A stretch of DNA of 61,605 bases, filler included, from Candidatus Woesearchaeota archaeon (GTDB lineage Archaea; Nanobdellota; Nanobdellia; Woesearchaeales; BM511), in the NCBI GenBank assembly GCA_023266675.1. It is 4 parts of 4 records of this genome, joined end to end, with 100 filler letters (N's around TTAATTAATTAA, not from the genome) between each part and the next. Parts side by side here need not be neighbours in the genome. Positions count along the whole stretch, not along the records: positions 7,142 to 31,171 come from JAHFPP010000011.1; 3 more parts are not named here. One strand, given 5' to 3'. The notes beneath the pieces are model-generated. The model was not told the DNA's origin. It saw nothing but the letters and a program-made list of their open reading frames with translations, and did no database searches. Numbering within the stretch: the first letter of the stretch is position 1; each line of letters opens with the position of its first letter. A program made the position numbers and the translations under genes. Positions 1 to 61,605 of this stretch are shown one piece after another.

Positions 1-2
1 GC

Positions 3-1301
3 TGCATGCTCCGGCGGACTTGCACCTGTATCAGGCACGTAAGAGTTAATGACTTGAGGGTCGCATTGTTCTTGTGCTGTTATTTTTGCGTCGCCGCAGC
101 TTGTTTTTACGCATCTGCAATCAACACATGTTTCACTTGACTGGCACGTTGAAGAAGTTGCAGCAGCAACATTTTTTGAAGAATCGCCTAAATCGCATTT
201 TTCTTCAAGACCATATGAGTTGAACGTATTGCCTGTACCATCTCCAATTTTGCCATCTCCACAAAAAGTTATAGGAGGTGATGATTGTGTTAAGCAAACG
301 CTTGTATCCTTGCAAAATTCATTTTGGCATCCAAAGTTTCCGCTGCAGTCTGAATCCGCTTTATTTTTTGATGTTGATAAGCATAAATTTCTGTCATTTA
401 AGCTTTTAAAAAAACTGTTTGCTCTGCAGTCATAGTCATATTTATCAGCACATCCATCGCCGTCACTGTCTGTTGTAGTTGAGTCCAGGCAAAGCTGTCT
501 TGTGTTGATTGATAAATAAAAATTGTAATTGCTTACACTTGACGTTATCCTGTCATTTTTTTTGGATACTTGGTAATTATTGTAAAACACGGTTATATTT
601 ACGTCTCCAGGCAAAAGGCCGTTTAGAATGTAATATCCGTATCCATCTGTTTTCGCATCCTGTCCTGTTGAAGTTCTTAACAGTATGTTGGCTAAAGGCG
701 ACATAGGATTTGAGCTTGAATTATATATATACCCTGATATTGAATAAAAAGTTGATGAATCTATGCATAAACTTGCTGTTTTGCATTCTGTTTGAACAGA
801 TGATACTTTTGAAGGTGTTGAGCTTGATGATGCTGCGCAGCAATATTGGTTTGGTGCTGTTGTTAATACGCCGCCGCATGCGCAGATTCCTGAATTTACA
901 GAGTTACATGTATTGTTTGAACACGGAGAATATGTTGTAGCTGCTCCACCGCAGACAGCACAACTTGTATCAGCAGTTGGATTGAACGTAAAATGATCCG
1001 TGCTGCAGCTTGCTTTGTTCATATACCTTTCAACAATAGGAGTTGGATCAGTTCCTGTATTACAGCAGCATCCCATAGTGCAAATGTTGGCTAGTGATGT
1101 GTCTGTGCAAAGTATATTCTCGTGATAACCTGCACCGCATTCTGCCTTGTTTTCTGGTGTTGTAAAAACGAGGGTGCATTCATTGTCTTTAATGCAGCAG
1201 CTCTGCGGCTGTGTTGCTGTTATAAGAGATGATGATATTGAGATAGAAAAAACTATGAAGAAGACTAAAAGTATATGTTTTATGTATGCACGCCCACCCA
1301 T
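3..1301 (-). CDS. Secreted Cys-rich surface protein, 3'-partial (runs off the window start)
   Basis: Manual translation from ATG at 1301: MGGRAYIKHILLVFFIVFSISISSSLITATQPQSCCIKDNEC...; hydrophobic signal peptide followed by Cys-rich sequence. Absent from the ORF track because there is no stop in the window. Confidence 0.75.
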   Translation of the reverse strand, partial: MGGRAYIKHILLVFFIVFSISISSSLITATQPQSCCIKDNECTLVFTTPENKAECGAGYHENILCTDTSLANICTMGCCCNTGTDPTPIVERYMNKASCSTDHFTFNPTADTSCAVCGGAATTYSPCSNNTCNSVNSGICACGGVLTTAPNQYCCAASSSSTPSKVSSVQTECKTASLCIDSSTFYSISGYIYNSSSNPMSPLANILLRTSTGQDAKTDGYGYYILNGLLPGDVNITVFYNNYQVSKKNDRITSSVSNYNFYLSINTRQLCLDSTTTDSDGDGCADKYDYDCRANSFFKSLNDRNLCLSTSKNKADSDCSGNFGCQNEFCKDTSVCLTQSSPPITFCGDGKIGDGTGNTFNSYGLEEKCDLGDSSKNVAAATSSTCQSSETCVDCRCVKTSCGDAKITAQEQCDPQVINSYVPDTGASPPEHA

Positions 1302-1406
1302 TAATTATCCTCTTTTATAAAATCCAGCTATATATAGTATCTTTCTGTCGACTCTCATTTAAATACGTTGCGGTTTTAAGAGGAGGAAAACAGAGTATAA
1401 ATCTAA

Positions 1407-1904
1407 TTATCTTTCAACTTCTCTCCTTATTTTATCAAAAAGATTTTTTGTTCTTTCTTTTAAACTCAAAAATTCTTCACCTTCCAAAGAAGTCTTAATA
1501 GAATACTGCATGTTTTCCCTTATATCAAGAAGCTTATTGCTATGCTCAATATCTGACGTAACATCTTTGTCAAATATCTCTTTTAATTCTGCAATTGTAA
1601 TATCCAATTCCTTATTGTTTATCATCTCTTCTATCATTATAAAAGTGCAGTTTTGATTTCTTGACTCGTATCCTTTTTTAGCAAGTATGGCTAAAAGCGC
1701 ATGATAAAGGCAATAAAATGCTGCTGATGCTGACCAGTCAGAGAATCCTTCTTTTTTAAAAAGCATCATTGCTTTAAAATTATGAAGCGCTTTATTTAAA
1801 TGACCCTTAATCTTTTCTTCTGACACTCCAACCTTTTTTAATCCTTTATGCCTTTCTTTACCAATATTTCCTTCAACTAAGCATCTGTCAATTTTTATAG
1901 ACAT
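1407..1904 (-). CDS. HEPN domain protein (HEPN-MNT toxin-antitoxin-like pair)
   Basis: AAFYCLYHALLA and R-ENMQY patterns typical of archaeal HEPN proteins; overlaps the upstream MNT gene. Confidence 0.8.
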   Translation of the reverse strand: MSIKIDRCLVEGNIGKERHKGLKKVGVSEEKIKGHLNKALHNFKAMMLFKKEGFSDWSASAAFYCLYHALLAILAKKGYESRNQNCTFIMIEEMINNKELDITIAELKEIFDKDVTSDIEHSNKLLDIRENMQYSIKTSLEGEEFLSLKERTKNLFDKIRREVER

Positions 1905-2469
1905 CTTTTATCATCTCAATGATTATTTTCTGACCCCATAAGACTACTCCTTCTCTGATAATGCTTATCAAGACTTTATCAGTTAATATATTTTTCTTAA
2001 AATCATCACTTGTCTGGATAACATCATGTATTTTTACAGGCGTAAGCTCTTTTACAAGTTCAAGTGATTTTTTATAAGTATTAAATTCATTTTTGCCTAT
2101 TATGAAGAAAATATCAAGATCATTTGGTGAATCTTTTTTTGCATATGAACCAAATAATATGCAAACTTTTGATGTATCTTTTAATGACTTAAAATCTTCA
2201 TATCTAAACTTAATTTTTTTTTCAAATTCATCAGTTAATGCAAGTTCCAGATATAAAATTGTTTTTTCATTGTTAAAATTAATTCTGTAAGATTTTGAAT
2301 TTATAACTATATTTGAAACTAATACATTTTCTTTTTCAAATTTTTTAAGTATTTTATACGCTCCGTTTGGCGAAAGTGTGCACTCTTTTGAAATCTGATT
2401 AATTGAATATATCTGAGTTACTGACGACAATAAAAGCCTTAAAACCTTTTTTTCATTGTTTGAAATCAT
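1888..2469 (-). CDS. Winged-HTH plus minimal nucleotidyltransferase (MNT)
   Basis: LFGSYAK...DLDIF Pol-beta NTase motif and N-terminal HTH; likely start MISNNEKK at 2469. Confidence 0.82.
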   Translation of the reverse strand: MISNNEKKVLRLLLSSVTQIYSINQISKECTLSPNGAYKILKKFEKENVLVSNIVINSKSYRINFNNEKTILYLELALTDEFEKKIKFRYEDFKSLKDTSKVCILFGSYAKKDSPNDLDIFFIIGKNEFNTYKKSLELVKELTPVKIHDVIQTSDDFKKNILTDKVLISIIREGVVLWGQKIIIEMIKDVYKN

Positions 2470-2617
2470 ATTATACCCCTTTGGTGTATAATTATACACT
2501 AAAAGTATATAAGCTTTTCTGATTGAGATATTAACCACTAAGAGATAGTTAAATAATCGAAAGATTTAAATAAGAAATAAGCGTAGTTGTGGTTATAACA
2601 AACCTATTTAGGAGGAA

Positions 2618-3145
2618 ATGAAAATGAGTCAAATTTATATTCCAGAAAGCATAGATAATCACGTTTTAGAAACACCATCTTTTAGCAGAAGACAATTCTT
2701 AGGAAGCATCACAGGAATTACTGCTATGATAGGATTATATGGTTGTGTATCTACACCAACTAAACCTTCAGACCCACCAATTAGACTAACTGAAGGAATG
2801 CCAAATACATTAACATATGTAAACGAAAATGGACAAAAAGAAACAGTAACTGATCTGAGAGGAATGTGGAATTTATACATAACTGAAAGTGGAGGACATT
2901 ATTCTCAAGAAGCTAAAATTGAACAAGAAAAGAATAAATTTATTGGTACTAAAACGAGAGGAGGAATTATAGTAACTGATGAATTTCTAAGAGGAATATT
3001 AGAACCAAATTATTCAGCATTTAGAGAACTAATTAAAAATGGACCTCCTTGGGAAGCTGTTAAAGGTACAATATCATCAGATTTGAATATAATAACATAT
3101 CAATCTTCAATGGCAGCTGTATCTCTTCATAGAATAAAGATATAG
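2618..3145 (+). CDS. Putative twin-arginine signal lipoprotein, unknown function
   Basis: SRRQFLG Tat-like motif, hydrophobic stretch, LYGC lipobox-like Cys; AGGAGG RBS upstream. Confidence 0.65.
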   Translation: MKMSQIYIPESIDNHVLETPSFSRRQFLGSITGITAMIGLYGCVSTPTKPSDPPIRLTEGMPNTLTYVNENGQKETVTDLRGMWNLYITESGGHYSQEAKIEQEKNKFIGTKTRGGIIVTDEFLRGILEPNYSAFRELIKNGPPWEAVKGTISSDLNIITYQSSMAAVSLHRIKI

Positions 3146-3146
3146 A

Positions 3147-6100
3147 TTATTTATCATTATGAACAAGAATATTATTTACATAATAAGTATGATATTCTTC
3201 AACTTCAAAATTATAAACTGTGTTTGTAGAGTTAAAAATCTTTATTGAATTTAATCGCACATTATTTCCAGATGAATCTGTGAAATTATCGCCAATCTTA
3301 GCATCCCATAAATGTTTCCATTCATTATTGATTAACATTCTATGATTAGGAGTAACATTTAGAATATTATTAACTAACCAATAGCCTTGTATATTTGGAT
3401 GTATAAGTAATTTTAATACTTTGCCGAAAGTTACTGTTTTATTAATTTGATTATAAGTTAAAACATAATCTCCAACTTTTATATCTTCAATATTCTTCTT
3501 AGTTCCATCACCCATCATAACTGGAGTACCAGCAAGGAAACAACCGCCTCCACCACCCCCACCAGCTCCTATATTACAATCTGCATTTCCTCCACAAATT
3601 CCTAAGCAATCAACTACTGCAGTTGAACCACATTTATTATCACAACCACCTATTACTTTTCCTGAACCGCATACACCATCACAACCCAAGACTTTAGTAG
3701 AACCACATTTATTATCACAACCACCTATTACTTTAGTCGAACCACAAGCATTATCACAACCACCTATTACTTTAGTTGAACCACATTTATTGTCACATCC
3801 ACCATAAACTTTACCAGAATTACAAATGCCGTCACATCCCCATACTTTAGTTGAACCACATTTGTTATCACATCCAGTTGGAGCATTGCAAATCATAGGT
3901 ATACTATAACCACAACCATTTTGGCTGCCAGTACAAGTACAAGTTGAACCCTTAAGAATAGTATATTGACATGTATTACTTTTTCCACAACCACATTCTC
4001 CGTCACAACTATTTGGACCGCAGTCAGTTGTTGGCGCTCCACAGCTATTTGATTGGCAACTTGCACCAGCTCCTGCAGGTCTTCCAGCAAACGCAGATGG
4101 TGTTGAGTCACAGCCACAATGATTTGAACCAAAAGCATCACAGTAATTCCATCCTGTTGCACCACAAACATTATTTTCATTTTGATTATTTGTACATGTA
4201 GGACTAAAACTTTGACTATTATAACAACCATTTATGCAGCTATTTGCACTTGACCATATTTCTCCGTTGCACATTTTATATGGACCTGAAGTTGAACTGC
4301 TACAATGAGAATTTCCATTATAAGTCGCAGACTTATCATCTATCATACACTTATTAGGAGAAGTACATCTATTTGTTCCAAAATAATCCTGTTTGCATAA
4401 TCCATCATCTGTTTTTGGAGTATCACTTCCTGTACATTGATTATCTCTGTTACATATACTGCCATCAGGAAGTCTTGGTATACAATCATGCAACGGACTT
4501 GCTGTTTGACTTGTGTCTGAAGAACTTACACCAACACACCATTTAGTGCTTTTGTCACAATGACCATCATCGGCATTGCAGTCTTTCCAAGTTCCTGCAT
4601 CGCAATAATCTAATTGTGAATCTCCGCCAACATTTAATGGTTGACTATTTGGATAAGCTACATTATCATAAACGCATTCTGGTAAAACTCTGCAACCTTT
4701 TCTTTTATTATCAGATAAACAAATTAATGAACTAAAGCATGGAGTTTCATCTTCAGTTTCTCCTTTGTCATCTCCGCAGCATTGTCTGTTTACTGGAGAA
4801 TATGATTGGTAATGTTCATCAAAATAATATGGTACCTTAATTATGTCAGTTAATACATCTCCATTCCCATTATTAATTTTACCACCATTATACACATATG
4901 GAATATTTCCTGTTTTGCTCCATCTTAACAATTGACATGCTGTTTTATCAGAATCCAGTTCAATGTCTTGTGAAGCAGAACATGTTTCTTTTGTTCCGCA
5001 AACGTTATCAGAATCATAAGGTAAATATTGTCTTAGTTTTATTTCTCCGGAAGAATAAACAAATGAATTAAGTATTATTATATTACTAACACCAGATGTT
5101 TCTTCAGCACATCCATCATTGCTTCCTGATTTACAATTAAATATTCTTCCACTAGTGCATTGACCTAAACTTATACCAGAAGGATTATTAAAAGTATAGT
5201 TAACCAAATCCGCTTCATTGTCATCTGGACTCCATTTATCACTTTGACCAGCAACTGCTGTTGCATCCCAGATACAAACATGTTTGGTAGTTGAATAATC
5301 ACAAGAGTTAGAATTAAGTAATGTTTGTGAATATGTATCATAATTAGTTAAAGTAGAATCTTTAAAACTCCCAAGCCTTGCCGATCTAGCATAGCATCTG
5401 CAGTCTATTGTGTTGTCTGCGTCAAAAGTTATTCCAGGTGTTTTATCAAATTTGTAAAAAGTATTTGGAGATGGTTTTGTAGCATCATAATCAGTTCCTC
5501 CTGGCGCAGCATACGCATATGTGCATGTGCCATCACTGCTTTTACATAATCCTTTTGCGAGGAAGGGAGTTGATATTGCTGATGTAGTAATAGCATAATT
5601 ATTTGATGAAACGCATTTGTACACTTCGCTGCACTGTCCGTCGAATTTGTCTTGTGAGCTTCCGCTTGTAACTAATGAATTTACTTTTTTATAAATTTCT
5701 TTTTCAAAAGAATCTCCGGTTGGATAATTTACGCATATGTCAGCGTTGCTGTTGTTTTCAGAAATAATATTTGTTATTGCACCATTTGTATTTGTGACAA
5801 AGAATCTTTGATTCGGTCCTGAGCATTTTTCTTCCTGGTTAGGTTTTAAGTCGTCAGCACATGCACCAATTGGAGGATTAGAATTTGAAGAAGCTGGGGC
5901 TGGCTGCCTTATTTCGCTTGGATTGTTGTCGCATATGTTTCCGCGTACGCCGTTGCACTTGGTGTCAAAGCTTCTTTCATAAACATCATTGTTGAAATTA
6001 TAAGCCCCGGTTGAAGTTAAAGTGGAATAAGTGTAAGGTGGAAGTTGAAAATTAGAAGTTGGATAAGTTTTAGTATCACTAATATGAGTAGTTATTGGAG

Positions 6101-7040
6101 TTTGTGTATTTCCTATATTTGAATTTAAATAATAATTCCAAGTTATACTATAATCACTAAACTTTACAGTGCTTAAATCATTTCTTTCTGTTTTTAATCC
6201 TGTAAACCTTGAATCGTTGAATCCCCAGAACGGCGCGTATGATGTGAAATTATAGCAGATGGATGTTTGAGGTGAATAAGTTCCGTAATCAGTTGCAGGA
6301 TATTCCATACAGCATGTGTGGTCTGCCTGGAAAGAATCATTGATATCTGTGTATGAAACAAACCCGTTGTCGCCACTAAAGTTATTAAAAGGAAATGATG
6401 CTGAATTATTATGATGCGGAAGACATTGGTAAACTATTATGTTTTGTGTATCTGATAACGGCTGTGAGTTTGCATAAAGATCAATTTTATGGGAAATACT
6501 TTTTTTCCCTAATGATTCGCCAAAATTCCCAAAAATCATATAATCATGTGACGGATTAGATAAAGTGGTTGTTGGTTTTATATTTTCTATATTGTAAGTG
6601 TCGTTTGGCAATAAACGAGTTGTTGTGGATACAGTAATGATGTTAAATGGCTCTGTGCTGTCAATCCATGTGAATCTTGTTGTTGTTAATGGTGTTGTAA
6701 TCATGTTTGTCATTTTTGCATTAAGTATATACGGGTCTTCAACAGATGCATAAGACTGGTTTATATCAGGGAAAAAATTTGTGTAATCAATTACGTAAGT
6801 TGGAATGTCATATACCCGTATCTTAACTTCCTGCCAATCACAAACGCCATGTTCATCGCATACAGAAATATTTACTGTGTGGTTTCCCAAATCCTCCATT
6901 TTTGTAGTATAATTTGCATCCCTGAAATTTAAACTGTAAGGAAATGATTTTGTCCATGTATGCTGCGCCAAATTTGAACGGGTAACACACCCTCCGTTTA
7001 TTATGTTATCTTCACATTTTGACCTGTCTACAAGATTCAT
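3147..7040 (-). CDS. Large Cys-rich extracellular protein with C-terminal Hint (intein-like) domain, 5'-partial
   Basis: Tandem GGCDNKCGSTKV-type repeats, then GGGGGGG-CFLAGTPV...TPNH...VYNFEVEEYHTYYVNNILVHN; ORF runs into the contig linker. Confidence 0.85.
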   Translation of the reverse strand: MNLVDRSKCEDNIINGGCVTRSNLAQHTWTKSFPYSLNFRDANYTTKMEDLGNHTVNISVCDEHGVCDWQEVKIRVYDIPTYVIDYTNFFPDINQSYASVEDPYILNAKMTNMITTPLTTTRFTWIDSTEPFNIITVSTTTRLLPNDTYNIENIKPTTTLSNPSHDYMIFGNFGESLGKKSISHKIDLYANSQPLSDTQNIIVYQCLPHHNNSASFPFNNFSGDNGFVSYTDINDSFQADHTCCMEYPATDYGTYSPQTSICYNFTSYAPFWGFNDSRFTGLKTERNDLSTVKFSDYSITWNYYLNSNIGNTQTPITTHISDTKTYPTSNFQLPPYTYSTLTSTGAYNFNNDVYERSFDTKCNGVRGNICDNNPSEIRQPAPASSNSNPPIGACADDLKPNQEEKCSGPNQRFFVTNTNGAITNIISENNSNADICVNYPTGDSFEKEIYKKVNSLVTSGSSQDKFDGQCSEVYKCVSSNNYAITTSAISTPFLAKGLCKSSDGTCTYAYAAPGGTDYDATKPSPNTFYKFDKTPGITFDADNTIDCRCYARSARLGSFKDSTLTNYDTYSQTLLNSNSCDYSTTKHVCIWDATAVAGQSDKWSPDDNEADLVNYTFNNPSGISLGQCTSGRIFNCKSGSNDGCAEETSGVSNIIILNSFVYSSGEIKLRQYLPYDSDNVCGTKETCSASQDIELDSDKTACQLLRWSKTGNIPYVYNGGKINNGNGDVLTDIIKVPYYFDEHYQSYSPVNRQCCGDDKGETEDETPCFSSLICLSDNKRKGCRVLPECVYDNVAYPNSQPLNVGGDSQLDYCDAGTWKDCNADDGHCDKSTKWCVGVSSSDTSQTASPLHDCIPRLPDGSICNRDNQCTGSDTPKTDDGLCKQDYFGTNRCTSPNKCMIDDKSATYNGNSHCSSSTSGPYKMCNGEIWSSANSCINGCYNSQSFSPTCTNNQNENNVCGATGWNYCDAFGSNHCGCDSTPSAFAGRPAGAGASCQSNSCGAPTTDCGPNSCDGECGCGKSNTCQYTILKGSTCTCTGSQNGCGYSIPMICNAPTGCDNKCGSTKVWGCDGICNSGKVYGGCDNKCGSTKVIGGCDNACGSTKVIGGCDNKCGSTKVLGCDGVCGSGKVIGGCDNKCGSTAVVDCLGICGGNADCNIGAGGGGGGGCFLAGTPVMMGDGTKKNIEDIKVGDYVLTYNQINKTVTFGKVLKLLIHPNIQGYWLVNNILNVTPNHRMLINNEWKHLWDAKIGDNFTDSSGNNVRLNSIKIFNSTNTVYNFEVEEYHTYYVNNILVHNDK

Positions 7041-7041
7041 G

Positions 7042-7141
7042 NNNNNNNNNNNNNNNNNNNNNNNNNNNNNNNNNNNNNNNNNNNNTTAATTAATTAANNN
7101 NNNNNNNNNNNNNNNNNNNNNNNNNNNNNNNNNNNNNNNNN
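7042..7141. other. Artificial contig linker
   Basis: N run + TTAATTAATTAA (stops in all six frames) + N run; identical at three positions. Confidence 0.97.
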
Positions 7142-7308
7142 TATTCTTCGGATGTTATCCTTTGAGCTTCATCAACTAGTAATCTGTATTCAGGATCGTT
7201 ATTATTAGGGTCGTGTCTGTGTGACACAAAGTTTAGCATCTTTAGTCTTTTAGAAAGGTCTTCCTGTTCTTCAGATGTTCTTTGTATAGGGAGTAGTTTT
7301 TCGCTCAT
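7142..7308 (-). CDS. Hypothetical protein, 3'-partial
   Basis: ATG at 7308 with TATA-like sequence upstream; truncated by the linker. Confidence 0.5.
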
Positions 7309-7450
7309 AAATATATTAAGGATGGGTTTAAGTTTATAAATGTTTCGATTTTGTTACTACTTAATAATTACAATAAATATAATCAGATAATAAGAAGAGT
7401 ATTTATACCAATAAATCAAAGGAATGCAAAAAGAGAGTGATGGAGAAAAA

Positions 7451-7795
7451 ATGAAGAATAAATTCGCTAAGAAAATAAAGATTCCAAAAATAAGTGTTAT
7501 GCAAGAATTCAAAGAATTCTTGAAAGAGTACAAGGTAGTAGCGCTTGCAATAGCATTCATCATGGGCGTTGCTGCAACCTCGCTGATAAAATCACTTGTG
7601 GATAATATAATAATGCCGATAATAACTCCATTTATCCCTGGAGGAGCATGGCAGGAAGCCGTATTCAATATCGGTCCGATAGTGCTGAAATGGGGAGCGT
7701 TTTTAGCAGGAGTAATAAATTTTGTAATAATTTTTTTTGTGATATTCCTTATGGCGAAATGGATACTTAAAGAGGACAAAGTATTAAAAAAATAA
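7451..7795 (+). CDS. mscL: Large-conductance mechanosensitive channel MscL family
   Basis: EFKEFL...VVALAIAFIMG.A...LIKSLVDNIIMP...GAFL..VINFVII signature. Confidence 0.92.
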   Translation: MKNKFAKKIKIPKISVMQEFKEFLKEYKVVALAIAFIMGVAATSLIKSLVDNIIMPIITPFIPGGAWQEAVFNIGPIVLKWGAFLAGVINFVIIFFVIFLMAKWILKEDKVLKK

Positions 7796-7895
7796 ATTTT
7801 TTAAAAATTACATATAGATAAGCAAATCTTATTTTTTAGTTTCATTTCTTCAGACAAAAGCAATATTTAAATATCAGAAAACTTATTTTAAAGAT

Positions 7896-8012
7896 ATGAT
7901 TCGAAGTTCATGGTGCCCATATTGCAAGATGGTTGTAAACCTTGTTGCTAGCAAAGGAAAAGAAATATGTCCTAACTGCGGACACAAGTCAAACCAGACA
8001 AGCGCAGGATAA
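7896..8012 (+). CDS. 38-aa zinc-finger microprotein (CPxC...CPxCG)
   Basis: Manual translation MIRSSWCPYCKMVVNLVASKGKEICPNCGHKSNQTSAG*; TTTAAATA box about 25-30 nt upstream. Confidence 0.7.
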   Translation: MIRSSWCPYCKMVVNLVASKGKEICPNCGHKSNQTSAG

Positions 8013-8070
8013 ATCAGAAAACATTTATATAGTCTTATTCTTAAAATCCCGTAGAGAGAGGTTTAAAAAA

Positions 8071-10293
8071 GTGAGTGGGAAAAATATTATTATATTTTCA
8101 ATTCTTTGCTTAGTATTAGTCTCAAGTGTTTCTCTTGCAATGGAATGCTCTGACAGCCTAAAACCAAGGATAAACCTAAAAAACAGCGAAGAACTCATCG
8201 AAGACATAAATTTCTATGCAAAGGTGCTTGATAAAAATGTTTCCTACCTCAATTACGTTGAGATAAACTCAAGCTTTGAATCATTCAGCCTTGACAAAGA
8301 AACAAATGAAATTAATTTTACGCCATCAAGATATGACCTTGGAGAACATAAACTGTTTTTTTATGCAATAGATGATATTGACTGCTATTCATCGCTTTTA
8401 GTCAATATGTTTGTATATGACAAACCAAGAATTATCCCTTTAAAACCTGATTCTAAATACATCCTTATGGATGAAGGACAGGGCATGATATTCAATATTG
8501 AAGTTGATGACAAAGACAATGACACAAAAGAGTATGTTTGGAAAATAAACGATAAAAAACAGGAAGGCGATTTTAAAGAAACATTTGCATTTGTAACAGA
8601 TTTTAACTCAACAGGAGAATATAACATTTCGGTCATAGTAATTGACTCAAAAAAATTAAATGACACATATACTTGGGAAATCGCAGTTAGGGAAAAGAAC
8701 AGAGAGCCTTACCTGTTTTCGGAGCTACCTGATTATGCATCGCCAGTTGGTAAAAAAACAAACATCGCACTTAACAATTACTTTGGCGACCCTGATAATG
8801 ACAGACTGCATTTTATAATAAATGCAACAAACCAGAAAAACAATAATAAGGTGGATATTGAAACTGTTATAGATGCGAGTAATCAGGCCCAGATTAATAC
8901 TAAAAATTTTACTGGAGTACTTATTGTTGAAATAACTGCGATGGATGGCTTTGGAGGTGTTGTAAAAAGCAACAAATACAAACTTTTTGTCGTTAATCTT
9001 AGAGGAAATGCACAAAATAATGTAGATAACATATTCTGCGGGGATAACATGTGCAATAAAAATGAATCATGTGGTACTTGCCAAAAAGATTGCGGACCAT
9101 GCACTGGTGGAAATGAAAAATGTGTAAACAGATGGGACTGCGAAGCATGGAGCGGATGTCTTGGAAACGGGTACATGATAAGGTCATGCAGAGACTTAAA
9201 CGGATGCATTGATGAAACTAGAAAACCGGCTGAAATAGAAGAATGCGAATTTAAAAGTTCATGCTACAATAAGATAAAGGATGAAGGTGAAACGCATGTT
9301 GACTGCGGAGGACAATGCGGCCAGTGTCCAACATGCACAGACAGAACACAGAATCAAGGAGAACGCGGCATAGACTGTGGAGGACCATGTGAAAATATAT
9401 GCCCAACATGTTCAGACAAAATACAAAATCAATTCGAATCCGATGTTGATTGCGGCGGCCCATGTGAAGAATGCATTGACAAAAGAAAATGCTATTCATG
9501 GAAAGACTGCAAAAGCCATATATGTAAATCCAGTATTTGCGCAGTAGCAACATGCCTTGACGGAGTAAAAAACCAGGATGAAATTGGTGTTGACTGCGAA
9601 GGAGTTTGCAATAATAAGTGCCCAACATGCTTTGATAATATTCTGAACCAGAATGAAACTGAAGTTGACTGTGGAGGACAGTGCAAACCATGCCCAACAT
9701 GCAACGACAATGTTCTAAATCAGGGAGAGAAATATACGGATTGCGGAGGAGTTTGCAGAAAATGCGAATGGGGAGATTTTGAAAAAAATAATCCGTCAAA
9801 GGCATTGATGGTAAAAGTTGCACTCATGATAGCCATTCTGCCATTTATAATTTTAATTTTATATTGGTTAAGTAGGAAAGTTATGAAAACAGACAAAGTT
9901 GAAAGACTTATCCTATTAAACCGTGTTTTTGGAAGACGAAAAAATGTATTTAAAAATAAAAAAGAAGCTGTTGAACAGATTTCATCAGTTTTAAAAAAAC
10001 TGGAAAAGGACATCATGGAAACAAACAAGAAGGAAACTAGAGAAGAGATTGTAAGCATGATTTCAAAATTCCTAGAAAAATTAGCCGATATCAGGATATC
10101 AAATGATGAAGAGACAATAATCAAAACAGTCAAATCAATGGAAATTCCTTTTCCTTTAAGCAACATAGTGGTATATATAGCGTCAGAAGCAAAAGAAATA
10201 TCAAACAACAAATATTTGACAGCATTTGAGATTATGAGCAAACTTAAAGACATAAATCTGGCTATATTGGAGATAGAAAAGAGTACACAGTAG
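8071..10293 (+). CDS. Single-pass surface protein: Ig/cadherin-like domains, Cys-rich repeats, TM helix, cytoplasmic tail
   Basis: Likely GTG start after GAGAGG; signal peptide; DPDND.L motif; about 7 copies of C.D...NQ.E..VDCGG.C; C-terminal TM. Confidence 0.8.
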   Translation: MSGKNIIIFSILCLVLVSSVSLAMECSDSLKPRINLKNSEELIEDINFYAKVLDKNVSYLNYVEINSSFESFSLDKETNEINFTPSRYDLGEHKLFFYAIDDIDCYSSLLVNMFVYDKPRIIPLKPDSKYILMDEGQGMIFNIEVDDKDNDTKEYVWKINDKKQEGDFKETFAFVTDFNSTGEYNISVIVIDSKKLNDTYTWEIAVREKNREPYLFSELPDYASPVGKKTNIALNNYFGDPDNDRLHFIINATNQKNNNKVDIETVIDASNQAQINTKNFTGVLIVEITAMDGFGGVVKSNKYKLFVVNLRGNAQNNVDNIFCGDNMCNKNESCGTCQKDCGPCTGGNEKCVNRWDCEAWSGCLGNGYMIRSCRDLNGCIDETRKPAEIEECEFKSSCYNKIKDEGETHVDCGGQCGQCPTCTDRTQNQGERGIDCGGPCENICPTCSDKIQNQFESDVDCGGPCEECIDKRKCYSWKDCKSHICKSSICAVATCLDGVKNQDEIGVDCEGVCNNKCPTCFDNILNQNETEVDCGGQCKPCPTCNDNVLNQGEKYTDCGGVCRKCEWGDFEKNNPSKALMVKVALMIAILPFIILILYWLSRKVMKTDKVERLILLNRVFGRRKNVFKNKKEAVEQISSVLKKLEKDIMETNKKETREEIVSMISKFLEKLADIRISNDEETIIKTVKSMEIPFPLSNIVVYIASEAKEISNNKYLTAFEIMSKLKDINLAILEIEKSTQ

Positions 10294-10342
10294 AGTTCAC
10301 CAAAACACTTATAAATGAAACTTATTTTCTTTTGATAAATCA

Positions 10343-10436
10343 ATGGGCGTATCCGGTTAAAAGCTGAATCGCACTGGAGATAAACTTTCTATTAAGTTTT
10401 CTCTGAATAATAAAAAGTCGCAATGACTATTGGAGG
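10343..10436 (+). promoter_or_regulatory. Structured 5' leader of uS15 (candidate ribosomal leader)
   Basis: TTATAAAT at 10309-10316; hairpins at 10347-10372, 10375-10405 and 10416-10428; GGAGG at 10432-10436. Confidence 0.45.
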
Positions 10437-10443
10437 ACAGAAT

Positions 10444-10899
10444 ATGGCAAAGATGTATTCAGGTAAAAGAGGAAAATCCGGAAGTAAGAAACCGGTTAAA
10501 AAAGTAGTTCCGTCATGGGTAAGATATAAACCAAATGAAATAGAGCACCTAATTTTGAAAATCGCAAAAGAGGGAAAAACACCTTCACAAATAGGGATAG
10601 TGCTTAGGGACGTTTATGGTATTCCTGACGTTAAAGTCATCACAAAGAAGAACATCTCACAAATACTTGAAGAGAAAAAACTGCTTCCAAAGATACCGGA
10701 AGATATGATGGCATTAATCAGAAGGTCAATCATGATAAGAAAGCACTTAGAAGAAAACGGACACGACAATTCAGCGGTAAGAGGATTAATACTGACAGAT
10801 TCAAAGATCGGAAGGCTTTCTAAGTATTACAAAAGAATGAAAAAAATCGACGCTGACTGGAAGTTTGAACCAGAAAAAGTTAACCTGTACGTAGACTAA
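10444..10899 (+). CDS. rps15: 30S ribosomal protein uS15 (archaeal S15/S13e)
   Basis: GKSGSKKP...PSQIGIVLRDVYGIP...IPED...IRKHLEEN..D....RGLILTDSKI.RL.KYYK. Confidence 0.97.
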   Translation: MAKMYSGKRGKSGSKKPVKKVVPSWVRYKPNEIEHLILKIAKEGKTPSQIGIVLRDVYGIPDVKVITKKNISQILEEKKLLPKIPEDMMALIRRSIMIRKHLEENGHDNSAVRGLILTDSKIGRLSKYYKRMKKIDADWKFEPEKVNLYVD

Positions 10900-10911
10900 A
10901 TTATTTTTTTA

Positions 10912-11021
10912 TATGCACAAAAATGTTGAGAAACATTTTTGGCACAAAGAAATATTTTAATTTTTTGTGCAATAAATTATAAAATTTATTTGCATCCTAA
11001 AAATCCTTTTGGATTTTTATG
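10912..11021. repeat. Multi-hairpin palindromic intergenic element
   Basis: ATGCA...TGCAT encloses three AT-rich hairpins, followed by TAAAAATCC-TTTT-GGATTTTTA. Confidence 0.6.
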
Positions 11022-11133
11022 ATTTTATTTTTTTCAATTTCTGTTTAAGTTTAAGAATGAATAGTGCAAAGACATAAAGAAAAAATTATTCTAAGAATAA
11101 AATATAAATTTAATAAAAATATAAATTAAGAAA

Positions 11134-11403
11134 TTAAAGAGCTAATCTTATTTTATCAATGTTATCCGCAATCTGCTCGCCCTTTTTTGTAAGTGTGAGA
11201 AGTTTTAATCTTCCATTTTTTTCAAATCTCACAAGGTCTGCTTTTTCCATTTCCTGCAGTATCTTTACAACGTGCGAATATGTACAGTCAATTACTTTTG
11301 CAAGCGATGATGCATATATCTCCGTCTTTGAATTCTTAAGAGTCACAAGCATCATTGCTGGTTTTTCCCTAAAAAAGACATTAAAAATTTCTTTATTTTT
11401 CAT
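11134..11403 (-). CDS. Winged-HTH (MarR/ArsR-like) transcription regulator
   Basis: YASSLAKVIDCTYSHVVKIL..MEKADLV.FEKNGR.KL..LT.KG. Confidence 0.85.
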   Translation of the reverse strand: MKNKEIFNVFFREKPAMMLVTLKNSKTEIYASSLAKVIDCTYSHVVKILQEMEKADLVRFEKNGRLKLLTLTKKGEQIADNIDKIRLAL

Positions 11404-11568
11404 AAATAGACCCCCTCTGAATAATAATATTTTTTATCATTTTTAATTATATTTTAGAAAAGTTATTTTCCTTTATAAATATTTCGATTATTATTTTAGA
11501 AAGGATATATGAGTTTTCATAGAAAAAAGGTTTTATGAAAATAAAAATGCTCCTAATCGTGATTTTCA

Positions 11569-11683
11569 CCAACCTTTTAATAAAGCACAAGAAAACAAAG
11601 TTTTCTGTGCACAGAAAATGCATTTTTGCATTTTCTTGTGTTCGAGCAAAACATGGCGAATTTCTAAAACGAATTCACCTAGC
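11569..11683 (-). repeat. Dispersed structured element, copy 1 (homologous to 59428-59548)
   Basis: Shared blocks ACCTTTTA, CAAGAAAA..TTTTCTG.GCACAGAAAA, TCGAGCAAAA.ATGGCGA..TCACCTA; compensatory stem changes between the copies. Confidence 0.8.
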
Positions 11684-11726
11684 TTTTATATTTTTTGGTT
11701 GATTAGCAGTTGATATAAATAAAAAA

Positions 11727-11821
11727 TGCTCCTATTGGGATTCGAACCCAACTCCACAGCTCCGCAAGCCGCGATGTTATCTACCTGACGATAATTAGTC
11801 TCCAGGCTACACTATAGGAGC
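11727..11821 (-). tRNA. tRNA-Arg(GCG) with a 21-nt D-loop intron (11781-11801)
   Basis: Acceptor stem GCTCCTA/TAGGAGC, anticodon arm GCGGC-TTGCGGA-GCTGT, T arm TTGGG-TTCGAAT-CCCAA; BHB motif at the intron junctions. Confidence 0.93.
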
Positions 11822-11845
11822 ATTAGAAAACTAAGATATTTATAA

Positions 11846-11912
11846 GCTTTATTAAAACTTACGTTTTACTAAGCCAAAGGCTTTATTAAAACTTACGTTT
11901 TACTAAGCCAAA
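11846..11912. repeat. Tandem duplication with a 34-bp period and palindromic unit
   Basis: GCTTTATTAAAACTTACGTTTTACTAAGCCAAA at 11846-11878 and 11880-11912. Confidence 0.9.
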
Positions 11913-11983
11913 AAGATGGATTTGTTAAATTTAATTAATTTTAAATCTGAAAAAAAACATAACGGATTAAATATAATAAAGAA

Positions 11984-12838
11984 TTACATGATTTTTTGAT
12001 AGTTAGAATCTTCAGCCTTTTGCTTGATGTAATTGAAACTCTGCTTTGCATATATTATTGGGTGCTTTATAGGAACTGTTATTTTTCCTGAGTTCGTCGC
12101 TATCTTCTGCATCAGGTTAGTCTCCTTTCCAACTGTAAAATTTGTCTGTTTTTTTATGCTGTTCAAAAAATCCTCAACAGATGTTGGATATTTTGTGTAC
12201 GTCAATACTTTTCCAAGTTCAAAAAGCCTGTGTCCGTCTGAACCCGCAGTTATTCCTTTGTTTAATGTTCCTGCAAGCTTTACTGCGCTTTGGTTCATAT
12301 TTTTTAAGAGTGAACCATTGATTACTTCAACTGCGTCAAACTTCTTAAGCTCTTCAGGTGTTGCAATTTTATGATGAATCTCGCTGCATACTCCAGTCCA
12401 GCTTATTCCATAAGGGTGCGCTGCAGATAGTACACAGTTGTAATCTTTTGATGCATCCATCAGTTCAACAAATGGTATATTCAAAAAATGGCATCCGCGT
12501 TCCCTGTTAGGTAAAATGTTGTGATTATGAAACTCCTGGAGTTCATTTAGATTGTAAAAATAGTATAATAGGTGTATCCCCTCTTTTGATGTCGCTTCAG
12601 TTCCCGGAATTGTAAATACGTCCTTGTATTTTGAAAGCTCAATAGCACCGCGTATCTCATTATGATCAGTTATTGCAACGCCTATACCCATTTTCTTTGC
12701 TTTTTTTACTATTGTTGCAACTTTTCGTGAACCATCAGAGTATTTTGTGTGGTAATGCATGTCTACACACGTGAAACCTTGTCCTGCAAAATTCATCTGT
12801 TTTGGTTTTTTAAACGTTATTCTCTCATTAATATCCAT
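11984..12838 (-). CDS. PHP-domain metal-dependent phosphoesterase
   Basis: DMHYHTKYSDG, AITDHN, PGTE...GIHLL, AHP and GSDGH motifs. Confidence 0.92.
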   Translation of the reverse strand: MDINERITFKKPKQMNFAGQGFTCVDMHYHTKYSDGSRKVATIVKKAKKMGIGVAITDHNEIRGAIELSKYKDVFTIPGTEATSKEGIHLLYYFYNLNELQEFHNHNILPNRERGCHFLNIPFVELMDASKDYNCVLSAAHPYGISWTGVCSEIHHKIATPEELKKFDAVEVINGSLLKNMNQSAVKLAGTLNKGITAGSDGHRLFELGKVLTYTKYPTSVEDFLNSIKKQTNFTVGKETNLMQKIATNSGKITVPIKHPIIYAKQSFNYIKQKAEDSNYQKIM

Positions 12839-12979
12839 ATACCAATAGTGTTTGTTAAGGGTATATAAGTGTTATCTTTTTGTGAGCTGTAAAGTTAACG
12901 TCACCTAAAAACTGTCTTTTTTAGTGGGTTTGGGTATCTAAGAGAAAGTTTTATATTTAAATGATTGATTTTATACATA

Positions 12980-13729
12980 ATGGCATCTGTAAGTGTATTT
13001 AAGATTAAAGAGAATATAGATAAAATTAGTGTAAGAAAAAATATAGATTTAACAGGAACTACCCCTAAACAAAGTCAATTAGCCGAATTTAATATTATAA
13101 AAAAATTACCTCAACCTCATTCAGAAATTAAATTTATTGAAGAAAAATCAGGATATATAAAATATAAAATTAAGCATGAATCTAATACAATATTTGATGA
13201 GATTAAAGTATATAAATGGGATGTATTTGAGGATACAGGGGCTTATGAATCATCAGAACATATTACGAATAAAGGTTATCAAATAATACGTGAATTTAAC
13301 GTGTTAGTTAATCAAAAAGCTAAATTAGTATATGTTTTCTCAAAAAAAGATGATGCTAAAATTTTTATGATGCGTTTAAAAAATAACTTAGATATAGATT
13401 ACGAACCAGTTGAATTAGATTTATCAAAAATAGATGAAATACCTGAGATAATAGATGAATATGGTGCATGGGTAAATGATTCTGGAAATGTAATGAAACA
13501 TGGACATTTTGGTCATAAAGTAAAGAAATATATGGAAGGAAATGAACATAATGTAACCTCTTATAATGTGGTATATGATTATGGGGATGAAATTAATATT
13601 TATTTAGTAATCTCAAAAGAGGGCAGAATAAGTTCTCAGAGTAAATTTGTAAAAGAAGCAGTTTTACTTAAAATATTTGGTCATTTAAAAGAAAAATTAG
13701 AGATGTTACAACCACCTACAGATGATTAA
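12980..13729 (+). CDS. Hypothetical soluble protein (transposon cargo)
   Basis: 249-aa ORF from MASVSV; TATA-like box upstream; stop overlaps the convergent ORF. Confidence 0.75.
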   Translation: MASVSVFKIKENIDKISVRKNIDLTGTTPKQSQLAEFNIIKKLPQPHSEIKFIEEKSGYIKYKIKHESNTIFDEIKVYKWDVFEDTGAYESSEHITNKGYQIIREFNVLVNQKAKLVYVFSKKDDAKIFMMRLKNNLDIDYEPVELDLSKIDEIPEIIDEYGAWVNDSGNVMKHGHFGHKVKKYMEGNEHNVTSYNVVYDYGDEINIYLVISKEGRISSQSKFVKEAVLLKIFGHLKEKLEMLQPPTDD

Positions 13730-14373
13730 AGTATAGAAGTAAAATCATTTATTACATCAGTAACTTGTTCTAAACTAACATCTTTAAAATTTACTTTGTT
13801 AATATCTACTTTTACACGAGATTTATATTCCTGATTATTATATTCCATCTCATAATTTGTTAATTTGTATCCTTTAGGGGGAATCAATTTAAGATGCTTC
13901 CATAAATAGGGTAAATATAAGTCTAAAGAAAGATTTTCTATAGATTCAATTTTCTTATTTTTATTAAGTTGACCAATTAAAGTTACTATCTTTCTTAAAT
14001 CATCTTTTAAATCTCTTATTCCAGCTCTCTCATTTTCAGTCTCTATAATAAATATCTTTTCAGAATGTTTTTGAATAGTCAAATAAAAATCGTTAGTATT
14101 AATCTCTAAAACGATATTATTCTCTTTTTTTACTTTATCAAGTAATTCATTAGATTTTAATGATTTAACTATCTCTTTTTTAAATTCAGAAAAAGTTAAA
14201 TTTGATGAAACCCAAACAACAAAATTGATTTTTCCCTTTTTATTTATAGCTTTATAAAATGCACGTATCAATCTTTGACCTATAGAAAAATAATTTTCAA
14301 TAATGGCACCGATAATAGCTCCAGCAATAGTTCCAACGATTATTTCAAGGGTTAACTGTAAAAATTGATTCAT
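13726..14373 (-). CDS. Hypothetical protein with N-terminal TM helix (transposon cargo)
   Basis: IIVGTIAGAIIGAII hydrophobic helix; ATGA coupling to the upstream RHH gene. Confidence 0.75.
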   Translation of the reverse strand: MNQFLQLTLEIIVGTIAGAIIGAIIENYFSIGQRLIRAFYKAINKKGKINFVVWVSSNLTFSEFKKEIVKSLKSNELLDKVKKENNIVLEINTNDFYLTIQKHSEKIFIIETENERAGIRDLKDDLRKIVTLIGQLNKNKKIESIENLSLDLYLPYLWKHLKLIPPKGYKLTNYEMEYNNQEYKSRVKVDINKVNFKDVSLEQVTDVINDFTSIL

Positions 14374-14516
14374 TTTTCTACCTCTTTTCTTAAGTTCTCA
14401 AAAATTATATTAAAACAGTATGTTGACTTCTTTACACCTAATTCTTTAGCTTTCTTTTCTATTATATTATTTAATTTTTCCGATACTGATATTTTTATTT
14501 GTTTTTGGTCTGTCAT
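14370..14516 (-). CDS. 48-aa ribbon-helix-helix (CopG-like) regulator
   Basis: Manual translation MTDQKQIKISVSEKLNNIIEKKAKELGVKKSTYCFNIIFENLRKEVEK*. Confidence 0.75.
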   Translation of the reverse strand: MTDQKQIKISVSEKLNNIIEKKAKELGVKKSTYCFNIIFENLRKEVEK

Positions 14517-14545
14517 AGTACTTAATTAAGTACTAAATAAGTACT
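14516..14545. promoter_or_regulatory. Perfect 20-bp palindrome plus extra half-site (probable RHH operator)
   Basis: TAGTACTTAATTAAGTACTA at 14516-14535 and TAAGTACT at 14538-14545, between the RHH start and its TATA box. Confidence 0.65.
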
Positions 14546-14611
14546 CTTATTTATAAATCTTTTCTTTATAATCAAAAGATTTAAATAAAATGTTTTAAAA
14601 TAGGTTATAAA

Positions 14612-14866
14612 ATGGTATCAACATTAGATAAAATTGTAATTGGTATCGCTGTCGTCGGATTTGCATTTCTTATATCATTCTTTGCTAATAATTATACTGG
14701 GGCTGCGATAGGTTTAGTCATGATTGGTGCAGCTATAACTTTAAAGGTCATGGTAGATAATGGAAGACCCTCAAAAGCATTATGGTATATGTGGATTGCA
14801 ATTTTAGTTATTGTATTATTTCTTTTAGGGTTAGGTTCAGTAATACCAAAAATTAAGTTTGGTTAA
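14612..14866 (+). CDS. Small 3-TM membrane protein (transposon cargo)
   Basis: 84 aa, three hydrophobic segments. Confidence 0.7.
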   Translation: MVSTLDKIVIGIAVVGFAFLISFFANNYTGAAIGLVMIGAAITLKVMVDNGRPSKALWYMWIAILVIVLFLLGLGSVIPKIKFG

Positions 14867-15728
14867 ATGTAGCTAATCGTATCATTTCTAACCATTTATT
14901 AACGCCTTGATTGTTTGGTATTCCTGCGAGTTCGCTTGGTAGTTGTCCTGTCGTTGTGTGCTTTTCTATGTAATTATGCTGTAGAACTATTCCAGCCATT
15001 AAGATAGGAGCTGACCATAGAGCTTTTATACCTCTAAAATCATAAACTCTATCTTTAATCTTTGAGAAAACTGTCTCTATTCTTACGTTATGTTTTTTAC
15101 TTTTTCTCACGTTATTTATTATATGTTTTACATTATTATTTTCTTTGTATATTGAGTAAAACACTTTTCTAAAAGCTCTTGGATAAAATTTTGCGGCGTC
15201 AGTTTGAACATATTTTGGTAATACGCTTTTCTTTATCTTATTCATAAAATTAGTAGCATCTTTAACATTTTGACTATTAGAGCTGTATAGCGTAGCGTTT
15301 ATATATCGTGTATCCCAATCAACTGAACACCAAAAGACATCATTTCTTTTTTCACAATCAATTTCTGTTTCGTCAGCATATACCTTTCCAGATAGCTTTG
15401 GACTTAAAGTGTCAACATATCTCTGAACTTTTAAAGTATAACGTCTTACCCAGTCTAGTATTGAAACGTGGCTTATTTTGGTCTCTAAATGTCTTTCTAA
15501 CTGATTTCTCATTTTACGGCTTGAAAGATTTGATAAATATATATCTATTGACATAGTGATTATTTTTTCACTGTTTCTCATTCTGTAAAAACCCTCATCT
15601 TTAGTAAAGTATTTTCCACAATCAAGGCATAGATATTTCTGTATTTTACCTCTTTTTTCTGTTTTTCTGTATCCTTTTTTGATTGTGTTTTCTGATTTAC
15701 AGCATTTGCATTTAATCTTGTCATCCAT
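14853..15728 (-). CDS. DDE transposase, IS6-like, with N-terminal Zn ribbon
   Basis: CKCCKS...CLDCG, HTH, ADETEI, D.DTR, QTDAA.FY and NVRIE motifs; likely leaderless start MDDKIKC. Confidence 0.88.
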   Translation of the reverse strand: MDDKIKCKCCKSENTIKKGYRKTEKRGKIQKYLCLDCGKYFTKDEGFYRMRNSEKIITMSIDIYLSNLSSRKMRNQLERHLETKISHVSILDWVRRYTLKVQRYVDTLSPKLSGKVYADETEIDCEKRNDVFWCSVDWDTRYINATLYSSNSQNVKDATNFMNKIKKSVLPKYVQTDAAKFYPRAFRKVFYSIYKENNNVKHIINNVRKSKKHNVRIETVFSKIKDRVYDFRGIKALWSAPILMAGIVLQHNYIEKHTTTGQLPSELAGIPNNQGVNKWLEMIRLATFNQT

Positions 15729-15732
15729 ACCA

Positions 15733-15836
15733 TTTAGGTATCTAAACATATTTATATACTTTTAGGTATCTAAATATAATAATTATGATATATAGTTTTA
15801 GGTATCGAAAAGCTTATAAAGACTTAGGTATCTAAC
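15733..15836. promoter_or_regulatory. Four TTAGGTATCTAA-like operators flanking two divergent TATA boxes
   Basis: Copies start at 15733, 15761, 15797 and 15823; TTTATATA at 15751 and CTTATAAA at 15813. Confidence 0.75.
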
Positions 15837-15844
15837 TAATTATT

Positions 15845-16006
15845 ATGAGACTATTAAAACAAGTTAGCCGAGCATACAAAGAGAAATCATACCATAAACA
15901 CTGGATAGTAATCCCAAACAACCTTATAAAAGAGCTTAAATGGGATGAGGGAATAGAACTTAAAGCAGAAGTCAAGAATAATAAACTCATAATTGAAAAA
16001 GATTAA
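15845..16006 (+). CDS. 53-aa AbrB/MazE/SpoVT-type DNA-binding protein
   Basis: Manual translation MRLLKQVSRAYKEKSYHKHWIVIPNNLIKELKWDEGIELKAEVKNNKLIIEKD*. Confidence 0.8.
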   Translation: MRLLKQVSRAYKEKSYHKHWIVIPNNLIKELKWDEGIELKAEVKNNKLIIEKD

Positions 16007-16129
16007 TTAGGTTGTATACTTAAAAAAACAAAAGGTTTATATATCTAAATTAACTTCTATGTTTCAAAGAAACATAGAAGTAAATTATTAAATACTAATA
16101 TAATAATCTTTTTGTTAAGAGTTGAGATT

Positions 16130-16237
16130 ATGAGAAAAGAGATTATTAAAAAAGAGGGAATAATTGATTTATCTAAAGAGTTTGAAGAAATGTTTAGTAA
16201 TAACTATAAACTTCTTAAAGAATTATCTAAACATTGA
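16130..16237 (+). CDS. 35-aa peptide, candidate Doc-neutralising antitoxin
   Basis: MRKEIIKKEGIIDLSKEFEEMFSNNYKLLKELSKH*; convergent with and overlapping the Fic/Doc gene. Confidence 0.5.
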   Translation: MRKEIIKKEGIIDLSKEFEEMFSNNYKLLKELSKH

Positions 16238-16715
16238 TTAAGATTTTCTCTAACCATATTTTTATTTCTTTTGTATTGTTTTTATTTCCAATATCTGCCC
16301 ATTTTTTAAATAAAGTTATATGTTTTTCATACTGACTTAGAGGTAACGTTAAATTTATGTTATTTAAAGCTAAAAATAACCATAAAGTTACAAACCCTGT
16401 TCTTTTATTCCCATCAAAAAAAGGATGATTTAATTCTAAAAAACAATTAAATATTAGTGCACCTTTAAAAATTACTGTTTCTTTTTTATTTTTTTTATTA
16501 GGAGTATAATATTTTATTCCTGTAAAAGAGAGTATCGCGTCTGACATAATTTCTTTAGTTAATATGGAATCATTATCTTTTTCAAAAACTTCAACTAAAA
16601 AATCATGTAAATTGATTATTGTTTCTTTTTTTGGATATTTTATTCCTTCAATTTCATCATAATGTATATTAGAGAAATTTTTCTCAATCCATTTTTTTGT
16701 ATGAGTTGCTATCAT
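16227..16715 (-). CDS. Fic/Doc family protein (Doc-like)
   Basis: HPFFDGNKRTG motif. Confidence 0.88.
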   Translation of the reverse strand: MIATHTKKWIEKNFSNIHYDEIEGIKYPKKETIINLHDFLVEVFEKDNDSILTKEIMSDAILSFTGIKYYTPNKKNKKETVIFKGALIFNCFLELNHPFFDGNKRTGFVTLWLFLALNNINLTLPLSQYEKHITLFKKWADIGNKNNTKEIKIWLEKILINV

Positions 16716-16826
16716 AGTTAAAGAAATACGTAATAACTATTTAAAAATGAGTTTTTTAGGTGACGTTAACTTTACAGCTCATCTTTTTGATTAAAGATTG
16801 GTTAGTAGATAAGATGATAAAGAAAA

Positions 16827-17477
16827 TTAGACCTTTATTGCTATTGTTGACGGACTTCGCCTGCCTATTATTGGTCCGTCCTTAACTTCAAACCCTGCGG
16901 CTTTAAGATTGTCGCGAACAACCCTTGCGCATGAGTAAGTTGTCAGTATTGCGCCAGTATTCATTTTGTTATAAATATCTTTTAGGAACTCGTATTCCCA
17001 CATATGAGGCGCTTTTTTTGGCGAGAACGGGTCAAAGAAAACAACGTCTGCATTCTCAGCCACTGTTTTTATTTTTTCTTTTGCGTCACCAAGAAGAATG
17101 TGGATAGTCACATTATTTTCGTTTAGATAATGTGTTTTGACAACTTTTTTTATTAAATCAAAACTCTCAAATTTAGGCTCAACTTCAAGAATCGCATCTA
17201 ATATGGTCTGATCATTCTCAAACCCGTAAACAATTATCTCACAATCTTTGTTCACATGTTTTATCATGTCAATTGCAGCGGCGGAGTTGTATCCAAGACC
17301 AAAACAGACGTCAAATATGACTATTTTATCCTGTTTTTTTGCAAGTTCATCGACTCTTGCTGGCTTTGCGTGTTTTTCAAATGATTCCTCAACAGCGCCT
17401 GAGTGCGTGTGATAGCATTCGCCAACGTCAGGACTTCGGAATGTTACTGAGCCGTCAGCTGTGATTATTCTCTCCAT
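16827..17477 (-). CDS. MnmC/MnmD-like SAM-dependent tRNA methyltransferase
   Basis: TADGS.T..S....E.YH..SGA..ES, DVCFGLGYN, FFDPFSP...P.MW, TYS; likely start MERIIT. Confidence 0.85.
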   Translation of the reverse strand: MERIITADGSVTFRSPDVGECYHTHSGAVEESFEKHAKPARVDELAKKQDKIVIFDVCFGLGYNSAAAIDMIKHVNKDCEIIVYGFENDQTILDAILEVEPKFESFDLIKKVVKTHYLNENNVTIHILLGDAKEKIKTVAENADVVFFDPFSPKKAPHMWEYEFLKDIYNKMNTGAILTTYSCARVVRDNLKAAGFEVKDGPIIGRRSPSTIAIKV

Positions 17478-17612
17478 GATTGTCTGGAAAAAGCCGTTAG
17501 TTAAAAAGCTTACAATTTTGATAGAAATAAGTGTAACCATCATATGATAGTTAAAATAGTTAAATTTATAAATAGATTAAAAATACCACTGTATAGTTAC
17601 ATTATATTTAGA

Positions 17613-17660
17613 TTAATTGCATTAAAATTATTGATTGCATTAAAATTAATTACATTAAAA
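17613..17660. repeat. Three ~15-bp direct repeats TT(A/G)ATT(G/A)CATTAAAA
   Basis: Copies at 17613, 17631 and 17646, upstream of the coiled-coil gene. Confidence 0.65.
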
Positions 17661-17700
17661 AAATCAACAAAAAACAAAAAAACTAAATGAGGGATTAAAC

Positions 17701-19455
17701 GTGGTATTAAACAGTTCTGCAATAAAACCAGTTGGAAATTTAGGAAGAGGAAGTGGAGCTAATGATACTTCTGGAAACGGAGAAATTAATAACGAAGAAA
17801 TATTGCGTGATATGGCAGCTTTACCAATGACAATGGCAGAAGCGTCTGTAAGTTTATTGATGGAAAAATATTCTAATTTAAGAGGCACCAAAGTAGAAGA
17901 AGTTCTAAAAAGAGTCGTAAAAAAAATGGCCGGAAACGGCCTAAGTGCAGTGAACAATATTATGTCCTCTGAAAAGACTGCGGCTTATGAAATTTTAACC
18001 GGAATGGGAGATAAAAGAACAGAACTTAAAGAATTAACAGATTTTCTTAGAGAACACGGCATCCAGTATGATGGGATGTCTCTAACAAGAGATGAGACTG
18101 GACTATTTACAATAGGATATACTGGAAAAGATGCAAATATAAGACAAGTAATTGGTGAGGCAAATACTGAGTTTGGAACTATTCATTTAACAAATTCAGC
18201 TCTTGAAACAAGAGTAGGTAATTTACTAGGAGATATACAAACTATTACAGGCGAAAGAAATGGATACAAAACAAGAGCCGAAACCGCAGAAGAAAGAGTA
18301 GAAAGAATAAAAGAAAATTCAAGAAAAGACTCTTTTGAAATGCAAAGAGAATATTTGCGAACTATTTTTGAAGCAAGAAATGAGAGAATAGAATTAGAAT
18401 CATTACTTAGTGAAGCAAGAAAAACCAGTTATAAACCTGGTGAAGATGGCTTTTCAATTGTAGCAGAAGACGGACAAAGATATGTCCCTGCAAGAATGTT
18501 GACACAGACAAGAGGAGTCGTATCCACTGGTTCAGAAACACTTCCAGTACTTATGCAAATTAGCGTAAGAGAAAATGCTGTTTCATTTGCAAGAGACATG
18601 CTTACCTCTGAATTAGAATTAAGAGTATCAGATCTGGGTTTTGAAGTTTCAGAATTAAATGAACAATTAAGATTAGCTAAAGAAGCGTATGAACATTTAA
18701 GTATTGAAAAAGGAGGAGTTGAAGCTCAAAAAGAAACATTAACTGCCCATAATCAAACTCTTTCCGCAAGAGTTGGTGAAGTAGAAAATTATAATTTGAA
18801 TTTAGCAAGCATGAATGATGCATTAACAAGAAACAATCAAGGATACCAGAGATTATTAACTGGTAAACAAGAACAGTTAGAAAAAAGAGAAGAAGCTTTA
18901 AGATATAAAGGAAATATGTTAAGTCTTGCTTTAAAGCACAAAAGAAGATTATCTGGAATTGCAAGAGTTTGCTATGACAAATGGAAAGGAAATGAAACAA
19001 CGCTTGCTCAGACTCAATCTCATCTTGCTTTAGCTCAGGAAAGTTATGATAATTTAGATAGGGCATATAACCAGATGTTAATTACACACCAACAAGCTGA
19101 GAGGTATGTTGGAGAATTAAGGATTTCAGTAGATGAAAAAGGTCAACAGATACATGTTTTAGAAGGAGATAAATCTTCAGTTAAGGTAATTAAAGGAGTA
19201 CAGAGTAGAATAATTGAAGGATTACGTGAAACAATAAGATTAAGAGATGAGGAGCTTTCAGGTGAAAAACAAGGAAGGCAAAATGACAGATTAGTATACT
19301 TAAACAAGTTGCAGGTTATTGGAGAAAGATTAGCAGGACTAGGGTATATTGCTGAGGATGCCCTTCAATATATAACACAAGTTGATACAAGAGTTGACGG
19401 TTTGGATAAATTATTGACTGATGGTTCTCAAAATGGTACTGCAACTAGAAGATAA
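17701..19455 (+). CDS. Long coiled-coil hypothetical protein
   Basis: 584-aa ORF with E/L/R heptad character; GAGG RBS before the GTG. Confidence 0.75.
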   Translation: MVLNSSAIKPVGNLGRGSGANDTSGNGEINNEEILRDMAALPMTMAEASVSLLMEKYSNLRGTKVEEVLKRVVKKMAGNGLSAVNNIMSSEKTAAYEILTGMGDKRTELKELTDFLREHGIQYDGMSLTRDETGLFTIGYTGKDANIRQVIGEANTEFGTIHLTNSALETRVGNLLGDIQTITGERNGYKTRAETAEERVERIKENSRKDSFEMQREYLRTIFEARNERIELESLLSEARKTSYKPGEDGFSIVAEDGQRYVPARMLTQTRGVVSTGSETLPVLMQISVRENAVSFARDMLTSELELRVSDLGFEVSELNEQLRLAKEAYEHLSIEKGGVEAQKETLTAHNQTLSARVGEVENYNLNLASMNDALTRNNQGYQRLLTGKQEQLEKREEALRYKGNMLSLALKHKRRLSGIARVCYDKWKGNETTLAQTQSHLALAQESYDNLDRAYNQMLITHQQAERYVGELRISVDEKGQQIHVLEGDKSSVKVIKGVQSRIIEGLRETIRLRDEELSGEKQGRQNDRLVYLNKLQVIGERLAGLGYIAEDALQYITQVDTRVDGLDKLLTDGSQNGTATRR

Positions 19456-21316
19456 GACAGCAATGCCTGAAGGTGAAATCTCTGAAGATGCAATTATAGC
19501 TAGCATTGAGGCAAATGAAGCTAAATTTAGACTAGCAAAAGGAATTGCAGAGATAGCAGATAATAAAGCCAACAGAGTTAAAAGAAAAAAAATATATAAA
19601 GAAAGGATAGATAGAGTTAAAAACTTTTTTAATGGTTACTTGGAAAAAACGTATTCTCATTTAACTGCTGCAAAAAAAACAACATTAAGAGAAGTAGATT
19701 ATGTTAAAATTGGATTTACTCATGTTTTAAAAGAGACAAGTCTTCACATTAATTCTTCAAGAAAAGCAGTATCAAACGGATATGATATTGTTGAAGATGC
19801 TTTTTCTAATACTGTAAGAAATATGTACCAAGGGATGTCTCCAACTAATATAAGAAGAATCACAGATGAGTATATTCTTAAAAATGATAGATTAGATTGC
19901 ATTATATATCCATCAAAAAGGACACTTAATACTGCAATAGCTGTTTCCGTTGTTGGTTTGGGTGCACTTGCATATGTGAATCGTGAGCAAATAAATGAGA
20001 GTTATAACTCTCTATCACAAAGAAGCAAAGAAAATATTTCTGTAACACAAACAAAAAAATCAACGCCTAATTACACTTTGGCAGGCGAAGAAAAGAAAAT
20101 AATTGCCGTGCAAAGAAAAGAAGAAGCAAAAGTTTCTGCTACTTCAGGATTTAATATACCTGCGATGAACATTGAAGATGTTATAAAAAAACATATGAAA
20201 TTTGGTGTAAAAGAAAAACAAGACACAATTGTTGACAAAGAAATAGCACAAATGCTAAATCCTTCTTCAATATTCATTCCACAAAAAAGCAGTGGAAATT
20301 ATAAGTCTCATAACGCAGAGGCATCATATGCAGGCACAGATGTTATTAATGCAGAAGATTTAAACTTTTTAAAACAGTTTGTCAGCTCTCCAGAGAATTG
20401 GACTCCTCTTTTAACTAATCTCAAGAGTTCTGGATCAAAAGATGAGAGCACAGATTATACTTCGTCAATAAACGTTTCAAGTTCAACTTTTGGATTGACT
20501 GGACAAAAAGTCATAAGTGATATTGCAAAACAAAAAAGTAGCCCAAGTGTTCCAGCTGCAAATGTTGTAGTTGATAGATTAAACGCAAATAGTGCAGCAT
20601 CAGAAAAAGCAAATGCTGTTGTAAAAGATAATAAGACAATTGATAGTGTGCTTGAGAAACAACAATCAACACAGCCGAAAGAATCAATTTCTCCAGAATA
20701 TAAAATAAAACACGGAGATTCTATGATAAAAATCGCTTCAAGATACATTGACCCTGCAAAAGACAAAGAAAAGATGAAGGAGTTTTACAAAGTTAATGGC
20801 AAAGAACCGTTCTCATCAAAATACGCTAATCCTGATAACTCACCTAAATTCATAAATAAGAAGATAAACCCTAACTATATACAGATAGGAAAGACATTGG
20901 ATTTAAGTCCATTATTAGAAGGATATCTTTCTAAAGGAAAACCAAGCATTACAATAACAGATTTGGAATCAAAACAAAAAGATAAAATTGCAGATATTAG
21001 TTATATAAACGCAAATATACCTAGGGATAATAATGCATATATGACTGGAAATCTTAAAAATGACGGCCTTTTAGTATTCTCAAATGATTATATAATTAGA
21101 GAAGGAAAGCTTTTAGAGCAAAGACTACTTAATCCATCAGAAACAGCAAATGCTACACAGCAAAAAAGCTATCAGGAAAAACTTAATGATTATCCATCAA
21201 GATTTGCAGAAAGTTTTTACACAAATATTTCAGTAAAATTTAATCACAATAATAAACAGTATGATATTCAGCCAATGAATTTTGGAAATTTAGACAGCAT
21301 ACTAAATCTAAGATAA
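19421..21316 (+). CDS. Membrane-anchored protein with LysM-like domain
   Basis: TM TAIAVSVVGLGALAYV; YKIKHGDSMIKIASRY...NPNYIQIGKTLDL. Confidence 0.72.
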   Translation: MVLKMVLQLEDKTAMPEGEISEDAIIASIEANEAKFRLAKGIAEIADNKANRVKRKKIYKERIDRVKNFFNGYLEKTYSHLTAAKKTTLREVDYVKIGFTHVLKETSLHINSSRKAVSNGYDIVEDAFSNTVRNMYQGMSPTNIRRITDEYILKNDRLDCIIYPSKRTLNTAIAVSVVGLGALAYVNREQINESYNSLSQRSKENISVTQTKKSTPNYTLAGEEKKIIAVQRKEEAKVSATSGFNIPAMNIEDVIKKHMKFGVKEKQDTIVDKEIAQMLNPSSIFIPQKSSGNYKSHNAEASYAGTDVINAEDLNFLKQFVSSPENWTPLLTNLKSSGSKDESTDYTSSINVSSSTFGLTGQKVISDIAKQKSSPSVPAANVVVDRLNANSAASEKANAVVKDNKTIDSVLEKQQSTQPKESISPEYKIKHGDSMIKIASRYIDPAKDKEKMKEFYKVNGKEPFSSKYANPDNSPKFINKKINPNYIQIGKTLDLSPLLEGYLSKGKPSITITDLESKQKDKIADISYINANIPRDNNAYMTGNLKNDGLLVFSNDYIIREGKLLEQRLLNPSETANATQQKSYQEKLNDYPSRFAESFYTNISVKFNHNNKQYDIQPMNFGNLDSILNLR

Positions 21317-21320
21317 ATTC

Positions 21321-21806
21321 TTAAATTGTTATTATTCTTTTAACTGAAGGCAAAAATGCATTTGGTTTCTTTTTTAATTCGTCAGAAATTGCCTGTTTTG
21401 TAAACCATTTTATCTCTGAAACTTCAGTTTTATCTATTTTAAAATCTTTAACATTCTTGTTTGTAGTCATATAATACCACTGGGAAAAATAATTCCATTT
21501 TCCATTCACAAGGTGCTTGTCTCCCTTAACAGGATACATATCAGTTAAGCCCAGTTCTTCTTTTGCTTCTTTGATTATATTTGTATAATATGTTTCGCCT
21601 CGCTCTACAGTGCCTGCAACTGACGGACCCCATTTTCCCGGGTCATGGCTTTTTGTCATTGCTCTTTTTGCAAGAAGCAACTCTCCTTTTGAATTTGTTA
21701 TCCAAAGAACTGCCACCCTGTAAATGTCTTTAGCTGCTATTTTCTCTCTTTCTTTGTACCCGACTGTTTTATCAAGTTCATTTACGATTATTATTTCTTT
21801 AACCAT
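21321..21806 (-). CDS. NUDIX hydrolase (IDI type 1-like subfamily)
   Basis: LLLAKRA..K...PGKW..SVAG.VE.GE.......EAKEELG. Confidence 0.85.
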   Translation of the reverse strand: MVKEIIIVNELDKTVGYKEREKIAAKDIYRVAVLWITNSKGELLLAKRAMTKSHDPGKWGPSVAGTVERGETYYTNIIKEAKEELGLTDMYPVKGDKHLVNGKWNYFSQWYYMTTNKNVKDFKIDKTEVSEIKWFTKQAISDELKKKPNAFLPSVKRIITI

Positions 21807-21811
21807 GTTTA

Positions 21812-22159
21812 TTACATCATCTTTAAGTTTCCTGTAAGTAAATCAATCTTTTCTTCATCATCAGGCCCTATTGCGGCGCACGTTTTTGTACCTGGCGCAA
21901 CAACTGTGCGTCCAGCATCAGTAATCAGTGAAACAGCAAACCCCATATCCTTTGCTTTTTGAAAGAATTTTATAAGCTCTTTTTCGTCGCTAACCTTAAG
22001 CACGACTTTCTTCTGCCCGCATCCATGCCACTCGTTAATCTTTGATTTATCAGATTTTAATACAGCTTCAACGGATGCGTGAGCAACCTGAGCTGCCAAT
22101 TTTCCCTTTGGAAGCTTCAAGTCATCCCTTGCAAGAATTACCTGTTTTAATTCGCTCAT
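21812..22159 (-). CDS. pth2: Peptidyl-tRNA hydrolase Pth2
   Basis: KQVI..R.DL.LPKGKLAAQVAHA...GQKKVVLK...DAGRT...PGT.T..AIGP. Confidence 0.95.
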   Translation of the reverse strand: MSELKQVILARDDLKLPKGKLAAQVAHASVEAVLKSDKSKINEWHGCGQKKVVLKVSDEKELIKFFQKAKDMGFAVSLITDAGRTVVAPGTKTCAAIGPDDEEKIDLLTGNLKMM

Positions 22160-22271
22160 GCAGTCCAAATAACTTCTTCATTTTATAATCCTTTCCAAAA
22201 AGCAAGCAATATTTGACATGATTGAAATAAAATTCAAAACGTTTATAAGAAAAAGCATGTTTTATAGATTC

Positions 22272-23924
22272 ATGAGCGAAGAAAAGATGTTTTGGGCGGA
22301 CCACATCGCCCTTGACCTGAAGAAAAGGATTGAAGAAGACCCTTACACTAAAGAGATTTATGAAAAACACGGACTTCTTATATACGACGAAAAAACACCT
22401 TCAGGAAAAATTCATATAGGCTCTGGGCGCGGATGGGTAATCCACGATGTTATTGCAAAAGCATGCAGAAAAATTGGTCTTAACGCCAAATTCATTCTTG
22501 CGTCAGACGACATGGACCCATATGACAAGCCAAACAAAGAATTGCCTGAATCATTCAACAAGTATCTTGGCGTGCCTTTTAGAAATATACCTTCTCCAGT
22601 TGAGGGTTTTAAGAGTTTTGCCGAATACTATTTCTTGGATTCAGTAGAAAAGTTTCCTGAAGTTGGTATAGAATGTGAATTTGAATCTACAGGAGAGAAT
22701 TATGAAGCAGGAATATTCAATGAAGCAATAAAAATAGCGCTTGACAACTCATCAAAAATAAAAGACATTTTTGAAAGAATGTACAAAAAACCATACAACA
22801 AGATACCATTTAATGTTATATGCGAGAAATGCGGAAAAATAGCAACTACAAACGCAGTTGCTTGGGATAAAAACAAGGAACTTTTACATTACAAATGCGA
22901 AGAAGACCTTGTTAAATGGGCGAAAGGCTGCGGACACGAAGGATGGATTTCACCATATAATGGAAACGGAAAGTTTCCATGGAAAGTAGAGTGGCCTGCA
23001 AAATGGTTTTCAAGAAAAGTAATCTGCGAATATGGAGGAAAAGACCATTTCTCAAGCGGCGGTTCAAGAGATATTGGAGTATTAATCTCAACTGAAGTTT
23101 TTGGTTACCCGTCACCTTATCCATCTGAAGGAAACAAGGCAGGAATTGGTTACGAATTTTTCCAGGTTGGCGGAAAAAAAATGTCAACATCAAAAGGAAC
23201 AGGGGTATCATTCTCTGATGTTGTAAGAACGCTTCCACCACAAATGTTAAGGTATCTTCTTGTAAAAACTAGGCCAAATGCTGTCATTGATTTTGACCCT
23301 GAAGGACGAAATGATTTAATATTATTATTTGAACGCTTTGACAAAACTGAAAGAATATATTTTGGATTTGAAGAAGGAGACGAACGAGAAGAGCTTAACA
23401 GCAAAAGAATTTATGAATTATCACACATAGGAAAGATAGCAGAAAAGATGCCAGTTCAGATACCATTAACTTACGCTTCACTTGTGATACAGGTAAGTCA
23501 GGATAAAGAAGGTGCAATAAAACTTCTTCAACAATCAGGACACCTTCCAAAAGACATTGAAGGGATAGATTTGCACGGCGTTACAATGAGACTTAATGAC
23601 GCCAAAATGTGGGCAGAAAACTTTGCTCAAGAGCAGTATAAGTTTAATATAAACACAGAAGTGCCTAAATTATCTCTTTCATTAAAACAAATATTTGTGC
23701 TTCATGAAGTTGCTGAGATATTAAAGAGTTCAGATACCATTACTGATGATGAGTTGACCCAGAAATTCTTTGATACATCAAAAGCAAACGGACTTTCACC
23801 AAAAGAATTCTTTGAAGCAGCATACAAAGTTTTAATATCAAAAACCCAAGGACCAAAGCTTGCTCACTTCATCTCAACAATAGGCAAACATAAAGTCGCA
23901 GAGATGTTTGAAAAAGTTGAATGA
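22272..23924 (+). CDS. lysS: Class I lysyl-tRNA synthetase
   Basis: FWAD, TPSGKIHIGS, CEKCGKI, GKFPWKVEWPAKW, GKDH, KMSTSKG, GPKL. Confidence 0.97.
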   Translation: MSEEKMFWADHIALDLKKRIEEDPYTKEIYEKHGLLIYDEKTPSGKIHIGSGRGWVIHDVIAKACRKIGLNAKFILASDDMDPYDKPNKELPESFNKYLGVPFRNIPSPVEGFKSFAEYYFLDSVEKFPEVGIECEFESTGENYEAGIFNEAIKIALDNSSKIKDIFERMYKKPYNKIPFNVICEKCGKIATTNAVAWDKNKELLHYKCEEDLVKWAKGCGHEGWISPYNGNGKFPWKVEWPAKWFSRKVICEYGGKDHFSSGGSRDIGVLISTEVFGYPSPYPSEGNKAGIGYEFFQVGGKKMSTSKGTGVSFSDVVRTLPPQMLRYLLVKTRPNAVIDFDPEGRNDLILLFERFDKTERIYFGFEEGDEREELNSKRIYELSHIGKIAEKMPVQIPLTYASLVIQVSQDKEGAIKLLQQSGHLPKDIEGIDLHGVTMRLNDAKMWAENFAQEQYKFNINTEVPKLSLSLKQIFVLHEVAEILKSSDTITDDELTQKFFDTSKANGLSPKEFFEAAYKVLISKTQGPKLAHFISTIGKHKVAEMFEKVE

Positions 23925-23946
23925 CAATTTAATAATGTAAAAAACA

Positions 23947-24324
23947 ATGATTGTTAAAATAAAGTACCATATAGTATATTCAATTTATATTAGTGTACTC
24001 AGTATATTATGTTTTATTCTATCCTTTAAATATACATGAATATGGTATTGGTTTTTTTTAATAGGTGCAATCTTAAATTTTATCAACGTTATATTAATAT
24101 TTATTAATAAATATAAATTTAATAAAAGTATATTAATCACAGAAAAAAATAAATCAGTTAATATTAATACAGGACTTTTTTATTTGTTATTAATACTTTT
24201 TTCAATAATATATTGTCTAATTGTAGAATATACCAAAACCGAAGGTATAATCGCTTTTAGTTTATTAATAATTATAGTGCTATCAACTATATTCTTACAA
24301 TTTAAAAAAGCAATATGCAAATAG
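23947..24324 (+). pseudogene. 4-TM membrane protein interrupted by one in-frame TGA
   Basis: 126-codon hydrophobic frame with a single TGA at 24037-24039 (context KYT*IWYW). Confidence 0.55.
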
Positions 24325-24388
24325 CACCAACTACAACTCATTTCAATCAGTAAACTATAAATACTCTGTTTCTTCTTTGAGTATTGAA

Positions 24389-24757
24389 ATGTATAAAGAT
24401 AAGATAATTGTCGGACTCATAGAGAAAATCAAGATTAAAAACGGAGAAGAGCATAGCGATATCACCGCAAGGATTGATACTGGCGCAACAAAGAGCTCAA
24501 TTGATATAAACCTTGCATCAATGCTAAAGCTTGGACCAATAGTCAAGACAATGACTGTTAAAAGCGCTCATGGAAAAAGGATAAGACCTGTAATTCATGT
24601 TGAGATTGAAATTGCAGGCAAAAGGATAAAAACCGAATTCACTGTTGCTGACCGCGCGCACATGAAATATGCAGTTCTTATAGGTCAGGATGTACTAAGA
24701 GAAGGATTCATTATAGACCCTTGTTTTGAAAGAGAAAATGAGGTTAAAAATGCTTAG
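24389..24757 (+). CDS. RimK-associated retropepsin-like putative protease
   Basis: ARIDTGA..SSID and DR.HMKY.VLIG motifs; coupled to the RimK-family gene. Confidence 0.88.
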   Translation: MYKDKIIVGLIEKIKIKNGEEHSDITARIDTGATKSSIDINLASMLKLGPIVKTMTVKSAHGKRIRPVIHVEIEIAGKRIKTEFTVADRAHMKYAVLIGQDVLREGFIIDPCFERENEVKNA

Positions 24758-25853
24758 AGCAGCACTTATCTCACTAGGAAGCAAAAGTTCAAAGTGGACT
24801 AGCGAGGCCATGCGTAAATACTTCAATGAAGTTGATGAGATAGATATAAGGACGATAGAAGTTAGGATTGGAGTAAAAGAAGAAGGAGTTATCTTCTCAA
24901 ATGAGACCCCACTAAAAAAATATGACTGTGTATACGCAAAAGGCTCCTACAAATACGCGCAACTTCTTCAGACAATATCAATAATACTGTCAAAAGATGC
25001 ATACATGCCATATAACCCATCTGCATTGACACTTGTACATGACAAGCTTTTGTCACAGATAACCTTTGAAAAAGAGGGGATACCAATGCCAAAGACTTAT
25101 GTTGCAGCAACACTTTTATCTGCAAAAAAGACACTTGACTCGATGACATTTCCGGTAATAATAAAAATCCCGGTAGGAACACAGGGGAAGGGAGTAATGT
25201 ATGCAGAAAGCTATGCAGCAGCATCATCAATGCTTGACACACTTGAACAATTAAAGCAACCATTCCTTCTTCAGGAGTATATAGACACCGGAAATACTGA
25301 TTTAAGACTGCTTGTTATTGGAGACAAAGTTGTAGCTTCAATGAAACGAAAAGGCAAACTTGACGAGAAAAGAGCAAATATACATGCAGGTGGCATCGGC
25401 GAATCTTTTACCCCTGACGAAAACACAAAAAATATCGCAATTAGATCAGCAAAAGCTGTTGGTGCAGAGATTGCAGGGATAGATATTCTTGAGAGCGTCA
25501 AAGGACCAAAAGTCATTGAGGCAAACATAAGCCCGGGACTTCAGGGAATAACAAAAGCAACAGGAATTGACGTTGCTGACAAGATTGCAAAATACCTTTA
25601 TGAAAAAACATTAATAAAAAAAAGCCTTACTGATAACAATGATAAAACAAAAGTTTTCAATGAGTTACACATAAAAAATGCTGCTGATACTGAACATCAT
25701 AGTGAGATAATCACAAAACTTGATTTTAGGGGTGAACGAATACTTCTTCCAAACTTGATAACTAAGATAACAGGATTTAAAGAAGAAGATGAATTCGCAG
25801 TTGAAGCCTCAAAAGAATCAATTAAAATAAGAAAACTTAAAAAATTAAATTAA
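24750..25853 (+). CDS. RimK-family ATP-grasp ligase with C-terminal AbrB-like extension
   Basis: FPVIIK...GTQGKGV, LQEYI, RANIHAGG, AGIDIL, IEANISPG. Confidence 0.9.
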   Translation: MLRAALISLGSKSSKWTSEAMRKYFNEVDEIDIRTIEVRIGVKEEGVIFSNETPLKKYDCVYAKGSYKYAQLLQTISIILSKDAYMPYNPSALTLVHDKLLSQITFEKEGIPMPKTYVAATLLSAKKTLDSMTFPVIIKIPVGTQGKGVMYAESYAAASSMLDTLEQLKQPFLLQEYIDTGNTDLRLLVIGDKVVASMKRKGKLDEKRANIHAGGIGESFTPDENTKNIAIRSAKAVGAEIAGIDILESVKGPKVIEANISPGLQGITKATGIDVADKIAKYLYEKTLIKKSLTDNNDKTKVFNELHIKNAADTEHHSEIITKLDFRGERILLPNLITKITGFKEEDEFAVEASKESIKIRKLKKLN

Positions 25854-25860
25854 TAGCCTA

Positions 25861-26505
25861 ATGAATAAAAAAGATATTCTAAAACATATATTTATTTTTT
25901 TGTCAATAATAAGCTTAATTACGGTTATTATCATCGGTTCATTGTCTGCACTGCTCTTTAACAAAGAATATTATAATTTATTATACGCAAAAACAGGAAC
26001 GTATGAAAGACTTGACAAAGAACTTGTGAGCAACAAGACAGATGAATTATTTTTGTTTTTAAAAAATAAGTCCTCTCTTGACACCGACTTTTACACTGAA
26101 AATGAAATCAGCCACTTAAAGGATGTAAAAAACATTATGAAAATTACATTTATAGTTTATTATCTATCATTATTCCTTTTGTTAGTATCAATATGTCATT
26201 TTTACATAAAGTTTAGAAAAGAATTTGTTTTATTACTTTCTAGAATATTAAATTATTCAGGAATAACAATTTTTATTATTGCAATCATTTTTTTCATGTT
26301 TAATTTTTCAGGTTTATTTGAAATATTTCATAAACTACTCTTCAAAGGAAATTATACATTTCCATATACATCAAATATGATAAAGATGTTTAGCGAAGAC
26401 TTCTTCAAACTTTTTGCAGAAGAGATATTTAAAATAAGCATAATTAAAACAGTAGTGTCATTAAGCATTGGAAGTTTTTTGATATGGAAAACAAATAAGA
26501 AATAA
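25861..26505 (+). CDS. TIGR01906/DUF1461-like integral membrane protein
   Basis: E.SHL.DVK and F..FHKLLF.GNY.F...S.MI.MF...FF motifs; 4 TMs. Confidence 0.75.
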   Translation: MNKKDILKHIFIFLSIISLITVIIIGSLSALLFNKEYYNLLYAKTGTYERLDKELVSNKTDELFLFLKNKSSLDTDFYTENEISHLKDVKNIMKITFIVYYLSLFLLLVSICHFYIKFRKEFVLLLSRILNYSGITIFIIAIIFFMFNFSGLFEIFHKLLFKGNYTFPYTSNMIKMFSEDFFKLFAEEIFKISIIKTVVSLSIGSFLIWKTNKK

Positions 26506-26510
26506 GAGTC

Positions 26511-27251
26511 TTAACTGACACGCCTTACAAACGTCAAGAACCCTGAGTGGCCAACTGCTGCGGTTTTTGGACGAATCTTTCGTCCAGAGACTTCCCATTC
26601 ACGCTCTATAATTTCAATAGTCTTTAAGTGAACAAGTCCCTGCGGAATACTATTCACAAAATCAGCCATCTGAGGGACTGAAGGAGAATATGATACAAGA
26701 AACCCTCCAATCTTTAAGGCTTCCTTTGCATGGTTTACTGCAAGCCAAGGCTCAGGCAGGTCAAGCGTTATCAAATCCGCATTCTTCTGCGGAAACCCAG
26801 TATATACATCATGAATGCTGCACGTGATATTTTTTAATTCAAACAAGTCAATATTTTTCTGGCATATTGCCATATGATCTTCACGGATATCATAAGTGAA
26901 AACTTTTCCTTTTGAAGCTAAATGCGCAAGAAAACATGAAAGCGCACCGCTTCCAGAGCCAGAATCAAATATTTTCCAGTCTGGAGAGATTCCTGTTTCT
27001 GAAATTATGAGTCCTATATCCTTTAAAGGAATAATTTGGGCCTGACGCTTAATCTTTTCATATAAATCAATAAAACTTGGAGTAAAAATGGCCACATCTT
27101 TACCGGTATTTGTTTTTAGGATATCTCCATCTTTTGCATCCTGAAGCTCTTTAGATTTAATAAACCCATACTGCGTATGCATATCCTTACCAGTATCACT
27201 AACATAGAATTTTCGTCCACCATCAGCCACAAGTATTTTTTTAACGCCCAT
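26511..27251 (-). CDS. trmI: tRNA (adenine-N1)-methyltransferase
   Basis: R.AQII..KD, GSGSGAL, LDLPEPW, YSP...Q, RP.....GHSGFL. Confidence 0.93.
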   Translation of the reverse strand: MGVKKILVADGGRKFYVSDTGKDMHTQYGFIKSKELQDAKDGDILKTNTGKDVAIFTPSFIDLYEKIKRQAQIIPLKDIGLIISETGISPDWKIFDSGSGSGALSCFLAHLASKGKVFTYDIREDHMAICQKNIDLFELKNITCSIHDVYTGFPQKNADLITLDLPEPWLAVNHAKEALKIGGFLVSYSPSVPQMADFVNSIPQGLVHLKTIEIIEREWEVSGRKIRPKTAAVGHSGFLTFVRRVS

Positions 27252-27304
27252 TATAATTCAAGAAAAATAAGGATATTATAAACTTTTTCAATAAAAAGTA
27301 TATA

Positions 27305-30300
27305 TCACTCAATATAAGGCTCTACTGCCTCTTTCTGCCAGCCTGCATCAAGAAGAGTCTTTAAAACATCCTCTTTTGTGTAGCCTTTCAAAATCATATT
27401 CTCTGCATATTTCTTGACCTTATCAAAATCAGTGTGTATCACATGAACTTCATGAAGCACCATATCAATGAAATGCTCCGCCCATTCTGCGCCTATCAGC
27501 ACCTCTCTGATTTTTTCTTCAGAGATTCCTGCTGCTTTAGCTTTTTTTATGTAAGATTCAAGCGCCAAAAGCCGCCTGGCTGAATCTGTCTTCTCAAATG
27601 CCTTGTCTATCAAATCTTCTGACCACTGTGCGCTTAACAGTGAATTTTTTATGGAATTATTCAATATTCCTTTACTCTGCTCTTTAGTTATATACTGTGA
27701 TATTTTTTCCAAATCATTAATGTTATAATCCTCTTTTACTTCAATCTTCATAAAATCGCCTTCAGGTTGAGTAGTAAACTCTTCAAACGGAGACGCTGAT
27801 GGTTCTGCTGCTAAAGGATTGTTTAAGGTTGAATGTTTTCTGAAAGCAGCAACAGTACTTACTCCAACGATTATAAGCATTACTACTCCAAGCGTGAAAA
27901 ATATTGAATCCTTATAATTTGAGACTGTTGAAATAAGATTATTTTTGCATGAGGTCTGACATACGCCTCCGCAGTCAACTCCATCCTCATTCTGATTCTT
28001 GATGTTATCAGAGCAAGTGGTTTGAGGTAACGTGTGGCAAGAATCTGAATACCAATATCCATTGCACGAGTTGATATCTTTTGGCTGTTCGGTTATTGCA
28101 CAAGTCTGACAAACACCACCGCAATCTATGTTTGTTTCATCCTGATTTATTATTCCATCATTGCATGTTGCCAAAGGTAATAAATGACAATTGTTTAGAT
28201 ACCAGTATCCGCTGCACACTCCTCCGCAGTCAGTTCCAATCTCATTCTGATTCTTGATATTGTCAGAGCATGTTGGAGAAGATGAAGCCGCACTTAATGC
28301 GCCAGAACTTCCACCTCCAGATGAACCTGATGAACGTGAAGAACTTCCACTTGAACCTGAACTTCCACTTCCTCCACTGGAACCACCCGAACCTGATGGA
28401 GTTACTCCAGCATCATTAAGTGCTAAAACAAACAATGAAAAATTCGAATAGGTCCCCCAAATTAGATTCTGTGATGTATCAATATTTGAGTTTGTTGTAG
28501 CTAATGCCGAATCATAACTGATGTTATTGTTTGTCAAATTGATATCCATCTTAAATATTTTCAAATAACTTGATGCAATAGAATCACTGATGACACTTTC
28601 ATTATATCCTCTGACAACAGTATAATTTCCAGAATAAGTGGAATTATCAATCTTGAATATGAATGCGTCCTGTATAGTATAATTTCCACCCATAAACAGG
28701 CTTTTGGTTACAGATGACTTGTCAAAACTAATATAAGTCAAGTTCAATATTGATTGTGATGAAAGATTGATGTTTTTTAGTATTATGTCTGTTGATGAAT
28801 TTATTAGTCTTATAACAACATCTACAACAGACGTGTTTAAATTTGAAGGAATAGCGGAGCGTACACTTGAATTGTAATTCTGATATGTGCCGATGCTTGT
28901 GCCATAATCAGGCAGTAAAATATTGCTTCTAAAAGTGACTGAGAGAGATAAGTTTGAGTTGAATAACAACGTTAATGGACCTGTTGAGTTTGTAATATTT
29001 AAAGTAAAATTCCCAGTCTCATTATATCCACCAAAACCATCACTTACATTAAATATTATCCATGCAGCGCCAACATAATTATTGTTTGAGGTTATTAGTA
29101 CATTAGTATTGTTTAAAATTATTGCTGTAATATTTGATGAAACAGCTTTTATGCCATATGTTAAGTTATCGTTGTCCAAATCCATTGCAGAAAGAGAGAG
29201 ATAATAATCCTCTTTGTTTAATATGACTGTGTTGTTAAATGAGTTGGTTGGATTCACAAAGTAAGGTGTTCTTGTCAATACAGTAAAATTAAATATTTTA
29301 GTTGAAGATTGATTCAATATATCTATAGATACAATTTTTAACTGGTAATTAGCCCCGGTTGATAACGTTTTATTAACTCCAAGATTGTCAAGATTTAATG
29401 TCAGGTTGTAAAAAACTCCGTTAATATAATTATAAGGAGTTAGTGTCCCGTATATTATTGATGCATATAATTCTGTATTATTTAATAATGTTGTATTATC
29501 ACTTGTTTTTATCAAAGTGATATTGTATCTTATGTTCTCAGTTGAAAAATCATTAAGTGAGTAATATAGACTTATATTTCCAGATTTGTAGATATAATAA
29601 CCCGAGCTGTTTATCATGATATTTGCGTTTTGCCCAGATATCTGTTCTATATCTGAATTTTTGGTTATACGAAAAGATGCAAAGTTATTTGAAGAGTTAA
29701 TTGGGTCATAATAAGTGTTAAGAAGTCTTATATGATAATTTCCACTTCCATAAAATGTCGTATTTTGGCCAATTATCAATGACTGATAACTGTTCTGGCT
29801 TGTAAAGTCATTCACTTTTATTAGTGCAGAAGTTGAAGTTATATTTTCAACAGAGATTGTCAGATTTTCAAATATATCGCTGTCTGACTGCTTTAGCATA
29901 TATTCGCCACTTGACTCAATAAGTGGGTTTACGAAAGTTATTACAGGAGAAGAGGTATCATATTTTAGTATGTAATAATCTGAAGAATAAGTATTCATGT
30001 TGGTTTTGCATAGAGAAGCAAGATAATATGTCTCCCTATCATTAAATGCGTAATTAATCAACCCATTTAAATTGATAATGCTTTGGCCTGTAGATTCGTT
30101 TGAATATAATAAAACGTCTGAACCATTGAATAAATTTACTGTAAGCTCATCTGAATTATTGCATGAAACATTTATTGTCAAAGTTGAATTCAGGTAGAAT
30201 GTATGATAAGAAGAAGACCTTACAAGGTTTTGTGAAAGATTAAAAGTTAATAATGATGGCTGAGAAAGTTTAATGAATGTAAAGTTGTAGTAATTCACCC

Positions 30301-31162
30301 CTGTGTTTCCAACTGAATCTGTTGAAGTTACCTTTAATGTAAAATTCTTATTCGCTGTTAACATGAGAGTTTTAAAATCTGCAAATATCCGGAAATAAGA
30401 CTGGTTTAGGCTAGTTGCAAAAGAAACAAGTGAGTTAACAAACCTTGTTGCGTTGGAATTATCTTCATCATAAATTTGATAAGAAACTGTCTGTGCACCC
30501 AAATAATCCTCTACACTGAGATTAACATCCAAAGAATCATTGATAAGAAGCCGGTTTATATCCTGACTGTAAAATGATGATGATGAACCTGAAGTATACC
30601 ATTTTGGAATATCATATGAAGAATTGTAAACTCTTGCAATTATTTTTGAATCGTGAAGGTTGAAACTGTTATTGATGTAATAAGGAAGCAGAAGTGAAAG
30701 TGTGATATTTCCAAAATTACCCATTAAAACTGATGAGTTAGATACAAAATTTAATGTGAAGTTTACATTATTATCAACATTTATTACTATATTTTTATTA
30801 ACTTTTGATATTCCTGTCATAGTGATATTATGTCCAAACACGATATTGGTTGTATTAATCTCCAGAAGAATGTCTTTGACGTTTGTATCATTTAAATAGA
30901 ATATCGGAGTGTGAATTAGAGGAGCTGTTTTGTCAAGCAAAAACGTTTTGGTTGCCAATCCTGAAAGATTTATGTCATTTGTATATCTTACAGTTATTGT
31001 ATAATTGCCATCATCAGTTATTGCTGAAACATTTATTAATTGTTTTAGTATTGATGAAGTGTAATTTGATGTTGTTGTTCCAGCTTGGATTAAGGTATAA
31101 GGATTGGTTGTTTTTGTAATATTCCATGATATGTTTCTCACATGATTAACATCCAAGGTCAT
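27305..31162 (-). CDS. Large Asn/Ser/Thr-rich surface glycoprotein with Cys-rich repeats, TM and repeated cytoplasmic helices; 5'-partial
   Basis: Many NxS/T sequons, Gly/Ser linker, 3 copies of TC.D...NQ.E...DCGGVC, TM, 3 copies of Y..K....G.....I...L..A.W. Confidence 0.8.
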   Translation of the reverse strand: MTLDVNHVRNISWNITKTTNPYTLIQAGTTTSNYTSSILKQLINVSAITDDGNYTITVRYTNDINLSGLATKTFLLDKTAPLIHTPIFYLNDTNVKDILLEINTTNIVFGHNITMTGISKVNKNIVINVDNNVNFTLNFVSNSSVLMGNFGNITLSLLLPYYINNSFNLHDSKIIARVYNSSYDIPKWYTSGSSSSFYSQDINRLLINDSLDVNLSVEDYLGAQTVSYQIYDEDNSNATRFVNSLVSFATSLNQSYFRIFADFKTLMLTANKNFTLKVTSTDSVGNTGVNYYNFTFIKLSQPSLLTFNLSQNLVRSSSYHTFYLNSTLTINVSCNNSDELTVNLFNGSDVLLYSNESTGQSIINLNGLINYAFNDRETYYLASLCKTNMNTYSSDYYILKYDTSSPVITFVNPLIESSGEYMLKQSDSDIFENLTISVENITSTSALIKVNDFTSQNSYQSLIIGQNTTFYGSGNYHIRLLNTYYDPINSSNNFASFRITKNSDIEQISGQNANIMINSSGYYIYKSGNISLYYSLNDFSTENIRYNITLIKTSDNTTLLNNTELYASIIYGTLTPYNYINGVFYNLTLNLDNLGVNKTLSTGANYQLKIVSIDILNQSSTKIFNFTVLTRTPYFVNPTNSFNNTVILNKEDYYLSLSAMDLDNDNLTYGIKAVSSNITAIILNNTNVLITSNNNYVGAAWIIFNVSDGFGGYNETGNFTLNITNSTGPLTLLFNSNLSLSVTFRSNILLPDYGTSIGTYQNYNSSVRSAIPSNLNTSVVDVVIRLINSSTDIILKNINLSSQSILNLTYISFDKSSVTKSLFMGGNYTIQDAFIFKIDNSTYSGNYTVVRGYNESVISDSIASSYLKIFKMDINLTNNNISYDSALATTNSNIDTSQNLIWGTYSNFSLFVLALNDAGVTPSGSGGSSGGSGSSGSSGSSSRSSGSSGGGSSGALSAASSSPTCSDNIKNQNEIGTDCGGVCSGYWYLNNCHLLPLATCNDGIINQDETNIDCGGVCQTCAITEQPKDINSCNGYWYSDSCHTLPQTTCSDNIKNQNEDGVDCGGVCQTSCKNNLISTVSNYKDSIFFTLGVVMLIIVGVSTVAAFRKHSTLNNPLAAEPSASPFEEFTTQPEGDFMKIEVKEDYNINDLEKISQYITKEQSKGILNNSIKNSLLSAQWSEDLIDKAFEKTDSARRLLALESYIKKAKAAGISEEKIREVLIGAEWAEHFIDMVLHEVHVIHTDFDKVKKYAENMILKGYTKEDVLKTLLDAGWQKEAVEPYIE

Positions 31163-31171
31163 ATTAAATGA

Positions 31172-31271
31172 NNNNNNNNNNNNNNNNNNNNNNNNNNNNN
31201 NNNNNNNNNNNNNNNTTAATTAATTAANNNNNNNNNNNNNNNNNNNNNNNNNNNNNNNNNNNNNNNNNNNN
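31172..31271. other. Artificial contig linker
   Basis: Same N-TTAATTAATTAA-N spacer. Confidence 0.97.
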
Positions 31272-31273
31272 GA

Positions 31274-31417
31274 AACAATTTCTATGGCGAAGTTCCTATT
31301 TTTGACCTTCAAAGAAAAAACAGCGAATTCAAATCATGGGATGAACATCACAAGCACACCATTGAACTGGCTAAACTATTTGAAGGTATACCTGAAGAGG
31401 ATTGGCACCATTGCTAA
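31274..31417 (+). CDS. 3' fragment of a small protein paralogous to the next ORF
   Basis: ...NSEFKSWDEHHKHTIELAKLFEGIPEEDWHHC*. Confidence 0.55.
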   Translation, partial: NNFYGEVPIFDLQRKNSEFKSWDEHHKHTIELAKLFEGIPEEDWHHC

Positions 31418-31698
31418 TAAAAGATTTATTCGGCAAAAATAGGACCAGTAACGAAGCTATTGAACATGCTGTCAATCACGCAATGGATTTGCTTGATAAT
31501 CCGGATATGTCATGTTCATTGAAGAAAAGCGATATATTTGTTATACCTTTATGCTACCATACAGGTACCCATATAGGAACTGCTGTGATAATTGACAATA
31601 AAGCAAGTGTTTCACAATTTAAAAGCTGGGAAGATTTTTGCGATCATGGCAAAAAGTTAATTTACTCATTCCAAAATGCTGAGTATCATCGTTGTTAA
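31402..31698 (+). CDS. Small hypothetical protein
   Basis: Ends SQFKSWEDFCDHGKKLIYSFQNAEYHRC*, matching the preceding ORF. Confidence 0.6.
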   Translation: MAPLLIKDLFGKNRTSNEAIEHAVNHAMDLLDNPDMSCSLKKSDIFVIPLCYHTGTHIGTAVIIDNKASVSQFKSWEDFCDHGKKLIYSFQNAEYHRC

Positions 31699-31775
31699 AT
31701 TAATCCAATTTTTCTCTATCATTTATTTACTCTAGCATAGTAATACTTATATACTTCTAAACAAATTATCCGCTC

Positions 31776-33044
31776 ATGGTTGGGGAATTTGATACTCTTG
31801 TAAATCTTGATTACAAATGCTTTAATGACGCTATTCTGCTATACATCCGTCAAGATTCAAAATTAAGAGCGCCACTTATGCATCTTAGTGTTTCAGGGCA
31901 TGCAAAGCGAGGTCATGGAATGTTCCAAGGAGTTGACTTTCCAGAATCCCACGTATATGATGTTCTAACAAGTGTTGAAACTAAAGAAGCTTCAGAAAAA
32001 ATTAGGCGAAGAACAACTCTTGAAGTTCAAAGAACAAGATTATTTCTTGAGGCGTTGGTTGAAGAAACTTTTAATGATAAAGACAAAAAACTTAAACATT
32101 TTAATGATGGAAAATTATACGTTGAAAGCATTGATAGACATGAGCCACTTTTTGATTTTCTTGAACTTAGACGAGACAATTTCTCAATAGATGACCCTGT
32201 TAATTTTCTAAAAGGAGCATGCCTTGTAGGACACATGGACTCTGCCTATTGGCGGCAAAAGACAATGGAACGATTCCAAAATAAGAACTTTGAAGGCGAA
32301 TTCATGGATATGGGTTATGGAACGTGTATGCCATGTGATATAAAAAAATTAAGAGAAAATGGTCATTCACTTGACGAATTAGCAACTAAATCAACTTCAA
32401 TTGAATTTCTTAATAAATTAATAACTGAAGGATCCATTAAGACATTTAAAGAATCTAAAAATCCGAATTCAAAAGATTATGATGAAAACGTTTTCGATGT
32501 ATACATCAGACAAAAAATTGGTCCGGGAATTTGTGATGATGCAGCGTTAATTTGGCTAGGAAAAAATTATGGTAAATCAGCATATGTCGGAGGAATGCTT
32601 GTTGACACAGTTGACACGTTCTCAAAACTCTCAGCGTTTCCAATAACCGGAGGCGCTGACGAGCTAATAGGAAAAACATTAAACAGCAGAGTAAGAGAAT
32701 TAACAGGAAAACCTCTTGTTACCGAATATGAGATTACAAACCTTATCTATTTTGCTGCAAAAGCAAACACACCAAAAATACCGTTTAGTGACAGTGTAAG
32801 ACGATTCCATCAATTGAGAAGACGAAATCCGGAAATTGTCGAAAGTCTTAATGATACAGCAAAAAGAGGGGTGCATTTTACAGCAACACAGGCGCATTTT
32901 ATATTTATTGAAACAGGTTTAAAAGTCCAAGGTCTTAGTTATGGATTTGAAGGATTTGATTCTTTGGAATTCTATGATATAATTGAACAGCGTATTATGC
33001 ATGCAGAAAAACACGGATTATACAAGTCGCACCAAAATATTTAA
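31776..33044 (+). CDS. Hypothetical protein (422 aa)
   Basis: Long ORF, TATA about 25-30 nt upstream; enzyme-like motifs GPGICDDAA and DTVDT; family not recognised. Confidence 0.75.
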   Translation: MVGEFDTLVNLDYKCFNDAILLYIRQDSKLRAPLMHLSVSGHAKRGHGMFQGVDFPESHVYDVLTSVETKEASEKIRRRTTLEVQRTRLFLEALVEETFNDKDKKLKHFNDGKLYVESIDRHEPLFDFLELRRDNFSIDDPVNFLKGACLVGHMDSAYWRQKTMERFQNKNFEGEFMDMGYGTCMPCDIKKLRENGHSLDELATKSTSIEFLNKLITEGSIKTFKESKNPNSKDYDENVFDVYIRQKIGPGICDDAALIWLGKNYGKSAYVGGMLVDTVDTFSKLSAFPITGGADELIGKTLNSRVRELTGKPLVTEYEITNLIYFAAKANTPKIPFSDSVRRFHQLRRRNPEIVESLNDTAKRGVHFTATQAHFIFIETGLKVQGLSYGFEGFDSLEFYDIIEQRIMHAEKHGLYKSHQNI

Positions 33045-33069
33045 TAATAACATTTTTTTCTAGAATTAA

Positions 33070-33654
33070 ATGCATTACAAAATAAAGTTTTCGCCAGTTG
33101 AATTCGCTCACCTTTTCTGGGCATGGATACTTATAAGCATAGCATTTGCGGAAGTTTTAAAGACAACAGAGACTGGTTTTTTCTATTTCTTTGGGATTGC
33201 ATTATTCACCGCAGGCATAGGATTTTTGCTTCATGAACTTGCGCATAAATATGTAGCGCAAAAATACGGGTGCTTCGCAGAGTTTAGAGCTGATTTCATG
33301 ATGTTATTTTTAGCTGTTGGCATGAGCTTTTTTGGGTTCTTCTTTGCAGCTCCAGGCGCAGTTTTGATTCACGGGACAATCACAACAAAAAGAAACGGAA
33401 TAATATCCATAGCAGGGCCTGCAACTAATGCAGTTCTTTCAATAATCTTTTTTGGATTAACCTTTTTTACAACAGGACTCTTAAGGTCAGTCTGCTTATA
33501 TGGGCTTTTAATCAACGCGTGGCTTGCAGTCTTCAACATGATTCCTTTCGGAAACATTGACGGAGAAAAAGTATTAAAATGGAATAAACTTGCATATGGT
33601 ATTCTTTTACTTATCTCATCAGGTCTTCTTATGCTTGTATTTCTGTGGAAGTAA
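33070..33654 (+). CDS. Site-2 protease (M50) family intramembrane metalloprotease
   Basis: HELAH, IAGP..N and FNMIPFGNIDG motifs. Confidence 0.92.
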   Translation: MHYKIKFSPVEFAHLFWAWILISIAFAEVLKTTETGFFYFFGIALFTAGIGFLLHELAHKYVAQKYGCFAEFRADFMMLFLAVGMSFFGFFFAAPGAVLIHGTITTKRNGIISIAGPATNAVLSIIFFGLTFFTTGLLRSVCLYGLLINAWLAVFNMIPFGNIDGEKVLKWNKLAYGILLLISSGLLMLVFLWK

Positions 33655-33719
33655 GATTTACTAATAAATTTAATAAAAATAAGATATTAATTTAAATATC
33701 AATATTAAATTCTAACTTT

Positions 33720-33980
33720 ATGAAAAAAGGAGAAACTCTTGATTTAAAATTGGATAAAAGCGTGCGTATAGACAGATTCCACAAGCAAGTTACATATCGT
33801 GGCATTGGTTCAGATTTCCTGAATTTTGATTTTTACAGCGGAAGGACGGGAGTCGGACAAATCTCAGTTCCAGTAGAAAATGCAGATGAAGGAAACATAT
33901 CAATAAATGGATTTAACTTCAGAGTATCTGAATACAACAATAATCATATCAGTATGGAATACTTAGGGAAAAAGAAATAA
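33720..33980 (+). CDS. Small hypothetical protein
   Basis: 86-aa ORF with upstream TATA. Confidence 0.6.
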   Translation: MKKGETLDLKLDKSVRIDRFHKQVTYRGIGSDFLNFDFYSGRTGVGQISVPVENADEGNISINGFNFRVSEYNNNHISMEYLGKKK

Positions 33981-34184
33981 AAACTCATTAAAATTTATTA
34001 AAAAAACCGACAGCTTTATACAACAAAAACTTTGGTTTTTGAGCATAAACCTCCGAAATTTTAGTAAAAATTTCGATAGGTTTATAAACAAATCAATTCT
34101 TTTATTTATAGACGAGAAAATACTGTTTTTTAAGTGTTAAAATCAAGTCTTAAAAATCACTAAAAAATCTGAATAAAAACTTAA

Positions 34185-36098
<1,914 letters not shown>

Positions 36099-36184
36099 AC
36101 TCTTTAATATTAAACTTTACATTCTTAATCTTGTAATTTTATTAATATTAATAAATATATTTACTTCCTTTATGAAATAAAAAT

Positions 36185-38179
36185 CTATGAAAAACTTAGG
36201 TAGATATAAGTTGCGTTATTAACGTTGATGTGTGTTGTAGCGTTTTCATTTACAATTATTCCAGAGTTATCTGAATCAACGTCATCTGTAGTGTTTACTT
36301 CTGCAGCTGTTGTGTTCAAAGACAAATGGGGGTCGTTACCTGCATTTATTCCTCTAGTTGAATCCCACACAAACCAGTCACCTGTTGAATCAGTTCTCTT
36401 GCACATGAAGAACCTCGCACCTGTTGTGAAACCCATATCAAGTGTGAGTGATGAACCATTGCCAGTATATGAACCAACCTTGGAGATTCCAGAACGTGTT
36501 GCGAAAAGATAACAAACAAAATTAAGACCTACACCATTAGTCTGTGATCTCGACCCAAAAGTTACTACTGATGCGGTAGGTGCCGTATTATTCCAAGTTG
36601 TTGCATCAGCCGCAGAAGCATCTGTCCAGTTGAGATAAACAATATTAGTTGCGCCAATATCTTTGTCATACATATACCAATCTGAGACAAACCCAGCTCG
36701 TCCCTTGTTAATCATTAGTTCAGGAACTACTCCTAAATTATGAGGTTCTGTCTTATTGGCTCCTGTTCCTGTATGACAAACCTCATCAAACACGCCAGGA
36801 TAGCGACGGAGATTCCAAAAGATCTGAGTTTCTCCGGTATAATTAACTCCTGTACTTCCGGCGCTTGACCCCTCAGTGAATCCGTCCATGTTATAGGATG
36901 CGATATAGTTGTTGTTTGCCACTTCCGCTGATGTACTCGCCGGATACAAAAAAGCAGTTCCACCAATAAGACGAGAGCCAATGTGTCCTTGATTCCCGGC
37001 CGAGTTGCGAGTCATTTCCCAAACAGAGTCAGGTGGGAAACCCACGCCAGTAATAATCCTATTATTTGTGGCGTCACTTGTTACCGCAATCGCGTTATAA
37101 ACCTGCGTCCCAACTGTCGGGAATTTCATCGGACCACGACGGATAGCAAGATATATCCTTGTTTGCGTAACGCCAAGCCCAGTAGTACCTGCAAACCCAG
37201 TTGCAGTTGGATATAACACTTCTGTACTTACATCAAATACATCTTCTACTGCATTAGTATTAAGATAGAGCTGTTTATCTCCGCTTGCTGCGTGACAAAA
37301 ACCTCTAGCAGTATCAAATAAACTCCATCCATAAACAGAACTTTTAGGTTTTATTAAAAGTAGTTGTGGCTCCCATCCTAAATTTACAGAACATCCTCCA
37401 CTACCATCACTTGTAAATTCACCGCACTGAATCATTCCTGTACTACTCGTATCGTGTGCCCATGCATAAATGATATAAGTTCCATTTGCTATCGTTCCTC
37501 CAACAAGAGATAATGTAGTTCCTGAAAGTGTAATTGAACCGTCAGTAGTTTCTGCGGCTGTCGTATTGAAATAGACGAGTTTTCCAGTTGTACAGGAGCG
37601 GTGATAGGTGAACCATGCGCTTGTTGAATCTGTTCGTTTGACAGTGACCATTCCAACAGTGCCAAGGCTTGATAGATCAACTGTTGCTGTTACTCCTCCG
37701 CTGACCGTGGCTTGCGCTATTTTGAAGAACTTAGGTGATTGAGCGAAAGACCAGGAAATAAAATTATCAGTATTATTATTTCCACCTCCCCAATTAGTTA
37801 ATGTAAATCCATCTGAATTAAATGAACTTAAAACCGTACTTGCCGAATAACTACCTGATGTGCCGTCTGTACATAACTCTGAACTCACACCATTAATAGT
37901 ATCTATAAGTTGTGGTGAATTAGTAGCGCTCCTATCCTTAATCCAAACCAATCCACCCAACCAGCTAAGATTCACACCTGTTGTTATCGTCTGAGTTGAT
38001 GCGTTGCCGGTATAGGTGTAAGCGGAGAAGATATCTTCAACACCAAGCAATGTTGGCCACGTTCCTGCTTGGTTATAATATATTGCTTCGTCAAGCGTCC
38101 AGATACCAGAAGCGCTTCCAGGCCAACCACCTACTGGTACTATTGCGCTGTTCGTTATAATCTTACCAGGAAATTTCAT
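36185..38179 (-). CDS. Phage virion/tail-fibre-like beta-repeat protein
   Basis: Repeated YTGNG/GV..P...W.K.R modules and SGIWTLDE N-terminus, recalled from freshwater tailed-phage structural proteins; visibly higher GC than flanks. Confidence 0.6.
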   Translation of the reverse strand: MKFPGKIITNSAIVPVGGWPGSASGIWTLDEAIYYNQAGTWPTLLGVEDIFSAYTYTGNASTQTITTGVNLSWLGGLVWIKDRSATNSPQLIDTINGVSSELCTDGTSGSYSASTVLSSFNSDGFTLTNWGGGNNNTDNFISWSFAQSPKFFKIAQATVSGGVTATVDLSSLGTVGMVTVKRTDSTSAWFTYHRSCTTGKLVYFNTTAAETTDGSITLSGTTLSLVGGTIANGTYIIYAWAHDTSSTGMIQCGEFTSDGSGGCSVNLGWEPQLLLIKPKSSVYGWSLFDTARGFCHAASGDKQLYLNTNAVEDVFDVSTEVLYPTATGFAGTTGLGVTQTRIYLAIRRGPMKFPTVGTQVYNAIAVTSDATNNRIITGVGFPPDSVWEMTRNSAGNQGHIGSRLIGGTAFLYPASTSAEVANNNYIASYNMDGFTEGSSAGSTGVNYTGETQIFWNLRRYPGVFDEVCHTGTGANKTEPHNLGVVPELMINKGRAGFVSDWYMYDKDIGATNIVYLNWTDASAADATTWNNTAPTASVVTFGSRSQTNGVGLNFVCYLFATRSGISKVGSYTGNGSSLTLDMGFTTGARFFMCKRTDSTGDWFVWDSTRGINAGNDPHLSLNTTAAEVNTTDDVDSDNSGIIVNENATTHINVNNATYIYLSFS

Positions 38180-38544
38180 TATGAGAGGTCCTCATAGCTT
38201 AATGTATATTCAATTGCCGCGCCAATACTGCTCGTCACCCCGATACTGTATGATTCAGGTAAATAGAATGAAGTAGATTTATCTATTACAATTAGTGTAG
38301 CGTTGCCTGGAACAACTATTTGATATGCAATTCTCGTCGGCGTACCTGTGGGTGTGGTGTTAGGGTAAATACTCAATGTGACTGCTGCAGGGACCGCTGT
38401 AACGTTTGAACACATGATACTATTAATTTTCCAAATATGGTTAGATGCAGGAGTAGTTCCTAGTTGTGTGAGTGAGGTATCTGCAGGCATTACTTTCGCA
38501 ATCAAACAATTGATTGTTGCAACGTTAACTAAATTAAATGTCAT
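38179..38544 (-). CDS. Small phage structural-like protein
   Basis: NLVNVATI...KINSIMCSNV...IVVP.NATLIVIDK....YL.E...SYE; coupled to the downstream gene. Confidence 0.6.
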   Translation of the reverse strand: MTFNLVNVATINCLIAKVMPADTSLTQLGTTPASNHIWKINSIMCSNVTAVPAAVTLSIYPNTTPTGTPTRIAYQIVVPGNATLIVIDKSTSFYLPESYSIGVTSSIGAAIEYTLSYEDLS

Positions 38545-38842
38545 TTTTACTATCCAAACTTATTGAGTTATATTGATAAAAACTATATTTAAATTTTAAT
38601 AAAATTAATTTTTTTAAAATATCTAATTCACCATAAATATTAATTGCTAAAATATCTTTTTTAATGAACTCTCTCTTTTTCAGATTATGAACTTCTTTTT
38701 TACTCATTCACTCCCCCACTTTGTTTTTTATGAGTAAATTTATATTTAAAACTTGTTATTTTTAATCAAAGACAATAAACTATTTAAAGAAGAGACGCAA
38801 TAACTATAAAAAAAAGGGTTTTTTAAAAGAGAGGGTGATTAA

Positions 38843-40275
38843 GTGGATAATAAAAGGGGTGTAGTCAATAAAATTATGAATATTTCTAAGTCTGTATCCA
38901 GTCATAAATTGTTCTCTAAAAAAACATCTAAAAACATTCCGTCTATCGAAGAAATTAATGCAAAACTAAGACGTTATGATGAGCCAAAACCAGAATCAAT
39001 TATCAAGAATGAAATCCAAGCAGCTAAATTTGATTCAATCCCTTCTATTTCTCTATCAAATATGCAAAAAGAAGATGTTAAACCTTTAAATATACCAAAA
39101 TCAATAAAACCTGAACCTATACCTTCGCTAAAATTTCCTAATACCTTTAAGACAGAAGTTAAGACTGTTGAGATACCAAAACTTCCAGATGTCAAAAATG
39201 AAATTAAACAAATTTCTCGCAATGATAATTTCATAACAAACATCCGCCATAATATTGACATATCAAATGTTAACCAAAACAATGAGACATCTGAATTGCA
39301 AAAGGAGTTAAAAGACTGCCTTTACCTTTTTGACTCAATACGGGGAGAGATAGGCAATGTTGTTGTTGGACAAAAAGAGATAGTTGACGCAATAATACTT
39401 GCATTGATGTGCAACGGACACTGTCTAATTGAGGGAGTTCCAGGAATAGGTAAGACACTTACTGTAAGGGCAATATCAAAAATACTCAACTGTCAATATT
39501 CAAGAATACAGTTTACACCGGATTTATTGCCATCAGACATAGTCGGCATAACAGCTTATGATGAAAAACGAGGATTTTACACAGTCAAAGGTCCTATATT
39601 CGCAAATTTTATTTTAGCAGACGAGATAAATAGGGCCCCTCCAAAAGTTCAGTCAGCGCTTCTTGAATCAATGCAGGAAAGACAGGCAACAATAGGCAAA
39701 GAAACATTCAAGCTTCCGTCTCCTTTTTTTGTAATGGCAACACAAAACCCTGTTGAGACACTTGGAACATACGCACTTCCTGAAGCGCAGGTTGNNNNNN
39801 NNNNAGGTTCTTGTTTAAAATAATAATGAAGTACCCTAATAAAAAAGAGGAAGCGTTAATTTTATCACAAAATATGACTCTTTTTAGCTTTGACTCCTTT
39901 GACATAAAATCATTCTTTACACCAGACCTCATAAAACAGGTTCAGGACTTTGTAAAGGATGTATATCTTGACAAGAAAATTGAAGATTATATTGTGAGGT
40001 TGATAGACTGTACAAGAAATCCGAAGGAGTATAAATTAAAAACTGCGCAGTACTTGAGTTTTGGAGCGTCACCAAGGGGTACAATAGCATTATTCATCGC
40101 ATCAAAAGGAAGAGCATTTTTGAATGGAAGAACCTATGTAACCCCACAGGATGTTAAGGAAGTTGCACATTTAACATTAAGACATAGGATAACCTTAAAC
40201 TATGAAGGTCAGGCTGAAGAGATTAAGGTTGATGATGTCATAGATGAAATACTATCTGTTGTTTCAATACACTAA
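38843..40275 (+). CDS. moxR: MoxR-family AAA+ ATPase (single gene split by an N10 scaffold gap)
   Basis: GHCLIEGVPGIGKT, RIQFTPDLLPSD, ADEINRAPPKVQSALLE, ATQNP, LPEAQV[D]RFLFK across the gap, GASPRG. Confidence 0.93.
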
Positions 40276-40276
40276 A

Positions 40277-41173
40277 ATGGATCTAAAAGAATTCAAAGCA
40301 GATTTGAAGCCTACCGCTTCTAAACATGAATTTATCTCAAATAAAAATATCATAAATAAAATTCTTTTTGGAAACATTTTCAGCAAGATTAAAAGCAGAG
40401 GTATTGAATTTGAGGATTTCAGAAAATATAACCTTACTGATGACGCGTCAAGAATAGACTGGAAAGCATCACTAAAGGCAAATCAATTGTTGATAAGGGA
40501 TTCAATTGAGGAAAAAGCGATTAACCTGCTATTTCTGGTTGACGTCTCAGATACAATGCTTTTTTCATCAGGCGACAAGTTAAAATGCGAATATGCCGCA
40601 GAAATAGTTGCAGGATTATCTTTTGCAATTCAGCTTGGAGGGTATTCTTCCGGAATATGCTTTTTTAATGACAGGATTGTAAAAACAATAATGCCAAAAG
40701 GAGGTTCAAGACAGTATTTTGATATCATAACAGAACTAAAAAAAGTAGAAAATTATGGAGGTGGATGCAGTTTAAAAAATGCAATAAAAAATTTATTGTC
40801 AATATTCACAACCCCAACAATAATTGTTATTGTATCAGACTTCATCAATCTTGGCGATGACTGGCAGAAATATATTGAGATATCCTCCTTGAATCATTTT
40901 ATCATAGGTATATGCGTAAGAGACAGACTTGACAGAAGACTCCCTGATAACGTAGGATACTTCACTCTTGAAGACCCAAGCTCTTCAAAAAAGATAATCA
41001 TTGACACCAAAGAAGCGCAAAAAAATTACAATAAAGGCATAATTGATGATGAAAAAAGCATAGACAGGGTATTTAAGCGCGCGAACTCATCTTATCTTAT
41101 AATTGAAACAACTGAAGATTATGAGAAAAGCATTTTAACTTTTTTGGAGAAAAAGTCAAAAATAATAAAATGA
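40277..41173 (+). CDS. DUF58 (vWA-like) MoxR partner
   Basis: GIEFEDFRKY...DDASRIDWKAS, VDVSDTM and SDF motifs. Confidence 0.9.
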   Translation: MDLKEFKADLKPTASKHEFISNKNIINKILFGNIFSKIKSRGIEFEDFRKYNLTDDASRIDWKASLKANQLLIRDSIEEKAINLLFLVDVSDTMLFSSGDKLKCEYAAEIVAGLSFAIQLGGYSSGICFFNDRIVKTIMPKGGSRQYFDIITELKKVENYGGGCSLKNAIKNLLSIFTTPTIIVIVSDFINLGDDWQKYIEISSLNHFIIGICVRDRLDRRLPDNVGYFTLEDPSSSKKIIIDTKEAQKNYNKGIIDDEKSIDRVFKRANSSYLIIETTEDYEKSILTFLEKKSKIIK

Positions 41174-42123
41174 TAACCGAATTTGATATAACATTTAGGA
41201 ATCCTCAGTTTGAAATACTTTTCTTAATCATACCTCTAATCTTTTTCCTTCATTTCTATTTTATTATACATGTAAAGCGAAGGGCGTTAAAATTTGGGAA
41301 TTTTAATGCAATGAAACGCGTTTATACAGATACAACAATCACAAAAAATCTGACAACCCTCTTTTTTATACTGCTTTTGACGTCACTTCTGATAGTTTCG
41401 TTAATTGACCCTAGCGTCTGGTATAAAGCACCAGTAACAAATTCTGATTATTACATTGTTTTGGATTCTGGCGCAAGCATGAACGCCAGAGACATGGACC
41501 CAGACAGATTCATGGCTGCCAAAAAAACATCAACAGAAATTGTAAACAACATCAAAAATTCAAAGATAGGATTTATCAGCTTTTCAGGAACAATACTCCA
41601 AAATGAACCATTAACAGATGATAAATCACTGGTATTAAATGCGATACAGGATTCAAAAATTGAGAATACAGGAACAGATATCGGACTTGCTCTGGTGTCA
41701 GCCATACAGGGATTTACAGTTTTCAACAGTTCAAAAACAATAATACTTTTGTCAGACGGCCAGGAAACAGCAGGGACGTCACTTTCAAACGCAATTACAC
41801 AATCTAAAGAAAAACACATAAAAATAATAACAATAGGCGTCGGCACAAAAGAGGGCGGCAAATTTCTGGACGTTCCTGATGCACAAGGTGTGCTTTCACA
41901 TCTTGATGAAGAAAGTTTAATGGCAATATCAAAAGCTACAGAATCAACTTACTTAAACCTAAAAAAAGATTATAACATCACAACCTTTATGGCAAAGTTA
42001 AATGAGGATAATAAAGCAGGATATGTTGAATATAATATGCGAAACTCAACACTTCTGGCAATACTGGTTGTTTTATTTATTTTTTGGCTGCTTGACAACA
42101 CCAGATTCAGAATATTTCCTTAA
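41170..42123 (+). CDS. BatA-like membrane vWA-domain protein
   Basis: N-terminal TMs, D.GASM.A.DM.P.R...AK, GTDIG.AL, LLSDG, IGVG; C-terminal TM. Confidence 0.88.
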   Translation: MITEFDITFRNPQFEILFLIIPLIFFLHFYFIIHVKRRALKFGNFNAMKRVYTDTTITKNLTTLFFILLLTSLLIVSLIDPSVWYKAPVTNSDYYIVLDSGASMNARDMDPDRFMAAKKTSTEIVNNIKNSKIGFISFSGTILQNEPLTDDKSLVLNAIQDSKIENTGTDIGLALVSAIQGFTVFNSSKTIILLSDGQETAGTSLSNAITQSKEKHIKIITIGVGTKEGGKFLDVPDAQGVLSHLDEESLMAISKATESTYLNLKKDYNITTFMAKLNEDNKAGYVEYNMRNSTLLAILVVLFIFWLLDNTRFRIFP

Positions 42124-42128
42124 TATAA

Positions 42129-42216
42129 TGAAAGACAAAAGTAAGACATAAACTGTTTTGTCTTTCAAACATTAGTTAGCGAAAAAGATTATGCGAGATT
42201 ATTGTCGCTAACTAAT
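42129..42216. repeat. Two adjacent 12-bp inverted repeats
   Basis: TGAAAGACAAAA/TTTTGTCTTTCA and ATTAGTTAGCGA/TCGCTAACTAAT. Confidence 0.7.
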
Positions 42217-42227
42217 AGGAGAAAAAA

Positions 42228-43166
42228 ATGTTTAGAAAAAAAGAAAAAGATGAGAAGGAAACTGAAAAAATAATATATCTTACTACTAAACGTAACATTC
42301 AAACTATCAAAAATCTCTCCGACTTAAAAACTAAAGAGGAGATATATCAGGACGTCACATCCTGTTTCAAATCCTACTTCATATCCATATTGAAATCAGA
42401 TAACTTTCTTACAGAACATGAACTAATCCTAATGCTAAAAAACTTCAATATTGACAAAGTCACTATAGAGAAAGTGGATGGAATCTTTATGAAACTCATC
42501 CAGATAGACTATAATAATAAAACATATACAAAGGAAGAAATATTTAATATTATAACCGATTTTGAAATCGCACTTGATGAAATCAACGCGCAAAGAAGAG
42601 CGTATCATATGACTTTAATGAATAAGATATATAAACATAATAAAAACAAAATAATATCAAAATTCGAATCAAATCTAAAATTATTAAAAAAGAAAAATAA
42701 CATAAACAACATAAAAAACATAAATTTCTCAGATGATTTAATAACCCTTCTAATAGGGTACTATAACTACCTTCCTGATACCCAAAAAGAGCGCTTTTCA
42801 AAGGAATATTATTACCTATGCAAAACGCTTCCAAGCATAAATCTTTTGGTTACCAATCTTAAGACTACAAAAGAGACTACTCAAAAAGAAAGACTGGTGT
42901 CAGAAATAAAAAAATTATTTTCAAAAATTGAAGAAGACAAGAAATATTATTTTTATAATGAGATAATCCCATTTCTTACCTATGAAGAAAACATTTGGTT
43001 CTTGTTAACTCTTGGGCACTTTGAGATTTCAAGAAAAAACACCAAAAACGCCATCAATATATATAACAACTTATTCAGATTTTATAGCAAACTTGATACT
43101 GACAATAAAACTTATTACTATCCCCTGCTTCTAAACTATGCGAATTCTATAAAGAAAAAGATGTGA
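42228..43166 (+). CDS. Helical hypothetical protein at the MoxR locus
   Basis: 312-aa ORF; N-terminal domain resembles the tails of the 8071 and 46755 proteins. Confidence 0.7.
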   Translation: MFRKKEKDEKETEKIIYLTTKRNIQTIKNLSDLKTKEEIYQDVTSCFKSYFISILKSDNFLTEHELILMLKNFNIDKVTIEKVDGIFMKLIQIDYNNKTYTKEEIFNIITDFEIALDEINAQRRAYHMTLMNKIYKHNKNKIISKFESNLKLLKKKNNINNIKNINFSDDLITLLIGYYNYLPDTQKERFSKEYYYLCKTLPSINLLVTNLKTTKETTQKERLVSEIKKLFSKIEEDKKYYFYNEIIPFLTYEENIWFLLTLGHFEISRKNTKNAINIYNNLFRFYSKLDTDNKTYYYPLLLNYANSIKKKM

Positions 43167-43177
43167 AATAACTAATA

Positions 43178-46100
43178 TTAATCATGTTTTACTTTTCTAT
43201 TTGTATAATATATCGAATAACCTACTCCTACAAGAGAAAGCATTATAACGCTAAGCATCGTATAAAATATCTGCGGATTATTCTTTATTCTTTGCATACT
43301 TACGTATATATTTTTTGGCTCTTCATTAATTAGTGTTTTCTCTGAATTCAGGTATCTGCATGTTTTCACTATCTCATCAATTTTCTTTTGCGCATTATCA
43401 TACTTCTTTTGGCTTAAATCTTTTTCCACATCATTAAACATTTCATTCAGTTCCAGACATTTTGGATTTGTGCTTAAAAGGTCTTTTGCAAAACTTATCA
43501 TTGTTTTAGTAGTTGATTCAGGGTCCTTATCATTTTCTTTTTGTATTGAACTCACAATAACCATTGCCGTATCATTAAATGATGGCTCACTAACTAAAGC
43601 GCTTATGCTTATCTCATATTTCCCCTGCGTTCTGTAAGAATTAACCCTCAAATAAGTTGTTTCCTTATCATTTTGAAGTATTTCTGGAAAATAATTCTTG
43701 TCAAAATACATCTTAATTTCACTGTTATTTGTAGATGCGCTAAGGTTTATTCCTTTAATTGTTGAATTTTCATTGTTTTCAAGCGTTATTGGAATAACAA
43801 GCGTATTATTATCATACATTATAGCAGACTGCGGAACAATAAGGCTGATAGTCTTTATTTTATCAACTTCTACCTGCTTATAAACATTGTTTACCCTTGT
43901 AACCGTACGAGTAACTGTTGTTGTCTGTGTGTTTTGACCGCTTTGGCTGCTTACAGTCAGGTTAAAAAAAACCTTGCTTGTTGTGGCATTTGACACTCCA
44001 TCACTGGCCATAAACGTATACGCTGTCTGGGCTGTCTTAAGAGGAGTAAACGTTCCGTCAGTAGAATTTAATTCAACAGTCAACGCATCAGAAAGACCGT
44101 CTCCAGACCAATTATATGAAAATACAAGATTGTTTGTCTCATTATCATCAATTCTTCCATTGGAATCAATATCATCATCAGGGTCATAAAATGTGCCATT
44201 ATTGCTTAATGTAAAAAATGGGCTTACAGTTGTCTTGCCAGTTATTGACTTATTCCCTGTTCTGTTATCAATCGGATTTAAAAAAACTACGGGTCTGTTA
44301 ACGTTTGTAACATTCACAATCCATGTAAAGTTTGAGCTGCTGTAATGGCTGTCGTTGGCAATAAGTGTTACATTGTAAGAACCGTTGCTAAAAAAATCAA
44401 AATTGTGGCTGTACGAATAATCTGTGCTTTTCAAAACTCCATTAAGAAACCATGAATAATTTACAGTTTCATAACTTTCAGGATTGACTGTTGTATGATT
44501 AAATATTACGCTCATATTCTCGGAGATATTTATGCCTGTTACTCCATTAAACCCTACTGTGCTAATCCATCCAAAGTTAGTGTAAGTGCTTAAAGGTGTA
44601 CCATACGGCGTTATGTTCATTATATTTGGAGCCTGACTTATATTGTATATTGTGAAACTCAATGTCCTGTTGTTGTATAAACCAAGACTGTCATTCACAC
44701 CAATATTAACTGAATGGTTTCCTATATCCGATGAGGATGGCGTGAAAAATATCTCGCCACTTGTAGTGTTAATTGTAAATATTGTTGTATTTGTGTAATA
44801 TGTAAGACTGTCATAACTATACTGTGCAGGGAGGTTTAAATCATTGTCTGAGGCATTAAATCTATAATAAAACGAGTGGCCTACAACAAGCGGTACATTG
44901 TTAAAATCAGAAAAGCCTGAAAGTACCGGGGCATCATTTTTATTTATTACATTAAGCCAAAATGTCGAATAATTTGTTGCACCAACATCATCTACAGCCC
45001 AAACAAGTATGCTGTAATTTCCTATATCTAATTGAGATGGTGTAAAATTTATTTCACCTGTGGTGCTGTTTATTGTAAATATGGACGCATTTGTATAATA
45101 CGTAAGATTGCTTTCACCACTTGCATTTATTGCATAATAAAATAATTCAGATTCATTAATTGTCACATTAACTATATTATTAAAATATGGAAGTGAATGC
45201 TGCGTAATGTTTAAAATTAATGTTTTATTTGCGCTAAGCCCATATGCGTCGCTTGCTGTTACATAAATATAATATATCCCTGAATTATTTGTGGTAAAAT
45301 TTATTCTTCCGTTTACATTGCTGAAGTTTATGTCAAATTCTGAGAAATTAGTTGATAAGTTTACATTGTCCCCCTGATATGTATCTATATCAGGATCAGT
45401 AAAATTCAGCCTATAGTCAAATCTTACAAATTGGTATCCTCTTAGACTATAAATATTTATATTATTTGCTAAGTTTGTTGAATAGCTGCTGTTGTCATAT
45501 ATTATTGGTGCGTCATTTATGTTTGTTATATTCAATGTCATGTTATAGTCAGATGATGAATTCTGTTTATGATCATTCACGCTTATTATTACATCTCTGC
45601 ATACTACATAATTATTTGTCAAGTTTGTGACATTGATTATCCAATATGAATTATTTGCTGAATTATTAAATTGAGTCACAGATGCATTCCATATATTCGG
45701 ATAATTCTGGCAGTTTGAAGTTATAGACATGATAAGTGTATCATTGACATCAATGTCGGTTGCATTTACCTGCATTAAAAATGCCCCACCCTGTACTCCT
45801 GATGAATTCTGTATGTATGTTATGTTTGGAAGATGATTTACTCCTATAACTTCTATTACAAACTGTGCAGAAGTTGATGCATTTTTTGAATCATTAACTC
45901 TTATACTCACTGTGTGATTCCCTGCCTGATAAAACTGCGGGTTGAAATATATTCTCACAGTTGTATTTGAAATATTTTGAATCCCAAGATTTAATCCGCT
46001 GTCATTTACTATTTCAAATCTTAATGGGAAATTATTTTCTTCATCAGTTGCCGAAATATTATATTCAAAATATACTCCTTCTGTAGAAGTCCTATCAGAA

Positions 46101-46771
46101 ACAGAGCTAAATACAGGAGCGTCATTTACTGCAACTACTCCCATTATGATTGATAGGGATTCTATGCTGTTATAAGGTGGGTCATATGCGATGAATGTAA
46201 CATTATAACTTCCTGCATCAGCATCAGTTGAAGGTGTCCATGTGAATGCTCCTGTTATCACATTGAGTATTGAGTTTCCAGGAATCGAGCTAAAAGGGTC
46301 ACCATATTTTAAAGTATCTAAATCAGGGTCTGTGGCATTAAGATGAAATGAGTATGAATTATCCTCATATAATGTAATATTCAATCCAACATCACTATTT
46401 GTGCTGTTGTACATCTTTAAATTCTTTGGACGTCCATTTTTCACTGTTATTGATGTATTTTCGCTAATTGTATTTGTTCCATTTGAAATTGTAACTTTGC
46501 ACATCCATATCTCATTTCTCTTTATGATATTGGTTCCTATCACCGCGGGGGAAGATGCTGCTGATGGACCAGAGTATAATGTTGACGAATTGTACCATGT
46601 TACATTGGAAGATGATGTATCGCTTGTTGCGTTCCAGTAACAAAGCATGCTTTGGTAAGTTTCAGTTGTGTTATCCATATATGGCGAACTGACAAAACTT
46701 AAAGAGGTCACACTCTTAAAAAGAATTACACTTATTATTACAAATAATATCAACCTATTTGTTTTTTGCAT
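43178..46771 (-). CDS. Large cadherin/Ig-like repeat surface protein with C-terminal TM
   Basis: Repeated NATD.D, VNDAP and FTIN.TTGEI.FTP...DIGN; signal peptide; C-terminal TM. Confidence 0.85.
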   Translation of the reverse strand: MQKTNRLILFVIISVILFKSVTSLSFVSSPYMDNTTETYQSMLCYWNATSDTSSSNVTWYNSSTLYSGPSAASSPAVIGTNIIKRNEIWMCKVTISNGTNTISENTSITVKNGRPKNLKMYNSTNSDVGLNITLYEDNSYSFHLNATDPDLDTLKYGDPFSSIPGNSILNVITGAFTWTPSTDADAGSYNVTFIAYDPPYNSIESLSIIMGVVAVNDAPVFSSVSDRTSTEGVYFEYNISATDEENNFPLRFEIVNDSGLNLGIQNISNTTVRIYFNPQFYQAGNHTVSIRVNDSKNASTSAQFVIEVIGVNHLPNITYIQNSSGVQGGAFLMQVNATDIDVNDTLIMSITSNCQNYPNIWNASVTQFNNSANNSYWIINVTNLTNNYVVCRDVIISVNDHKQNSSSDYNMTLNITNINDAPIIYDNSSYSTNLANNINIYSLRGYQFVRFDYRLNFTDPDIDTYQGDNVNLSTNFSEFDINFSNVNGRINFTTNNSGIYYIYVTASDAYGLSANKTLILNITQHSLPYFNNIVNVTINESELFYYAINASGESNLTYYTNASIFTINSTTGEINFTPSQLDIGNYSILVWAVDDVGATNYSTFWLNVINKNDAPVLSGFSDFNNVPLVVGHSFYYRFNASDNDLNLPAQYSYDSLTYYTNTTIFTINTTSGEIFFTPSSSDIGNHSVNIGVNDSLGLYNNRTLSFTIYNISQAPNIMNITPYGTPLSTYTNFGWISTVGFNGVTGINISENMSVIFNHTTVNPESYETVNYSWFLNGVLKSTDYSYSHNFDFFSNGSYNVTLIANDSHYSSSNFTWIVNVTNVNRPVVFLNPIDNRTGNKSITGKTTVSPFFTLSNNGTFYDPDDDIDSNGRIDDNETNNLVFSYNWSGDGLSDALTVELNSTDGTFTPLKTAQTAYTFMASDGVSNATTSKVFFNLTVSSQSGQNTQTTTVTRTVTRVNNVYKQVEVDKIKTISLIVPQSAIMYDNNTLVIPITLENNENSTIKGINLSASTNNSEIKMYFDKNYFPEILQNDKETTYLRVNSYRTQGKYEISISALVSEPSFNDTAMVIVSSIQKENDKDPESTTKTMISFAKDLLSTNPKCLELNEMFNDVEKDLSQKKYDNAQKKIDEIVKTCRYLNSEKTLINEEPKNIYVSMQRIKNNPQIFYTMLSVIMLSLVGVGYSIYYTNRKVKHD

Positions 46772-48584
46772 ATTTATTCCATTCTAATTTTAAAAATCTG
46801 TTAAATGAATTTATTAAAAATTTATTTTTAACATTTCTTGACAATAACGTGTCTCTGAATATTTTTATTTTGTTCTTGTCCCACATCTTATTTCTTAAAA
46901 GATTGTAATTTGCGTCTATTAATACTTTAAACAATGAATCAGTATCATTCGTTTCTTTAACTATTGTTATTTCTTTAGGAATATATTCTTTTGGCGAAAT
47001 TATTGTGCTCACTATGTTTTTTGATTCATGTATCAGAAGCAAAGCCTCTGTTCTGGTTGTTTGTTTCTGTGAAAACTCAATCTCGGATATATCCTTATAA
47101 ATGCTTAAAATAACTTCTTTCAATCCGATTTTAATATTTGATGATGTCATTCTTTTAATCAGTTCTTCATATGTGTCTATCTCTTCAGTCTGCAGTATTA
47201 TCATTAAATACTGCTCTATTACATTTGCAAGTTTTGAAAGTGTTATCTCAACTTTAGTTTTTAGAATATTACTCTCCAATTCATCAAGCATTGCCATAAG
47301 TTCAATACCTGATTTTTTGCTTCCCTCTATTCTCATTAATTTTTTAACTTTTAACTTCTTAGGGATTTTCCTGATTAAATAATAACCAATCAATGTCAAT
47401 GAGCTTATAACTAATATTATAAAAACGTATCTTGGCGAACTTAAAATCAAAGGCTGTTCAATATTCGGGCATTGTTTTGTGCAGGAGCCTCCGCAGTCGA
47501 TGTCAAGTTCGTCTCCATTTTTTATTCCATCAAAGCATGTTTGCGGGTCAATGCATTGTTTTGTGCAGGAGCCTCCGCAGTCGACGTCCATCTCATTTCC
47601 ATTTTTTACCCCGTCAAAGCATGTTGGAACATAAATACATGATTGTGTAGTATTCGGTTTTGTTGCAGTCATATTGCAGTTGTTTAAATCAACACAGCTT
47701 CTTTCCTGATATCCTCCTATAGAACATGCACCCCATTCTGTGCACTTCCATTTCGGATTACATACAATCACAGTTCTTTTGTCTGAAGCACTAGATGAAC
47801 TTGAAGACGAAGAGCTGCTATCTCCTGAAGATGGACTATTTGTTGGTGTCGATGCTGCATCAACAAGTATTTTAATCAAGTTAGTTGAGTCACTTGCATT
47901 TTTGGTGTCTGTGGCAGTGAAATATACAAGGATTTCACCATAAAACCAGTCAGTTGTAGTTAATACTAATTCATCTTCCTGAATAGTTATTGTAAATCCA
48001 AGCTGTTCTATGTTGGCAAATCCTTCATAACTTAGCGGATCAAAATCCTGATCTTCACAGTATGAACTCATTCTTATTCTTATTGTGTCTCCCTGGGTGA
48101 TGTTTTGATCTTTAACCCTTCTGCATACAGGTGCGTGGTTTGTTACTCTTAATACTTCAAAATCATAAGGAATGACAGTGCTTTTATTTCCGCATTCATC
48201 TGTGTAGTTTGCAGTAATAATTGCGCTATGGTTTCCAATATCTGTAATATTGAAATCCGGTTTGTATATCAATCCGTCGTTAGTTATGTTAAAAAGAGTA
48301 TTATTAGTTGTAAAATAAGAGGAATAATTATTAACGCTGTGACCATAAGATGTTACTTCGCAGTCAATTGTACCATTATCATAAAAAATTGACGGGCAAC
48401 TGGATGAAAAATTTGTAGGTGCAACTATGCAAAGTCCTGCCTGAAACGTACCGTATGCAAGATTGCCTGTAATGTCCCTAATAACTCTTCCAGTCATATC
48501 TACAGCATTAACAGATATAACCGTAAAAATAATACAGATTACAAGTAAACTTATTTTTTTCTTAATACCCATCCACCTATTCAC
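46755..48584 (-). CDS. Single-pass surface protein with TSP1-like and Cys-rich repeats
   Basis: CNPKWKCTEWGAC...R.C.D.NNC; 2 copies of TCFDG.KNG.E.D.DCGGSC; TM; cytoplasmic tail. Confidence 0.8.
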   Translation of the reverse strand: MNRWMGIKKKISLLVICIIFTVISVNAVDMTGRVIRDITGNLAYGTFQAGLCIVAPTNFSSSCPSIFYDNGTIDCEVTSYGHSVNNYSSYFTTNNTLFNITNDGLIYKPDFNITDIGNHSAIITANYTDECGNKSTVIPYDFEVLRVTNHAPVCRRVKDQNITQGDTIRIRMSSYCEDQDFDPLSYEGFANIEQLGFTITIQEDELVLTTTDWFYGEILVYFTATDTKNASDSTNLIKILVDAASTPTNSPSSGDSSSSSSSSSSASDKRTVIVCNPKWKCTEWGACSIGGYQERSCVDLNNCNMTATKPNTTQSCIYVPTCFDGVKNGNEMDVDCGGSCTKQCIDPQTCFDGIKNGDELDIDCGGSCTKQCPNIEQPLILSSPRYVFIILVISSLTLIGYYLIRKIPKKLKVKKLMRIEGSKKSGIELMAMLDELESNILKTKVEITLSKLANVIEQYLMIILQTEEIDTYEELIKRMTSSNIKIGLKEVILSIYKDISEIEFSQKQTTRTEALLLIHESKNIVSTIISPKEYIPKEITIVKETNDTDSLFKVLIDANYNLLRNKMWDKNKIKIFRDTLLSRNVKNKFLINSFNRFLKLEWNKYAKNK

Positions 48585-48722
48585 TATTTCTGTATGTATT
48601 GGTTAATAAGCTTTTTCATATTTTAAGATTAAAAACAACCGGATTATATCTCTACAAATACTTTATAATGTTTGTAAACTAAGAAAATTTGTATAAGAAA
48701 AAATGAAATTTAAATAAAAAAA

Positions 48723-49337
48723 TTATTTAGGTGTTTCCTGAACCGGTGTTTGAGGAGGAACTGGTGGTGGTACTTTCTTTTTATTCTTCCATACAAAGTA
48801 TGCTACAACACCAACAATTACAAGTACAATTAATACAATGGCTACTGGGAATTTTTGCTGTGTATTACTTGTTGTTACTTGGACTGGAGTTGCAACTACC
48901 TCTTTTGGTATAACCTTAACAGGTATAATCCTTGTTATGCCTGCACCCATAGTAATCATGCCATTTCCTGCAACATTTACCTGTTCAAAATTAACTTTGA
49001 TTGTATATTCTTTTCCTACTTCTGCATTTGAAGGTATTTGAACTTTTAACTGAACATTATACCTGTTTTTGTTTATGTCACCATTCATTGGAGAAATAAC
49101 ATATGTATCTTTTGGATTCACTATGCTAGCTATCTCGGCTCCTTCAATTACAGTTCCTTTTACTGTAACTTCTTGAGCTTCCTCATTTGATATATACATA
49201 TCTGTTGTTGTTGTTTGTCCAGGATAAACCTGTAAAGGAATGGTAACAGAGTTAACTGTTGATACACCAAGCGCATTTACATTTATGCCTAGCAAGAATA
49301 ATATTATTATGCTGCTTACTATAGTATTATACTTCAT
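48723..49337 (-). CDS. Membrane-anchored Ig-like secreted protein
   Basis: Signal peptide, beta-rich domain, C-terminal TM and Pro-rich tail. Confidence 0.75.
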   Translation of the reverse strand: MKYNTIVSSIIILFLLGINVNALGVSTVNSVTIPLQVYPGQTTTTDMYISNEEAQEVTVKGTVIEGAEIASIVNPKDTYVISPMNGDINKNRYNVQLKVQIPSNAEVGKEYTIKVNFEQVNVAGNGMITMGAGITRIIPVKVIPKEVVATPVQVTTSNTQQKFPVAIVLIVLVIVGVVAYFVWKNKKKVPPPVPPQTPVQETPK

Positions 49338-49357
49338 TGTTATTTAACCTCTTTTTT

Positions 49358-50272
49358 TTATCCTATCGCAGTTGTTACCCAACTCTGTATCTGCGTGTAT
49401 GATCCTGCAGCTAAGTTAGGCACAGTTGGTATACAGTAATAAATGCTTTGATTATTTAATGGTTCTGATGGATACGTTGTTCTTGGTATGTTTGCGCCAG
49501 TTATGTTTACAGCACTATTATTCGCCAATACATTTCCTGCACAGACATTTAAGCTTTGGTTACTTGCTGTAAAATTAGCTGCATTTATGTATCCTGCACC
49601 GCTTAAGTCATATGCTGTTACGGATAAATTTGCAACATTCTGATTTCCAACGTTACTGATATTTATTGGTGCTTGCGCAGTTACGTTTCTGTTTCCTGAA
49701 GTTACGCTTGTCCATGATAATGTTGCTGGCTGAACAATCTGTATGTTTAAATTAGAATTTATATACGCATGTGCTGTAGTGTTATATCCTGTAGCAGGAA
49801 CTGAGTATTTATCTGATATTGATACGTTTATCTGCCAGTTTCCAGTTACGTCATAATACTTCATGTTTACAACGCATGTATAATTTGATTTTGTTGCTGA
49901 TAAATTAGCAACTCTTGTACACGGTGATGCAGTTCTTACTCCTTCAGTTGATAAATTTAATGAGATTTCTGATGTTGTATCATTTAAGTCAAAATTGCCG
50001 TTTGGGTCATCTGCTTCAAAGTATATTGTCACAGGTGTTGTTGCTGTCGGACCAGGTGTTAAATCCCAAGTACTTTGTGCACTGTATACAGCAGTAACTG
50101 TTGGTCCAGAGTTGCCTGTTGTTAGAGTAACGTTATGAGTTCCTGTGGCAACTTTTCCAGTAATTCCGCCGTCAAGGAAATCAAACCAGCCTGCGAATGC
50201 TACAGGCATAATCATTGTTAATAGTGCTAGAAAAACAAAAGTTTTTGAGTTAAATTTTAAATTTTTATTCAT
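49358..50272 (-). CDS. Secreted beta-rich surface protein
   Basis: Signal peptide, ITGKVA motif, many NxT/S sequons. Confidence 0.75.
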   Translation of the reverse strand: MNKNLKFNSKTFVFLALLTMIMPVAFAGWFDFLDGGITGKVATGTHNVTLTTGNSGPTVTAVYSAQSTWDLTPGPTATTPVTIYFEADDPNGNFDLNDTTSEISLNLSTEGVRTASPCTRVANLSATKSNYTCVVNMKYYDVTGNWQINVSISDKYSVPATGYNTTAHAYINSNLNIQIVQPATLSWTSVTSGNRNVTAQAPINISNVGNQNVANLSVTAYDLSGAGYINAANFTASNQSLNVCAGNVLANNSAVNITGANIPRTTYPSEPLNNQSIYYCIPTVPNLAAGSYTQIQSWVTTAIG

Positions 50273-50419
50273 TTTACAATGGTTATTGATACTATGCCTA
50301 TATAAATCTTTTTGTTTTTATTTCTATATTGCTTAAATTTATTTACAAAAAAATTAGTATATAATCTGTTATGTCTATAACTCAAAACGTTTTTATAGAA
50401 ATCATAACTTCTTCTATCT

Positions 50420-51016
50420 ATGACACACTATTACTCTGAAAAACAAGAAGGGAAACTGAAATTATTTGAAATAGAAATAGCAGTCAAAGGAAACAAATAT
50501 AATTTATTTAGTAGCGACGGAATTTTTTCAAAAAAAGAGCTTGATATTGGAAGCAGAGTTCTTATTGAAAACTGCATATTAAACGACAATGACTTTGTCC
50601 TTGACATTGGCTGCGGATACGGAGCTGTTGGAATCACACTCGCAAAATTCAATAATATTCGGGTTTTGATGACTGATATAAATGAGCGGGCGGTTTTTTT
50701 GTCAAACACTAACATAAAAAATCACAGGCTGAAAAATGCAGAGGCAAGAAAAAGTAACTTATACGAAAATGTTTCCGAAGAGTTTGATGTTATTCTGTCT
50801 AACCCGCCTCAAAGCGCAGGCAAAGAAGTTTGTTTCAAAATAATTGAAGGTGCACATACCCATCTAAAAAATGATGGCTCATTTCAGCTTGTAGCACGGC
50901 ATAATAAGGGTGGAGAAACTCTTGAAAAAAAAATGAAGGAAGTATTTGGAAACGTTGAGCGCATTGGCAAAGGTTCCGGGTTTAAAGTTTATATGAGCAG
51001 AAAAATAATTGATTAA
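50420..51016 (+). CDS. RsmC/MTS-like class I SAM methyltransferase
   Basis: MTHYYS, GIFSK..LD.GS, LDIGCGYG, DINERA, SNPP..AG. Confidence 0.88.
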   Translation: MTHYYSEKQEGKLKLFEIEIAVKGNKYNLFSSDGIFSKKELDIGSRVLIENCILNDNDFVLDIGCGYGAVGITLAKFNNIRVLMTDINERAVFLSNTNIKNHRLKNAEARKSNLYENVSEEFDVILSNPPQSAGKEVCFKIIEGAHTHLKNDGSFQLVARHNKGGETLEKKMKEVFGNVERIGKGSGFKVYMSRKIID

Positions 51017-51188
51017 TTCTTATATTCTTGTCAAATCTTATTACATTATATATAACATTCTCTATTTTTTTATTATTATCCTAAATTTGTACAATCTATT
51101 TTAACTATCTTAATCTTTTATTTGTAATATATTTTATCTATACCTATATTATATACGCATATAGCCTATATTATATCTCTATAATTCT

Positions 51189-53039
51189 TTACTCTAACTG
51201 CAGATAGAAATAGTATCCTGTCAATTGATAATTCTTTGCGGCAACAAGAAGCTCAAAATCTACTGTCTCGTTTGTGAAACCTATCACATCATTTTTCAAT
51301 ATATTTGCATAAACTATGTTTCCGCCGCCATTATTGTCTCCAAGTATCACGTTCCAAAAGTTTTCATCCTTAACTCCTGTCGGTCCGTTAAGTTTTGTTG
51401 AATAACAATTTGATATCATGTTTGATGCAATAACAAACCCGGGATGAGTAGTTAGTGTAAAAGTATTTGTCACACTGTCATCAGCTGAAGCAGATTTTCC
51501 CAAAAACGTATTTTCAGAATTTATATTGGCGGCATTTGCGCAGTCAATTGTATTCCAGTCAATGTTTATTGACCTTGCTGCGAGTATCTCTCCGGAAACT
51601 GATATGTTGCCCCAATCATAAAGGCTATTGCCTGTGCTGTCACCAAGTTTTATTTTTGCAGAAATACTTCCGTAATAACCCTGCCAGGCATTTGTGGTTT
51701 GTGCAAGATTAAAATCCATTCTTGAAACGTTACCGCTTATTGTTTGCGCTACTCCGCCATCACGTGAGTCATTAAATCTTGATGTACCAACTTCAGTTAT
51801 ATTCAACTCTGCAAATCCTTGAGTGCCACTGCTAATTGTTATCACATTGGATAATAAAATGCTGTCAAAACCAAAAACAAGTGGGGTGCAGTTAACTTGG
51901 TAGGCGTATTGAGTTGAGTTGTCAAAGCTTCTGTTATATTCATACATTAATGAAGATGCATTATAGTTCATGCTTACAAACGGTGTCCATCCACCTGTAT
52001 TAAATGATATCTCACATGTTGCAGATACAGGTGCACCTGAAGTTATATTTGTGTAATTAGCAAAAAATATTACTGACTGATTTATTATTCTTAGCTGTGT
52101 GTCCGCATCTGCAAATGTTTCAAGCTTGCTTGTGCTTGTTATTGTATAATTTGAGAATCCAGTGACATTGAATACAAATGTTCCTGCGCTATTTGATACA
52201 ACTTTGCAGTTTTGGCAGACACTTCCGTCTTTCCATATTACAACATTATTGAATGGAAGATTGTAAAGTGTTAGTGTTGCGGATTTATTTAATACAGGTA
52301 TTGAAGCTGAATCTATTACAATAGAGTGGCCTGATATCGTAATGAAATTATCAAAATTAAGTCCGCCGCTTAAATCTGTAATTCCAAAGAACACAACTTT
52401 TCCTTGTCCTGATTTTGCCAGCGTAAAATTTGGAACAGCAGCTATATTAACAGTTGAAAGGTCTGTTGTTTCCCCGTCAAAGTGTGATATGGCAAAATTT
52501 GTGAAGTGATACAGGCTCGTGTTTGCAGAGTTGCCGTATAAATCTTCGCAGTTTAGGTAATAGCTGTGCGTCTGGTAATTCACGTTTGTGATTAGGAATC
52601 CGTTATTGCCGATTATTGGCGCATTATCTGTTCCTGCATAATTATTGTCAATATATAATGTGCAAAAACTTATATTGGATTCATCACTTATATTGTAACT
52701 GAAAGTTATGTCATGTCCGCTTACACCTGAATTATTTATTGGGCTAACAATTGTTATAACCGGTGCAGATATGTCATTTTGTGTTTGAAGTTCTAAACCA
52801 AAGTATCCATTGATATTTGCTGCGCTGTAATTCCCGAAAGTTGATGCGCCAGTTCCATATGACAATATATTACTGTTATTGGCGCTGTAAGAAATACTGC
52901 TGATTTCTGCGTCAGTGCTTATTGTTGTGCCGTTTCCTGATAGAGCGAAAGCAAAAGATGGTATGAATAATAAAGCTAAAGCTACTAGCACTATAATTCT
53001 AATTTTTTCTCTTTCCTTTACGCTTTTTTTATTATTCAT
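51189..53039 (-). CDS. Secreted surface (S-layer-like) protein
   Basis: Signal peptide, Ig-like segments, C-terminal WQGYYG...YFYLQLE domain. Confidence 0.75.
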   Translation of the reverse strand: MNNKKSVKEREKIRIIVLVALALLFIPSFAFALSGNGTTISTDAEISSISYSANNSNILSYGTGASTFGNYSAANINGYFGLELQTQNDISAPVITIVSPINNSGVSGHDITFSYNISDESNISFCTLYIDNNYAGTDNAPIIGNNGFLITNVNYQTHSYYLNCEDLYGNSANTSLYHFTNFAISHFDGETTDLSTVNIAAVPNFTLAKSGQGKVVFFGITDLSGGLNFDNFITISGHSIVIDSASIPVLNKSATLTLYNLPFNNVVIWKDGSVCQNCKVVSNSAGTFVFNVTGFSNYTITSTSKLETFADADTQLRIINQSVIFFANYTNITSGAPVSATCEISFNTGGWTPFVSMNYNASSLMYEYNRSFDNSTQYAYQVNCTPLVFGFDSILLSNVITISSGTQGFAELNITEVGTSRFNDSRDGGVAQTISGNVSRMDFNLAQTTNAWQGYYGSISAKIKLGDSTGNSLYDWGNISVSGEILAARSINIDWNTIDCANAANINSENTFLGKSASADDSVTNTFTLTTHPGFVIASNMISNCYSTKLNGPTGVKDENFWNVILGDNNGGGNIVYANILKNDVIGFTNETVDFELLVAAKNYQLTGYYFYLQLE

Positions 53040-53066
53040 AATTTTTAATATTCCTCTATCTACTCC

Positions 53067-54752
53067 TCAATTGTCTTTAGAGATGTAGAGTTTGTTGAAA
53101 CCCATCACGACACCAGTTGTACCTGCAGTTCCATTGGTCCTTCCTGTAAACATTCTCCAAGCAAGAACAGTATTTGCAGCTGGTAGTCTTGTATCATTTC
53201 CTAATAACGTGACTACACATGGTGATATGGATTCGTTATCAAGTCTTTTTGTATAAAACGAAACATTCCCTCCATTTGGCTGTGAGAATATTGTTGTTTC
53301 ATACACTGCCAAAGATGATGCTGAAATATTTCCAATTGGATAATTTAAACCGCAATCAGCTATTTTAGCTACCATATTTACTGTTCCATTAGCAGCATAA
53401 TACGTAAGATTTCTTGTCGTGTAATTAAATCCCGCAAAGATGCCATTAGTTGATAAAGTACCATTCATACAATTGGAGGAAATGGTATAAGCAGCAACTG
53501 AACCAACCATCCCAAAGCAACCGCTAGTAGAATTATCAGTCTGCTGAACATCATATCTCATAACAAGCTTAAATCCGCCGTTATTAGCAGCAAGAGAACT
53601 GTTTCCTCTTGCCCAATAAACAACTGCAGGTTTAAGTTCATCAAGCCCTGCAGCGCTAGTAAGCGTGGTTCTAGTCATGCTGTTTCTAATGCTAGTATAA
53701 TCAATTGTTCCAACACCGACAGTTCCAACAGGCGCAACAGCAGTAAAACCAGTAGCTAAAGGAGCAGCAGTTGTTGTTGAACTTCTTGCAGGAACATACA
53801 AGTTTATGTCATCATATGCAAAACCAGTTTGAATCTGTTTAGCATAACCACTTACTCCCATATAATCAAGTGTTGTCTCTGCACCTCTATCTTCTGCAAA
53901 TAATACTGTCCCGGAACTTGGTGTTTGAGGTTCTGATGCATTATTAATCCATAAATAACCCTGAGGAGTTATATCTGCATATTGCGCTCCTGCCATTGCA
54001 GAATTATTGTTGAATTGTATCTGACTATCACTTCCTCCAGGTGTTGTTGGTATAATACATTGTACTCCTCCACTTGTCGTATTCTGAACAACCTGACCTG
54101 AAGGACATGATCCATTTCTTGCAAGTGTTGAGTTATAAGTTAATGGAACATATTTTGTATCAAGCTGTGCTGTTGTGTTATAATTAATATCATCAGCACT
54201 CCAGTTTCCTATGCTTGTTATTTTGTTGTTTAGGTCTGTGTAGTTTAATCCTACGTTGGTGTTTGTTGCGTAACTAGGTTTGTCTAAAGTCCAGTTACCA
54301 ATGCTGTTAATTTTATTGTTTAGTGTTGTATCATTATTGTACGCCAAAGTCATATTACTAGCAAGGTTTGTTGCAGAAACGTAGTTTGGTTTGTCTAGTG
54401 TCCAGTTTCCTATTGATGTTATTTTTCCGTTTAGGTCAGTGTAGTTTAGTCCTATATTTGTATTAACTAAGGTTATGTTGCCATTTAAAGCAGTATTAGT
54501 TGTATATAACGTAGTTAATTGCGCCGTTGTATTATAACTGGTTTTATCATTAGTCCAGTTTCCTATGCTTGTTATTTTATTATTTAAATCGGTGTAATTT
54601 AATCCTACATTGGTGTTTGTTGCGTAACTAGATTTGTCTGCGCTCCAGTTTCCTATTGATGTTATGGTGTTGTTTTGGCTTAATTGCTGAGCGTTATCGT
54701 TAGCAATTGTCAAATAGTTTGGTTTGTCTAAAGTCCAGTTACCAATGCTGTT
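53067..54752 (-). CDS. Repeat-rich fibre-like protein, 5'-partial
   Basis: At least 6 SIGNW..D repeats continuing to the contig end; PGGSDSQIQFNN motif. Confidence 0.75.
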   Translation of the reverse strand, partial: NSIGNWTLDKPNYLTIANDNAQQLSQNNTITSIGNWSADKSSYATNTNVGLNYTDLNNKITSIGNWTNDKTSYNTTAQLTTLYTTNTALNGNITLVNTNIGLNYTDLNGKITSIGNWTLDKPNYVSATNLASNMTLAYNNDTTLNNKINSIGNWTLDKPSYATNTNVGLNYTDLNNKITSIGNWSADDINYNTTAQLDTKYVPLTYNSTLARNGSCPSGQVVQNTTSGGVQCIIPTTPGGSDSQIQFNNNSAMAGAQYADITPQGYLWINNASEPQTPSSGTVLFAEDRGAETTLDYMGVSGYAKQIQTGFAYDDINLYVPARSSTTTAAPLATGFTAVAPVGTVGVGTIDYTSIRNSMTRTTLTSAAGLDELKPAVVYWARGNSSLAANNGGFKLVMRYDVQQTDNSTSGCFGMVGSVAAYTISSNCMNGTLSTNGIFAGFNYTTRNLTYYAANGTVNMVAKIADCGLNYPIGNISASSLAVYETTIFSQPNGGNVSFYTKRLDNESISPCVVTLLGNDTRLPAANTVLAWRMFTGRTNGTAGTTGVVMGFNKLYISKDN

Positions 54753-54753
54753 A

Positions 54754-54853
54754 NNNNNNNNNNNNNNNNNNNNNNNNNNNNNNNNNNNNNNNNNNNNTTA
54801 ATTAATTAANNNNNNNNNNNNNNNNNNNNNNNNNNNNNNNNNNNNNNNNNNNN
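54754..54853. other. Artificial contig linker
   Basis: Same N-TTAATTAATTAA-N spacer. Confidence 0.97.
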
Positions 54854-54913
54854 TACATGCCGGCAGGCACATACACGCAAACACAAACATGGGTAACAAC
54901 AGCAATAGGATAA
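54854..54913 (+). CDS. 3' end of a paralogue of 49358-50272
   Basis: YMPAGTYTQTQTWVTTAIG* versus LAAGSYTQIQSWVTTAIG*. Confidence 0.75.
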   Translation, partial: YMPAGTYTQTQTWVTTAIG

Positions 54914-54933
54914 AATTTAAATTTAATAAAAAA

Positions 54934-55350
54934 CTATCTCTTATTCTCAAGACCTTTTAGAACGTGTTCAAGCTTTAGAAGTCTGTCTTTGATTGCTTTT
55001 AGCTTTTCTTTCTTAACATTCTTGTTGTGCATCAATGTGTCATAACTTTTTTTTACGTCAAGAATATGATTCTTTATATCTTTAATTTCAGATTCTCTTG
55101 AATCTGTTTTTAACTTTTCGTCGGCTTTCTCTGCAATCCTGTTTTTTATCCAGTCATCGGATTTGTTGTGCTGCTTATTTTCTAGCTCGTTAATCTTGTC
55201 AGAAATAATCCTTTTTTCGAGTGTTGGTGAGATTTTAATTCTTCTTTCAAACTTTGTCTGATTTTTTGCTGCAAGACATAAATGATGAAAAATCTTTTTA
55301 AAATCATCTCTATTAATTACAACTTTATTATCAGCTAGTGTCTCAGCCAT
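54934..55350 (-). CDS. Basic coiled-coil hypothetical protein
   Basis: Likely start MAETLAD immediately after the upstream stop. Confidence 0.65.
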   Translation of the reverse strand: MAETLADNKVVINRDDFKKIFHHLCLAAKNQTKFERRIKISPTLEKRIISDKINELENKQHNKSDDWIKNRIAEKADEKLKTDSRESEIKDIKNHILDVKKSYDTLMHNKNVKKEKLKAIKDRLLKLEHVLKGLENKR

Positions 55351-55357
55351 AGTTACC

Positions 55358-55936
55358 TTAAAACCCGAACATTTTTTTCTTTTGTGGAGCTTGAGGCGGC
55401 GGTGGCATTTCCATTCTTGGCAAAGGCTGCGGTCCTTGTGTTGTTGGCCCAAATGGTGACGAGAAGTCATCCATAGGTGGCATATTAAAATTAGGTGACT
55501 GAGGCATCATTGGAGGCTGCATTTCTCTTTGAGGCTGTGAGAACCTGTTTTGAGGCATCTGTTGTTCAAAATTCTGCCTTGGTTTTTGTGCACTCTCTCC
55601 ACTTTGTCTTGCTTTAAAATCGTCAAACATCTCTGCTAGCGCAACTATCCCTTTTGCAATCTTTTCATTTTGCTCTGAGAGTCTTTCAACTTTTTCAAAG
55701 AATGGTACAATCTTTTTTGACATGACATCAGTGTCATGGCTTTCAGCCTTCATCGAATCTGACGCAGTCTTGAAAAGATTCAACAAGTTATTTATTGAAT
55801 CATTGAGTTTGTCAATTGATTCTTTAAGCTCTTTGCCTTCACTGCTTGAGCCTAAAGGCGTTTTTTTAAGCCTTTCAACATCACTTTTTAAAGAATCAAA
55901 ATCTTTCTCAGGAACCATCTCATACTCATTAGCCAT
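55358..55936 (-). CDS. Coiled-coil protein with Pro/Gln-rich tail
   Basis: GAGGT RBS; heptads followed by a PQ-rich tail ending KKKMFGF. Confidence 0.75.
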   Translation of the reverse strand: MANEYEMVPEKDFDSLKSDVERLKKTPLGSSSEGKELKESIDKLNDSINNLLNLFKTASDSMKAESHDTDVMSKKIVPFFEKVERLSEQNEKIAKGIVALAEMFDDFKARQSGESAQKPRQNFEQQMPQNRFSQPQREMQPPMMPQSPNFNMPPMDDFSSPFGPTTQGPQPLPRMEMPPPPQAPQKKKMFGF

Positions 55937-56099
55937 AAATATCAACCTCTCTTTTTAACAAAAACCTCAATATTAGCTTATATTAGACTGAAGAATTTAA
56001 ATAGTTTTTGGAAAAGACGTCCAGAATCAGTTTATAACATGTTTTAAGAATCATATTTCAGATAACTAATAAGCTTAAAATTTAATGAAACAATAAGAA

Positions 56100-56531
56100 T
56101 CACTTAACTAAATCCTCTATGTTTTTATTTCTTAATTCTCTTTTATGCAAATCCTGAACAGCTGCTGTTACGCTCCCTGCATAAACACCAATCATTCCGG
56201 AAGTATAATCTGGGTGCTGTGTCATTATCTCCCTTGCGCCAACTGGGTCTACTATTGCGTATAATAAAGGTGCAGCTGTAATACCTGCAATACAAGCTTT
56301 CTCTAATTTTGGCAAAACTTTTTCATCAAATCCGGGAATAATATACTTATCTACTCCTCTTGATGCAATTTGTAGTATTTTAACAACTGAGTATATCCCT
56401 GAGAAGCCAAGAGCAAAATTGCTAACCATTCCTCTCTCTTGTATAACTTGGGGTAGAGGGTCCATTACAAAATGAGACATCCCGTTTACAATATCATATA
56501 AAAACGGTTTAGTCATAACATCAATTAACAT
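56100..56531 (-). CDS. Hypothetical protein with hydrophobic segments
   Basis: 143-aa ORF. Confidence 0.6.
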   Translation of the reverse strand: MLIDVMTKPFLYDIVNGMSHFVMDPLPQVIQERGMVSNFALGFSGIYSVVKILQIASRGVDKYIIPGFDEKVLPKLEKACIAGITAAPLLYAIVDPVGAREIMTQHPDYTSGMIGVYAGSVTAAVQDLHKRELRNKNIEDLVK

Positions 56532-56671
56532 GTTTTGGTATATAAATCTTTTGTTTTTTACTACTATTAAGTAATATAAATATATTAACTTAAATTTATC
56601 TCTTATAAAAACTAATTAGAATACTTTGCTTGACAAATACAATTATAAACCTAAGAAATTATTTGTGTTCT

Positions 56672-58600
56672 CTAAAACTCAACCTTAATAATGTCTCTTT
56701 GGATTTTTTTGATGCATTTCTCTACTTTGTCTGTAAGTTCATGGTCTGTTGTTGCGCGAAGAATCTGCCTGTAAAGGTCTATTATCTGCCTAAATATCCT
56801 GATTATGTCGCCTTCATCAATGCTTGTGCAGTCCATAAGGTCTGCAAACTGTCCGCCTTCAAACCACATCGTGACCATCTTGTTCATCCTTGCAACGTTT
56901 CTAAAATTAAGCTTTTTCTCAGCGTACGCGTTTTCTGAAAGCGTGTCAACAATATGAAAATACGTTTTTTTGTCACCGTTCTTGAATTTATCCATTAACC
57001 TTTCTTCATAAACAATTGAAGCAATTATAATTGTCATCTCAAGGTCAGTGAATTTTTTATAGAGCGGGCTGCAGAATAACTCTGTTATTAACAGTTCGTT
57101 TGAATATATATGCGTTGCAAACCTTCCTTTCTCAGTCACCTTGTTTTCTTTTGAAATATAACCCATCTTTTTTAGGCGCTCAACCATGTGGTTGTATGTT
57201 GCCATTATCCTTATCTGGTGGCCGCCTTTCTTTTTTAAGTAATAGTCAAAGCTGCTTTTTAGAATTACTTCCTGCTCATCCTTTGTGTGCTTATCCATTA
57301 GGTTGATTACAGTGTTGTATGAAAGCTTGAACTGCGAGATTATAGGGTCAGTATCTTTTGAAGTGAATTCTTCAACCTTGTTTGCGTCAAAAGTTTTTCG
57401 TTCAACTAGCGCGATTGCAAGACCTTCCTTGTCTATTCCACGCCGTCCAGCGCGGCCAGCCAATTGGAAATATTCTTTTGAATTTAAAAATCTGAAATTC
57501 ATACCATCATATTTTTCTAGAGAGTGAAAGCACACAGTCCTTGCCGGCATGTTTATTCCAACAGCAAAAGTCTCTGTTGCATAAAGAACTGATATCAGCC
57601 CTCTTCCAAAAAGTGTCTCAACAATCTCTTTTAATGCTGGAAGAATGCCTGCGTGGTGAACTCCAATTCCTTTTGGGAGAATTTTTTTCATGAACTGAAC
57701 TGACTCCATGCGTCTAAGTTCTGGAGGAATCGATTTTGAGATGTAGTCAACTATATCCTCTTTTTGCTCCCGTGTTGTGAAATCGTTTTTTCTGTAAAGC
57801 TGCTCTGCAAGCTCTTCGCATTTTCTTCTTGAAAAAACAAAAAACATGCATGGAAGCTTGTCTTTGCTTTTAAGCTCATTTATTAAATCAATATGGTTTG
57901 GTATCTTTCTTTCTTCGCGCACATCATGCCTTTTTTTCTGCTTCATTGCTTTATAATAATCAGGATAGCGGTCTAGCTCAATCGATTTTCGTAGTTCAGG
58001 AATAGTTGTTATGCCAAGCTGAATATCATACAGGAAATGTTTTAGCGGCACTGCACGCTCACCGTACTTTACAACATCAACTTTGTGTTTTTTTATTGAT
58101 TCAATCCATTCTGCAAATTCCTTTGCGTTTGGGATTGTTGCTGAAAGGCAAAGAAACCTTACGTGTTCTGGCGAAAATATTATCGCTTCTTCCCAGACTG
58201 TTCCACGCTCATAATCATTTATGAAATGAATCTCATCAAAAACAATGTAGCTTAGCTGCTCTACAAGCTCGTCTTTAGTTACAAGCATGTTTCTGTAAAT
58301 CTCTGTAGTCATTATAAGAATCTGGCCGCCGTGGTTGATTGTAACGTCACCAGTCAAAAGTCCGACAGCTTCTTCGCCAAAGGATTCCTTAAACTCCTTG
58401 TATTTCTGGTTTGAAAGCGCTTTAATTGGAGATGTGTAAATAATCCTTTTATGCTCTCTTAAGAACTTATCAATCATATAATCTGCTATGAGTGTTTTTC
58501 CTGTTCCAGTTGCCGCTGAGACAACAACCGAGTTTCCGTTTTCAATAGAATTTATGGCATCTATCTGGAATTTGTCAAGCGTGAATCCTTTATATTGCAT
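56672..58600 (-). CDS. Ski2/HelY-like DEAD/DEAH-box helicase
   Basis: ATGTGKT, SPIKALSNQK, DEIH, LSAT, HHAG, ATETFAVGINMPA, QLAGRAGRRG, DSHCT-like C-terminus. Confidence 0.95.
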   Translation of the reverse strand: MQYKGFTLDKFQIDAINSIENGNSVVVSAATGTGKTLIADYMIDKFLREHKRIIYTSPIKALSNQKYKEFKESFGEEAVGLLTGDVTINHGGQILIMTTEIYRNMLVTKDELVEQLSYIVFDEIHFINDYERGTVWEEAIIFSPEHVRFLCLSATIPNAKEFAEWIESIKKHKVDVVKYGERAVPLKHFLYDIQLGITTIPELRKSIELDRYPDYYKAMKQKKRHDVREERKIPNHIDLINELKSKDKLPCMFFVFSRRKCEELAEQLYRKNDFTTREQKEDIVDYISKSIPPELRRMESVQFMKKILPKGIGVHHAGILPALKEIVETLFGRGLISVLYATETFAVGINMPARTVCFHSLEKYDGMNFRFLNSKEYFQLAGRAGRRGIDKEGLAIALVERKTFDANKVEEFTSKDTDPIISQFKLSYNTVINLMDKHTKDEQEVILKSSFDYYLKKKGGHQIRIMATYNHMVERLKKMGYISKENKVTEKGRFATHIYSNELLITELFCSPLYKKFTDLEMTIIIASIVYEERLMDKFKNGDKKTYFHIVDTLSENAYAEKKLNFRNVARMNKMVTMWFEGGQFADLMDCTSIDEGDIIRIFRQIIDLYRQILRATTDHELTDKVEKCIKKIQRDIIKVEF

Positions 58601-58648
58601 TATATCCTCTTATAATATGTGTATGTTTTTAATTGTTTGGGTTTTTAG

Positions 58649-58778
58649 GCATTATTGAAAAGTTACCATACTACATCTCACTACGCAAAAACGCTTCGTT
58701 CGATTACGTCTGGCATTGCGTTATTTACTTTGTAAATAATGCAACTTATTGCACAGACGGTTAACTTTTCAATAACGC
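58649..58778 (-). repeat. Structured element bounded by ~19-bp imperfect inverted repeats
   Basis: GCATTATTGAAAAGTTACC / GGTTAACTTTTCAATAACGC; internal CGTCTG...CAGACG and TTGCGTTATTTAC-TTT-GTAAATAATGCAA. Confidence 0.7.
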
Positions 58779-58816
58779 AGGATTTTTAAGAAATTAAACG
58801 ATAAGAAGCCTAATTC

Positions 58817-59344
58817 TTATTTCCTTTTCTCAGCTTCTTTGATAAAAGCAAGGTATTTGTCTTTTTCCTTTGAAGAATCTTTTTCAATCTTGTTAAACTT
58901 TCCAAGCATTTCTTTCTGTGTTTTTTCGCTTAATGCTTCATCAGCCATAGGATAAAGGATTTTGTCTTCCTTCATTATGTGCTCTTCAAGCAGATTTGCG
59001 TAGCCTACAGCGTTTTCAACAACTTTTTTACTGTTGTTTTCCTTTACTGCCTTTTCAAGGTTCATTACAAATTCTCTTCCAATATCGTGTTCGTGAAGCA
59101 TCTGTCCTGTTGGGTTGCAGTGCATTTTTACATCATCTTTGTTCAATTCAATAAAAAGAATATCTTCTTCTTTTGCGTGATGAAAATGGTCTGCGTAGCC
59201 TTTTATGAAATCAATTGATTTACTGAAGAATTCTTTGTCTATACTCTTTCCTTTTTCAATTGCATCGCATTCTCTTTTAAGTGCGTCAATTACCTTTATT
59301 ATGTTCTTGTGCTCAAGCGTTAACATTTGTGTTGCTGTTGTCAT
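58817..59344 (-). CDS. Hemerythrin/HHE cation-binding domain protein
   Basis: EH, HHAKEEDILF, MLHEH and HIMKEDKILYP motifs. Confidence 0.92.
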   Translation of the reverse strand: MTTATQMLTLEHKNIIKVIDALKRECDAIEKGKSIDKEFFSKSIDFIKGYADHFHHAKEEDILFIELNKDDVKMHCNPTGQMLHEHDIGREFVMNLEKAVKENNSKKVVENAVGYANLLEEHIMKEDKILYPMADEALSEKTQKEMLGKFNKIEKDSSKEKDKYLAFIKEAEKRK

Positions 59345-59427
59345 AAAAGAAACGATTTATGCGCTGTTTTTATATCTTTTGGTTAAGATATGCTCTTAAT
59401 TTTTTTTATTCGAAAAGATTTGTTCTA

Positions 59428-59548
59428 ACGACCTTTTACGAAAAACGCAAGAAAATCAGGAATGATTTTCTGCGCACAGAAAACAAAAATGTTTTTTTGT
59501 GGCTCGAGCAAAAGATGGCGAGTTTATCAAAAACATAAACTCACCTAT
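59428..59548 (-). repeat. Dispersed structured element, copy 2
   Basis: Homologous to 11569-11683; begins 3 nt after the yggS stop. Confidence 0.8.
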
Positions 59549-59551
59549 CCC

Positions 59552-60187
59552 TTATTCATACAACTTTGTACCAATTCTCACCATGTTGCTTCCTTCAGAA
59601 ATAGCGACTTTGTAATCGTTTGACATTCCCATTGAAAGTCTCGTCAACTCATATTCTTTTTTGTATCTGTTATACAGTTTTCTCATATCTTTGAAATAAA
59701 CCCTTGTTCTCTCAGCTTCAATGTGTGGCGCAATCATCATAAAACCTTCAATTTTGACGTTATCCAGTTTTGATATTATTTGAATTGCATCTTTAACATC
59801 TTTTTCTTCAAATCCAAACTTCTGAGATTCATTTGCAATATTCACTTGAACAAATATTTTCATAATTTTATTTTGTTTTCTTGCTTCCTTATCTATCTCC
59901 TCTGCAAGCGATACCGAGTCAACGCTTTGAATTACATGAAAAAGCTTAACTGCTTTTTTCACTTTGTTTGACTGTAAATGCCCAATCATATGCCAGTTTG
60001 CCTCAATTTTTTTTATTTTTTCTTCAGCTACCTCTATCCTGTTCTCGCCAAAATCGTTTAGGCCTAACTCTTTTAGAAATTTTACAGTATCAACGTCAAC
60101 TGTTTTTGTGACAGCAACAAGAGTTGCATTATTGCCGACTTCTTTTTTTATATTTTCAATATTTTCTCTTATTTTTTCTTTATCCAT
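59552..60187 (-). CDS. yggS: YggS family PLP-binding protein
   Basis: LVAVTK, FGEN, WHMIGHLQSNK, VQVN, LSMGMSND, VRIG. Confidence 0.96.
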   Translation of the reverse strand: MDKEKIRENIENIKKEVGNNATLVAVTKTVDVDTVKFLKELGLNDFGENRIEVAEEKIKKIEANWHMIGHLQSNKVKKAVKLFHVIQSVDSVSLAEEIDKEARKQNKIMKIFVQVNIANESQKFGFEEKDVKDAIQIISKLDNVKIEGFMMIAPHIEAERTRVYFKDMRKLYNRYKKEYELTRLSMGMSNDYKVAISEGSNMVRIGTKLYE

Positions 60188-60213
60188 TTTAAACAGAACC
60201 CTATCTATTTTTT

Positions 60214-60783
60214 TTACTTTAAATCAATAACATATTTTACTCCAATTCTTTGTTTGCTAAATTTTACATCAAGATGCGTGTTGTTAGATGTATACGCTTT
60301 GATGCCTCCAGTTAAAAAACCATAAGCTCCATTTGCACCTTTGTCTTTTAGCGGATGTACCATCAGAAAATCATTATTTTTAGCCATGTTATCCACTAAT
60401 ATTGGATTGATAGTATCTGTATAAAAATTTACTAATATAACAGGTCTTTTCTCAGTCTCTCTTCTAAAAAAATCACTTACTGCAAATCTACTGTAACTTC
60501 CTCTTTGTATAAGTTTAGTATAGTACTCTTCGTTAAATCTCTGTGTGGTTAAAACTGGGGGTGATTGGCTGTAATCATGCAATTCATAATTCTGTTTTGT
60601 AACGTCTATTTCATCAAGACCAAATTTAGGTATGCTCCTTTTTTGTTTAACTTCATATTCTACCTTTTCTGCAAGCGAATCATATTTACTATTATTTTGA
60701 GCTAAAGAATTTCCAGAATTTAATGTCAAACCTAATCCTACAACCAATTCTCCTATTGTTTTTAGAATTCGTTTTTTATCCAT
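60214..60783 (-). CDS. Hypothetical exported protein
   Basis: N-terminal signal-like segment. Confidence 0.65.
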   Translation of the reverse strand: MDKKRILKTIGELVVGLGLTLNSGNSLAQNNSKYDSLAEKVEYEVKQKRSIPKFGLDEIDVTKQNYELHDYSQSPPVLTTQRFNEEYYTKLIQRGSYSRFAVSDFFRRETEKRPVILVNFYTDTINPILVDNMAKNNDFLMVHPLKDKGANGAYGFLTGGIKAYTSNNTHLDVKFSKQRIGVKYVIDLK

Positions 60784-60861
60784 ATTGTTTACCTTTTCTG
60801 TAATTATTACTATTTAATCTTTTACCTTTATCATCTGTTTTTATCTGTTTTAAATAAAATC

Positions 60862-61323
60862 TCACTTATAAAAAACAACGTCATGGCTTAAGAGTCTTCC
60901 TTTGTTATAAACAAACTTTGATGAGAAAAAAGGCTTCTTATCAAGCCACTTGAGAAATATTCTGTCGCCATCCCATAAATTAAGTTTTAAGAGTTTTTTG
61001 TCATCAATCCATTCAAGGATACCTTCGTCTGAATCAATTAGTTTCCCACTGAATTTATTCGCTGTAAAAACAAAAACGCGCCAGTCTTCGTTTCCGTCAA
61101 ACGCGGGAAATGTAATTATTCCTTTTAATGTTGGCTTTTTTATTTTTAGCCCACTTTCTTCTTCAACTTCGCGTATGATGCATTCTTCTGGCGTTTCACT
61201 GTCTTCAAACTTTCCGCCTAGTCCATTCCATTTGCCTTCATGCATATCATTCTCTTTTTTTATTCTGTGAAGCATGAGTGTTTTCTTGTTTTTCTTGATA
61301 TAGCACAGCGTTGCAAGTTTCAT
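60862..61323 (-). CDS. MutT-like NUDIX hydrolase (8-oxo-dGTPase family)
   Basis: GKWNGLGGKFE..ETPEEC..REVEEESG; LW.GD..FL. Confidence 0.9.
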   Translation of the reverse strand: MKLATLCYIKKNKKTLMLHRIKKENDMHEGKWNGLGGKFEDSETPEECIIREVEEESGLKIKKPTLKGIITFPAFDGNEDWRVFVFTANKFSGKLIDSDEGILEWIDDKKLLKLNLWDGDRIFLKWLDKKPFFSSKFVYNKGRLLSHDVVFYK

Positions 61324-61377
61324 AACATCCAAAATAAAGAGTTCATTTATAAAATTTTGGTCTTATATATAATCAAT

Positions 61378-61605
61378 TTAGAAAGAAAGAGAGGTTATTA
61401 TTCCCAAAAGTTCATTCTCCCCTTTTGCATTTATTATCTTTTGCTTCACCAGTGTCGCGTCATGGCATTCCCGTGCAGTCCACAAAGCATGGTCTTTTAG
61501 TTCGCTTAATTTGTAGCGGTTCTCGCGCGTTTTGTACAATTCTAAAAATTCTTTAAAATCTTTTAGTGCATCAGACTTATTCTTATCATAGGTTGTTTTA
61601 GGAAC
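61378..61605 (-). CDS. 3' end of a protein, possibly the tRNA-dihydrouridine synthase C-terminus
   Basis: Open frame ...ELKDHALWTARECHDATLVKQKIINAK...LSF*; family guess is weak. Confidence 0.45.
   Translation of the reverse strand, partial: VPKTTYDKNKSDALKDFKEFLELYKTRENRYKLSELKDHALWTARECHDATLVKQKIINAKGENELLGIITSLSF

Follow-up and report, generated by a model that had tools for sequence, protein, structure and literature searches.

The segment from position 12883 to 16781 of the window (the whole stretch of Candidatus Woesearchaeota DNA analysed here, 61,605 nt) is a real, intact 3.9-kb unit transposon ('transporter IS') of a DPANN-type archaeon. Very probably it belongs to a DPANN-wide family related to archaeal IS6, whose members carry variable cargo, mostly have a proposed repressor of their own and insert mainly close to TATA boxes. 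Its features are as follows.

12861..12868, minus strand: TATA box belonging to the adjacent PHP-family gene (start codon ATG at 12838, minus strand), 6 nt from the duplication, read from the sequence
12875..12882: left copy of the target-site duplication, TCTTTTTG
12883..12911, plus strand: terminal inverted repeat, right end in transposase orientation, 29/29 complementary to 16753-16781
12930..12941: isolated operator-like box, TTGGGTATCTAA, lying 9 nt before the TATA-like stretch 12950-12957 in front of the RdgC-like gene
12980..13729, plus strand: 249-aa cargo protein, predicted RdgC/RexA fold (AF2 model), no Pfam family
13726..14373, minus strand: 215-aa cargo protein, long hydrophobic N-terminal helix and alpha/beta domain with no fold match assigned, operon partner of the ribbon-helix-helix (RHH) gene
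14370..14516, minus strand: 48-aa RHH-like (NikA/Arc-like; Pfam NikA-like) regulator, cargo, first operon gene before the 215-aa gene
14612..14866, plus strand: 84-aa hydrophobic ORF, cargo, probably a small membrane protein, weak family matches only
14853..15728, minus strand: transposase, 291 aa, DDE domain (D119, D177, E218, K225, R227) preceded by a CxxC...CxxC zinc finger (Pfam, NCBIfam, alignment)
15734..15835: putative divergent promoter/operator region with four 12-bp TTAGGTATCTAA-like boxes (15734-45, 15762-73, 15798-809, 15824-35)
15751-58: TATA box for the transposase gene, bracketed by operator-like boxes
15814-21: TATA box for the AbrB-like gene, bracketed by operator-like boxes
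15845..16006, plus strand: AbrB/SpoVT/MazE-type DNA-binding protein, 53 aa (Pfam, PDB profiles), core, proposed repressor of its own gene and the transposase gene
16048..16086: inverted repeat with 18-nt arms, 94% complementary around a 3-nt loop, lying 3' of the AbrB-like gene
16130..16237, plus strand: 35-aa ORF, candidate antitoxin, facing Doc in convergent orientation with an overlap at the 3' end of Doc (ORF reading)
16227..16715, minus strand: Doc/Fic-family toxin-like protein, 162 aa, motif HPFFDGNKR, cargo (NCBIfam, Pfam, PHROG)
16753..16781, minus strand: terminal inverted repeat, left end in transposase orientation, complementary to 12883-12911
16782..16789: right copy of the target-site duplication, TCTTTTTG

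The element spans 3,899 bp, and its boundaries are those claimed in the sequence-only reading: the 29-nt inverted repeats are complementary at every position (100%), and the 8-bp duplication adjoins both ends exactly. A 23-nt core of the repeat, with up to 3 mismatches allowed, occurs exactly twice in the window (0 expected from 100 shuffles) and is confined to the same two ends across the whole 1.22-Mb genome. Transposase and element are both single-copy in the genome. Contigs of the probable source run (Logan assembly) bridge both junctions, the read depth in this run being 6.5-8 and equal within the element and outside. The G+C content is 0.259 in the element versus 0.316 and 0.337 in the flanks, and in a same-family genome the two genes that flank the element here share a contig from which the element is missing. 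The empty site that had been suggested as a target for a read search did not turn up among the contigs of the probable source run, nor did a transposition intermediate or joint, and the genome holds no second copy. Given the perfect ends, the perfect duplication and the intact ORFs, a recent (undated) insertion is plausible.

Within these boundaries lie one centrally placed transposase ORF, as first read, and seven other ORFs (41-254 aa) on both sides of it. The earlier count of about seven passengers is right as a count of ORFs, but the 53-aa AbrB-like ORF among them is core. The central position of the transposase and a size atypical for IS6 could also suggest a simple IS with close-set ends, nested in a larger unrelated element or island that owns the 29-bp repeats. 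Such nesting is extremely improbable: internal terminal repeats flanking the transposase, named beforehand as what would speak against a unit transposon, are absent from the element (the best internal match, 14/20 and wrongly oriented, is no better than chance), and in each of the 62 delimited relatives a transposase of this clade lies between the same outer ends, whatever the cargo.

The transposase ORF as called covers 14853-15749 on the minus strand. Relatives begin at the position equivalent to 15728 (MDDKIKCK), and the ATG further upstream is overlapped by an operator box, which makes 15728 rather than 15749 the most likely start. The protein scores 42 bits against Pfam DDE_Tnp_IS240, above the cut-off of 27, and 80 bits (E 1.5e-22) over the whole length of the NCBIfam IS6 equivalog model, whose cut-off of 125 it misses. 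Invariant in the alignment are C7, C10, C34, C37, D119, D177, E218 and the motif RIETVFxKIKDR, which agrees with the archaeal IS6 signature E--F---K-R as given in PMC6807381. Judged from these comparisons, the family is related to the archaeal branch of IS6, which corresponds to clades a-d of Harmer and Hall 2019 (PMC6807381) and to clade A of Varani et al. 2021 (PMC7986276). Membership in IS1595 or IS1 instead (zinc-finger DDE transposases, with some transporter ISs making 8-bp duplications) would fit the N-terminal CxxC...CxxC zinc finger, the matches to two NCBIfam models below their cut-offs (IS1/IS1595 Zn domain, 23 against 28 bits; IS1 transposase, 37 against 100 bits), and the labels 'IS1 family' or 'IS1/IS6 family' of some relatives in public records. 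The IS1595 family includes transporter ISs. This assignment is nevertheless highly improbable, since the full-length IS6 match is far higher, the IS240 cut-off is passed with the archaeal IS6 signature present, all 15 listed of the 103 bacterial plasmid matches are annotated as IS6 family (24-27% identity), and a sister DPANN clade (L063) has classical GGTTCTGT ends.

The family was assembled from 27 genome loci (10 from GTDB species genomes and 17 from a 401-genome phylum sample) and the best 80 of 453 metagenomic relatives. Both ends are held by 23 of the 27 genome loci, the other four being cut by contig ends, and the duplication is exactly 8 bp in 23 of 24 elements (genome loci and window), L009 having a 9-bp repeat. 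Among the best 80 metagenomic loci, the end pair is found in 44, with an exact 8-bp duplication in 39 of these; two of the five pairs without one have perfect 24/24 ends. Together, DPANN genomes and metagenomes yield 62 unique complete elements of 1,619-6,788 bp (median 2,980 bp), with 8-bp duplications and common TGRGCTGT-type ends of about 24 bp (consensus TGrGCTGTwAAGT...), features that are true by construction for the 38 metagenomic elements because these were selected on both. The TGAGC ends of the window element, noted as atypical in the sequence-only reading, are of this common type. Across the family the ends share their outer 13 nt, and the inner 8 nt covary between both ends of each element. 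With ORFs called mechanically, and most cargo ORFs matching no family, at least one ORF of at least 60 aa besides the transposase and AbrB-like genes is present in 62/62 elements and at least two in 56/62. The cargo, on either side of the core, is variable: restriction-modification or methylase genes are found in 14/62 elements and Doc/Fic in 2/62, and ParE, a Thoeris TIR domain and a phosphate transporter occur in others. The proposed survey of ends and cargo across DPANN thus bears out the initial view of an IS6-like, cargo-carrying vehicle for accessory genes.

As far as the published accounts describe archaeal IS6 elements, the family shares with them an IS240-type DDE transposase in which the catalytic E is followed by K and R and which has the motif E--F---K-R, 8-bp duplications, ends longer than 14 bp in which a GG start is not required and G at position 7 is kept, and about 25% identity to bacterial IS6 transposases, as reported for archaeal versus bacterial members. 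Unlike IS6 elements, given as 0.7-1.8 kb, family elements are 1.6-6.8 kb, the window element being 4-5 times larger than a typical IS6 and lacking its GG start, and every delimited member has cargo between its own ends; the list of Varani et al. (PMC7986276), by contrast, includes just one IS6 member with a passenger, and that a single gene. An additional AbrB-like gene with an operator array, the N-terminal zinc finger, TATA-proximal insertion, a DPANN host range and the missed NCBIfam cut-off also set the family apart. Transporter ISs as defined in ISfinder (e.g. ISDsp3 of IS6) are alike in having one transposase and passengers within a single inverted-end pair, but here the whole clade carries cargo as a rule, the cargo comes in modules (restriction-modification, toxins, a transporter operon), and a proposed repressor circuit belongs to the element itself. 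In the literature covered, namely reviews on IS6 and a survey of archaeal ISs (ISfinder entries lying outside this scope), no element so organised is described, and within that literature it is not an already catalogued one; the family is apparently undescribed.

The AbrB-like protein scores 19.6 bits against Pfam MazE_antitoxin in the window and 23-36 bits in orthologues (cut-off 24.7), with PDB profile matches to AbrB, MazE and SpoVT. Its gene, usually divergent from the transposase gene, is present in 51/62 elements and, by this distribution, is part of the family core rather than passenger cargo; 11/62 elements do without it, so the repressor is not obligatory. The four boxes stand at about -107, -81, -45 and -17 relative to the transposase start. 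The transposase promoter window has 10.0 boxes per kb, as against 0.10 per kb elsewhere, and at least two boxes occur in 33/51 AbrB-positive elements versus 0/11 AbrB-negative ones. The box cores differ by lineage while the layout is constant, with two 12-bp boxes around each TATA box, and where cargo lies between the two genes (L044, L047, L008), boxes are retained at both promoters. This co-occurrence suggests that the AbrB-like protein binds the boxes, in keeping with the regulators attributed to the element at the outset, and the solitary box upstream of the RdgC-like gene may place that gene under the same control.

The Doc protein passes the cut-offs of TIGR01550 DOC_P1 (41.5 bits, cut-off 38.65) and Pfam Fic (37 bits, cut-off 24), and its PHROG match is a Doc-like toxin. 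It resembles P1 Doc in this domain and in the HxFxDGNKR motif, and differs in about 29 additional N-terminal residues and in its setting, with only the convergent 35-aa ORF nearby in place of an upstream Phd-like gene. Of the addiction module claimed in the sequence-only reading only a part is shown, namely Doc; no antitoxin was identified in the element. The AbrB-like protein, with the MazE antitoxin family as its best Pfam match and no Phd-like competitor upstream of Doc, might be taken for an antitoxin to Doc or to another toxin among the cargo, forming an addiction module rather than regulating the transposase. This role is highly improbable, as the gene is far more frequent than Doc/Fic in the family, its 53 aa leave no space for a toxin-binding tail, and its position and boxes follow the transposase promoter; a proposed repressor of the transposase gene is the better reading.

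The RHH, 215-aa and RdgC-like genes form a trio that recurs in 4/62 elements. The RHH protein scores 22 bits against Pfam NikA-like, below the cut-off of 27, and its orthologue in L044, 69% identical, 27.2 bits; the 215-aa protein has an orthologue in L050 that is 43% identical. The family of the 249-aa protein comprises 80 representatives. Its AF2 model (mean pLDDT 77) matches RdgC 2owl with Z 9.6 in the VIA structure search, the next match being 6.3, with further matches to IML3, CENP-N, RexA (Z 5.6) and 3oh8. These agree with the structural neighbours of RexA given in its structure paper: RdgC (a modulator of RecA), IML3, CENP-N/CHL4 and 3oh8 (PMC11077077). As with lambda RexA/RexB, the protein is paired with a hydrophobic-N-terminal-helix protein and a small repressor gene. 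Neither RexA/RexB nor E. coli RdgC has sequence similarity to the window proteins; moreover, RexB is a four-helix 16-kDa protein while the window partner has 215 aa and one predicted helix, and the window genes are convergent. The trio would be a cargo module that recurs in the family, and it may act as an exclusion system of the Rex type. Alternatively, it could be an accessory recombination or DNA-handling factor, for example one modulating host RadA in cointegrate resolution, rather than defence; RdgC being the best structural match and the dependence of IS6-type cointegrates on host recombination (PMC7986276) favour this. It is a doubtful reading, since the trio, in so few elements, is dispensable for movement and the other cargo is mostly defence or toxins. 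Fast divergence is usual for conflict systems, and the two large proteins diverge fast while the RHH protein is conserved. Like the promoter-proximal targeting, this module goes beyond what had first been noticed.

Judged from the sites, insertion is targeted near TATA boxes, in the window at the promoter of the PHP-family gene. A TATA-like hexamer starts 4-8 nt beyond the duplication at 46/62 insertion sites, against a mean of 2.6 and a maximum of 6 in background windows; insertions lie mostly in intergenic DNA, and the same 8 bp are re-used in tandem in L145, L147 and L048.

Counting against the overall explanation are the missed IS6 cut-off, the non-GG ends, the atypical size, the lack of an intermediate, empty site or second copy, the five end pairs without an exact duplication, the 16/62 sites without a TATA-like hexamer and the 11 elements without the AbrB-like gene.

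In the mechanism proposed, the N-terminal part of the transposase, with its zinc finger and helix-turn-helix region, would bind the ends, and the enzyme would cut with an 8-bp stagger. On the model of IS26, movement may proceed by copy-in cointegrates resolved by host recombination, with cut-and-paste as the alternative. An AbrB-like dimer on the boxes would repress its own gene and the transposase gene, keeping transposition low. Since the 8 bp upstream are restored by the duplication, an insertion just upstream of BRE/TATA would spare the host core promoter and so be cheap in a 1.2-Mb genome. The family is large and DPANN-wide and moves defence and toxin genes between genomes, and such addictive or defensive cargo (Doc here; restriction-modification, ParE and a Thoeris TIR domain elsewhere) would stabilise the element in its host.

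The 3,899-bp element at 12883-16781 of the window is bounded by a perfect 29-nt inverted repeat (12883-12911 and 16753-16781), and the 8-bp target-site duplication TCTTTTTG, of the length made by IS6 elements, adjoins both ends. A single transposase ORF and seven other ORFs of 41-254 aa lie between them, so that passengers and transposase share one inverted end pair, the organisation of a transporter IS (tIS) or unit transposon. The sequence-only reading, which had claimed these perfect ends, the exact duplication, one transposase with about seven passenger ORFs and, overall, a cargo-carrying IS6-like unit transposon, was essentially right, and cargo inside one end pair is found family-wide. 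The features of the element and its border are as follows.

Features of the element and of its target site in the window
12861-12868, TATA box GTATATAA of the PHP-family gene, 23-30 nt before its ATG
12980-13729, gene for a 249-aa protein, convergent with the RHH/215-aa operon
14516 down to 13726, operon for a 48-aa RHH-like protein and a 215-aa protein, RHH gene first
14853-15728, minus strand, transposase, Pfam IS240 DDE domain (PF13610) at 42.2 bits (cut-off 27)
15734-15745, 15762-15773, 15798-15809 and 15824-15835, four 12-bp operator-like boxes
15751-15758 and 15814-15821, TATA boxes of the spacer between the transposase and AbrB-like genes
15845-16006, AbrB/MazE/SpoVT-like protein of 53 aa (Pfam PF04014 below its gathering score, PDB profile matches)
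16048-16086, inverted repeat (18 nt, loop of 3 nt) right after a TATA-like stretch, with the AbrB-like gene on one side and a 35-aa ORF on the other
16227-16715, Doc-family protein, TIGR01550 at 41.5 bits (cut-off 38.65), motif HPFFDGNKR

The remaining ORFs of the element include a hydrophobic one of 84 aa and one of 35-41 aa, and the inverted repeat at 16048-16086 may act as an operator or form an RNA hairpin. No tRNA gene or Rfam family was found in 12000-17600, and a sigma-70 promoter scan, whose model is irrelevant for an archaeon, stayed below shuffle expectation.

Two trivial explanations of the structure were rejected. A nested simple IS would have further ends close to the transposase; the best internal match, 14 of 20 positions, is wrongly oriented and at chance level, and the element holds no end-like sequence inside. 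A chance inverted repeat is not compatible with the 23-nt core of the ends, which occurs at only two places in the window with three mismatches allowed (0 in 100 shuffles) and at only two places in the whole 1.22-Mb, 83-contig genome. The element has 25.9% G+C, its flanks 31.6% and 33.7%. Since contigs of the probable source run in Logan's assembly bridge both junctions, at a depth equal to that of the flanks, the structure is not an artefact of one assembly, though the underlying reads are identical. An empty-site joint was not found in the contigs of that run, a result that does not speak against the existence of an empty site. Among the sequencing runs listed, one DNA run (the probable source) and no RNA run contained the element, and no contig from RNA fell on it, which does not bear on whether it is expressed. 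In G343, a genome of the same family, a single contig has both the MnmC2-like and the PHP gene, separated by a 183-aa membrane ORF and not by the element, an arrangement that supports insertion and is not an exact empty site. The recent insertion first proposed agrees with the eight intact frames and with ends and a duplication that are perfect; the nearest database transposase is only 72% identical. The window has a single genome contig (C40, 24,030 bp) at 7142-31171 only, the remainder being other contigs or N, and long-range context across these borders is therefore not real. Beyond the MnmC2-like gene, a 584-aa ORF at 17701-19455 has many charged residues and is apparently coiled-coil.

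The transposase has the DDE domain of IS6 enzymes of the IS240/IS26 type, in which K/R follow the catalytic E by about 7 residues. Across 20 aligned members of the family there is no variation at D119, D177, E218, K225 and R227, and little or none in the motif RIETVFxKIKDR and at the four cysteines of a CxxC...CxxC finger; W238 and W279 are likewise invariant, with I or L, not F, four positions further. The signature E--F---K-R, given for archaeal 'IS6' transposases in part of the account of Harmer and Hall 2019 (PMC6807381), is present as RIETVFSKIKDR, and the ends of 24-29 bp agree with the statement there that archaeal ends are longer (18 bp or more) and often lack the initial GG. A word-indexed protein search returned 690 relatives at E <= 1e-5, whose public names vary ('IS1/IS6', 'IS6', 'IS1', 'DDE-type'), and among the matches listed of 103 relatives on bacterial plasmids, 15 of 15 are annotated as IS6 family (24-27% identity). 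An IS1 or IS1595 affiliation finds less in the models, with 36.8 bits for IS1 (cut-off 100) and 23.2 for the IS1/IS1595 Zn domain (cut-off 28). The formal definition of IS6 is nevertheless missed in four respects. The NCBIfam equivalog NF033587 scores 80.3 bits over the full length, below its curated cut-off of 125; the ends start with TGAGCTG and have only G2, G7 and the CTGT core in common with the 14-bp consensus GGTTCTG... with G at position 7 (from the same part of PMC6807381); and at 3,899 bp, with eight ORFs, the element departs from an IS6 whose sole gene is the transposase and whose size, as described in part of Varani et al. (PMC7986276), is about 0.7-1.8 kb. The element acts like an IS6-type transposon while lacking the size, single gene, GG ends and NCBIfam score of one, and the contested archaeal IS6-like group fits best as its placement. 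That portion of Varani et al. has ISDsp3 as the single IS6 member with one passenger gene and other IS6 elements carrying cargo as pseudo-compound transposons. In the portion available of a 2026 archaeal IS survey (PMC13343696), cargo-carrying IS6-like elements are not described and the words 'passenger' and 'Nanoarchaeota' are absent; further literature searches yielded nothing closer to a cargo-carrying archaeal IS6-like family, ISfinder entries being outside this comparison.

Relatives are widespread in DPANN genomes and metagenomes. A scan of prokaryotes with one genome per species gave 10 loci with transposases 60-70% identical, their record titles naming Woesearchaeota, Nanoarchaeota, Nanoarchaeia, Aenigmatarchaeota and one Hadarchaeota. 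In a 401-genome sample of the window's phylum, 70 genomes had a transposase match (E <= 1e-20), with identity above 50% in about two dozen, and 17 loci of this sample were taken for delimitation. Both ends were found inside 23 of 27 genome loci, the other 4 being cut by contig ends, and the 8-bp duplication is exact in 23 of 24 genome-derived elements, the window included, with a 9-bp repeat in the exception (L009). Metagenomes gave 453 relatives; an end pair was present in 44 of the best 80 loci, the other 36 being mostly on short contigs, and 39 of these 44 pairs have the exact duplication (5 do not), two of the 39 representing the same insertion. No relative was found among IMG/VR viral contigs scanned with the transposase alignment. 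The resulting 62 unique complete elements measure 1,619-6,788 bp (median 2,980 bp). Their ends have the consensus TGrGCTGTwAAGT, followed by about 11 nt whose sequence is lineage-specific but shared by both ends of any one element; from this lineage-wise matching, the inner stretch would be the binding site of the transposase and the tip the cleavage site. Among ten remoter transposase loci (25-38% identity), no end pair with duplication was found within 1.5 kb; with larger flanks for nine of them, a convincing pair appeared only in L063 and a possible one in L069. The element at L063:5620-7990, from a remoter DPANN clade (about 32% identical), is 2.4 kb long and has classical IS26-like GGTTCTGT ends with an 8-bp duplication, which ties the TGAGCTGT tip of the family to the IS26-type tip. 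Extra DNA inside the ends may therefore be common beyond the studied clade.

Two metagenomic elements, L098:566-3903 and L122:2015-6147, have perfect 24/24 ends and no target duplication (2/8 and 3/8 matching). By analogy with IS26, these would be compatible with inter-copy recombination or intramolecular replicative events, and they are also compatible with misassembly; they agree with movement through cointegrates, whether copy-in or targeted conservative, and are not diagnostic of it. Joints bearing on such movement were not found in the contigs of the probable source run. In one further genome (G184, one contig of 0.83 Mb), three elements (L051, L052 and L053) with different cargo and transposases 57-60% identical to that of the window coexist with three more distant IS6-like copies.

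In an all-against-all comparison, the only recurrent genes are the transposase gene (tnp) and the AbrB-like gene, the latter found by HMM search in 51 of 62 elements. The count of seven passengers therefore stands for the variable cargo ORFs but not for the AbrB-like gene, which belongs to the family core. The AbrB-like protein of the window scores 19.6 bits with PF04014, below the gathering score of 24.7, while orthologues with 49-64% identity score 26-36 bits, above it; PDB profile matches are to AbrB, MazE and SpoVT (E-values 0.06-0.6). In most elements the gene is divergent from tnp across a spacer of roughly 100 bp with a fixed layout, box-TATA-box towards the AbrB-like gene and box-TATA-box towards tnp, the boxes lying at about -107, -81, -45 and -17 relative to the tnp start. 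In the window, the transposase most likely starts at 15728, because the fourth box overlaps the first ATG of the ORF and the relatives begin at the equivalent of M8. The arms of the boxes are constant (TTAG/TTCG...CTAA) and the cores lineage-specific (GATACC, GGTACC, GGTATC, GGTTCC, GGGTAC, GATATC). With a strict pattern, the density is 10.0 boxes/kb in the tnp promoter window against 0.10/kb elsewhere in the elements, and at least two boxes are present in 33 of 51 AbrB-positive and 0 of 11 AbrB-negative elements; a looser pattern gives 39 of 51 against 1 of 11. Where cargo splits tnp from the AbrB-like gene (L044, L047 and L008), a pair of boxes is retained at each promoter, and in a sub-lineage with a co-directional and more divergent AbrB-like gene, both TATA boxes have boxes of their own. 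From this co-occurrence, co-variation and position, we conclude that the AbrB-like protein is the predicted repressor of itself and of tnp.

The insertion sites have a common structure too. At 46 of 62 sites a TATA-like hexamer starts 4-8 nt past the duplication to one side or the other: 32 sites have it on the tnp-3' side, 17 opposite and 3 in both places. Control windows of equal width in the rest of the 88-nt context have a mean of 2.6 and a maximum of 6. The oriented profile reads nnAAAwmG for the duplication, then wAAnn and TTTATAWA, and 18 of the first 24 rebuilt sites are not spanned by an ORF of at least 70 aa. In the window, the position of the TATA box GTATATAA places the element directly upstream of the core promoter of the PHP-family gene, and the duplication gives back the 8 bp beside that promoter. 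At three loci (L145:4630-7900, L147:7650-7700 and L048:8130-8180) there are end-to-end tandems, in which a complete element with its 8-bp duplication is directly adjoined by a second element end. The order in L145 is element end, CAAATTAA, element, CAAATTAA, 5 nt and TTTAAATA, so that one promoter-proximal target was used twice; such tandems are to be expected where the target copy nearest the promoter remains usable. A bolder and on balance improbable proposal is that the transposase, or its complex with the AbrB-like protein, reads TBP/TFB at BRE/TATA and not DNA sequence alone, integrating exactly 5-6 bp upstream of TATA; the alternative would be recognition of DNA sequence or shape. With such guidance the promoter would be a reusable safe harbour for self-repressing tandem stacks, and these would carry defence systems from one DPANN archaeon to another, among them a Rex-like module whose sensor has the RdgC fold. 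If true, such TBP/TFB-guided targeting would be a prokaryotic counterpart of Ty3 promoter-tethered integration.

All 62 elements have at least one further ORF of at least 60 aa, and 56 have at least two, with ORFs called mechanically. The majority of this cargo has no Pfam family; restriction-modification or DNA methylase genes are present in 14 of 62 elements, and LD-carboxypeptidase, HhH-GPD, TrmB and VRR-NUC also occur.

Cargo of relatives identified by Pfam
L004, L006, L046, L056, L057, L075, L085, L109, L110, L112, L115, L121, L135 and L148, restriction-modification or methylase genes
L148, ThsB-type TIR domain and Vsr
L008, ParE/RelE
L054, GNAT and AAA_14 ATPase
L125, NYN and Trypco2
L142, Pst phosphate transporter, five genes

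The 6-kb element at L142:5700-11659 has a complete phosphate ABC transporter operon (PstS, two permeases and ATPase) together with an AbrB-PhoU fusion, a cargo that is metabolic and not defensive. In the window, the Doc-family protein exceeds its model's cut-off and has the catalytic motif HxFxDGNKR. The addiction module first suggested holds as far as this toxin-like protein goes, but the place upstream of it has no antitoxin gene, only the convergent 35-aa ORF. The AbrB-like protein as a Doc-specific antitoxin was rejected because Doc/Fic is confined to 2 of 62 elements. PADLOC returned nothing for the cargo without assignment and weak Fic-related matches for Doc; PHROGs gave only hints of Doc-like, RelE-like and Arc-like proteins.

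One cargo module recurs, the trio of RHH gene, 215-aa protein and convergent 249-aa protein. It is also in L050 (43% identity), with an AbrB-like gene in place of RHH, and in L044 and L056, where sizes and order are unchanged and the RHH protein is 69% identical to that of the window, but BLAST sees little or no similarity in the two large proteins. Among 1.84 billion representatives, a profile search gave only 80 relatives of the 249-aa protein, and a metagenome scan with this single RdgC-like protein found nothing. Its AF2 model (pLDDT 77) matches E. coli RdgC with Z 9.6 over 207 aligned residues (rmsd 8.2), the next match being at Z 6.3, and further matches include IML3, CENP-N, lambda RexA (Z 5.6) and 3oh8; part of the RexA structure paper (PMC11077077) names the identical set of fold relatives. 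Our favoured guess, a tentative one, is that the trio would be a Rex-like exclusion module, and the main rival is that it serves the element as a recombination accessory. The 249-aa protein has the predicted RexA/RdgC fold of a RexA/RexB system, at fold level only. A RexB-like partner would be a four-helix inner-membrane protein (topology from the same part of PMC11077077); the 215-aa model instead has one long hydrophobic N-terminal helix followed by an alpha/beta domain. A word-indexed search with the 215-aa protein found no homologue beyond itself, its fold had no clear match (AdoMetDC came first with Z 8.7, and many rows were tied), and in the Atlas it fell among hypothetical clusters only, with TBP-like folds at TM 0.4-0.5.

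The genomes of DPANN archaea are tiny and, to our knowledge, few mobile elements have been described in them. In these archaea the family seems to be a main carrier of accessory genes, among them restriction-modification systems and toxins. Not described so far for IS6-type elements are the carriage of cargo inside their own ends as a clade-wide rule, a built-in predicted repressor of AbrB type with an operator array over both promoters, and a precise insertion site, placed a few bases ahead of the archaeal TATA box; the recurrent module with the RdgC/RexA fold is a candidate for a new archaeal defence system.
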